The notes beneath the pieces are model-generated. The model had not been told where the DNA came from and did not search any database. It worked only from the letters and a program-made list of their open reading frames with translations. The position numbers were made by a program, and so were the translations under genes. DNA of 64,000 nucleotides from contig OZ176053.1 in the NCBI GenBank assembly GCA_964247055.1, positions 6,014,001-6,078,000 on the forward strand, in the 5' to 3' direction. This DNA comes from Paragordius varius. Taxonomy: Eukaryota; Animalia; Nematomorpha. This document shows, piece after piece, positions 1 through 64,000 of this stretch. Positions within the stretch are counted from its first letter, which is position 1. Every line of letters starts with the position of its first letter.

Positions 1-94
1 ATCTAAATAAAATTTTATTTTGAAAAAGTTCCATGTCAAACTACTTCGACGCCATTTTTATTTAACAAAATTTATGCAAAATATCTTCATTTAA

Positions 95-671
95 CACTTC
101 GATTTAAATTGGGGTATCTAAATACCCAGACTATATCTAAGTTAAAATTTTTAAAAAACTACTGAAAGAAACGGTCCCAATTTAAATTTATGCTTCTATC
201 CTAATCCATATTATAAAAATAAGTCGAAATATCTAATTAAAATTTAATTTTGAAAAAAAGCTTTATATCAAACTACTTCGACGCCATTTTTATTTTACAA
301 AATTTTTCCAAAATATCGTCTTCATTTAATTTTAAGGGTAGAATTAAAGCTAATTTTTTATTTAAATTACATCTAACATTGATAGAAATAGAAAAAGCGG
401 GTTATTTTGCATTATTTTTTAATTTTACCATTGCACACATGTTACGTTGACTAAATTTTTACCTTTCGGTTTTAGCTTAAAATAGGTAATATCAAGTATT
501 TTTGAATAAAATATATATATTTCGGTTTATTAATGTTATATAGGTGCAAGATTTTGCCATGGTTTCGTTTCCTTCCATATTTTTTGAAGAATTATATTTT
601 AAACAGGCATGGGGTATTTAACTACCCCAAGTTGAATCGAAGGACTAAAATGAATGTGTTGTATCCAAGTG
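95..671 (+). mobile_element. piggyBac-like non-autonomous element (MITE), ~577 bp
   Basis: Flanked by TTAA (91-94, 672-675). Imperfect TIRs (left CACTTCGATTTAA, right reverse complement CACTTGGATACAA) plus inner inverted repeat AAATTGGGGTA/TACCCCAAGTT. Colinear copy at 60421-60995. Confidence 0.75.
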
Positions 672-779
672 TTAAAAATATGGAATAAATTATAACCATT
701 ACATTTTGAACTTATATAACATTGTGGCATCTAATTATAAAAAAATCATTAAAAAACTTTTATATTACTTTTTCTATGG

Positions 780-1096
780 ATAAAACCGAAAATAAAAATT
801 TAGCCATGACGTATGTGCATTAGCTAAATATAAAATAGATACAAATAAAACAACTATTCTGCTTATATTATTGTTTAATGTATTTTTAAAATAATTAACC
901 TTAATTTTCGCGCTAAAGTCAAAAAACGCGATATTTGCAATATGTTGCAAAAAAATGGCGACGAAGCAGTTTGGTGTAATTCTTTTCATTATAGAAGCAT
1001 AAATTGAAATTGAAACCGTCCCCGTCTTTAGTCTTTAATCAATTAAATTTTAATATACAGTCTGTCTTTAGATACCCCGATAAATAATCGAAGTTA
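780..1096 (-). mobile_element. Diverged inverted partial copy of the piggyBac-like MITE
   Basis: AAAAATGGCGACGAAGCAGTTTGG is the reverse complement of the family motif TCAAACTACTTCGACGCCATTTTT; the colinear reverse match extends to GATACCCC...AATCGAAG near 1090. Confidence 0.55.
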
Positions 1097-1199
1097 AATC
1101 TAAATATTAATAAAACTAAAAGGGGGCTTGGAGCTGAAAGACTGATAAGCCCGTTTAGATTTCAATGTAAAAGTAATTAATGATTTATAAATATGTCGA

Positions 1200-2040
1200 C
1201 AGTGAATAAGCCCTTTTATTAGGCCCTATTGCCCCACCTAAAAATCAAGCTTTTGAAATGGAAGTCCCTAAAAAATTAATCTTGACAGACGTTTTAAAAC
1301 AGGTCCATTCAGTTTCAATAATGTACTTTTTATCATTTTTACAAATGCAGGGTGAGCCCTAAGTTTAACCCCACACTATGAAAAATGGTATTTTTGGAAG
1401 AAAAATTGGCTTTAGCGCACGATAGCGGAAAGTGTCTAAGCACAATAAGCTTCAATAGTGTACTTTTATATTGTTTTTGAATTGCGCGGATGGTGTCTGA
1501 GCTTTCTTAAGAGTGGGGATTGAGTTTTGCGCCGCCCCGTGCAAAAATCGGTTTTTTTGAAAAAAAGAAGTGTCTAAATTTAGTTTATCAGAAGATTTCA
1601 GAAAACGTGTGGGGCCATTTAGTTTCAAAAGTGTTTTTTGTTTCTACACCGAGGTTGATTGAGACCTTCTTAAATTACTCAGTTTAGCCCCACACTTATA
1701 AAAATGAGGTTTTTTAATCAATTGTTATCTTTTGCACACGATAATGAATAATGTGTAGGCAATTAGTTTCAAAAAAGCTTTTTTAATTGTTTAACATTGA
1801 CGCCAAAAGTAACTAAGTGTCTTTTCTAATTTAGCGCCTCAACCATCCTTTTTAAATTAGCCTCCCCGCGACACGGCGCCCATGTAAAAATAGTTTTTTG
1901 AACAAATTTTGCTTTGGAACACAATTCCTAAGGTGAGGGCACCATCATCATTGTCAATATATTTTTATTGTTTTACAATTAAGCCGAAAGTGATTGATCC
2001 CCTTTTTAATTATTGCCCCACGATTCAGCCCATAGCGTGA
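1200..2040 (+). repeat. Degenerate tandem array of ~140-190 bp modules
   Basis: Motif GCCCC(A/G)..AAAAAT-N3-5-TTTTT(GAA) recurs at ~1231, 1369, 1534, 1687 and 1878, with a partial unit at 2015. A second motif AG(T/C)TTCAA..A.TGT..TTTT recurs at ~1311, 1449, 1621 and 1765. Confidence 0.5.
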
Positions 2041-2141
2041 TTATGAGCGTAAAATAATTTTAATATTGAAGTAAGTTTTACGAAGCGTGTCAAACATAAA
2101 AAGGTTAAGTTTTAAATTATTAAAGAACCATATATCCTAAA

Positions 2142-2674
2142 AACTTGTATAAAACACATTCATATCAGTCTTTCGATTCAAATTGGGGTCGTTGGGTACC
2201 CCAGGCATGTTTAAGATTAAATACTTCAAAAAATATGTAAGGAATTGAAACCATTGTAAATGTTTGCAATTATATAACATTAATGAACCAAAATCTAAAA
2301 AAATTAATTCAAAAAAACATGATATTACTTTTTTTAAAGTAAAACTTAAAGGTAAAATTAGTTAATAAGAGATGTGTGCTTTAGCTAAATTAAAAAGTAA
2401 CACAAAATAAACCATTTTTTCTATTTCAATCAATGTTAGATGTGATTTAAATAAAAAAATAGCTTTAATTTATGCGTTAAAATGTAATTGTGAAATAAGG
2501 TGTTGAGGTAGTTTTGTGTGCCAATCAAAAATAAATTTTAAAATATTTCGGCTTAGTTATGTAATTTTTATTAGGAAGGACTTATAAATATAAAATGGAT
2601 TGTTTCTTTCAGTACAAAATTAACAACTAATATATTGTCCGGGGTATTTAGATAACCCAATTTGAATCGAAGCG
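2142..2674 (-). mobile_element. piggyBac-like MITE copy, reverse orientation
   Basis: Reverse complement of the 95-671 element; ends CCCAATTTGAATCGAAGCG followed by TTAA (2675-2678). Confidence 0.7.
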
Positions 2675-4189
2675 TTAATTTAGTTAGAGTTTATGTATTA
2701 CAGTGCTAAACAAATATTTGTTTTATTTTCATCTAAATATTTGTATCTTAAATACTTTTTAAGATATTAAATTTCTTCGCTCTGGGAGATACTACTCCAA
2801 AAGGTAAAGGAGTGTTAAAATGTATTGCACAATCTTGGAATTTTACGATTATTATAAGAGAACTATCCCATTTAAAAGATCGTAAAAATTTGAGACTTTC
2901 AGCCCACATCTAAAAATTAAAATTTTTTGAAAATATTGATTTTCTTTTATATGTAATGTGTGATATATTTGGTGATATTTTTCGGAATGAATAAATTAAC
3001 TTTCACCAAAAAAAAATTGTTAAAATGCGCAAATTTTGTCATATTTCGTATAGGTCACTTGCTTAAAATTGTAATAATTTTAAGTCACTGTAGGTGTTAA
3101 AACCAAAACACCATTATAAATAAACATTATCCTATCAATATATATATATATACTAGCAATCTTGTGCTGCTACGCAGTCCGGGGGAGTTGCTATTTGAAA
3201 AAAGGGACAATAAAATAATCCACATATGTCAATTATTTCGATACATTATTTAATAGCTATGATCTCATAGGAATTTCAAAACGGTGCATTCATACTAATA
3301 TATTGTTTACTTGGGCGAAAAATAGATTCAAAAAATTATTTTTGTGGACTTTGTTTTTTGAAAAAATTGGCATTTTATGTTCGGCACAATCGAAAATAAG
3401 TAAACAAAAATCATATTTAAAATTGAATGGTTTAACACGTTCTCCGGAAAATTGTCTCAAAGCACGATTTTTGTGGACTTGTGTTTTCAAAAAAACCGTT
3501 TTTCACACAGGGTGGGCCCCAACCGATGACCTATTTCAAAAAAAGGGCGAAGCTAGGGGCAATTAATGTTTATATTTTTTCGATATTTGGATTTGAATGG
3601 GTCTACCGGTTTTCCTGAAACAGATCACAAAGCCAGCATTTTCCATTTTTATAAATATATAGATTACATCAGGATATTTTTTGTGTACACAGTGCGATGT
3701 GCCCCAATTTCGCTTTTCGATATAAAGCTATTACAGAGTGGTAATGACTTTAAATCACTCGTTAGCCTTAAAACCTAAAGCACCATGAGAGTCCTGATAT
3801 ATTTTTAATATATCTGGGTTTTTTTACCCCCCTGTTCATTCTGTATTTTAATGCTTTAAAGTTTTGATAGTCTTTCAGGTAACTGTTTGAATAAATTTAC
3901 TTTTACCTGATGTATTGTAATTTTATAGAGAGCGTTGATGTAGTTTATCATTATCGGATTTTACTCATATTGGGTAAAAATAATATTAATTTTTATTTGA
4001 AAAAGAGTATTTTATTGTATCACTAGGAAATACATTTTATTATTAATAAACTTTTCTGACACTATTATTTTACAGATAGTAGTAATTTTGAATTCAAATC
4101 ATAATTACGATTTTAATTAGCGTTGTCATACATTGTTATGGGAATAAATTAGAAAGTTCACCCCAACAGGAATCCAACTAACTCAAAAT

Positions 4190-4650
4190 AGCACAAAAAA
4201 TAAACATATTATCAATAAAAAGTTAACGCCTGTACAAACCGGTATACACGTCTCATACAACTTTATGGCATCGAGACATGGCCTATGACCGTCTCAAACG
4301 ATAAAAACTGATGGATATAGAAAAGTGAATTAAAATTTTCCCCCAATAGCTTAAATTCAAATTTAAAACAACTCTACCAAATTGAAGCCTTGAATATAAT
4401 GCTCAGAAAAAACACTGGATTTTTCGGACCCATCAAACGTGCTCTAGATAGACTAGTTAAATTTTATGACTATTATGCCAACAATCGCATTGGTAGAGCA
4501 ACTATTAGCTGTAAAAACAACAAATAATGACTTGAAGTTGCCAACATTGATGCTAAATCCATGGGATGATCGTATATATTATAGGCAGTTTCACACAAAA
4601 GATGATACGAAGAAAATATATAAATTTATTTTGAAAACTATTGAATAGCT
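4190..4650 (+). mobile_element. Old LINE (RTE-like) 3' remnant
   Basis: Frameshifted translation gives LYGIETWPMT, matching the LLYGxETW motif C-terminal to the LINE RT domain; similar to 45850-45960. Confidence 0.5.
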
Positions 4651-5790
4651 GAAATAAATCATTGGCTTCATCCAAATAAGGGTCCTATAAAATAGATTAT
4701 ATATATCCATAAGATATTGAATCTTTAACGTTATAAATTACCGAAAAGCATTTTTTCTATATTTTAAATATAAACATACTTGCACCCTCCATTTCATTCC
4801 CATCTAAAAATATAAATTATAATGTAGTAAATTTACTAACCGGATATGTTTTTTTTTATAAAATGTAAAGCACAAGTTTAAATAAGGGTAAAAAGAGCAG
4901 AATTTTAAAAAAAGTAACTTAAAAAAAGTTGGGATAACGAAAAATAAAATTTGGTTTAATGCAGATAACTGAAACTAAAAAATGACTTTTGGTTCTAGCA
5001 GAAAAAAACAAGAATTTTACTTTAGCGTGATATTTTTATTGCTTATGCATTTTTAGTTGGATTCTATAATAAATTCGGGTTTATAAGTTTTAAAATTGAA
5101 ACTTTTGGAGAAAATCGGTTATAAATGTAGAAATAATTACTTTTTATATAGGCATGATGTCTAATTCTCCCCAGATCTATATATACAAAACTTTTGAAAT
5201 CGTTAAATATTAACCAAAATCTTATGCTAAAAGCTACCCTATAGTTTAATTAATTGGCATCAATTTTTTAAGTTATATTTGTTACTAGAAAAAAATAATT
5301 TATATAAAAGTGATCCATAATTTTTCTCAATAGTTTTATTAAGAATAGATGGTAACTATAAATTACTTACGCAAATATCTGGCATAAGATATGTTCACGG
5401 CTATTCCAAGCAAAAAGAGCGCGACCGAGATAAATCCTGGAAGTTTCATAGTTATTTAAGACAATGGTAGATATATAAGCGAAATTCGCATTAAAAAGTA
5501 AAAGACTGGAAAAACCAACCATAACCAAATATTACCTACCTGGACAATGATATCAATGTAAATATAAATAGCACTCTTGATAACACTATTTACATAATAT
5601 TAACATACTATTCAAGTGCCTTTAAAAACCTGTCATATACGCAATATTTAACCCTAGGAATACACATTAATATAAAATGTATCTCTATATAACCAACTAA
5701 CCAGCCGGTATAAAAGCTACCCCATTCGTCAAGGTTAAACATATAAATAAGCGAAAATAGATGTACCTAAAATAGCCAAATTTTCCAAGG

Positions 5791-5794
<4 letters not shown>

Positions 5795-5832
<38 letters not shown>
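5795..5832. repeat. (TA)19 microsatellite
   Basis: Uninterrupted TA run read directly. Confidence 0.95.
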
Positions 5833-5833
<1 letters not shown>

Positions 5834-6957
5834 TGTGTGCAAAATTTTTTTTAACAAAATATTTTTTTTCATGAGATAGCTTATGACCAGCGAATTCATT
5901 CGCCATAAAATTTTTTATTTGTTTAAGACCTAGATTTTGAAATATTGGGAGAAAATTGAAATTGGGCAAAACGTGAAAATAAAGGATAAAATTATGGATA
6001 ATATAAAAAATAATGATAAAACTTGATTTATTATCATTTTACCCGATATTTATAATGTTTAAATAGCTTTAAATCATATAATTAGGGTTTTTATTGAAAC
6101 TCAGATAAAAAATCGTGGATTTCCTTTAACAAACTTTATGCAAATTTTTTTTATATAAAAATATATTAAAATATTTTTTAAATCATTTATTAGCTACTCA
6201 CTATTTAAATCCTAATATTTATATTTTATATAGTAAAAATACTTATATAACAAAATAAAATCAATATTCATTTTTTGTCATTAATTTATGAGTGTATAAT
6301 AAATTTACTATTGTTCTATAGAATCTTACATGAGCGAGAATACTAAAGTATAAAAATAATACAATAGAATTTACAAGGAGTGGAATAACCGAAAATCCGT
6401 ACAAATCCCAGTAAAAATATTAATTCAAACTTTTAACTGGTATTTGTGCGGATTTTTGGTTGATATTCCAATGCTTTTAAATCGTTAATTGTTTTAGACT
6501 ATATACTTTGCTATTCCCACTCATGTAAGAAATCAAAATAAAAAACAATATTTTATCAAAATTTGATATATAAGTTATTTTTACTGTATAATATATGTTA
6601 ATATTTTAATAGTAAGTTTAGCTAATAAATTTTCAAAAAAATTATTTTAATATAATTTTTTGCATATTAAGAATGGTAAAGGAAAAACACAATTTGATTT
6701 AAATTTCAAAAAAACTCTAATTATGATTTAAAGCTATTTATAAATTGTAAATATCTGATAAAATGATAATAAATCTTAACTCGAATTTTATCATTTTTTT
6801 TAAATATCCCTAATTATACTTAAATTTCACTTTAGGCCCAATCAATATTTCAAAAACTAGGTCGTAAAAAAATAAATTTTTTTACGGCAAATAAATATGC
6901 TGGTCATAAGCTATCTCATGAAAAAAAATTATTTGTTGAAATATTTTTTTCACACAG
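5833..6957. mobile_element. 1.1-kb foldback (fully palindromic) DNA element
   Basis: Ends CTGTGTG...CACACAG. Arms match in reverse complement all the way to a centre near 6420 (e.g. CATGAGATAGCTTATGACCAGC/GCTGGTCATAAGCTATCTCATG and TCTTACATGAG/CTCATGTAAGA). Confidence 0.8.
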
Positions 6958-7099
6958 TTATATACAACGAACGAAATCAATCAATAATTTTAACAAAATT
7001 AAAATTTTGACCGTTTTGTTAAAGTTTAAGTTAATACAAAGCAAAATTTTAACAGAATGTATTTATTACAATGACTATCGAATAAAATACAATTTATAT

Positions 7100-14581
<7,482 letters not shown>

Positions 14582-14625
14582 GTGAAAGTTTAAAATAAAA
14601 CCCAACTTTCTTTTGTAATTGGCAC

Positions 14626-17600
14626 ATGTTTTTAAAAAGTACTGCACATGCTTTGCTTCGGAGATTTTTATCAATTCAAACAGAAAAAATAGTTGATCAT
14701 AATTTATTAAATGAAATACCTAAAAGGTAAAATTTATTCATGATATATTTAGAAATTCTTTTAAAACGCCAAATGTATCAAACACTAAGGTGAGATCTCG
14801 TATATATGTTTGGGGTGGGAACCAGTATGGAGCTCTAGGTAAAGAAACATTATTGAGAAACAAACGAATCAAATACCAAATAAAATCTCCCATGTATTTA
14901 TATTTTCCTCAAGATGAAAAGGTTTTCTATTTTATTCATATGTTTATAGATAAATAGGGTTGCTTGCGGTTATGGATATACACTATTTGCATCAAATACT
15001 AATGTTTTTGGCTGTGGAATTAATGTTAACTCCCAAATTGGATTTTTTGAAGCTCGCAAAAATTCTGGTAAAATTTTTAAAATTTAAAATCTAACTAATC
15101 TGCTATTTGGGGATCTAGTGACATGCCCAACAATGTGACATGCAGCTCTTTTACGACCCTTATAAAAATTTTATAGAAAATTGTCCAGAGATTTTCAAAA
15201 TGTGGTAATTATATACCTAAAAGAATTTCAACACTAGAAAAAGTAACATGGTTAATATGGATATCAAAAATATAATTTTGGATCTTTAAAATTGAATATT
15301 TTCCTATTTTTGTTTTTAGATCAATAATAATTCAAAAAATTTGCTTTTTTGTATTTTAAATTTAAATTTTCCTCACCAAAAACTGGATTATATTGCCCAA
15401 ATATCCCTCTTTTTGTCCAATTCGGAAAGTTAATCTTTTGAATTTGACTGCCTAAAATAACTGATATTTAGATAATTTTTTGAAAATATAACACAATAAT
15501 AGATTAGCCTTGCATTTAATCGGGATGTATAAAAAGGAAAAAATATTATGATATAGAATTTTTTTATGACTATTATAATTTTTAGGACAAAGTTTGAAAT
15601 ATTTAATAAAACCGGTAAAACTTAAACTTACCGCTCCTAATTTAAAATCATCCATTGCGAATCCCTTAACAATCAAATCGATATCCGCTGGTCAAAATCA
15701 TTCCTGGATACTAACGCAACATGGAATGTTTAGTTTGGGGTGTAATAGGTAAATCTTATTTATGAAAAATATGATTTTACTCTAAATTTATTCATCATAA
15801 AATATATAAGACCATAAACCATTTATCAAGCAGTTCATATATGATAAAATAAACATTTGTTAATTAATAACAGTTTTTAAAATCCGTAATATAACGATAA
15901 GGGATAATTAAATAGAATTAAATGAAATTATAAATAGAAATTATAAACGATATGTGAAACCCTTCGTCAATAGTAATCGCAGACTAGTTTCGTGCTTGTT
16001 AGTATTTTCAAATTTTCAGTTTAATTTTCATAAATTACATTAAAATTTAATTTAAATTCGTATAACCAACTGCATTTATACCAAAATTGCAAAGTTGGAT
16101 ATATATACGAAATTGATATGTGAAAACCCCAAGTCAAATAGTTGTGTCGTACTGATGAGTGCTAACAAGCATGAAGTCTGCGATTACTATTGACGAAGGG
16201 TTTCACATATCGTTTATAATTTCTATTTATAATTTCATTTAATTCTATTTAATTATCCTTTATCGTTATATTATGGATTTTAAAAACTGTTATTACAAAA
16301 CATAACCAATCCGTTCATTACCATTACAATTTGTTAATTAATTTTCTTAAAAACATAATAAAGATAATTAAGAAGTTTAAAATCTCACATATTCATATTT
16401 TAATTATAGTAAACATTTAGGTTAGCATAAATTTTTTTTGTTAAATTATATTAAAATGACTTAGCTTTAATCAGATATTTTTATTGTATCTATAATCAAT
16501 CTGTGCAGAAAAAATAAATACAAAAAGATTCTTGCATAAATATAACTAACACTATAACATAAATTATATTGTCAATTTTGATATTGATAAGTGTCATAAC
16601 TACTTCATATATTTATTTTAATAGGTATGGGCAATGTGGCCGTCCCATCAATACAAACAAGGAATATGGGTAATAATTTTAAATCTTTTTCTATTATAAT
16701 TAATATGCCGGAAAATATTTTAAATTAATGCTTTTTTTGTTGTCTTCTAGAAACAAAAATAACTTGTATTTCATTCCATTCGATGATTCCAGCAAAAATG
16801 TATTTGGCCATTCTGGCATTAAAGACATCATTTGTGGGGAAAATGCAACTTACTTTTTGGGTGAACATGGCAACCTTTTTGCCTGCGGTCAAAATACATA
16901 TGGACAGTTGGGTGAGATTTTCTTATTAAAATGCCTATTTCATATTTTTGCACCATTTTTAATTTAAATTCTTTTGGGAGAAAGGCCATTTTGTTCGGCA
17001 TTTTTTTTAAATATGTGGAAACGAAAGCATAGAAAAAAAGTCTTTATATTGCAATTAAAACAGGTTCAGTTCCGGTCCATGGAACGTATCGTTAAAAAAC
17101 AATAATTTTAAGTAAATATTTTATTATTTAATTTGAAATCAATAAATTTTTTATTATTTTTGAACGAAATTTTGGCCTTTATTAGCTTATTGATTCAAAA
17201 TTTCAATTACACCAATAAATATAAATAACCGATAAAAAATTAAAACTATAGCTTAAGAATCAGTATTTAGCAGTTAACAAAGATTAAATATTAATTAATT
17301 TGTAAATTTAAAATGTTCAAAAAATCTGGCAGAATTTTTCACATAGCCATATATATAGCTCAATTTCTGACATTTATGGTTTACTTTTATTAAAAAAAAT
17401 GGTTGAATTATTTGATTTATTTTCGGTTAAAATCAATCTATTTTTCTACGGTTGTTTATTACAATGCGCCTGGATCATTGGGGAAAAATCGCGATTTTTT
17501 ATTGATGACCACATACTTCACAGGTTAAAACCTTTCCGTTTAAAACTATAAAATTTTGTTCTATGTTAAGGAATTGGCGCGAATTCCGCATCCACGCATG

Positions 17601-20018
17601 AAATCTCCAAAATAAATTTTCCTTTTTCACACAATGTTGGTCAAACATGTACGGAGGAACACATAATCAAAGTTTCATGTAGAGCTAATACTGTTTTGGT
17701 TCTTACTTCTCAGGGTAGAGTTTTTGGTTGGGGTAACTCAGAACATGGTCAATTTAATGCCTTTACAGGTGTTTTAAATTTTTAATTTATTTTTTTAATT
17801 ATTTTTAAAAAATACTTAGTATCTAGATCAACGCAATTGTTTTGTTACACTAATAACATATATAGAGTGTTATATTTTTCACTTAATTTTAATCGTTTGT
17901 TATATATGATTTTTGAATATTTTTTTTAAAAAATATTAGAATCATCTACCGTTGATAAACCGATCGAAATAAAGTTCCCGAATACCAATGATACAAATCC
18001 TGATAACACAGGTAATATCGATTGTCTTCCTTAGTTTTAAATTAAATGCAATAGCTAAAATAATTATTTATATTGGTTTTTTAATGTTTAAATATTTTTT
18101 TTATCGTTTTTTATTCCAAATTAATGATATATTCCGATTGATTTTATAAAGGCAATAAAAATTGTCAAATAATGATCGAAGATGTAGCCTGTACAAATAG
18201 TATGTGCGCCGCAGTAGATAAAAGCTCTGGTTCTGTATGGGTTTGGGGGATGGGTCCTATAGGTTTAGGGCCACTCGTAAAGTATAACCAACTCTTTTTT
18301 TAATAAATCAAAATTTTATTTAATGGAATATTTTTTCATATTTTTGTACAATGAAACGTGAAATTTATTTTTATAAGATTTTATTTTTTTCATTAGGTTC
18401 TGAAAGGCTGACACAAGAAAATTAAAGAAATAAAATCGCACTTTGGCATCCAAACCAAAAATTGCGATGATGTGGCATAAAATTCGACGCTAAACTGCTA
18501 TTTTTTGCTTTATTCTTATGAGTCTTGAGGGACCTTTTGGAAAATATAAAATCTTGTTTGATAATATTTTTCTTTTAGGATAATACTTTTAATATATATG
18601 AAATAAACAAATAAAATATAGATGACACGTTTTATCTAACGTTTTGTTAATCGGCCTAATTGTGAAAAGATGCGATTTTTCATTTTTAACTAATAGCAGA
18701 AATACGGTAGCGTATGGAGTAAAACAATATTAGTCCATAGAAGAATAAAAAATGTTTTTTTAAAAAACAATCCTAGTTGTAAATACACATAGTTATAATA
18801 TCCCCTTGTTTTTTTAAAAAAAACATTTTTTAATTCTTCTATGGACTAATATTGTTTTACTCCATACGCTACTGTATTAATACTTTCTAATAGTATTTTT
18901 GCCTATTTTTTTATTTCGTTATTCATAATATTGATGTTTTTTTTACTCTCTAATGATTAGGGTTGTGCTGACCTGGTCATGACCCGGTCAATTGACCGGG
19001 TCATGACCAGGTCAGTGACTATATTTTGACCATGGTCATTTCAGCTGATTTTTGAAAAACTGCTGGTAATTTTTTTTGGAAGAAAAAGAGTAAGTTATTT
19101 TAATATATTTTAAAAAAAATATAAATATTTAAATTTGCTTATTCATGCATCCTTAAAACATTAACATTTCAGTATATCCAGAAAAAGAAAACAATCCAAC
19201 TTTTTATAAAATATTCAATTATTCCATGTATGTGAACTAATAAAATGAATAAAACATTTTATAATTGGATTCAATGATCAAAGAAGGTGTAAAAGAAACA
19301 GGAAAAATTTTATTTGAAATATCCAGTATTAAAAGCGAGGTATTTAAATATTCAGAAGTAATATCATAATCCAATATCGCATGGTATATACTTAGGTAAA
19401 GTGGTCATGACCGGGTCTGACCGGACTTTTTTGAAAAAGCAGTCAAATGCACAACCCTACTAGTGATATATGAATAAAATTTATTTTTGTTACCATTTTT
19501 CATTCAAAAGCAACATTCATTAATCAAAACGCACCATTTTTTCAAGCAAATACTTGTGAAAAAATGTTGCGTTTGGATAAAAAACTCTGTTGTTTTTGAC
19601 CGAAAAAAAATATATTTATTAACTTTTATTTTGTAATAAAGTGACAAATGCTCCAAATAAATTAGTTTGTTTTAGATTTATATATCTATGTCACTCTTTT
19701 AGTTTTTCGCAAAAGCCTCAACTTTTACCACCTACACTTTTTCATTCTTCACCCGTGGTCCGTGTTGTAGCTGGTTATGATCATTTTTGTGCTCTGACTC
19801 AATCAGGCAAATTTTTCGTTTGGGGACATAATCGGGCCTCAGTTCTAGGTTTGGGTTCCGTTGCCCGAAATGCAGCTAAAAAGCCGGATCGTGATGATAA
19901 AACTTCACCCTATACGTTTCCACAACCCCTACCTTTGCTTACTGGACCTGGACAACAGCAATCGTCTAAAATAAAATGTCTTTCAGCTGGTTTTGATCAC
20001 ATGGCATTTGTGATTTAA
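14626..20018 (+). CDS. RCC1L: RCC1-like mitochondrial protein RCC1L/WBSCR16, 490 aa, 10 exons
   Basis: Exons 14626-14726, 14753-14921, 14950-15067, 15586-15748, 16625-16669, 16751-16911, 17571-17768, 17940-18011, 18152-18281, 19703-20018 (1473 nt, in frame). Motifs IYVWG, VACGYG, YGQCGR, FGWGNSE, PPTLF and GFDHM follow RCC1L in order; N-terminus MFLKSTAHALLRRFLS resembles a mitochondrial presequence. Confidence 0.9.
15865..16295. mobile_element. Young MITE with ~145-bp near-perfect TIRs in RCC1L intron 4
   Basis: TAATAACAGTTTTTAAAATCC...GAAACCCTTCGTCAATAGTAATCGCAGACT is mirrored almost exactly at 16165-16295; TSD not resolved. Confidence 0.8.
18958..19459. mobile_element. hAT non-autonomous element in RCC1L intron 9
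   Basis: TIRs TAGGGTTGTGC/GCACAACCCTA; 8-bp TSD CTAATGAT/CTAGTGAT (7 of 8 match); TGACC/GGTCA subterminal repeats. Confidence 0.85.
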
Positions 20019-20269
20019 AGGATGTGTATCAATACAAAATGATGAGATGCGCGGTAGATTAGGGATAACATCAAACTGTTTGAGAAAGCTAAAAGAAAGA
20101 TACAATTAAAATTTTAAATAAATGTATACTTATACTTATTATATATATATATCTATATATATCAACAACTAAATTGCACTGTGTAACGCGTCGATATGAC
20201 TGCAAAATGATTTGGAAATCGGATAAAAACACTTTACTTCATTTACTTTAGTTTCTGATTAGCTTAATA

Positions 20270-21495
20270 CACGGGCCTGGACCGTAAGCAACCGTTCTTA
20301 AAATTTTAACTGCTTCCGGTTCTTAACATTTTTTTCGGTTCTAGAACCGGTAATTTAAAAAGTAAAACCTGCTTTAAAACGGTTTTTTGAAAAATTTTCC
20401 TGTTCCTGTTGTCGTTTTTTTGGGTTCCGATTCTTAAAATATTCCGATCATATATCCAAATATCTGATAATTATTCCAAAAACATACACATGTAAGCACC
20501 TATTAATTAATTAATTAAATTAGATACTAATGAAATCAACAAACATTGGATAAGTGTAGATTAAGTATTTATATATTTATTTATTAGTATATTGACAAAG
20601 ATTCAATAAAAACAAATCGAATTTTATATTTTTGTTGAATTTAAAAAAACGATGCTTTTCAGACTCTCTTGTGACAATGATGATCTAAGATTCAACCAAA
20701 TATTTAAAGTTAAAGATTCTACGTTGATATTAGTAATATATAGAATACTTGAAATGCCAGTATTCCCATAATTATTTTGACAAGATTCTACGATTCGCGA
20801 TAAAACTTTAAATCTTCCCATAATTCCAAAATTTTTGGATGGGTGGGTACAAATGAAGTTTTATCAAAATCAAATATTATATCTTTTATGACTTAGTTAT
20901 TGGGTGAATGTCATTTTTTCTCATTACATACAATTTATTATCAACGGTCACTTCCATTGAATTTAGATGACTTACTTCATTCGACGTAATACGTCTATGA
21001 ATAGCCAATAAGTTATTTCTTGGAATGTATTTTACTGCATATAAAAATTCCTCTTTAAAACGAGTCTCCGAACACATTAGAGAAAAGCATTGGATTTTTA
21101 ATATATTACTGCTCTTTACTGAACAAACATTTCATTATACAATTATTTTTCCTGATCTAAGTCAAACAACAACCTTTTCCCGATACCAAAAAAATTTGAA
21201 AGAGTAATTTGCTCGTTGCTTTTTATATTATTATATAAGAGTGTAACAATACTTAAAGCTCTATTATGATAAATTCAAAAACTTGTTCTTTAATACACAA
21301 CCGGTTCTAAAACGGTTTATAATTTTAACTGGTTTCGGTTCCTGATCTTTATATTTTTGGGTTCTAAAACCGGTTTTTTTAAAAACTGAAACATGTTCCA
21401 AAACGGCTTCTATATTTTAAAACAGCAGTTCCGGTTCTCATCGTGGAACAATTGTTCTATCTAACCGGCTCTTGCGGTTCTGGTTCCAAGCCCTG
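20270..21495 (-). mobile_element. Internally deleted hAT element with transposase C-terminal remnant
   Basis: Right end GGTTCCAAGCCCTG, eroded left end ACGGGCCTGGACC, flanks CTTAATAC/CTTAATAG, AACCGG(TT) subterminal repeats. Minus-strand RSSLSQESLKSIVFLNS resembles the hAT dimerisation domain. Confidence 0.55.
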
Positions 21496-22828
21496 CTTAA
21501 TAGTTAATTTTTCAAAAGGGTGTTTTCCGATAGGGAGACAACATCATTAGTGTGATTCTATTTTAGCTTGATATTTTTGATCCTGCACTTGAAAATTAAC
21601 TTTTTATTGACCGTTTTCTCAATATACTTGCTATCATAATGCTAATGAATAAATGCATTACTTAAACAATTTTTTGCAGTCTATCCATAAATTCAAACTT
21701 TAGCCATTAATCTAATATGTTTCCCATTTTTTATCCGTTCCAAAAGTATTTTTACTTATAATAAATTATTCGCTTTTTAAAACTAAATGGTACACTATGT
21801 AATACCTAGGTTTTGGGGGCAAAGGAGGATGCTGAACCCAAAAACTAATTTTAAAAATGGATTTATGCATATTATTTTATTTGGACCCATGTGTTTTCCA
21901 GAATTCTCAAAAACCACGAAATCTTAAAACTCATTTTAAAAAATGGCCATAAAAATAAATTTTTTTGCCGGATTATCAGATAAAAAAGTTATTAAATATT
22001 TTAAGGTCAAACCTAAAAAGTATATTTAAACTTTAATAATTAAGCGAATTCGTAAAATGCACATTCATAACTGGCGGTAAAGTTTTTTGTTTTACGCACG
22101 TACCTTCAATTTCCTAAATACCTAAACACATTGATTAACATGATATTTGGCAAAACCCTTAATTGCTTTTTAAATTTTTGCATTTTATAACTTTCTATGT
22201 TTATAATTAAAAATATGATGAAAACTAATGTTTAACTTGAAGTGGGGAAACGATTTAGCTGTTTGAAGCATTAAGGTTACTCTGTGTGGCACTAAAAAGT
22301 AAATTCACTCAAACTAGAAAATAGTATTCCCAAAGGTAACATAATGAATTTTAAAATTAAACGCTTGTTATACGTGAATGTCAAATGTTTTATAGTAACT
22401 AAAATTCGTGCGTCATCGATTAAAGAATATTTGATTTTGAACGGACTATTTCTTAATTAATAATTTATACCATGCATATAAAATGATCTGTATGTGGAGT
22501 TGAAAACAATGTATTGTATAAACTCTACATATAATTTAAGTTGTAAAATTTGTACTGCTCTTCCTTATGTTTTATTGATGATTCCACTGTGACAAAAGAA
22601 ATTGATATCATTTAAGTGTTTGTTTATGTCATGTTTTATTCAAATTTATTCGTGTGTTGTATAATTTGACTCTTTGACACGCAATGTCTCCATTGTTAAA
22701 ACTACTTAAAAACAATAAAATCAAACGAATGATTAATACATGTCGACCCTCCGATCTGAAAATAAACTTAAGTTTTAGATATTTATTTTTCTCCCCTGAA
22801 TATATATACTATTTCAAAAATATATTCA

Positions 22829-24166
22829 ATGAATTTTTCCTTAGAAACATGTATAGACTACCACCCTAAACATTTCCCTTTATCACGCCATGATACGGAG
22901 GAAAGGATTGAATTTGTATATTATATCATCTTAACTCCTCTTCAAGTGTTTACAGGGCTAATTGGTAATTGGTTAGCTGTTCAAAGTACATACCATATTT
23001 GTGATAGCATTACAAAACACTATCTAAGGCAGGTAGCATACTTTAACTTGGTATCTTGTTTTATGGACCTATTTTATCCAGTAACCGATAAGCTTGTTGT
23101 TCTTGCTGGACCAAAATCTCTACTTCAAAAGTGTCCTTGGGTCATTTTTATGCGAAAAATTATTATACCGTTATCTAAAATGGTTAAGCGAGCCTCTATT
23201 TTAGTTATGATGGCCTTTTTCATGGATCGATTCTGTATCATATGTCATCCGATACATACTAAGTGTTGGAGACAATTACATTTTCATCGACATATTGGAT
23301 CTTTAACTCTACTTTTAGCTTTTGCGTTATGTTTTCCCATCATACAGTGGTATAAAGTAACGCCATGTCAAAGTGACGGTCAATATAGGAATATTTCTAT
23401 GATTTGGCAAAATCACGGTTTTAGCACTTTAAAAATGTACCTACTTTCTGCATGTAATCGTAGAATCAATTTGAAATCCCAGCATTTTAAACGTTATGAA
23501 GTGGCTAGAGAAACATTGTTAATATTTTTACCGATAGCACTTATGACATATTTTGCTATTCGTATTAAATTATCTGTTCATAGCTTTCACAATCGTAAAA
23601 AACAGCGTCAAATTATATGCTCAACTACGCAAACATGTATAAATCACCTTTCCACCAAAACTAAAATGGAAAAGATTGCATCGGTAAGTGCTACAATACT
23701 ACTCAAGACTAACCATATATTTTTATCCTTTATGAATAGAAATATAAATAATCTTGGACAGTCGAATCAAATTAGTGATATCTCTGTTTTTTCTATTAAA
23801 ACTAATCAACCTATTACAATTTTCGCAGCTGTAAGAAACAATAAAGCAAAACCAGAATCTAATAACTGTGTGGCGGTAAAACATTTACGGAAAACTATGG
23901 CTGTCCTTTTTGGATTCCTGCTATTTTACTCTTTCACAATCCTTCCTGCTTCCATATTCTCCATCATATATTCCTATCATGATTATAAAAATTTGCGTTA
24001 TGCCGTATTGATAATAATTAGCAATTTTTTGGAATACGCTAATTACTCTTGGTGCTTTTACATCTATGCTTTTTTAGATCACATTTTTGGTGCCGTGTTT
24101 TATTCAAAGTTTGTTGTCATATTCTATCGTATCAAACGATTTGCTGAAACAGTAAAACATCATTAG
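22829..24166 (+). CDS. Intronless class A GPCR, FMRFamide/peptide-receptor-like, 445 aa
   Basis: Seven hydrophobic segments; TM1 GLIGN, TM3 MDRF, TM6 TILP, TM7 LEYANYSWCFYIY; long third intracellular loop. Confidence 0.85.
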   Translation: MNFSLETCIDYHPKHFPLSRHDTEERIEFVYYIILTPLQVFTGLIGNWLAVQSTYHICDSITKHYLRQVAYFNLVSCFMDLFYPVTDKLVVLAGPKSLLQKCPWVIFMRKIIIPLSKMVKRASILVMMAFFMDRFCIICHPIHTKCWRQLHFHRHIGSLTLLLAFALCFPIIQWYKVTPCQSDGQYRNISMIWQNHGFSTLKMYLLSACNRRINLKSQHFKRYEVARETLLIFLPIALMTYFAIRIKLSVHSFHNRKKQRQIICSTTQTCINHLSTKTKMEKIASVSATILLKTNHIFLSFMNRNINNLGQSNQISDISVFSIKTNQPITIFAAVRNNKAKPESNNCVAVKHLRKTMAVLFGFLLFYSFTILPASIFSIIYSYHDYKNLRYAVLIIISNFLEYANYSWCFYIYAFLDHIFGAVFYSKFVVIFYRIKRFAETVKHH

Positions 24167-26101
24167 TTTATCTCATTAATTTATTTTCATTTTTGTGAAG
24201 CAAATTATTTTAGTTTGTAATTTGTGATATATATACAAAGCTATAATTATAGATGTTAAATCAAATAAATTATTAATACAGCACAAATGATTAATGGGGC
24301 AAATAAAATAACTGCTCTAACATATATAATTGAGCGTAATTATAAGATATTTATTGAATGTATTTATGTTTATTTCATCAGCAGTTCATGTGTTCTATAG
24401 GTTTTAAGCATATATTTTTTCCCAAAATAAATATTGTGCGCTATATTTTTAATCTTTATGATTAGGATTTAAGCAGATTTTCTTGTATGACTCGTTAACT
24501 CAAAAATTAAGAGCTGGAGTATATAAATTATTGAAATATTGTTTTGTAGTTTGTTATATTATTTAGAGAAATGCATAATATATATCGATCTAACATCCCT
24601 TGCTCACCATTATTTTTAAAAGGTTCGATCTTTCCCTTGAAAACCATAGTTATTAATTTTCAAAAAATTCGTTTCCGGAAATTTACAATATTACGGAATT
24701 TTTGGGGCTTTTATCTAGCTAAACTAAAAATCCCATTTGTTCGATTTGCTAATGTCAGCGCTGATTTTTAAAAATTACACATAGCCATAAATGTAAAAGT
24801 TTTCTGAAAACTTGATGCCATTTTATTTATGAGGTTTCATAAGACAAAAAATAATTATATATTAACCTGCGATTTAAATTTCTGTAGTGTCTCTTGCCGT
24901 CTCTAACTCTAAGTCTATCTAAAGAAAGTTGCCAATAAGCACTTATCTGTAAGTTTAAACACAAATAAAACAATTCCAATATGTCTAAACACAGAAAAAT
25001 ATTTTAGTGTTATAATTAAATGTTTGCTCATAAATGCATTCTTTTGGTTTGGTTAAACAATATTTTCCATTCTTGGGCAATGTAACAAAACTGCAAATAT
25101 TGAAACATGTACAAAATCTATTGGTCGTGACTTTTTTGGCTAACCTTTAAACATGGTGATAAATAAAATGTGTGTTTCCTATATTTTTTAAAATGCCATC
25201 GTATATTCTGGGTTAAAACAGATAAATTTGATGATTTTTTTGGTCTTTTAACCGTAATTATATAGATATTTTGTGTCTGAAGGACCAAATGTACAAAAAT
25301 AAAATAGATCATCTGGGGCCACAGTTTAATATTATATATATATATATATATATACCATATTTTTCTATGCCTTATATAGCCAACATATATGCATGTATAA
25401 TTATTTTCCACTAAATTCTACCCAATTTTCATTCATAATTTTAATTCCGGTTCATCACCCTCAATTCCGGTATTTACCCTGTTATAACCAAAATATTCAT
25501 ATTTTTCCATTTTTTCACTAAACTTTGTAATTTTTAACATGTTCACAACCATAATCAAACAAATATAATTATGTGAAAATTTGTGAGTTTATTCGTTTAA
25601 ATTTGCGATAATCAGTTTATCGTACCAAAAGAATTTGTTAATATTCATGATAATTATTCAAAAGATTTGTGGCAATCAGTGATCCAGTCAAAATATAAAA
25701 TTTCAATACTATTTTAATTTTCATCGGACTTAAAAATGGTCCAAAAAATATATTATTTATAAATCGGTATCGAAAATTACGGTCCAAGATTTTAAATTCA
25801 ACCCTAATAACAACTATAAAAACTGAAAAATATTTTCAGTTAGCAAATTTATATAACTAATGGAGCGCTGAAATCCCTATCTCTCCAAATAGTATTATTA
25901 TAGTTTGGGTAGTGCCATAAAATTTATTTATCTAATTAAAAAATGTGTACAAAAATATACATTTTAATCTAATGTTAAAAATATTCTAATGTACTATATC
26001 AATAATAGATGTGTATCAAAATTATATCAAGAATGTAATTGTGTTGGTAGTATTTGTATTTGCATCATGAGTGTTGAAGGTGAGTTATAAAATAAGATTT
26101 C

Positions 26102-29100
26102 TTAATTGATTATGCCATTATTGTCTTCCTCTGGTGCGATATGCTTAAAATGATTAATGCCAGCTTCATTTAACACACATAAATGCTACGTGTAACAAAA
26201 AAATAAAATCACAAAATATAATATATTTACTGTGAATTCCCCATTGATGAAAAAAATATGGCTAATATCTGATCATGACGCCTTTTCAAAACATTTGTCT
26301 TAGAGTGAGATATATATTAAAAAATTTAAAAAAATGATTTTTTAATTTTATTGCTTTTAGTCCATTATAAAACATCATTATTTATACCCATAAAAAATAC
26401 AGTACGTTTATAAGGTAAAAACATAAAATATAGGATTATATTGGATAAATAAGAGAAGTGCATGGTAATTAAAAGTATTAAAAACTTAGGCCGATCATAA
26501 TATCAGTTTTATTAAACTCTTAAATTATTATGATTAAAATTTAGAAAGATATATAAATATATGAAGTCTTACATTTAAATCCCTAAAGTATTGGTTATAA
26601 TCAAGTCCGTATCCCACCACAAATTTGTCAGGAATGCTGAATCCTACAACTAAATTAAATTTTTTTATATATTTTAATAAAATATTAATTAGAGCTACAT
26701 AAATTAATATTTAATTATATTAATTGCTAATGAGAAAATAAAAATCCTTACATGAGGGATCAATATTGATAAAATTTACAATAAATTGTAATGATAGATA
26801 TACAACTTACAATCAACATCATGGCTTTGCAGAGTGTTTGGATTGCGTTTGTGGAACAGGCTGAATATATCAAGGAAATATAAAATAAATTTATAATTAA
26901 GAATAAACCTTGCAACTCTCAAACTTTTAGGTTCGAACGCTCTAAAAGCCTCTAATACCTTGGTTAAAGTTTGTCCAGAATCCACAATGTCTTCAACTAT
27001 GAGAATGTGCTGCAAAAAATAAATTTTAATAGTAACAATTTTCGGCTTATTTTCAGAAGGATTATATGATACGATAATATAATATATTATATTCATTGTA
27101 ATTTATTTGGATAAATTCACAAGTAAATTACATAGACTAGGGATTTAAATATTTGTAATGATAGTGCCCAAGTATCCAAATTTATATTTATATTATAAAA
27201 AATGCTCTTAACAACTCTTAATGAATATAGCTAATCCATTCATAATTTATATGTTAAAAATATTCTAGTTTTGGGCCAAATTTAAATTGGCATTATTCCC
27301 ACAAAATATTTTAAAAAATGGAAATTGTTAAAAAATCATCATCTCAAACTTTTTGCTGCTAAAAATTTATATAAATACTTTACTAATAGTAACAAACATA
27401 TAAACCTTAAAATTAATTAGCCTTAATGGCATTTGGTTACATTTTTACAGCTATTTTTCGGTAAACATTACAGTATGCATTTTAATGGTTGCTTATTTCA
27501 CACTATAGTAGAGCAATTTGAAACACAGGAGGGTATGGAAAAAAAGGGAAAATTGTTTTTTCCACATTTTGTTTTTTCCATTACACTATTGTGTTGCAAA
27601 TTGCCCAGCTTATGTGTGAAATAAGCAACCATCAAAATGCATACTCTAATTTTAAAAATGAGGTGTGCGTGATTGGATATAAAATATTTCCAATTTAATA
27701 AAGTTACAAAATTGATAATAATCAGTTTTATGAACGGAATATAAATATGTTTGATAATTATGAGCCAAATTTAACTAATATATTATGCGAATTTCAGCCT
27801 CGGGAAAAAAAACACCCCAAAATGTCATCTCCATAAAAGTAATCGTGTTAACAGAGACACAAATTTATTTTAAAACTAAAGCTTTAGCAACCTTAAAAAA
27901 CTCCCTAATGGTAATTAACAAGATTTTTGAAGCATAGCTATCTTGCAGCCGTTTTAGGACGAAGATGGCGTCTGGAACGGAAGGAAAATTGTGAAGATGA
28001 TATTGTTACCTGATTTCTTATTTTATTTTCTTATACAACTTATATCATATTTTTCTTGATTTGGAGAAGGCTTTTAGCAAAGTACCCCGAGCGATTCCAT
28101 TGGCCTTAAAATAGCGTTAATGAACAATTAATTCAAGTTATGAAACTCTATCAAAATCCCAAACCATTTTTCAGAACCCATTTGGGAGATTCCAATTCCT
28201 TTAAAATTAAAGTAGGACTCCATCAGGGATCAGCCTTAAGCCCCTTGATGATTATTACAATATTAGATGCTGTTACACGCGATATTTGGTTAAATCTGCC
28301 ATACGAAATTTTATATGCAGATGATATAGTGCTTACCACAACCTCGATTTCAAACATAGAAAAATGTTTATACAATGGCAATAACAGCTAAACAAATTTG
28401 GATTCAAAATAAATGAAAATAAAAGTAAAATTCTAATATCGGGCGAACCCCACAATGATATTAAATACCCATGCGGAGTTTGCGGATTAAATGTTGGATT
28501 TGATTCTATTCTCTGCTTTAAAAATGGTGTCGCAAAAAATCTTAAAACATTACCGGCAAACTCTCCGAAAAGTTAAATTTCAAATGTGAGTCATGCTTGC
28601 ATCATTCAACGGCCCTACCAATTAAGCACGCCCTTGATAATTCAAGCTTAGAAGTTGTATACAAGTTTACCTATCTTGGTAACAAAATAACATCAGACTC
28701 CTCAGACAATAGCGCAATTAATGCCAGAATAAATCGTACCTGGGGAAAAGATCATGAGCTAAAATACATACTAAAACAAAAGCACATATCAAAACTAAAA
28801 TTATAAAATGGTTAAAAGATCAGTTTTGACAAACCTTGGCATTAACACAACAAGAGAAACGTCTCATCAGCGCGGAAAATCACATACTCCGCCTGATGTC
28901 AACGCAGCTAAATCTCCAAGATCTCCGCAATCACATACAAATGGAGTCCAAATTTATCTAATTCAAAAGATTGAGATACTACGGTCCTTGACTATATGAA
29001 TCCTAATAATCCGAACAGAACCTCATTCGACATCATCCCACCTGGAAACAATAAGCTTGGTTGTTCTCGCTTAACTTGGGCTAAGAAGAATCTGGGTTTC

Positions 29101-29685
29101 CAGCAACTCAAACTGCTAATAACATATTTATTGATAAAGAACTATTTAATAAAAATCTGGATAGTTGATGGGGCACAATCAAAACTTTTTAAACAACATT
29201 TGTTTGGATAATTTATATTAATAATATATTATACTTTATTATGAAAATGCTCTTGATTATCCAATCCTATTAATCGCACATATCCTGTACTTTCAGTATC
29301 CTATATTTAATCAATAACAAACTTGGTACGAAATAGCACGAACAAACTCCATAGTTATCGGATAACATCTATCATGCGATATACTGTAATTGTGGAATGT
29401 AAGTAATAATTGATTAAAAAATTTGAAAGATCCCTTGAGTATACAAACAGGGATAAAGGGTGTGTTATCATAGGTTTTTATTATATCATATGCAATTTTT
29501 TCAATCCTAATATAAGAAACTTTCTAACCGGTCATTGATACATCCTTGTGGAATCAGAATATAATCCAAAAACTTCTCATAGTATTTAGGGAACGTAAAG
29601 TGGTCAAGCTGATATTTAATTTCAAAATCCGCTACCTATTTTTTATTCAAAAAAATACGATAACGCAGTCTGTTTTCTTAGGCAT
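26102..29685 (-). CDS. HPRT1: Hypoxanthine-guanine phosphoribosyltransferase, 231 aa, 8 exons
   Basis: Exons (-): 29685-29659, 29635-29529, 29506-29323, 29300-29235, 27009-26909, 26860-26811, 26649-26573, 26185-26102 (696 nt). Motifs CILKG, SY loop, [10 protein letters not shown] and [16 protein letters not shown]. Coding sizes 27/107/184/66 equal human exons 1-4 as I recall them. Confidence 0.96.
27990..29110 (+). mobile_element. RTE-clade LINE remnant in HPRT intron 4 (antisense to the gene)
   Basis: [18 protein letters not shown] and YADDIVL RT motifs, followed by [10 protein letters not shown]; broken frames. Confidence 0.85.
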
Positions 29686-29729
29686 GGATTTAATGATATA
29701 ATGGTTATCAGATGATAACTATTATATAA

Positions 29730-32515
29730 ATAAAACTAATACCTGGTGCAGGTGAGGACGATTTGCGCAAATAACTCCCTCCAGCTTCTTTGTCAGGAAA
29801 CCCGTTGCGCCTTCAATGGTCGCCAAAAATTTGGCCAACGCTTCACCCTCTTCAGCAGCAAAGCAGATGGTATGTCTGGAGGTGTTGGATTCTTGGTAAG
29901 GCGCAATATTCTGAGGCGGGTTACTAACTTTATGCCGCATTCACATAGATTGGCCGGACTTCACATAAAAATCAGCACTAAATGTTATACGCTTATTAGC
30001 GCCTACGGCCCTCATGATATATCAGAATACCTGAATTTTTGAATGATCTAGGAACCATTCTGGATTCGGTTCCGGCACGGAATCGCCTTCTGATTTTTGG
30101 TGATATGAACTGCAGGGTGGGAAGAAACATATCTTTGTGGGCTATTGGAAGACACACTCTTACCACTTCCACCAAGGCAGGTAGACTTCTCGCAACCTTT
30201 TGTGATAATCGTCGTCTATTGATTAATAACACCTTTTTCCCAGATAGCCAACATGGTCCGTACACAAGAATTGCAAGGAATGTGTGCACTTCCCAAATTG
30301 ATTTTGTCATTATACGCGAGAAAGATCTGTCAATGGTGAAGAAAGTTGGCTGCGCGATATACAACGACCTTATCAGCGATCACCTTTTGATCTGCGCTGA
30401 GTTACAGTTGACCTGGGCCGCGCGCCCCTCCATAGGTCCGAAATCGGAGTGGGCCACTGTGCTTGGTGAGCTCTCTTCCAGAACCAGGCGAAGACATGTT
30501 GTCTACGAGGACTGGCTATCTGCTGGGACTAAACGATTTCTCCATGCAATACGAATAAATGTTACACGAGTCGTCGCAGAGCATGGATTAGAGCCAATGC
30601 ATATCGCTTGAAACGCAAGGACAGGCAGGCGTTTGTTTCCCGATATTTCAGCAAACTGGCGGCTAATGAGAAACACTCAAGGGAGCACTATTCAATGATT
30701 CGTTTCCTGCTTCGACGCCCCAGAACCTGTATTAGTCTGCATTCTCATGGCAGGCTGATAATGGATAGCCAGAAAAATGTGATCTCTTTGCACCGACATT
30801 ACACTGATCTGTTGGGGAATAATAAAATGATCCAGGATGACGTTGTCAATGATCATCCGTTCTCATTGAAATTGGATGAAGGAACATTTCGCCTAGGTAG
30901 TGAATTTTTACGAAATTATAAGTGCCCAGGGCCAGACCGCAGCGCGGCAGATGCCTGGAAGAAGGAAATACATTGGTGCACTGACAACATCTTACCTATC
31001 ATCAATAGTTGGCTAGAACGTGGCACACTGATGAGGAATGGGTGGAATGCGAGATAATTAATATCGGAAAACAAGATAATCCAGGCACCCCTAATGATTA
31101 CAGGGGTATAGCCCTGGAATTACAGTGTACAAGGTTTTGGCCAACATTGCCCTGTCTAGACTGCAGTCCTTTGATGATGAACTCCATCCAATCTGCGGTT
31201 TTAGGCGGGGAAGGGGAACGATGGATTTATTCTGTTCTTTGGTAATTTTCATCGAGAAAAGCAGGCGACATAAGCACCCGCTCTACTTGGGATTTGTGGA
31301 TATAGCCAAGGCATTCGATAAACTGGATAGGAAGCATGTCATGCGCTTGCTGAAGAGGGTTGATATGGAGGAAAACTTCAAGAACTTTATACCTCACTTG
31401 ATAGTCCGTACGCGTAGTCAGGTGGCAGTTGAAACCACCCGTTCGGCTTACATCTATTCAGAATGAAACCTGAAGCAAGGATGCCCTCTGTCCCCAAAAC
31501 TCTTTAACTTAGCTATGGACTCAATAGTACGGAAGGTATACGCGAGCTTTCCCAATGTCTTTTTCCAGGTGCTCTGCTATGCAGACGACCTTTGCATCTT
31601 AACGGATACGGAGCAGAACCTAGGGCAGGCCCTAGATCAGCTGGAATCTGAATTGACGCCTATATTGGCCTAAATAAAAATTACGAAAAGTCAAAAGTGA
31701 TGATAATAGGTGGGTCTGATGCGAGGATGTTCAAAACTGTTGGAGGGGAGCTGGAAGTTGTGGAGTCCTTTCGATACCTGGGAGTTATGGTGGACAAAAA
31801 CGGATGCGCTCTTAACTCACCTCTACTCAGACTTCATTCCGCAAAGCTTATCTTCGACGGATTACATTGTTAGTGGCGCTCGAAAGAGGTTGGTCAAAGG
31901 CTGAAGTTGAAAATATTTAAAAGTCTAATCCTCCCTGGAATTCTATATGGTTTGTCGGTGTGGCCAAATTCTGTCAAACATACACGCAAGGCTCAGGTAT
32001 TTGTAAATAAATCGCTAAGAGTCATCACAGGCGACATTTACTCCAGGAAAACGGTGCCAACTAGCCACTTATAAGCTTCATCTAAAAACCGATACCTTGC
32101 CTTTAGTGCTGGGAATACCATTGTCAAGTCTGAATGTGGTAGTCCACCAGCTACGCCATAACGAAATGAGTCCGCTTAAGGCGGCACTGGAATGGAAACT
32201 GAATGGCCGCCCTATTGGAAGTATAAAAAAATGGCTGGACGCATGTGTGTTTTCTTGCAGCGTGTGGGCCTTGCGGAGTCAGACTTTGTAACACTAGTGC
32301 TGAACGGAGGTTGGAAGGATAAAGTGCCCAGATTAAGAGAGCGTTGTTAAAGGAAGAGGAGAGGATACACTACGCCAAACGGCAACGTCGACGCGAGCGC
32401 CGGCTTCAAAAACTACCTGCGAAAAGGGCTAATCCGGTGGGGGACAGTCTGTGGTTGTCTGTGACCTTAAATACTTTATTAGGGGGTAAATTACATATTT
32501 AATATTACTATTATT
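29730..32515 (+). mobile_element. Near-complete LINE ORF2 (APE endonuclease + RT), RTE-like, frameshifted
   Basis: APE motifs QETR, GVGF, SAYGP, GDMN, IDF, SDH; RT motifs PGPD, YRGIAL, GFRRGR, FVDIAKAFD, QGCPLSP, YADDL; ATT-rich 3' end near 32505-32517. Confidence 0.92.
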
Positions 32516-33601
32516 ATCGTTCTTAATTTATCTGTCGTACTACATGTTTACTCTATATACCTATACAAACATCCAGCAATGAAATGGCGCCCCCTGCCCT
32601 GAAGCGTGTAAAAGCGCAGGAAGGCGGTAAGGGTCGTCCTGTGTGGATAGTGGCGGTTGGAACCATGCCTGCCACACCCTTTTCTGGATACCTGGATATA
32701 ACATTTATAATATTTTACTATATTTATAGTTATAAGTACTGTAAAGTAGAGCCCTGCAAAACTTTTGGCATATCAACATGTTTGTGGTTTTACTTTCTAT
32801 CCAATGAAAACCGCGCTAGATCATTTTTATTTCATGCTCTATAGCAGGTGATTTTATGTGTCTCAAAAAAATTAAAAAATTATTGAAAGAGAAAATAAGC
32901 CGGTTTTTGTTCAAATATATCGCGATAATGCAGATTATAAAAATCTTTATATTATTTTAAAATTCGGATTTCATTTAAACGGTGAATTCCAAATATCTTT
33001 TCGAATAAATAGAAATTTTAAATATGCCACGTAAAATATAACCACTTATTTTTTAAAGCGACTTCATATTTACGAAACTAGGTAGGTGTTATTGTTTTAG
33101 AATTTTATGTCACCCTTGATATCATTTAATTGTAAGAAACAGCCAGCGGTTCCGGTTTTCAGTATAATAACCATTTTGGTTCCAGTCGAGTCTATTTCCC
33201 CCGGTGAGAAACCCTGGTTTTACAACTTACTAATCATTTAAAAGGGTTACAGCTATTGCATTTTTTAGCCCCCAATATGTAAAATATGGGAGTAATGAAT
33301 GCTATTTTGATTTTAGTTTGGATTATTTTTTCTATAACATTCCTTGTTTTTAATGTGATTTTTAAAGCGTACGAAAATAGTAAAATTAACCTAGTATATA
33401 GTTGAAAAAGCATTTTGTGCAAAAACAGGAATTTTAATTGGGAATTGACAATTATAACATTCTTATATTATCATTTGTTAGTAGAAAAATATTTTTATGA
33501 CATAATTAATATAAAAATATTAAACATTAAATTCCAACATTTTAATATCGAATTTACTATGATTACAATATACCGTAGGTTATCTAACCTTATGTTATAA
33601 T

Positions 33602-34959
33602 TAGGGTTGGGATTTTGACCCCCTTTTTTTGAAAAAGGCGACCTAGATCATACCATATGTTATTGCCAATAATAAATAACTACATACATAAATACTTGAT
33701 TAAATCACATAAAAAAGGTTTTTACATAAAGTATATATTTTTTAAAATTATACTTTCACCAATCCTGATAATTTAAATTTCTACAATTGACGGAATCATA
33801 CATAAAGACTTGTAGAAAGTTTCAAATCACAGAAAGCTAAGACTAACGAGAAAATATGAACTTATTAAAACCTATTTATGCTCAATTTAGATTGTTTAAA
33901 AACGAGTCCTTGTCCATGAACTTAACGTTAACTTAGGATGGTTCCTAAATTTTTTATCTTTGAAATTTTTTATACGATTTATTAGATTTAATATATAATC
34001 GTGCTCACTTCATTTAAAATTTCAGTAATCTTAGCGAGTTTAATATATTCTTTGATCAAATTATTTAAAATATGACATTGACATCCATGCCATATTATAT
34101 TAGGATATTCTTTATTAATTATATTTTCAGCAGCCTTCATGTTCGCTGCATTATCGGTCACAATGGCATTAATTTTTTAAATTTATCTTTTATTAGTTCC
34201 ATTATGTTATAGATACATTCGGCAGTTTTACTATGATAAGATGTGTCAATAGTTAATAAAAATGATTTTTGGGATCCTTGACCAATAAATAATATTAATT
34301 TGCCCTACGAATATTGGTAAAGGGATCGACGATTAATGAAATGTTATTTTTACATATTCCAATAACTTCTATTTTTATATCTTCATGACATGAATCTAGT
34401 AATTCATTGGAAATCTGTTTTCTATGAATAGGGTAATTAGGTTTAAAGTATAAATGAAACTCCGTATTTTCAACTATGTTAAGAGTTGAGGATGTAAAAA
34501 TAAATTTTGCTAAATATTTCTGACTAAATTCTCTTAAAAACATAAATTTTAAATACTAAACTTAAAAAATTAAATAATTAGCTTGCTCGAGCATCACCCT
34601 CTGTCATATAATTTATTTCATGAATTTCTTTTAGTGTTTCTTTCGGTTTATATAAATATATATAGTTAATTGCAATTTTTTGCATGTAACTTGATTTTTT
34701 TGATCGAAAAATTTGCACAAAGCTGATTTCATTATGATTTAGGAAGTAAAGAAAAGATGTGTATCATAAAATATTTAAAACAAAATAATACATATATAGA
34801 TAATATAAGGTTTGATTTCCTAAAAATTGTAAAAATAAAAAAAAATAAAAAATTTAAAAAAATAAAAAAAATTGACCTAGGTCATTTTTTTTCGTAGTCA
34901 TGACCATGGTCATGACCTAGGTCATGACCCTAGGTCATTGACTTATGGGCACAACCCTA
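33602..34959 (-). mobile_element. Internally deleted hAT transposon with transposase remnants
   Basis: Ends TAGGGTTG.../GCACAACCCTA with a perfect 8-bp TSD GTTATAAT. Minus-strand AIVTDNAANMKAA (~34120-34170) and ISLIVDPFTNIR (degenerate LxxDxWT region). Confidence 0.88.
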
Positions 34960-36962
34960 GTTATAATATTCGTTAATACTATGTAAGCATTGAATATCAG
35001 TTAAATCCTGATATGTTTATCGGAATATATAGATCCTGGGTTTTTTAGAGCCAATTACTGTAAAATATAATTTTAAAACCCAACATCCTATAATGCAAGA
35101 ATCAGGGGCCAAAAATAACATTTATTAATGAATTATTAAGATTCTTATGACTTTTTTTGATCTTATGGCTTATTAATCTATGTAAGTGTAACATTAATAA
35201 ATGCCCTACACCAAAGAATCGAAGCGCCCATTACAATGGAAATGTTTTTGGTAGTAATTAAATGCTTAAACCCAAATCAAATATTTAGTAATAATAAATA
35301 AGATGCCAAATTTTATGTTATAAATGTTATTCTGATCGGAACTCCGAAAGTCTCACCTTCCCCTGGGGTTTTTATGGCGATACTAATTAATCAATTGTGG
35401 TTTCTACCCATTAAATGAGATACCATTAGCCCTTTAGGAGAGTCTGTTAGCACCACAAGTTAAACATTGATCATTTCATATTCGTCCTTTAGCCCCTCAA
35501 ATTGGTCCTTGAAAACTAGTTGATGCTAAAACTTTTTAATTTTGCATAATAATTTTTGGTTGCATTTTGGTATTTTTATTTAGCCTAAATTCTTCATATG
35601 TTATACATTTAAAATTCACATTTCATTCAAATACAACTTGGACTCAAACTAATTTTTAACTCCACAATATTTTCAACTTATTAATCCTATTGCAATTTGT
35701 AACCTAGAAAATTTATATATATTAGTTATGAACCATATTAATAATTAAATAATTTCAATAATTGTATAAAAAAATACTGTTCTTGGGTGAAAAATTAATA
35801 TTGATCTAAAAGTTAAGAAAATGGTTGAAAGTAGAAGTTTTGGGCATAATAAAATTTAAAAGGAATTCGAAATGTTTAACGAACTTGAAGTGTTCAAGGA
35901 GAAATTTGAACTTGACAATATTAATATTGAATAATCATTCTCTTGAATTGTAAATGTTTTTTTAAAAATATAAAAATTAAAAACTAGATATGTGTTTTGT
36001 TTAGTCAACAAGGTTCAAATCCGAAAATAATATTTTTAAAGTGAAAAACTATATTTTACACTAATTTTCACAATTTCAAAAACTAAGGTAGATATGAGCA
36101 CATCTATATTTTTTTTCTACCATCGTGGTTTTTCTGTATTCCTAATATTGTCAATAATCATGAAATCGCTGAAAATCCCGTTTCCCTTGATTCTGAGAAA
36201 CCAGATAAAACAGTTATAATAATTGTAATGCTAAGTGTTGGTTATATGCATTCAGTCGTTGAAAAACATAACCGCCATAGAATTGATAATTAAAATTTTG
36301 GTTTTTGTGGGTTTAGTTTTATAAGATTCTCTATTAGAAACTGAAGTTATTATCAAATTGGATTTTTTTGGAATCATTCTTTGTATATTTTATATTTATG
36401 CTATCCGACTCAATAATTAATAAAGTTAATTTAATTCTGGAGACCTTATTGCAGATAAATAACATGGATACTTTAATCCAGCATTGATAACGCTAAACTA
36501 TTTTGTTTCACTATTTAAAGCTTTTAACTAATTCCTTTATTTTTATTGACAAAACGTAAAATTTACCTTAATTAATAATATAAGTTATAATTTTAATTAT
36601 CTCCTAAATTACAAAAATCGTGCTTCTTTTTAATTAAAAAGGGCTAAGTAGCAAGAAACCTTACATTGCATTTATAAGTTTATTAGCCTAAATATGTGGT
36701 AAGTGGTATTGGAAAAGATTTCTAAACAGCCTTTTTTAACCCTTCAGTAAAAAAATAAATTGGAAAGAGTTAGTTTGACAAATGGCGCATAAATGGTTTG
36801 CTTTTTAGCTTTAATCTAATTTTTCATTAATAATGATAAATTTTGTTAACTAATATTGATATATCTTCCTATCAACTAAAATAAGTTCCATCAACAATAT
36901 AAGTAAAATATATAATTTATGCATTATTCAAATAATTCATAGTATAACAATATAATGATTTT

Positions 36963-38204
36963 TTACAGTTTATTAAATATTTTAATTATGCTATTTTTTA
37001 TATTTGATACTTCCAACATTAAAGATATATAGACTCCAAGGATGGGATTAAGAAATCGAAAAAATTGAACAATAGTTCTTATTTTTGAATTTTTGAAGTT
37101 TTTAAGGTCAAAAAATGCACTTCCAAAGTACAAAACGCACACGATGAGAGGCATATTGAAAATGATAAGAGCTATACTTTGGGATATTAGAAAAATACGA
37201 TATCTTTTTAGGATCCGTAATTTTTGATTGACCTTTTTTTCCGTTGATAATTGTTCTTTTACCGACACACTCCTGGTTAATGTATCTTTGTTTGACATGT
37301 TTATCGTGTTTAACAGTTCTTTCTGATTTTTCAACGGGAATATTTTATTAAAATACCGACACGAGATGGTTAAATCTCGATGGAGCGATGATACGTTTAA
37401 AACATTTCTGTATTTTGATAAATAGCAATGGGTAAAATTAATTACCATACGTTTTACGGGATTATAAATATTGTTTTTGTAAGTGTGGGCAAATATGTGC
37501 CTACAAGGCGACGATACCGATTTGGAAATAAGGTAGCTATTACAAAGCATAGTTACACAGAATGGTATGATAAAGTATACAACGATTAATGAGATATCGT
37601 AAATCACGATCCAAGATTCTTTCACGAAATAAACGGTATAGTATTGAACAAGATGATGCGTATTATTACTTACGTACCACTTTTCAGCCATTTGATATCG
37701 CCAAACTAGGGGAAGACAAGAAAAAAAGTTAACACTAAAGATGAGGAGACATAGGCTACCTACCGTCTTCGAATTGACATGGCGAATGTATAGAACGGGC
37801 CATTGATAGGCTACTAATCTATCCATTGAAACTAGTGCTGTTATAACATTCGTGTTATTGAGGCCAAACCTTAGGATGACCCAAGACACATGGCTAAAGT
37901 ACCAAATGATCCATCGTGATTGTATGACATACAAAAAATGTGAGTATAGCGTAATAGGATAAAAAATAAAATTGATGCAACTTACCGTATCCGATATTGC
38001 ATTGTAATAAAGATAAATGAAAATGTGAGGATGTCGCGAAGTCTTTGTGACACAGAATAAAAATATGACATTACCTAAAAGACCAAACGAAACGAAAATG
38101 GGTAATACATATTTGAATAAAATTATGTCAATCACATTGAAGCGAAAGTATATTATGCTAGAATTTTGGTCTAAATTATTTGAATAATTTATTAGGCTAT
38201 TCAT
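36963..38204 (-). CDS. Intronless class A GPCR, FMRFamide/peptide-receptor-like, 413 aa
   Basis: TM1 GLLGN, TM2 AISD, TM3 SMDRL, TM6 FNMP, TM7 LNPIL; same architecture as 22829-24166. Confidence 0.87.
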   Translation of the reverse strand: MNSLINYSNNLDQNSSIIYFRFNVIDIILFKYVLPIFVSFGLLGNVIFLFCVTKTSRHPHIFIYLYYNAISDTVSCINFIFYPITLYSHFLYVIQSRWIIWYFSHVSWVILRFGLNNTNVITALVSMDRLVAYQWPVLYIRHVNSKTVGSLCLLIFSVNFFSCLPLVWRYQMAEKWYVSNNTHHLVQYYTVYFVKESWIVIYDISLIVVYFIIPFCVTMLCNSYLISKSVSSPCRHIFAHTYKNNIYNPVKRMVINFTHCYLSKYRNVLNVSSLHRDLTISCRYFNKIFPLKNQKELLNTINMSNKDTLTRSVSVKEQLSTEKKVNQKLRILKRYRIFLISQSIALIIFNMPLIVCVLYFGSAFFDLKNFKNSKIRTIVQFFRFLNPILGVYISLMLEVSNIKNSIIKIFNKL

Positions 38205-38939
38205 TTAATATACAAAAGCTAGCTAAAAATATTTTTAAATAACAAAATATTATAAGAATACCTACTATATATTTTATAACTGATTACACACAAATACGCT
38301 TATATATAAATTCAATATATCTAATACATTATTTTTAAAAGCTTTTAACATAAACCTGTTTGCGCTGTTTAATAACCTTTATAGTTTTCGGGGCAAATGA
38401 CACCCAATTGTGAAAAGGTAAAATTCCAATACAAATTACCATAAAAAATTGATTAAATGTTTTTTATTTCTTTTATTGATTTTTGATGACTGTATAATTT
38501 GGGTTATTTTATCCTTATAAGGAAGGGAAAACATTAGCAATAATGAAAAACTAATTAATTTATTATAGTTACCATATTTAAAAACCTATTAAATAATTAA
38601 ATTTTTTAAATGTAGGTTTACCTATTGTTTATATAATTTAATTCATTGATTTAACTTTAAAAGCAAATTAAAATCAGTGGGGGAACCCGATGCCACATGA
38701 GATATTAACTAGAGGAATGTCCTCAGGGCTAATGAAAGCAGAAATTTTTTTGAAAATAGAGATCAATATTTCCAGCATTCTATATTATTATTTTAAATTC
38801 AGTTAAATTGGTTAAATAAATGACTCGTTTGTAATAGTTATTGATGGACGGAACTATTCTTTACCATTTGAACCAACTTAAAAGCGCGCAGAATCGCTAT
38901 GGCTAAAACGGCCAAGTAATTATTATGCTTAAAACTAAA

Positions 38940-39260
38940 TTTCGGTTCACGAATGCAATCATTTTTTAGAACTTTTCTCTACGGGTGTAAAGGTTTGACC
39001 TTAAATAAATCTGACGAACGAATAATAAACTCATTTAAACTTTTGGAGAAAACTCCTGCAAATAAAATTGACGGACAGATAACCAACAACAAAATTTTAA
39101 ATAAAATCAATCCCATATGTCACGGCTTGGAATGTTCATCTGCACTCAATGGAAAAGTCCTTGAAGTAGGGAAAGGTTAGTGGTCCACGTAAAAGGGGAT
39201 GAAGAAAGATAAGTTTGATGGACAAATTTTAAAGAAACTAATGCAACCTTGGCAGAATTT
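38940..39260 (+). mobile_element. Old LINE 3' remnant
   Basis: FLYGCKGLTLNKSDERIINSF resembles the LLYGCESWTL..DERRI..F segment C-terminal to the LINE RT domain. Confidence 0.55.
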
Positions 39261-39585
39261 AATATTATAAAAATCGCAATCTAGGGAGAAGTTTTATTTT
39301 TAATGCAAACGTCGACCTCGACTGTAGCCATCCATCATTCGACATCAGTTGTATAAACACATCGAAATTTGGATTTTAATGTAATTTCCATAGCATAATA
39401 TGCGCTTTTACGAATATGTAATTATTAGAAATAAGCTACATTTAAAAATTTTATAATTAATAATTGAAATCCTCTTAATGTTTTAAACGTGTTATTAGGA
39501 GAATTTAATTTCGGGACTTTAAAAATTTGTCATGTAAAATACCTAAAATTTAATATTTCTGGCATATATTTTTATTATCGTATTC

Positions 39586-39590
<5 letters not shown>

Positions 39591-39639
<49 letters not shown>
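39591..39639. repeat. (TA)~24 microsatellite ~140 bp upstream of the MEI1-like start
   Basis: TA run read directly. Confidence 0.95.
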
Positions 39640-39641
<2 letters not shown>

Positions 39642-39776
39642 CAATTATAAAATTTGTAATATGTCAAAAAAATATATGAGAGAAGATTAAATAAATTTAA
39701 ATTTATCTTTAATCTACTAATTATCCATTATTTTTGAATCGTCTGATATTAATTTCTTTAAGCAGACGTTTAATAT

Positions 39777-42700
39777 ATGGATTTTTGGTTATCTGAAGCG
39801 CATGTTTATCATGGATCGACTTTAACCTTTGGCGAAAAAAATGATAAATTGTGTTTATTATGTTTAATTGATATGGTCAAGGATAATAAAGTAAATTTTT
39901 AACTAAATGTAAAGTTATCTTACCTTAAAAATCTTTATGCTAGTCAGAGATTAGTAAATATGATTGGGGACCCTACCGGAGAAAAAATGGTAAAACATTT
40001 ATGTACCGAAAATCCGAAAAACACCGCAATAATAATTATAAAATATATTGGTAAACATCAAATAATTTTTACTTAGATCTGATAAGCGAAAGAAAAGAAT
40101 TTAATGAAAACCTTTTTTCAAGTAATAATATTTTAAATAAAAAAGTTATAATAAAATTTACCAAGGAAACTAATTCCACCACATTCACCTTGGACATTTT
40201 AAATGAACTATTTGAAAGAGTAGAAAATATTTTAATATCAAGTTTATGAGCAGAAAAAATCAACATTACCTTAAACTAATTGAGTTTATGTTGGAAGAAT
40301 TTAATTTTTTGATACCGAATATTATAAATAGAAATGGTATGTATAACAACAATTTTTAGATGCAATCACTGAATTTTTAGAATTATTGGATAACCCAGCA
40401 TATCGTGCCTCAATAATACAAATATTTTGTAGGTGCATATTATTTCTCAACCAAAATTGTATAAAACCAATTTTTTCTTTTACTAAAATTATTTACGAAA
40501 AGGTTATTTATATAGTTTAATTTATCAGGTTCTTAAATTACTCGTTAGTAATCAAGATTGCGTATTAAGTCCTAAGTTTATAGTGTTATTAGAACATTTA
40601 TTAGATATTAAATGTGATGAATTCCAATCCTTTTTAACAAATAATATTTCTTGCAAAAACGGGTTTTGCCTAGTCATGAAAAAGTTATTATTAACTAAGG
40701 GTCAAACTTTAAGGTATAATTTGTAATCTAGAATAAAGTCTATTATTAAATTTGATTCGGCTATGCATTGAGGATTCCAACGAAAAATGTTTAAGATGTC
40801 AATCTTTTTTGGATTTTGATTTCGCAGAATTACTCACAGAAACGCTTGTGATAGACAACTCAAGCATAAATGCATCAATACTTTATATTTTGATGACTTT
40901 TTCGGATCACCCAGATTTTTATAACAAATGCCACAGCTTATATTGCTTCGAATATTTACTGAATCAATGTTGTTATCAAATTAATTCGGAAAATAAAAAT
41001 CTTACATTGCAATTTATGTCCCTTTTAATACGAATCCTTAAAAATCAACCAAACGGGAGTTTGTTGACAGAAACGGTTCTTAATAAATTCATAAATATAT
41101 TAATAAAAATTCAAAATAGTGAAGAAATGAGACACATTTTGATTGAGAGCATGGAATATTTGTGTCATACGAATCTTGAAAACAGTAAAAAGAAATTCTC
41201 AAATCTTTATGTTGGTATCTTCAATATTTGTTATAATACCTACCAAACAATAAATATGAATGAGATGATAATACATGATATCAATCTTTTAACCCGAATT
41301 TTCGACATATTTTTTGGATTGTTAAACCAATTACATAATGATATAGAAAATACAAATGATTCAAAAACAATTTTAAATTCCATTCACCAAAAAATATTGG
41401 AGATAGGAATCAAATTAATAAATTTATTAACATGTGAAAATCTCAGCCCCGATCTTTTAACTGCAATAATTAAAGTAGAGAATAATGTGCTCGAAAATAT
41501 CGATACAAATATGATATTATCACTTGATTTGATACAATGGTACAATACAGTCTATAAAATTAAAGATTTCTGCAATTTAAGTACATTGATGCAGTTTATG
41601 CAAACCCTCTGCTTTATGTGTAGCAAGTGTAATGATAAAAAATTAAATAATATAAATGGTGGTAATAATAATAATGTCTTTGGAAATAATATGGAAATTA
41701 ATGACTTTTTCTTTGAAAATATGATTGTGCTGAATTCGATACCTAAAATTAATCATTATTTAACAAACAGTGCCAATGGTAATATGGAAGAAATTCCGGC
41801 CATAATCCAGGCCATAAGATTTTTTTTCTTGTTTCATTGGGAGGTGGATTGGGGAATTAATGATAATGAGACGTTAAATCATTCCATAGTTTTTGTAACA
41901 AATGCCACCATACTATTTACAAAGTATATTCAAATTTGTGATCCCATTGTAATCAAGTGTCTCTTCTTTTCCATTAAAGTAGCTGTTATAAATATCAATT
42001 TTATAGAATTTTCAAACTTTGATGGACACAAAAGAAGAAGGATTCAATTTGGCTATCCAGTTTTCTTTGTTATTGAATAAATTTAAACAAGTCAATCCAT
42101 TAATCATGGAATACATTTTGGATTGGCCGAAATTGAGTTTTATTACATGGTGGGCGGAATACCTGTTTGTTTCGAAAATACGGTTGCAGCTACCAGATAT
42201 GAATACAATTTTTTATGAAACCATCCTTACTTTCCCATTAAATGAGGTAAATTAATATTTTATTATTTTATTTTTAGGAAATACTTAAAGTACTTTCCAT
42301 AGACACAGAATCTTTTTTTGATTACAGTTGTCATTGTTTAAATAAAAATGTACATGTGGATCGGTTAACGGAATTGATACCGCAATTATTAATCCATTAT
42401 TTTTGTACTCATGACGAAAATAACAAGGAGATTAATGAATGTGCTGGAAAGATATTAATAAATATCCATAAAAACATTTTAGATTTGGGGATGAAAACGA
42501 ACGTTCAAAACACATATAGAATTTTATTGAAATGGCTAATAATTATATTGGAACAATTGGGAACAATGAAACTCAAAGTACCGCTACAAATCGGGTATAA
42601 ATTAATAAAACAAGGTAGTATTTAATAGTAACACTTTAAGTTTTAAAACTGTTTGAGGAATGTGAAGAATCTTTATCAATTATATGCCTGGAGATATTAG

Positions 42701-43468
42701 TCCTATTGATGCCCTTCGATTCTCAATCCACTAAGAGTGGTGATAGCGACCAAAAACATTTTTGTGACGTTATATATAAACTTTTTGTTAAAAGCGCCAA
42801 GATATGGAATAAATATATTAAAGTTTGGATGGAGTTTCCCTATGATCCTTCAGTTGTTAAAATGGCAAATTCGCTTTTACACAATTGTCATAATAATAAA
42901 TTGTTGGATGCGAAACATGAAACAGTAAAAATAATCATTTAATTTTAGCCATTAAATATTGATATGCAAAAAATAAGTTTAGGATTGCAATATGAAAATT
43001 ATGATTGTCGAATTGAGTTATTAAAATTGCTCCTTATATTGCATGAAACAAGTAATACACAATGGATTACGGTAAGTTACGAAAATTCGGCATTAAACAA
43101 AAAATTTTGGTTTTCTAAAGTCTCTAAACCAGTGTTTTTCCAAATTATTTCTCACACTATTCAGGTACATGGATATAAATGATATATTTTATGTTTTTTA
43201 GGAGGACCCTCTTGATGTTTTAGCGTTTTATCTCCTGTCTAAAATAGTTTTATGCGCTAAAATTGAACAAAACGATAAATGGCTTCAAGATATGTTTCAA
43301 GATCCTTGGTTTGATTTTATTTGCCACATCTATTTCGAAGGTCCCAAGCGACTCATTATTGTTAATCGTCGCGAGTACCCATCGCCTCTGTCTTACGAAA
43401 GTATTAAAGATGTTTTTGATGCCATGGAGGATTTATGGAAAACCGAACGAATCGACATTACAATTTAG
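39777..43468 (+). CDS. MEI1: Divergent meiotic double-strand-break factor MEI1 orthologue, ~1117 aa, 13 exons
   Basis: Exons 39777-39890, 39915-40050, 40077-40120, 40166-40219, 40243-40336, 40360-40502, 40529-40713, 40739-41978, 42007-42246, 42278-42614, 42641-42924, 42949-43164, 43202-43468 (3354 nt, open). AHVYH...LCLLC resembles human MEI1 AHYRH...LCLAC, and LVMKKLLLTKGQTL resembles LVLKKLLLSRDETL (recalled, not searched). Confidence 0.72.
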
Positions 43469-44059
43469 TTTTATGTCTAGCACCTTTAGAGATTCAGCTC
43501 TGTTTAAATAACAAAAGTGTTGATTTAATTTTAAAACGCAAATAAGCACCTCATAATATAAAAATTTGCAGCGATTTAATTATTTTATAATATATATTAT
43601 ATGTTTATTGTCATATATGCAGAGCTTGTTTCCAAGATTAGCACAATTTTAGCTTTCAATCGCTTAAATACGATTTTAAAATAGTTAGGCTAAATTGTAT
43701 GGCTAAAATAAAAAATTGCAAGTAAACTATTCCTTTGATTAAATTAAGATGAAAATCTTTAGCGATATTGAATAAGAAAAATATTTCACGATCTTTGATT
43801 TTCTATATTGTTTCCACCAATACAAAGCACCATAAAATACACTTCCACAAAACTTAAATATAATTTGAATTTTAAAACAAATTATTGTATTTAAAAATAT
43901 TTTCCAAAATTATAATCCAGCACATTAATAAATGTTTTCGCGTAATCTCGGCACTTTTGCGTTTATTTTATATAACAGCTCGCTTTAAATGGGTACAAAA
44001 TTACTTTAATCGATATGATTATGTCAAGCTATTCTTAAAACACTTTTACGAATATTAGA

Positions 44060-46330
44060 ACAATCCCGAACTGCAGTTGCAACACAAGTTGGTAATCGCA
44101 GATCCTAAAATTACCCTATCACATCAACCAGTTAACACAGTATTAAAACTACGTTACAACAAACTAAAACATCCATCTACCGTGAAAGCCTATAAAAAGC
44201 TGGTATCAAATAAAGTTTCTAATTCGTCTAATAACTGGAGCACCTTTAGACAATTATGTGTTGATTCATTGGAAAAGGTGGCAGGACGCTGTAAAAAGGT
44301 AAATAACATCAAGTTTAAATGGTGGTGGGACGTTGCTATTAAGGATTGTATTAGATTGAAAAAGTTAGCTTTTAAGAAATAAAAAGCCGAAAAAACAGTT
44401 GAATCCAAATTAGAATATTCCATCGAAAAGAAAAAATGTCGGAAAACAATAAGGGAAATGATAAGCAAAAAGGGTCATGAAGAGGGCTTGAAAATGGATA
44501 CCCAGGTTAAATCACAATCCATATACAAATCAATAAAAGATTCATCTTCTATTCTATCAAAACAAGCAATCAAGCTACCCGATAACTCTATCAGCTATGA
44601 TCCTATCATAATAAAACAAACATGGAAGAACCATTTCTACAAAATATTCAACAGTAATGATAGTAATGATTATATACCATGTTCTACCCCTGTATTAAGT
44701 TGTGCTGAACAGTTTACGGAAATATATATGGAAAAAGGAATTCGTTACATGAAAAGGAATAAAGCCTCCGGTCCCTCTGAATTTACGGTAGAAATGATCA
44801 GCGCCTTGGATTAACTAAGCACACCGATACTGTGTAATATATTTAATAGTATAAACGATAATATAACTCCAAACGAAGAAACAATTGCTTAATAATAGCC
44901 CTATATTAGGGCAAAGGGGACAGACTCAGCCCTGACTCCTATCGCCCAATAAAATTACTCGAACATGGTATGAAACTATTTGAACATATTCTATTAAATA
45001 AGCTAAAAGATAGGATATATATAAATGAAATGCGGTGTGGTTTCTTGCCCAACAAAGAAACCACAGATGCCATCTTCATACTAAGACAACTTCAATAAGC
45101 ACACCTTCGAAATAGCCCCTTTTATGCCTTCATCGACCTTGAAAAGGCATTTGATTCCGTACCCCGAACTCTACATGGGCCCTACGAAACAATGGCATTG
45201 ACGAATGGATAGTTAAATCAATAATGGCATTATATACCGAGTGCAAAGCTCAGTGGCGACAAGCGTAGGGTACTCCGACTCTCTCTAAATTAACTCCGGG
45301 CTGCAACAAGACTCGCTCTTCCCGTTCTTGTTCATTACTATTATAAATGAAATCACTAAACCCTTAGACCAGGGCTCACCATACAACATCTTTTATGTCG
45401 ACGACTTGGTATTAATGGCAAACAGTGAAGTGCAATTAAACACAAATCTCACGAAATGGAAAGAACGGCTAGAGATGTTTGGACTTAAGGTTAATGTATC
45501 AAAAACAAAATGAACGATAAACATCAATACAATCCAATTTAATGGCCCTGCTCAATATGTAATAAAGAAATAAAAACCAACACAATCCAATGTCTCAAAT
45601 GTAAAAAATGGGTCCACAAGATATGCTCTCAGTTGAAATCGCTAAAATTACATCACGATTTTATATGCAGCAATTGCGCCACGCCCAACCCAACTAAGCT
45701 TCCACAAAGTGTACGTAATGAAGAGCCTTTTGATACAGTACAAAGTTTCACATATTTGGGTGACATTATAAGCGCTGGTGGGGGCCTTGAACCAGCCATA
45801 AATAACCGTATAAAAAACGCCTGGTTAAAATACCACCAATCAAAAGTATTATAAACAATAAATACATCTCATTCAAATCCAAATCGACTATGTACACCAC
45901 CACCATACGACCCGTTCTAATTTACGCAACCGAAGCTATGGCTTTAACCAAATAAATTCACTAAAGTTACAACAAGCGGAAAGGAGAATTCTAAAAACTA
46001 TACTTTATGCAACAAACCCAAACCTCTATAACTACAATAATAAACCCATATACTGTCCTACAAATGACTCCGCTTCTCGACTGTTTGCGCACAAATCTTC
46101 TGAGATTCGCAGGACATGTTCACCGACGCCCACATGAAAGTTAACTATATCGTATGGTCAATTTTTCTACAAGTTTGCGAAATCGTAAAGGACGTACATT
46201 ACAAAGTTGGCTTTCTATGGTGGAAAACGATCTGTATTTTAAACCTCAAAATTGAAGGTGCGCAGGACCGATGCTTATGGCGTAAATCTATCCGAAGGGT
46301 TACCTCCTTGTTGGGAGAAAAAAACCCTTA
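44060..46330 (+). mobile_element. 5'-truncated RTE-clade LINE, degenerate
   Basis: QHKLVIAD (APE end), KASGPSE, YRPIKLLEH, FIDLEKAFDSVPR, YVDDLVL, GLKVNVSKTK, a Cys-rich PHD-like insert and a DRCLWR 3' end. Confidence 0.9.
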
Positions 46331-47024
46331 AAGGTTGATAAAGGTTGAACCATTAAAAAATATGCTTTGCTTTTTAAAAACATTTTTCAAAATATATTTT
46401 AAAATATATTCAAATGTGCACTAATTTTGCCAGTTTTTAGCATTAACTACAAAAGTAAAGATGACCTTTATTACTAACTCCTTAGTCTCGAGACGAAAAC
46501 ATGATGATCTTTATATAATCAGATTGTATATGTTTGATCAGGATTATATATGAATTATTTAGTATTCCATTCAAATATGTTTTGAATTGCATAGGAATTC
46601 ATAATATTATGGTTTATCTTGTTATAATATTTTATAAAATATGATAATATACAGTGCATCCGAAATCGTGGGGTATAAAAAATATAACCTGATGAAATAT
46701 ATATATATTCGGAGAGTAAAATATATCAGGATTATTGTTTTTGGTTTTGCTTACGAGGGATACAATAAAGTTATTTACATTTTTGGGGCATCCAAGTCAT
46801 GAAATGAATGCGCACATTAAAAATATTTCTTTTTGGTGAAAGCTAAATGTTCATTTTAAAAAATATCACTAAAATATATAATAAAATCCATATAAAAAGC
46901 AATACAATATTTTAAAAATAATTAAATTTTTGGAGATGGGTTTCGAAAGTCCCAAATTTTTTCGCTCTTCTGAGATGGGCTTGTTCTTTTAAAATAAACA
47001 CAAAAATGCAGGGTTCCCGCGATA

Positions 47025-47505
47025 AAATTATTAAAAATATGCTAAATTTTGACATATAAATAAATATTTTTTTATAAATGCATACATTTTACAAAAACTT
47101 TATTTTAGCACCTTTAGGCTTGATGGAAACGGTATAAAAACGCTTTTAGATATTTTAAATACAGTTTTTTCTATATAATTTTTGATGCTGAACATTTCTT
47201 TCGCTTCAGAATTTTAATTTAAAGTTACTTTTTGTTTCAAATTTTGTGATTTTGATAAATAAAGACAATTTATCGACATTAAGGACGAACAAATATTTAT
47301 ATTTAATCAAAATTCAGAGGTGATAGAAATATTCAGCATCATCGATGTAGAAACATATATTTCTAAGCATTTTTATACCGTTTCTATCATGTCTAAAGAT
47401 GAAGTACGCTTTAACTAATGCTAAAGTTTAAATTTTTGTAAAAGATATACATTTATTTAAAAAAACTTTATGTCAAAATTTAACATATATTTAATATTTT
47501 TATAG
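47025..47505. mobile_element. Palindromic core of a non-autonomous DNA element (whole element ~46650-47850)
   Basis: Arms ATGCTAAATTTTGACATA/TATGTCAAAATTTAACAT and GAAACGGTATAAAAACGC/GCATTTTTATACCGTTTC; related copy at 58490-58960. Confidence 0.65.
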
Positions 47506-48083
47506 CGCGTTTCCGGCATTTTTCCCTTAATTTTAAAAATACTAGCCCATTTTAGTAGAGCAAACTGTGACACTTTTTAAAACCCACAACTAAAAATAAT
47601 AATATTGTTTTGCCTTTCATAGGTAGTTTATGATATATTTTAGTAATATTTTTTGGACTGAAGCATTTAACATTCACCAAAAAATATTTATTTAGAAAAT
47701 GTGCGCAAATTTTGCCTTTCCGATACGGAGCACCTACCATAAAAGTATAAATAACTTTATATCACTCGTAAGGCCAAAAAGACCATGATAATGATACATT
47801 TTCCTAACAGAATATAAATATTTTATCGGCTTATTTCTGTTGTAGACTTTGCCTAGATATATTTTTGAAATACAAACCGTAATTTAAAATTATTTTCGCT
47901 AAACTAAAATTCGATTTATGGACAGTTATGATAAAAATGTTATAAGTGATTGGGCTTTACGTTTTCGATTGCTTTATATTTTTGATTATTTATAAACAAT
48001 ATGATAAATGTGGTATCATAAAACGAGATGATCGATATGTTTTCATATGGCCCCTAATTTTGATAACTTTTTAGGCCATATAA

Positions 48084-51000
48084 ATGACCGCATTGAATAG
48101 ACTTAAAGCGACAGGTCCCCTTTCAAAAAATGAAGAAAAAATTCCGGGATCATATAAAATTGAAAAAACTATAGGAAAAGGAAACTATGCCGTAGTAAAA
48201 CTCGCTAGTCACATATTTACTGGCCAAAAGGTGGCTATCAAGGTGATTGACAAAACTAAACTTGACCTTATGAACAAAATTCAATTGTTTCAAGAAGTTA
48301 ATTGTATGAAACTTGTCAGACATCCTAATGTAGTTAAGCTATATGAAGTCATTGATACCCCGACAAAATTGTATTTAATCCTTGAACTTGGTGAGGGTGG
48401 GGATTTATATGATTATATCCTTAAACACGATCGCGGTATTGAAGAGAATAAAGCCAAAGTTTATTTCCGGCAAATCTTAAACGCTATAATATATTGCCAC
48501 AAAATGCACGTCGTTCATAGAGATTTGAAGCCAGAAAATGTCATATTTTTTGATAATTACGCCAATGTCAAACTTACCGATTTTGGATTTAGCAACAAAT
48601 TTAAGCCTGGTCAAAAATTGGAAACATCTTGCGGCTCCCTAGCATATTCAGCTCCGGAAATTTTATTAGGCGATCAATATGACGCCCAAGCTATCGGTAT
48701 TTTTTTCAGTTTATATGTTATGATGATACTTGTTAAAAATGTCTTAACACAGACTAATATTAATTCTTCAATTTTACATTAATATTAAACCATTTTTTGG
48801 ATATTTAATGTAAAACAAAAAAGTTCTAAGTAAATAACACAATCACAGTAAGACTTTGGACAAACAATTTTGTATATATCGACCTTAAAATCAATATTTT
48901 TTAACGAATTAAGTTAACGAACATAACGCTTCATACATCAAATTAAATTTTAAAAAATATATACATGTTTATATATCGTAACATTTTAGAATTTTATAGA
49001 TTCAATTATCGATTTTAATGACATTTTTATAGTAATAGTGTGCATTATTTTGCACACTTAATTACTTAGTGTAAAGATATCGTCTTATCAATAATTATAT
49101 ATTTATATTTTTTGTTATTAATTACTTTTGATTTTATGCTAGCAAGGATTGAAAAATTAAGAGGAATTTTTTTGAACGATACAAACTTAAATTAACAATT
49201 AATCCCATCAAATTATATTTTTGTGCATAATATCACATTCAAACAAATTATTGAATATTATTTTTAAAGTAATTTTCATAGCAACTCTTATAACATCAGT
49301 TTAAACGCTTGGCAACATTTATTTTCATATGCCTAAAATAATATAAACGGAATGACTTTTCGTGACCGCATCTTTTATCATTCTTTAAACATAAGTTATT
49401 CATATGATATAAAATTTTAAAATTTATAGAAAATACAATTTTGTGTAGTTTGAAATTTACCTCCGATTTTTTACCATTAATTGTTATATTGGACTATAAA
49501 AGGTAATTTATATGGTTTATTAATGTTATGATTAAGATATGACATATTTTTTATAGTATATATTATCCGTTGACCGTGAACTGCATCAACAAGCGGTCAA
49601 AAATTTATTTTTTCCACCAAAAAATAATTTTGATTGTCACATAAATGCTCAGAGTTAATATTAATTTCTTTGTACTTATATACAATATAAAATTGTTTAT
49701 ATTCATAGATACAATACAATATTAAAAATTATAATTTATGAATAAATTAAATTAACAACATCTTTAAAAGAATATGTATTCATAATATTTTATTTCATTA
49801 TTTATGATTCAAATAGATATTTGGAGCTTAGGGGTTCTTCTTTACATGTTGGTGGTTGGAAAATGCCCGTTTCTAGAAAATAATGATAATGAAACAATCA
49901 CAATGATAATTGATTGCAAGTATACTATGCCGGAAAATCTTTCACCTGAATGCAAAGAGTACAATTTTTGAAACATAATTTTGTATAAAAAAATGTAAAA
50001 ATGTAAATTTACATTATACAACTTAAAATACTTTGGTCTAAAACAACATTCATTAGTATCTTAACCATTACATGTTTTTTTTGTAATATTTACTTAGAAA
50101 TTATATATTGCATAATAAATTTCCAAGATGCGTTTTAATCATTTTCGGTCGATTATTAATCTAGTCATATTGGAGCCGCCATATATACAGTCATGTATCC
50201 TTTATTTTATCAAAAATTTATTTTTTTTCGTTAAATGGGTATAAATATTTGGTAAAGAATGGAAAAAGCAAGAGCTCAATGGTAATAACAATATCATATT
50301 CACCAAGAAAGTATATGAATTACCATAGAGCTTTTGTTTTTTCCATTTTTTACCAAATATTTATACCCATTTAACGAAAAAAACAAATTTTTGATAAAAT
50401 AAAGGCATGACTGTAAGTTTTTTAGTCTAAAATCATTTTCAACATCAATTAACCTTGAAGTATGTGGTTAATATTTTTTACATTTTATCTATGATCCATA
50501 GTTTGATTAGCAAAATGCTGGTCAAGGATCCAGCTAAAAGAGCTCATCTTGATGAAATTTTGCGACACCCTTGGTTAAGGTTAAACAATACGCAAGGCCT
50601 TAATACCGCTTCTGCTGATAAAAACCAAGTTGTTGATGGTAAGATTACATCTCTCCTCACCCCTTTGAATCCAAACACTGAATTTTATTCGACTGGATTT
50701 TCCCGATCTGATATAACGGAGGACGTTCACAAAGCCGTCATTAATAAAATGGTGAATGCACAGATTGCCACCGAGCATCAAATCAAACAGTAAGTAATTA
50801 TTGATTTTTGCATTAAAAGTTATATTTTTGGGTTTGTAGAATTTAAAACTTTCTTTGCCCATTACCGCCTATATTTAAATAAAGTCTCACATATTTAAAT
50901 TTTGTGAATACATTGTATAAATTATTTAATTTATTTGATTTTTTATTTAAAAATTATCCATCAAATCTGTTTTACCGCTCGAACAAACATTTGTATTTGC

Positions 51001-54000
51001 TATAGTGTTATAACAATATGTTCAATAAAAAATGTACCAATTATTATTTAACGAATTACGCATTTAGTGCCTACTTATATTATTATTAGTGATAAAGCTT
51101 TTTTTATCTTAATAAAATTACCAATTGTTTGATTTGGCTTTATGGATCAAAAAATTATTCATGACATATTTTATTTAAAATTTTTTTTAAAAACAAATTA
51201 ATGGTAATATATCGTAGATCCCTTCGACGAGATTGTTATAATCATGTAACGGCCACCTATTATTTATTGGCGGAAAAATTGTTAAAAAGTAAAAACTCCA
51301 ACAATAATAATGCTGCAAATTCCATAGCTAATAACAATCACATCGCCCCTATGAAAAACAATAGCAATCTGATTAATACAGAATTATTAAATCCAATCGT
51401 AAGCTCACAATTACCAAATAATAATCATATTCAAACCAGTATTCAATCAAATCTTATAGGTAACCCTACTGATACTATATCAAACGTTAATAATACTAAA
51501 AGCATTAATTTTACAAATGCTCAAACTGAGAATATCAACTCTTTGGCTAATGATAAAATTAATAATAATAATCATTTTACTGCCATAAATCCCCCGCCTG
51601 TTACCACCAAATATTTTTCTAGATTGGATTCTGGAGGACTCCTTGAACCAATAACCGAAAAGTAATCACAAAAATTAATTCTATCGCAATGTGTAAAAGA
51701 AAATATATTTCCGAAATTTATTTTGCACATTCATAATGTCTATTTTTTTATCTCTAATTCCAATAGTATTTATAACCAATTAGGTATTAAATCAAATTTA
51801 TAACAAGTGTAATATGATTTTTCTTGCAAATTTATATATAGTGCGACGGATGTTGGTACAACATTTTCCACTCTCCCAAGATCTAAAAGTAAGGTCAGTC
51901 TTGATGTAGTTGATGCTTTTTCAGCAAATTCAAATCAATCTACGAATTCGATTCTCACACCCCAGTCTGAAAATCCACATTTTAATAATGAATCTTATCT
52001 ACCTTATCCAAATAATAATGGTCTACCTAATAATTCCAACACTTTATCACCCATACAACAGTATGAAGGTGGTACTTTTGCAAAAAATTATTCATGTTCT
52101 TCCTTACCAGAACTTATATCATTCGCTAATGCAAATCATCAACCTCCCGACAATTTTTACCAACAAGTAAAATACTTATTTTATAATATACCATTTACAG
52201 TTCAAATTCACCCTAAAATAAATTATGTGTTTTCGAACTAACATAACGCATTATTAATATGAAATATATCTTTATGGCATAGTTTATTATTTTTTCAATA
52301 TTATTTTTTTAAAACAAATTTTGTTTTTCATAAATATATAATAATATAGGTAATTTTAAATCTAAACATATAATATTGAGGGTGAAGTTGAATTGTAAAT
52401 GGTATGACAAAAATAATTTAAATTTTTTGAAAATGAAATGTGAAACATTTATTTTTACATTTTATTAATAAATCACTGATTATATTTATCAAAAAATTTC
52501 AAAATGTAAATGTTGATTGATACACCTTAGTTTTACCATATACAAGTGATATATTCATTTATATACCAGTCATTTTTATCTCTACTCCCACCTGCGCTTG
52601 AATATTATTTGTAGACCTTAAATTTATTTGTTTTAATCATATAACGTATACATATATATACAAATTTTTATCACTGTGCACGCACAGAAGCATGGCATTA
52701 AACATGGCAATAACAGCACGATTGCTCTTCGTAGGACTATGTCGCCCCTTAAACTTGAAAGCGGAAGTTTACGATTACGTCAACCTCCGTTACTTTCCCT
52801 ACACAATAGGACGAATTATTCATCAGGGGCACTCTTGACAAACCCAGCCGGAGCACCAATGATAAATATCCCATCTCTTTCTGATTCAATGCGAATCCTA
52901 GGCTCTGATTCCTACAACGATGACACTGATGATTCGGCCTCCCTGCATAATGAATCGAATGACACCACAAACCATGCAACCAAAAATAGTAACCCAAATT
53001 TGGCTTTGTACAAGGCTTGTAATAACTCGACACTTTCGTTGGCTGAAACGAGGAATGCCACGTTTAGTCCAGCAGGGAGTGAGGATGGCTTACTTTCAAC
53101 CATGTTATCTGATAATAATGGTATGATTTTTATCCCATTTTTTTTAACATTTTAAAATTATTTAAGACCAACTGTTGTTTAAGAATTCCTATCCTCAATC
53201 TTGACCATTTTAACATATAAAATGGGATACTTAATTTATTACAATTTAGGAATTTGGATTTTTAATTAAGTTTTTCGAATAATGAGACAATTTTTTGTAA
53301 TAACAAACTAGGTCTACGGAGTTAACAACAAATTTAAATTTAAAATGCTGAGCTGATGTATATTATCTTAATAGCAGGTATTTTTACTTTTTCAACATTG
53401 AAATGCGATATTATGTTAATTCTCTTCAATATTCCAATCAATAATCAATATTAACGTTATTTACATGATTTAGATAACGGTCCGCATTTACAAATGTTTC
53501 AAAAGCATAATAGCGTGGATAACATAAATCACCTAACTAACGTTAATCACTTCTTTTATGGTAGTGGAGGATTTGGCAAACATCCTACACCCCAGCACAT
53601 GCAACATGTTAAAATGTTGGCAGAAGAAAAGTATAAATTGAATATAATTTATCACTCATATTTTTGAAATATATATATTGAACATTTTATTAACAATATG
53701 AAATCATTTTTAGATATCCATGTGCTTTAATAACACCAAAAACATTCAAGATCAAAGAATTTCATAATGATAACCGCAAAAAATTGTTAAAATCTTTGGA
53801 GGGTAATGACATATCCACAAATACTTCGAATTTGGAGCAATCTTTACCAAACGCTGTAAAGGAAAATAATACACAAGATATACCTCCCCTGAGTGTTTCA
53901 AATAAGTCACCAGATTGTAAAAACGATAATTTAATTGAACAAAACCCTAACTTATCTTCCCCCAACAAAACTAAAAATGTTGAAACTGAAAATAAAAATG

Positions 54001-56270
54001 TACCACAAATCAAAACATATAATCCAAAGCTTAGTGGATCAGTTAAGAATTCACCTCTTCATGTGTCAGCCCCATGTATATTTTATGGGGCTAACAGCGG
54101 GCCCAACCCTGCGAATAGCAAAAAATATATGTCAGCCATGATTCCGTCCAAAATATCGGAAGAAGTCGAATTGGAAGAACAAGAAGAAAAGGAAGCAACC
54201 AAGTATATATTGAATAACTTTTGTTCATTCATTGAAAAAAATTAAATACAGACAAAGCTAAAAAAATAAAAGACGATTTTTTTTTGATTTTTCTAAATAT
54301 TAATTGATCATCGTTTTTGTGTTGCTATGGAATGGAGTTTTATATAATTCATACACCCAATTACATATTTCAAGATTGTAAATGTATAGTTTATGTAGGA
54401 AATGCAAGGTTTCAAATTTAAAAAATATATTTGTATATTAGTTTTTACATTTTGTTTGTATAATTTGAATTTTTAATCTAAAAGCTTTCCTTTAATTAGA
54501 GTTTCACCAATTAATTTTTAGTCAAATTTTGGTCAATAGTATAATTTTTACAATTTGGTTTTGGGTTACGGGTTTATGATTAATTTTTTGCAGTGTTAAA
54601 AAGAGTTCGTTTCTCATTACTCCTGTAATTATTGGTTTAAATGATGCCTTGAACCCAATATAAACCTTTTTTTTGAAATTTTTGATATATTTTTGTTATT
54701 AGAAATGATACTATCCAGCCTTGTCCAGGCGTTTCAAGGTTTACGCGATCAACATCATCTTATAATCCTTACACAAGTTCAACCTTTAAAAATGCCTTAT
54801 GGCCTCACCAAAGATCCCATTCATTGAATGAGGTACATTTTTTTAATCAGATAAAATTTATTTCTCAAACATTTATAATTTTTCTTTTTGGAAAATTTTG
54901 TATAATCATAAATTATATATGTATTATTTATTTTCTATTTTAATTTGAAAAGGTTAGCTGTGTCTTACAAAAATTTATTATTAAATAAAATTATTATTAC
55001 TTTGTTGATGGGATATCGAAGTATCCTAAATCTATTAATAATAAATTGTTATGTGAACATTCTTTTCAATTTTCTTAAAAAATTGTTTGTTTTAGCGTTC
55101 CTTTGATTATCAAATGCAAGAAAGATTGAATAAAATCCGCCTTAGTGGCAATGGTAATAATATGGAACGAAATTTAACCGACCCCTTACTGGGTGACGGT
55201 GGAAAAAACCAAAGAAAACATTCTAGCCCCTCTTACACATTTAATAACGATTTGACACAAAGTCCGAACAGGACAACGCCCAACACTTCCCCTAAAAACT
55301 TGACACCACCGACTGTGATCATAACCCAATATGGTAAAAAAATATTTTTAGTTGTATAAGTTCGAAATTAAGGGAGAAATAGATTAGTTTTAATCCATAA
55401 AGAATATGTTTCGCGAGATTTGTGTCTTTGTTCTATTTTTTTTTGATTCACCTTGTATTATGTTTGAAATTGTTTCTAACTAAAATGAAATCTAGCATGT
55501 TTCATCTTATTTGTATATAGTTGGTTTAAATAGTTTCATATCGAGTTATAATTTTTATTATATCACCTTTCAAATATTTTAAATATACAATCCGAGAATC
55601 CTCATTAAACCCATAGATGTTCACTTTATATCAGTAAAATTTTAATAATAAATAAAGCGCTCAATACTTATTTTATTAGAGCTTTTAAGTTTTTTGTAAT
55701 ATATGTTTTAGATGCTACCGATGATTCAAGCAGTAGCAGTAACTCTTCCTCCAAAAATAGTGATTCAAATTCGCTTCAACATTTTTCAGAATCTCAAAAT
55801 GACATCTCTGGAGGTGATAACACCATAGAAAAAATGCCCCAAAATAGTTTTCCATACAACTTTAACGGTATATACCCATTTAGATTTAGGGGCATTTCCA
55901 CGTCAGTAAAACTTTCTTAATGAGTTAATCTGTTTTTCATGTTTTAAATATGGATTCCCGGTCTAAAAACTTTCTGATATTCAATATAATTTTTAGCTAC
56001 AAATACGAGTAATAGCATACCCAAACGCAACATGATGATGTTACATCAATATGGAAATACTATTCCTTTACTTTCCTTGGAAGAAATTGTGGAAGAAGAA
56101 TGTAATATTAATGTTTTGATAATTTTAACGAAAAAGTTGTATAACTTAATACAGTTTTCGATTAATAGAAAAGTATGAATATAAAATATTGATGTTGATT
56201 AATTATAGCAAAAAGGTTAAAATTATATTAAATTTACCATTACATTCTAGCTGATGATAACGAACACTAA
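48084..56270 (+). CDS. SNRK: SNF1-related kinase SNRK with long Asn/Ser-rich tail, ~1179 aa, 13 coding exons
   Basis: Exons 48084-48696, 49817-49958, 50502-50789, 51218-51661, 51842-52166, 52688-53120, 53474-53630, 53714-54202, 54703-54832, 55096-55333, 55712-55867, 55997-56101, 56251-56270 (3540 nt, in frame). SNRK-specific [35 protein letters not shown] and UBA-region [13 protein letters not shown]. Tail exons are less certain than the kinase exons. Confidence 0.9.
50188..50413. mobile_element. Hairpin MITE with TA target duplication in SNRK intron 2
   Basis: TA|CAGTCATG...CATGACTG|TA; ~100-bp arms, nearly perfect (CGTTAAATGGGTATAAATATTTGGTAAA/TTTACCAAATATTTATACCCATTTAACG). Confidence 0.85.
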
Positions 56271-57984
56271 TCTTTTGGATTGTAAAAATGTGAAGACGAA
56301 TCAACTCATGCACCAATAAAACTTAGTCAATTTTATTTTTGTAATTTTATATCTAAATTGTATGATCACAAGTTATATACTATTATAATATCACAACCTT
56401 CGTTTATTAATCAATCTATTCATATATAAATAAAAATGTAAAATAGTGGTTCCGACAGTCCAATTTTTTATTTCCATTATATGCATAGTCATTTCATTGA
56501 CGGAAATGGAATTTTAGCTAAGCCTTTGTTTTCCATGACATAAACCCATAAAAATAATCCAATTTTAAACATGTTTATCCCACAAAAATCGTCTTGTATC
56601 AATTTCTGAGAAAACGTAAGATATATCGAATTTATGTACAGTGGTGGAACTCAGCGTACTTGATAGCTTGGCAACGAGGTTCGCGGTATATGATATTATT
56701 TTTTTATAACTCTGTTCAACATATTTTATTTATGAATGCGCATATAATCGATGCTCCATATTTTTTATATTAGCTTTTGGTAAAAGCCCCACGCTATGGT
56801 TATTGATTGAATTATTGAGCTGAAATCATGGTCGATTTACTGCGTTTAGTAGATATGTTTGCGACAATCAGACCGGTTGTAAGTAAGAAATATTAATAGA
56901 TGTAGAGAGGTTTGTTTCTCGGTAAAATTTTCAACTCATGGCATTTATCAGCGATCTCGCTTTTTATTTTACTTTTCTGTCATATTTATGAAACTCCTAA
57001 GCAATTCCTTCATGAATGCGCAAATTCATTAATTCTTTCAATCAAATCAGTTGGTAATTTTAACCTTAACGTGTGTAATACGTTACCAAAATTGTGTGTT
57101 CCAAACTAATAATATACCTTTTTCTATTTAAAAATAGATTTTACATCAATGTATTATAACTCCCTATCTCTTTCCCTAGGAACTGACAAAATTGGAACCG
57201 AGCATGACGAATTAATGATATCAAATAATGGCAACTATCAAAGTAATAAATTAATAGAACACATATATCGCAGTGCGCCGAATCGAATGTCATAAAAAAT
57301 ACTCATTTATTTTTGATGGAAAATTGTATATTGAGTCATGGCGGGGGCCTACGAATCATTTGGAGAAAAATATATCAAAATTTATTAACATCAGTTAATA
57401 TCAATAAATAGCATATTTAACCGAGTTTGTCTGTAAACATTTCTTACGTTTTGGTTGAATTGACTACTTCAGAACGATTTAAAATTTTAGCATGGATAAT
57501 ATCCATTATATCAAACATAAATTTTAATATTCAGCCGTTAGTATTAATTTGGGAAACTACTCAAATTTCAAACTCAAGAACAAAAATCAAAGTTTTTTAT
57601 AAAATATAAATATATAATTAGTTGTACATTTAAAAGAAATATATATTAACCAAAATGTAATATTATATATGTAAATTGAAGAGGTTTTATGAGCTGGTAT
57701 CCATAAAAAACACAAACAGATTGCTTGATGAGATTTTTCAATGTATTATTTGAAACCCAGCAAACTTTTTGAATTATATCCTAAGATTTTGGAACGTACC
57801 TGACACGTTATTTAAATGATTTTAAATTTTACGTCAACCTATTAAAATTTTATCATGCAATCACGGCCTTTTCCATTAATATTAAGGACACAGCCCATTT
57901 TAGCGGGTTTCGAAAATTGAGTTTTGCTTTCATAAATATAGCGTAATGCGCGCTAAAATGGCGATTTTCTGTTTTATACCATAA

Positions 57985-58110
57985 CATTTGGATACAACAC
58001 ATTCATTTTAGTCCCTCCATTTAAAATTCAACCGTTGGTGATCCTGGGCTGGTTAAGAATCAAATATTTCAAAAAATATGTAACGAATTGAAACCATTGC
58101 AAAAGTTTGC
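57985..58110 (-). mobile_element. Terminal fragment of the piggyBac-like MITE family
   Basis: CATTTGGATACAACACATTCATTTTAGTCC matches the reverse complement of the family right end. Confidence 0.55.
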
Positions 58111-58489
58111 ATTTATGCTGGATCCAAAATCGGGGTCTGCAAAAAAATATCCTGATGAAATATAATATATCCCAATAATTAGGATTATTATGGTGCTTAT
58201 GGCTTTGACCCTTAGTCATTTTAAAATATTTATAGTTTTGAGGCAAGTGCTCCATATCAGAAAATGGAAAAATTTGACCACTTTTTTTAAATAATATTTT
58301 TTTGGTGAATGCTAAAGGCTCTTTATTCCAAAAAACATCACTAAATATGTGATAAACTACATATAAAAGGAAAACAATATTTTTATAAAATTTTAACTTT
58401 TAGCTGTAGACTGTGAAAGCCATATATATTTTCGCCCTTCTATAATGGGCCTCTTAAAATGAGCTCGAATTCCGAGATTGCGCCAAAAT

Positions 58490-58960
58490 ATTTTTCAATA
58501 GATGCTAAATTTTGACATTAAAAAAAGTTTTTTACAAAAAATGGATATTTTGCTTAAAAATTAAATTTATAGCAAAATTTGCAACCAAACTATTTGAGGC
58601 ATTACGGAATCGATATAAGACGCTTTATATTATAAAAACACTTTTCCTATATAATTCGATAATGCTGGACATTTCTCTCACCTCAGAATTTTAATTTTAA
58701 GGTTAGTTTGCTAGTCATATGGGTAAAGTTTGGGAAAAAGAGACAATTGATACTTAACATATTTAGACTAACGTAACAGAAAAAATTTGTTTTTATAATA
58801 TCTCAAAGCGTCTTTATACCGATTTCATGATGTCTCAAAATAGTATGAGTACGTTTAAACAACACTTTTTGATAAATTTAATTTTTTTAAAAGAAGTGTC
58901 CTTCTTTCAGGAAATACCCTTTTTTATGTCAAAATTTAGCATATAATTGAAATTTTATAA
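58490..58960. mobile_element. Second copy of the palindromic DNA-element core (whole element ~58230-59250)
   Basis: ATGCTAAATTTTGACATT/TATGTCAAAATTTAGCAT arms; flanks also resemble those around 47025-47505. Confidence 0.65.
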
Positions 58961-60420
58961 CACATTTAAGAGAACCAGTCTATTTGAAGAAAAAGATTTG
59001 GGACATTCGGAGCTCATATATAAAATCCAAAATTTTATTAAGTATTGTTTTTTAGCAGTTTATGATATATTTTGGTAGAAAACAATTTATACAAAATGTC
59101 AGCAAATTTTTTCATTATCTTATATGGGCAGCTACCACAAAAGTGGTAATTACTTTCTTATATCATTCCTATAGCTCAATACGAAAAGTAGCATTAGAAT
59201 CCAGCTTATCGATCAGAATAATATCTCACAAGGATATTTTTTTGTTAACAGTGTGGTATAAACAATATGTCAGTAATTACTTCATAGCGCATATAACATC
59301 ATTGCTTGGAAAAAATTTTGGGATTTTGCAAAAATTAATATTTATGGAGCGGCTAATGGTAACTCAAATCAGTGGGCATGTAACCACGGTGGATTCAAAA
59401 AATATCATAAAAATCCATCATTAAATTTATAAAGGCCTACACATTTTCCAGAAATATTGAATTAAAAACCTCATTCAATAACGGGTACAAAAAGTCGCAA
59501 ATTAATAATTAGCAATGAATAATATTTGAATGGAGTTCTAATGAAAGCTCATACAAAAAAATGAGGTCACCCTAGATGCATTGCCTCGCGTTTTCTGAAA
59601 AAAATTCTAAGGCATATTTGATAACAAACTTCATTTTTAAGAAGGATGGGGTTGAGGCAGATTCATAAAAATCGCTCTGACACTCTTGACATTTGAATCA
59701 GAATGGGCTTACACTTTTCTAAAAAGAATATTGGTTTATAAGACGTATTTTCTCGGGGATATAAATAAAATAATGGTCAGTTAAAAACGTCTCTGCTACC
59801 CTACAAATAAATAAATAATTCCACCTTTTAATTTATGTGTGCCTAACGGCAAAGTGTTTCAAAACCGATATTTATTCAGAATTCACAGTTTCAGGGGTAT
59901 GAGATGAAATATGGGGTTTATACATAACAGCGGCTCTGTTCTCTTACGAACATTATTAAAAAAATGAAAAATTAACTTTTGATTTCGAATGAGTCTACAC
60001 TTTTTCCTCAAAATGTTTCAATGCCCATATTTGTTCACAAACCTCATTCTCAGGGGATGTGATTTTACTAAAGGGCTTATTAAAAAAAATAGCTCGGTTA
60101 CAATCGTTGCATTTATTAGAAAACAACCAAAGATTCCAACCCTGAATTTCCAGAATCATGCTTTAAATCAATGACTCTCCGAAAAATTTAAAGGGCAAAA
60201 AAACTCACTCCTGAGCCATGAGACCGATATATTTTGTAGCTGTTCGAATATTTACAAATATTTATACTCCGAATAAATACATTAAAACATTTAATAAATA
60301 TTTCATGGCCATAAAAAAGCAATTTTAGGGCCGCGGTTCGAGAATCACTGCTTTAAATCGAAAATTTGTTAAAAATGAGGGGCCGATTCCCTTAAATGGC
60401 GTCTTTGGTGTATTATTTAA

Positions 60421-60995
60421 CACTTCGATTCAAATTGGGGTATCTAAATACCCCAGACTAAGTTTAAATATATATTTTTACAAAACTACTGAAGGAATCG
60501 GTGCTAATTTAAATTTATGCTTCTATCCTGATAAAAACTATATTATGCCAAAATATCTTGATAAAATTTTGTTTTGCAAAAAAAGTTCCATCTCAAACTA
60601 CTTCGACGCCATTTTTATTTTGCAAAATTTTTGAAAAATATCGTATCATTTAATTTTAAAAGTAAAACTAAAGCTAACTATTTATATAAATTACATCTAA
60701 CATTGATAGAAATGAAAAAAGCGGTTTTTATATTATTTCTTAATTTTACAATTTGACACATGGCACGTTGACCAAATTTTTACCTTTCGGTTTTAGCTTA
60801 AAATAAGTAGTATCAAGTAATTTTGAATAAATTTTTTTATATATTTAGGTTTATTAATGTTTTATAAGTGCAAAATTTTGCCATGGTTTCGATTCCTTCC
60901 ATACTTTTTAAAGTATTTGATTTTAAACAGGCCTGGGGTATCCAACTACCCCAATTTGAATCCAAGGACTAAAATGAGTGTGTTGTATCCAAGTG
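60421..60995 (+). mobile_element. piggyBac-like MITE, 575 bp
   Basis: TTAA|CACTTCGATTCAA...TTGTATCCAAGTG|TTAA; colinear with 95-671. Confidence 0.8.
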
Positions 60996-63657
60996 TTAAA
61001 AATCAAAAATTTATAAACTAAATGGACCCATATGATTTTAACTTCAACCTCTGAATTTTGTTAACTTGTGTTTTTTCAAAAACACCCATTTTTATACGGG
61101 ATGGTGCAATATTCACCATCTGATTAATAAAGTTTCACTTATAATCGGTGCATAAAAAGGACTCTAATGTCTTACAGCAAGAAAACACCCATCCTATATT
61201 GTTTCAAAAATACATTTTTTTAGATTAAACATATATTTTTTGTACACTCTTAAACTCATATGTATTTCACATGAAAATTGGCAAAAATAATGTGGTTTTT
61301 ATGATAGTTAGTTCGAATTATTAATCACGTTTGTCCTTTGAATAAAAACATAAATATCCTTGTATTTTTTTTTTCATCGACCCGCTTCAATAATCTAATA
61401 TTTATCCTTATTATTTTTTTAATCACATTTTTTATTATAAGAATAATTCGCATTATCAATAATTGGAATACGATTATTTTTATGGTAATTTTATTTGCAT
61501 TGACTTTTGAATTTTAATTAAATTTTGTCTTTCTCTGTTTTTTTAATGTTTGCAGCAATATTTAACTCTCATTAATTGATAAGCTATCTGTTATTTTCAT
61601 ATTTAACAAGTCATTTGAAATACGATATTAATGATATGTAAATTTATACAATTTACAATATTTCTCAAACATTTATGGGAAAATTATTTATTTTTTTCTA
61701 TATAGTTGGTTAGTATAATAAAAAAATAATTTAAGCAAACTTGTTTTAATAATTAATTAAAAGTTTATGCAAAAAATTTTACATTTGAGAAAAACTAACA
61801 AATTATTAATTAACCATAAAATATTTTTAAATTTTTAGTTATAACATGTTTTACATCATAATCCGTTAACTAATTGTTTTGTTAATTAATCATTCGATAA
61901 TTTCCCTTTCTGTTTTTTTTTAAAAACAGATAAATAGTGACCCAATTTCCAGGATTTATGCAACAGCCATTGCAGGATTACTCATCATTTTTTTTCTTTT
62001 TGTTTAACTCTGTAAATTACGTTTCTCCAGATCCATTCTTTTTTGTTTTAACAAACACTACATTTTCCACCGCTTAAAATTTAATTCTCTGTAGCAAATA
62101 TATTGTTGCCTAATCTAAATATCATCTATTGTTTGTTCTTTTGTTTGGGATCTATTTATTGATTATTAACATTATCGCTATGTAATTCAATTGATTGAAA
62201 TGCTATATAAAAATCAAATATTTTTTGCTTTCTCTAATCTACGACTGGAGTAAAACAATCGTTTAATATTTGTAAGTTAATAATTTATGATATGCATTAT
62301 GAAATTTTTTAACAATAAATAACTCTAAATATCATATAATGCTGTAACGATTTAGCAGCTGAACCATGTTTTAATAATTTTTTTGAAAAATATTTTATTA
62401 AACCATAATATATAAATAAAAAATAAACTATTCAAGATGGAATAGAGCGGACCTATAACATTTTAAAAGCAATGGGTTGAGTAAACCTAAAATGGGCCTT
62501 CTTTGAGGATTTAAATTTTTACAAAAGTTTTTTTAGTAATAAAGAAATAAGTTCACCTGCAAAAAGATTTTGAGAAAAATGGAATTTAAAGCAAGATTAG
62601 TTTTTGTTATTCGTCTTTTTTTTATAAATGTGGTGGGTGTTTAATTTTTTTTGGTTTCGTTAACTCACTATAACTTTAAATGCTACACATATTAATTAAT
62701 TTATAATTAATTACAAATTTTATTGTGTAATAACAGTTGATGATGTTATCTATACATAAATATAAGCGTTGATTTCGCCTAATTTTTGCCGTGATCAAAT
62801 TAATATTATAAAAAACTATAATATATAAAAAATTTTAAATTTGGCATTGTACAAAATGACTCATGTAATATAATATATTTTTCCTGTTGCTTTTTACACC
62901 TTAATGGTGAGAGAAATACTCTCATTTTAATAAAAAGCAATAAAAATTTTACTTTTGTTCTTCCTTTCATATATGATATACCTTTTGTTGTTTTATACCT
63001 TTATTTATATATAGTCTAATTTTTGCTTTGAAGTGTCGCGCTTTTGTGTGACAATATTTTTGGTTGCCTAAATACATGAAAAATGGAAAATGGATGGATG
63101 GTACATTAAAGTTTTTTTGGTTTTGGTGTTCAATAAATGGCTAATTTACTTTCTTTTTTTGACGTTTTGATCTGGTAATTAGTGTAAAAATTTTAGGATA
63201 ATAAATAATTTTATTTTGGATATAAATTAATATTTTCTATATAATGTTAACTGAAAATAATCCTTAGTCAAGAGTTTTTAAATTTCCTTTGATAATATTG
63301 ATTAGAAGCCAAATTTAAATTCTATTTCATTACATAATATTTTGCTTTTTGATTTATCCAGATATATTTTTTATTGCAGATGTTATAGATTTAATTATAT
63401 ACAGTGAGCAATGGAATCACTAATATACTGTTTATATATACAATTTTTTCATGAACCTTTCATTTAATTTTTATCTTATCTTTTTAGCAAATATTTTTTA
63501 GAGATGAACACAGAAAAATTCATTCAAAAACACAGGAATATTCCAATGATTCAGTGTATATGGACTCATTCTAGACTTGAAACTTGAATCAAATTAATTT
63601 CAAATTAACTATTGCCATTTACAATTTTCCGTAATTTCCATATAATAATCACATTAC

Positions 63658-64000
63658 ATGGTTCAAGATGGCTTTAGTAACGCTAACATGTCTGCTGAAA
63701 ATGACAAGCAGTCAAATTATCCCACGCCTGGACCCGTGATAAATGATATTACAGACATGGTATCAACTTTGACAGAATCAATCCAAGGGATTCATTTATC
63801 TAATAATCATAATACTAATTTGCCGAAAACTAATATACGGATTTTAGCTAGCCATAGGGCTCGAAGGGTACGTTTTTACCGGGATGGAGATAAACTCCAT
63901 CGTGGTATAGTTTATGCCATCTCTCGAGAACGATATGGAAGTCTAGATGCCTTGATCAAAGATCTTAATCGATCCTTAGCCGGTGATAATAGGAGTCATC
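63658..64000 (+). CDS. 5' part of a doublecortin-domain protein (DCX/DCLK/ZYG-8 family), runs off the window
   Basis: Open frame from ATG 63658 (in-frame TAA at 63643). HRARRVRFYRDGDKLHRGIVYAISRERYGSLDALIKDLNRSL matches the first DCX repeat (KVRFYRNGD..FKGIVYAVS.DRFRSFDALL.DLTRSL). Absent from the ORF track because no stop is reached. Confidence 0.88.
   Translation, partial: MVQDGFSNANMSAENDKQSNYPTPGPVINDITDMVSTLTESIQGIHLSNNHNTNLPKTNIRILASHRARRVRFYRDGDKLHRGIVYAISRERYGSLDALIKDLNRSLAGDNRSH

What the first reader, a model, noticed from the sequence alone, without database searches (positions are those of the whole stretch)
29301..29658. HPRT introns 1-3 reduced to 23, 22 and 22 nt at ancestral positions
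Seen: coding exons of 27, 107, 184 and 66 nt separated by GTATTTTTTTGAATAAAAAATAG, GTTAGAAAGTTTCTTATATTAG and GTTTGTTATTGATTAAATATAG. Recalled: these exon sizes equal human HPRT1 exons 1-4, where the introns are kb-sized. This is the cleanest proof in the window that the micro-introns are ancient introns shrunk in place, not new insertions or assembly errors.
Basis: partly seen in the sequence, partly recalled or inferred. Interest (0 to 1): 0.8.

Follow-up and report, generated by a model that had tools for sequence, protein, structure and literature searches.

The report
Three 22-23-base introns in HPRT
The purine-salvage gene HPRT of this AT-rich animal genome starts with three introns only 22-23 bases long that sit exactly where humans and other eukaryotes have ordinary introns, a clean but unsurprising example of the tiny-intron class already noted many times in this genome.

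Summary
On the minus strand, coding exons of 27, 107, 184 and 66 nt are separated by GT-AG segments of 23, 22 and 22 nt. Each segment carries an in-frame stop.

The gene continues for 3.6 kb in all:
- Intron 4 is 2,225 nt and mostly repeats.
- Human exons 5 and 6 are fused (101 nt).
- The later introns are 48, 161 and 387 nt.
- The predicted product is 231 aa with the HPRT catalytic motifs, and the gene is single-copy.

All seven introns lie at the site and phase of human introns 1-4 and 6-8. Four other eukaryotic loci share these borders, with exons of 107, 184 and 66 nt and introns of 50-227 nt. "Ancient introns shrunk in place" is therefore well supported.

Independent DNA contigs carry the micro-introns. 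A second haplotype has a 24-nt intron 1.

Limits:
- No RNA covers the locus, so splicing is inferred.
- Intron 1 has a 29-nt alternative.
- I could not verify which organism this is; earlier notes say a horsehair-worm relative.

Animal introns under 30 nt at conserved positions are published for dicyemids and myxobolid myxozoans. This scan has already reported the same class many times elsewhere in this genome.

The parts
29659..29685 (-). HPRT exon 1, coding part (27 nt, ATG at 29685-29683, 9 codons)
   Evidence: An in-frame stop lies 12 codons upstream. Exon 2 has no in-frame Met, so an upstream start exon is needed.
29636..29658 (-). Micro-intron 1: 23 nt, GT..AG, phase 0, 13% GC
   Evidence: It has the same site as human intron 1 and as L008 and L011. 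Retention gives a stop after 3 codons. A second haplotype is 24 nt. An alternative donor 6 nt upstream would give 29 nt.
29529..29635 (-). HPRT exon 2 (107 nt)
   Evidence: Human exon 2 is 107 bp. L008 and L011 also have 107 nt.
29507..29528 (-). Micro-intron 2: 22 nt, GT..AG, phase 2, inside the Arg codon CG|G
   Evidence: The same split Arg codon is found in human and in L008, L009, L010 and L011. Its own terminal TAG is in frame if it is retained.
29323..29506 (-). HPRT exon 3 (184 nt)
   Evidence: gapless match to human residues 46/47-105. PF00156. Human exon 3 is 184 bp. L009 has 184 nt and L008 has 187 nt.
29301..29322 (-). Micro-intron 3: 22 nt, GT..AG, phase 0
   Evidence: It has the same site as human intron 3 and as L008 and L009. 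It is absent in L010, L011 and L012. Retention gives a stop after 4 codons.
29235..29300 (-). HPRT exon 4 (66 nt)
   Evidence: Human exon 4 is 66 bp. L009 also has 66 nt.
27010..29234 (-). Intron 4: 2,225 nt, GT..AG, phase 0, mostly repeats
   Evidence: It holds a palindromic MITE-like element at about 27465-27655 (at least 1,220 candidate copies) and a roughly 550-bp dispersed repeat at 28651-29198 (at least 59 candidates). Read depth is raised over about 78% of its length. It has the same site as human intron 4 and as L009, L010 and L011.
26909..27009 (-). HPRT exon 5+6, fused (101 nt = 18+83), with the PRPP-binding motif
   Evidence: (PF00156, 37.4 bits, above the cut-off). No intron lies at the human intron 5 site.
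26861..26908 (-). Intron 6: 48 nt, phase 2
   Evidence: The same split Ser codon is found in human, and L008 has the same border.
26811..26860 (-). HPRT exon 7 (50 nt; human 47, one codon more)
26650..26810 (-). Intron 7: 161 nt, phase 1, inside the Phe codon before V-G-F
26573..26649 (-). HPRT exon 8 (77 nt); 23 of 25 residues identical to human
   Evidence: E = 1.3e-10, human residues 179-203..
26186..26572 (-). Intron 8: 387 nt, phase 0
26102..26185 (-). HPRT exon 9 (84 nt including TAA)
   Evidence: The match to the C-terminus of P0133 is weak (E = 0.05).

Best explanation
This is the single, intact HPRT (hypoxanthine-guanine phosphoribosyltransferase) gene of an AT-rich, repeat-rich animal genome. 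It has eight coding exons and seven GT-AG introns. All seven introns were inherited from the ancestral eukaryotic/animal HPRT gene structure.

The three introns nearest the start codon have been whittled down to 22-23 nt, close to the smallest size a spliceosome is known to handle. The four later introns stayed ordinary (48-387 nt) or were inflated by transposon insertions (2,225 nt). The intron corresponding to human intron 5 has been lost.

I infer that the micro-introns are removed from the pre-mRNA by normal U2-type splicing. Each carries an in-frame stop, so any unspliced transcript would be non-productive.

Shown here: the anatomy, the homology of the sites, presence in independent DNA contigs, and a length polymorphism. 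Inferred: the splicing itself, how the introns are recognised, and the direction of the size change.
For: - The exon and intron map has continuous frames and canonical ends.
- Exon-by-exon alignments to the 218-residue human chain are gapless, which places all seven introns at human intron sites and phases. Human exon sizes come from PMC2826410.
- The same borders were read directly in other eukaryotic loci:
  - L008: exon 2 is 107 nt, intron 2 is 168 nt, exon 3 is 187 nt, intron 3 is 164 nt.
  - L009: exon 3 is 184 nt, intron 3 is 134 nt, exon 4 is 66 nt.
  - L010: intron 2 is 50 nt, intron 4 is 55 nt.
  - L011: exon 2 is 107 nt, intron 2 is 227 nt.
- The family assignment rests on PF00156, exon-wise TIGR01203 hits and PDB HPRT matches. 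The PRPP motif, the catalytic Asp, and the Lys, Phe, Asp and Arg of the purine site are all present.
- The gene is single-copy in the 110.6-Mb assembly.
- DNA contigs of run X1 match 29214-29575 exactly, and no joint skips a micro-intron.
- An allele at about half depth has a base change and a 1-nt insertion inside intron 1, making it 24 nt. A frameshifting change like that is tolerated only in non-coding sequence.
- For introns 2 and 3, every other GT-AG pair that keeps the frame deletes or replaces conserved residues.
Against: - There is no RNA evidence. The three runs labelled RNA(?) for the same species laid nothing on the locus, so neither expression nor splicing has been observed.
- Intron 1 has a frame-preserving alternative donor, giving a 29-nt intron. 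The N-terminus is too poorly conserved to decide between them.
- The comparator loci come from unidentified organisms: three metagenome or metagenome-like contigs and one NCBI assembly that I can name only from memory.
- I found no close relative's HPRT. The best exon 3 hit in 1.84 billion representatives is 50% identical. The timing of the shrinkage is therefore unknown.
Confidence: 0.88

Rival explanations
1. Intron 1 is 29 nt, not 23 nt. The donor would be the GT 6 nt upstream (window 29664), so exon 1 would code 7 residues rather than 9. In that case the match to the human 27-nt exon is a near-miss.
For:: this pair is also GT-AG, keeps the frame and has no stop. The N-terminal 9 residues are not conserved, so homology cannot discriminate.
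Against: The 23-nt version gives exactly 9 + 36 residues up to the split Arg codon, as in human. In L008 and L011, exon 2 also starts at the homologous Ile/Val and is 107 nt, which fixes the acceptor but not the donor. The 23-nt size fits the 22-nt size of introns 2 and 3.
Confidence: 0.08
2. The gene is a decaying pseudogene, or the segments are never removed. On this view the 22-23-nt pieces are small insertions that simply break the frame.
For: No RNA covers the locus. A degraded retrotransposon starts about 57 nt upstream of the ATG, so the promoter context is odd.
Against: Three independent insertions would each need GT..AG ends and would each have to land exactly on an ancestral intron site and phase. 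The other five exons and four introns are intact, and all catalytic residues are kept. It is the only HPRT copy in the genome.
Confidence: 0.02
3. The micro-introns are recent gains, for example introner-like or repair-mediated insertions at proto-splice sites, that coincide with old intron sites by chance or by site preference.
For: Intron gain at preferred sites is known in some eukaryotes (general knowledge). Introns 1 and 3 share a T-T-G-A-W-T-A-A-A stretch at the same offset.
Against: All seven introns of the gene, both long and tiny, sit on human sites. The chance for the three tiny ones alone is about 1e-6. No similar 22-nt element family is needed to explain this. The shared stretch is not kept in the second haplotype of intron 1.
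Confidence: 0.015
4. The segments are an assembly or sequencing artefact, or they are removed at the DNA level (like ciliate eliminated sequences) rather than by RNA splicing.
For: The best DNA run may be the very sample used for the assembly, so it is not fully independent.
Against: Short-read-derived contigs match the assembly exactly across introns 2 and 3. A second haplotype also has intron 1. No DNA contig joins the exons directly. GT..AG ends and AT-rich content are spliceosomal features.
Confidence: 0.005

Closest known systems
Human HPRT1 gene structure (nine exons; coding lengths 27/107/184/66/18/83/47/77/48)
   Same: Seven of the eight human intron sites, with identical phases. Exons 1-4 and 8 have identical length, and 5+6 together are 101 = 18+83.
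   Different: The human introns are kilobases long (general knowledge). Here introns 1-3 are 22-23 nt. Intron 5 is absent, exon 7 is one codon longer, and the C-terminus is 12 residues longer. Protein identity is only about 35-45%, except in exon 8.
Ultra-short introns of myxobolid myxozoans and of Dicyema japonicum (Hadjez et al., Mol Biol Evol 2026, PMC13644364)
   Same: These are animal GT-AG introns of about 20-27 nt with reduced splice-site motifs and an A-rich stretch before the AG. They sit at conserved positions between conserved exons, which is the same argument the authors make with RPS13.
   Different: In those genomes nearly all introns are tiny (median 22-27 nt) and the genomes are compact. 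Here only the three start-proximal introns are tiny. Within the same gene they coexist with a 2.2-kb repeat-filled intron, in a 110-Mb repeat-rich genome. The paper's survey of 51 animal genomes found no third lineage.
Small 5' introns of parasitic flatworms, including the Schistosoma mansoni HGPRT gene (recalled from Craig et al. 1989 Nucleic Acids Res and the S. mansoni genome paper; neither could be opened here)
   Same: Very small introns near the gene start and larger ones downstream. As I recall, this pattern was first noticed in the very same gene, HGPRT.
   Different: As I recall, the flatworm small introns are about 26-42 nt, longer than the 22-23 nt here. This resemblance is from memory and was not tested (searches found no text).
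Short introns of ciliates and the Bigelowiella nucleomorph (15-35 nt)
   Same: Similar absolute size with canonical GT-AG ends.
   Different: They are not animals, their size is uniform genome-wide, and they are not restricted to the 5' end of genes (general knowledge; also cited in PMC13644364).

Membership tests
HPRT / 6-oxopurine phosphoribosyltransferase (type I PRTase) | Phosphoribosyltransferase domain (Pfam PF00156) | tested here: met
   Exon 5+6 alone scores 37.4 bits (cut-off 26.3). Exon 3 scores 23.8 bits.
HPRT / 6-oxopurine phosphoribosyltransferase (type I PRTase) | Specific HGPRTase model (NCBIfam TIGR01203) above its cut-off | tested here: inconclusive
   Only exon-wise matches were possible: 41.4, 35.3 and 34.9 bits against a cut-off of 150 for a whole protein. 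The joined protein was not scored.
HPRT / 6-oxopurine phosphoribosyltransferase (type I PRTase) | PRPP-binding loop (hydrophobic run, E-D, then D-T/S-G-x-T) and the catalytic Asp | tested here: met
   The [13 protein letters not shown] stretch aligns to human residues 130-142. The human Lys of G-K-T is Gln here.
HPRT / 6-oxopurine phosphoribosyltransferase (type I PRTase) | Purine-site residues (Lys in the K-R motif of exon 7; Phe-Val, Asp and Arg of exon 8) and the L-K-G loop of exon 3 | tested here: met
   All are present.
HPRT / 6-oxopurine phosphoribosyltransferase (type I PRTase) | Enzyme activity on hypoxanthine and guanine | not testable with these tools
   This needs expression and an assay.
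Spliceosomal (U2-type GT-AG) intron | GT at the 5' end and AG at the 3' end | tested here: met
   This holds for all seven introns, including the 24-nt allele of intron 1.
Spliceosomal (U2-type GT-AG) intron | Removal restores a frame that is colinear with homologues; retention breaks it | tested here: met
   Alignments to human HPRT are gapless across each junction. There are in-frame stops in all three micro-introns.
Spliceosomal (U2-type GT-AG) intron | Site and phase shared with introns of other species | tested here: met
   Shared with human and with L008, L009, L010 and L011.
Spliceosomal (U2-type GT-AG) intron | Absent from mature mRNA | not testable with these tools
   No RNA contigs lie on the locus.
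Spliceosomal (U2-type GT-AG) intron | Branch-point adenosine at a workable distance | tested here: inconclusive
   A-rich stretches lie 3-12 nt before each AG. A T-T-G-A-W motif is shared by introns 1 and 3, but it is changed in the second haplotype. No lariat data are available.
Animal ultra-short intron class (<30 nt; PMC13644364) | Length below 30 nt in an animal nuclear gene | tested here: met
   Lengths are 23 (or 24), 22 and 22 nt. Animal origin is supported by a SNRK kinase exon 65-76% identical to bilaterian SNRK. The phylum was not verified.
Animal ultra-short intron class (<30 nt; PMC13644364) | Tiny size is the genome-wide norm (median intron 22-27 nt) | tested here: not met
   Within this one gene, four of the seven introns are 48-2,225 nt. 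Earlier notes of this scan describe a bimodal, 5'-biased distribution, which I did not re-test genome-wide.

The most novel reading that the evidence does not exclude
Sub-30-nt spliceosomal introns arose a third time in animals, in a lineage with a bulky, transposon-rich genome rather than a compact one (earlier notes say a horsehair-worm relative). They are confined to the cap-proximal few hundred bases of genes. That would imply that extreme shortening is driven or permitted by something tied to the 5' end of the transcript (for example cap-assisted recognition, or protection from insertions), not by genome streamlining. HPRT would be a convenient test gene, because it holds three such introns and four ordinary ones.
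Probability: 0.5. Interest if true: 0.7.

Novelty: new member of a known kind. Interest (0 to 1): 0.45.

Why it matters
Introns of 22-23 nt are at the lower limit of what a spliceosome is known to process. A September 2026 survey found them in only two animal lineages, both with compact genomes.

This locus shows the same extreme size at provably inherited sites, next to normal and transposon-swollen introns in the same transcript. That argues against simple genome streamlining, and it gives a compact natural minigene (exons 1-5) for asking how such introns are recognised.

There is also a practical point. Standard gene finders that set a minimum intron length will break this gene and others like it.

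Taken alone, however, the HPRT case adds one more clean example to a class that this scan has already reported many times in this genome. It does not add a new phenomenon.

Tried and rejected
- **RNA support:** The three RNA(?) runs laid nothing.
- **Word search with exon 3:** No candidates. The length filter excludes full-length HPRTs, and the joined protein was deliberately not built.
- **The search for related loci with exon 5+6:** With exon 3 in prokaryote genomes it found nothing.
- **Organism identity:**
  - The SNRK kinase exon is too conserved to place the genome.
  - Its best hits lie on unnamed metagenome contigs.
  - The 445-aa GPCR ORF found no relatives at all.
  - I therefore could not verify the 'horsehair worm' label in the earlier notes.
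- **Window-wide scan for micro-introns:** An open-frame-based scan did not separate signal from a reversed-sequence control, so I dropped it. I also stopped a manual reconstruction of the neighbouring micro-intron-rich gene at 39.9-43.2 kb, which belongs to another finding.
- **Literature:**
  - I could not open the S. mansoni HGPRT small-intron paper or the S. mansoni genome paper.
  - I found no paper giving all human HPRT splice-junction coordinates.
  - The held library has no paper on hairworm or Gordionus intron sizes.
- **Rfam hits in intron 4:** Hits to plant miRNA families lie far below their gathering scores. They reflect the hairpin of a palindromic repeat.
- **Branch-point reading:** I rejected the T-T-G-A-W motif as a fixed branch point, because the second haplotype changes it.

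Full report
**Observation**

The feature is on the minus strand. Read that way, the window shows an ATG at 29685 followed by four coding pieces of 27, 107, 184 and 66 nt.
- Each segment starts with GT and ends with AG.
- Each is much more AT-rich than the exons (13-23% GC against 34%).
- Each puts a stop codon in frame within a few codons if it is read through.
- An in-frame TAG lies 12 codons upstream of the ATG with no other ATG in between. Exon 2 has no in-frame Met, so a separate start exon is required.

**The whole gene**

A motif scan and reading of the sequence found the rest 2.2 kb further on:
- Intron 4 runs 29234-27010 (2,225 nt).
- A 101-nt exon (27009-26909) corresponds to human exons 5 and 6 without an intron between them.
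- Intron 6 is 48 nt.
- Exon 7 is 50 nt, one codon more than human.
- Intron 7 is 161 nt.
- Exon 8 is 77 nt.
- Intron 8 is 387 nt.
- Exon 9 is 84 nt and ends in TAA at 26102.

All seven introns are GT-AG. The frames connect through split codons that encode Arg, Ser and Phe, as in human HPRT. The coding length is 696 nt (231 residues).

All searches were made exon by exon and by reference. Only short local junctions were joined inside one script, to test alternative splice pairs.

**Identity of the gene**
- Exon 5+6 alone passes the Pfam phosphoribosyltransferase threshold (37.4 bits). Exon 3 scores 23.8 bits.
- The HGPRTase model TIGR01203 hits three exons of this locus and nothing else in the 110.6-Mb assembly, so the gene is single-copy.
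- Every exon tested finds HPRT or HGXPRT chains in the PDB. Exon 8 is 23/25 identical to human HPRT.
- The PRPP loop, the catalytic Asp, the Lys of exon 7 and the Phe-Val, Asp and Arg of exon 8 are all present. One difference is Gln in place of the Lys of the human G-K-T.

Nothing suggests a pseudogene.

**Are the sites ancestral?**

The alignments to the 218-residue human chain are gapless:
- Exon 2, residues 2-35, aligns to human 11-44.
- Exon 3, residues 2-60, aligns to human 47-105.
- Exon 5+6, residues 2-33, aligns to human 130-161.
- Exon 8, residues 1-25, aligns to human 179-203.

I combined this with the human exon lengths of 107, 184, 66 and 83 bp given in PMC2826410 and with my own knowledge of the remaining lengths (27, 18, 47, 77). 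On that basis all seven introns lie at the site and phase of human introns 1, 2, 3, 4, 6, 7 and 8. Human intron 5 has no counterpart.

To go beyond human I ran the exhaustive representative search with exon 3, because the word search had returned nothing. It gave only 21 weak hits, none closer than 50% identity. Several of them are open-frame calls that run from an exon into its flanking introns, and so expose exon borders.

I fetched five contigs and read their borders:
- **L008, a Tara Oceans metagenome scaffold.** Exon 2 is 107 nt, intron 2 is 168 nt (inside the same Arg codon), exon 3 is 187 nt and intron 3 is 164 nt. Exons 4-6 are fused into 167 nt (66+18+83). The borders of introns 1 and 6 are the same as here.
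- **L009, a JGI metagenome contig.** Exon 3 is 184 nt, intron 3 is 134 nt and exon 4 is 66 nt, followed by GT.
- **L010, an NCBI assembly contig (GCA_003675995.1).** I recall this as a trombidid mite but could not verify it. Intron 2 is 50 nt and intron 4 is 55 nt at the same sites. There is no intron 3.
- **L011, a Logan contig.** Exon 2 is 107 nt and intron 2 is 227 nt. Exons 3+4 are fused. The borders of introns 1 and 4 are the same.
- **L012.** It lacks introns 1-3 and has one intron 7 nt away from the intron 4 site. This is a useful contrast, because it shows the method can detect non-matching sites.

Two further hits (P0136, P0137) are vertebrate-type exon 3 fragments. I took them as possibly human-like and did not fetch or compare their contigs.

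The organisms behind L008, L009, L011 and L012 are unknown.

Even so, the recurrence of 107/184/66-nt exons and identical phases in five independent sources makes inheritance the only reasonable reading. In every comparator the homologous introns are 50 nt or longer, so 22-23 nt is the derived extreme.

**Are the micro-introns real DNA, and are they non-coding?**

Contigs of a public DNA run of the same species label match 29214-29575 without a single difference. That stretch spans introns 3 and 2. No DNA contig joins the exons directly. The run may be the sample the assembly came from, so this excludes a consensus artefact rather than giving fully independent support.

More telling is an allele at about half the depth (600 of 1,258). 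It carries a base change at 29647 and a one-base insertion after 29648, both inside intron 1. Intron 1 in that allele is 24 nt, with GT..AG and the in-frame TAG preserved. Nearby, the same contig has one synonymous and one non-synonymous change in exon 2. A one-base insertion at that frequency is what one expects in an intron and not in coding sequence.

**Alternatives at the junctions**

I enumerated all GT-AG pairs that keep the frame open. For introns 2 and 3, every alternative deletes conserved residues or replaces them with intron-derived ones. One example loses the G-x-I-x-D-R motif shared with human. For intron 1 there is one real alternative: a donor 6 nt upstream, which gives a 29-nt intron and a 21-nt coding exon 1. 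The size match to human, and to introns 2 and 3, favours 23 nt, but only RNA can settle it.

**What could not be shown**

No RNA covers the locus. Splicing is therefore inferred from anatomy and homology. I did not test that.

**Context within the gene**

Intron 4 is mostly repeats.
- A palindromic, MITE-like element of about 190 bp lies at roughly 27465-27655, with at least 1,220 candidate copies in the genome.
- A dispersed repeat of about 550 bp lies at 28651-29198, ending 36 nt from the exon 4 donor.
- Read depth is raised over about 78% of the intron.
- A degraded non-LTR retrotransposon begins about 57 nt upstream of the ATG on the other strand. Its Pfam matches to endonuclease and reverse transcriptase are weak.

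The gene thus shows, in miniature, the pattern that earlier notes describe for this genome: tiny introns within about 320 nt of the start codon, and ordinary or transposon-swollen ones downstream.

**Organism**

I could not verify the 'horsehair-worm relative' label of the earlier notes.
- A SNRK kinase exon in the window is 65-76% identical to SNRK of molluscs, ticks, fishes and Trichoplax. That fits a not especially fast-evolving animal, and argues against a myxozoan or a dicyemid.
- Its best hits sit on unnamed metagenome contigs.
- A GPCR ORF found no relatives.

**Comparison with what is known**

Hadjez et al. (Mol Biol Evol, September 2026, PMC13644364) state that introns under about 30 bp were thought absent from animals. 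They show them in myxobolid myxozoans (median 22-27 bp) and confirm them in Dicyema japonicum. They use conserved intron positions in RPS13 plus Iso-Seq as proof. In a survey of 51 animal genomes they find no further lineage, and they predict that more will turn up.

The HPRT case is the same kind of thing, argued in the same way. It differs in two respects:
- The tiny introns are a start-proximal minority.
- The genome is large and repeat-rich.

From memory, small 5' introns are also known in schistosomes and were first described in the schistosome HGPRT gene. I could not open those papers. The held library has no paper on intron sizes in hairworms.

**Verdict**

This is a new member of a known kind. 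It is a tidy, well-controlled example and a good assay gene.

This scan has already reported the same class of micro-introns many times on other DNA of this genome. The HPRT locus alone adds confirmation rather than a new phenomenon. Interest is 0.45.

Noticed in passing
window 27465-27655 (inside HPRT intron 4): A palindromic, MITE-like element of about 190 bp with long inverted arms. It has at least 1,220 candidate copies in the genome, and the scored copies are 74-87% identical. Read depth there is about 2,000 times the single-copy level. Its weak Rfam hits to plant miRNA families are hairpin artefacts.
   Followed up: partly
window 28651-29198 (inside HPRT intron 4): A dispersed repeat of about 550 bp, with at least 59 candidate copies on many contigs at 72-84% identity. 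It ends 36 nt from the exon 4 donor. I assigned no coding domain to it.
   Followed up: partly
window 29742-31900, + strand: A GC-richer (about 45%) degraded non-LTR retrotransposon. Its Pfam matches to endonuclease-RT and RVT_1 are weak, and it has frameshifts. It begins only about 57 nt upstream of the HPRT start codon, so the HPRT promoter must lie in or against it.
   Followed up: partly
window 29636-29658 and 29588, 29619: A second haplotype in the DNA run has a 24-nt intron 1 (a T>G change at 29647 and a 1-nt insertion). In exon 2 it has one synonymous change and one Ile-to-Asn change.
   Followed up: yes
window 26909-27009: Human exons 5 and 6 are one exon here, so intron 5 has been lost. 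L008 also lacks introns 4 and 5, and L010 and L011 lack intron 3. Intron loss in HPRT is therefore common, while the surviving sites are stable.
   Followed up: yes
window 48084-48782, + strand: A 232-aa open exon encodes the kinase domain of SNRK (SNF-related kinase). It is 65-76% identical to molluscan, tick, fish and placozoan SNRK, so it is a slowly evolving gene in this genome.
   Followed up: partly
window 22829-24166, + strand: An intronless 445-aa ORF has a marginal rhodopsin-family 7TM match (30.9 bits). It has no relative at E<=1e-5 in the word-indexed protein search. It may be a lineage-specific GPCR, and it lies 2 kb beyond the HPRT 3' end.
   Followed up: partly
L010:2747-3195 and L010:5490-5902 (NCBI GCA_003675995.1 contig): Two tandem HPRT copies lie on one 5.9-kb contig. 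The first has a stop inside exon 3. The annotated 153-aa product (P0121) appears to stitch parts of both copies together in the wrong order.
   Followed up: partly
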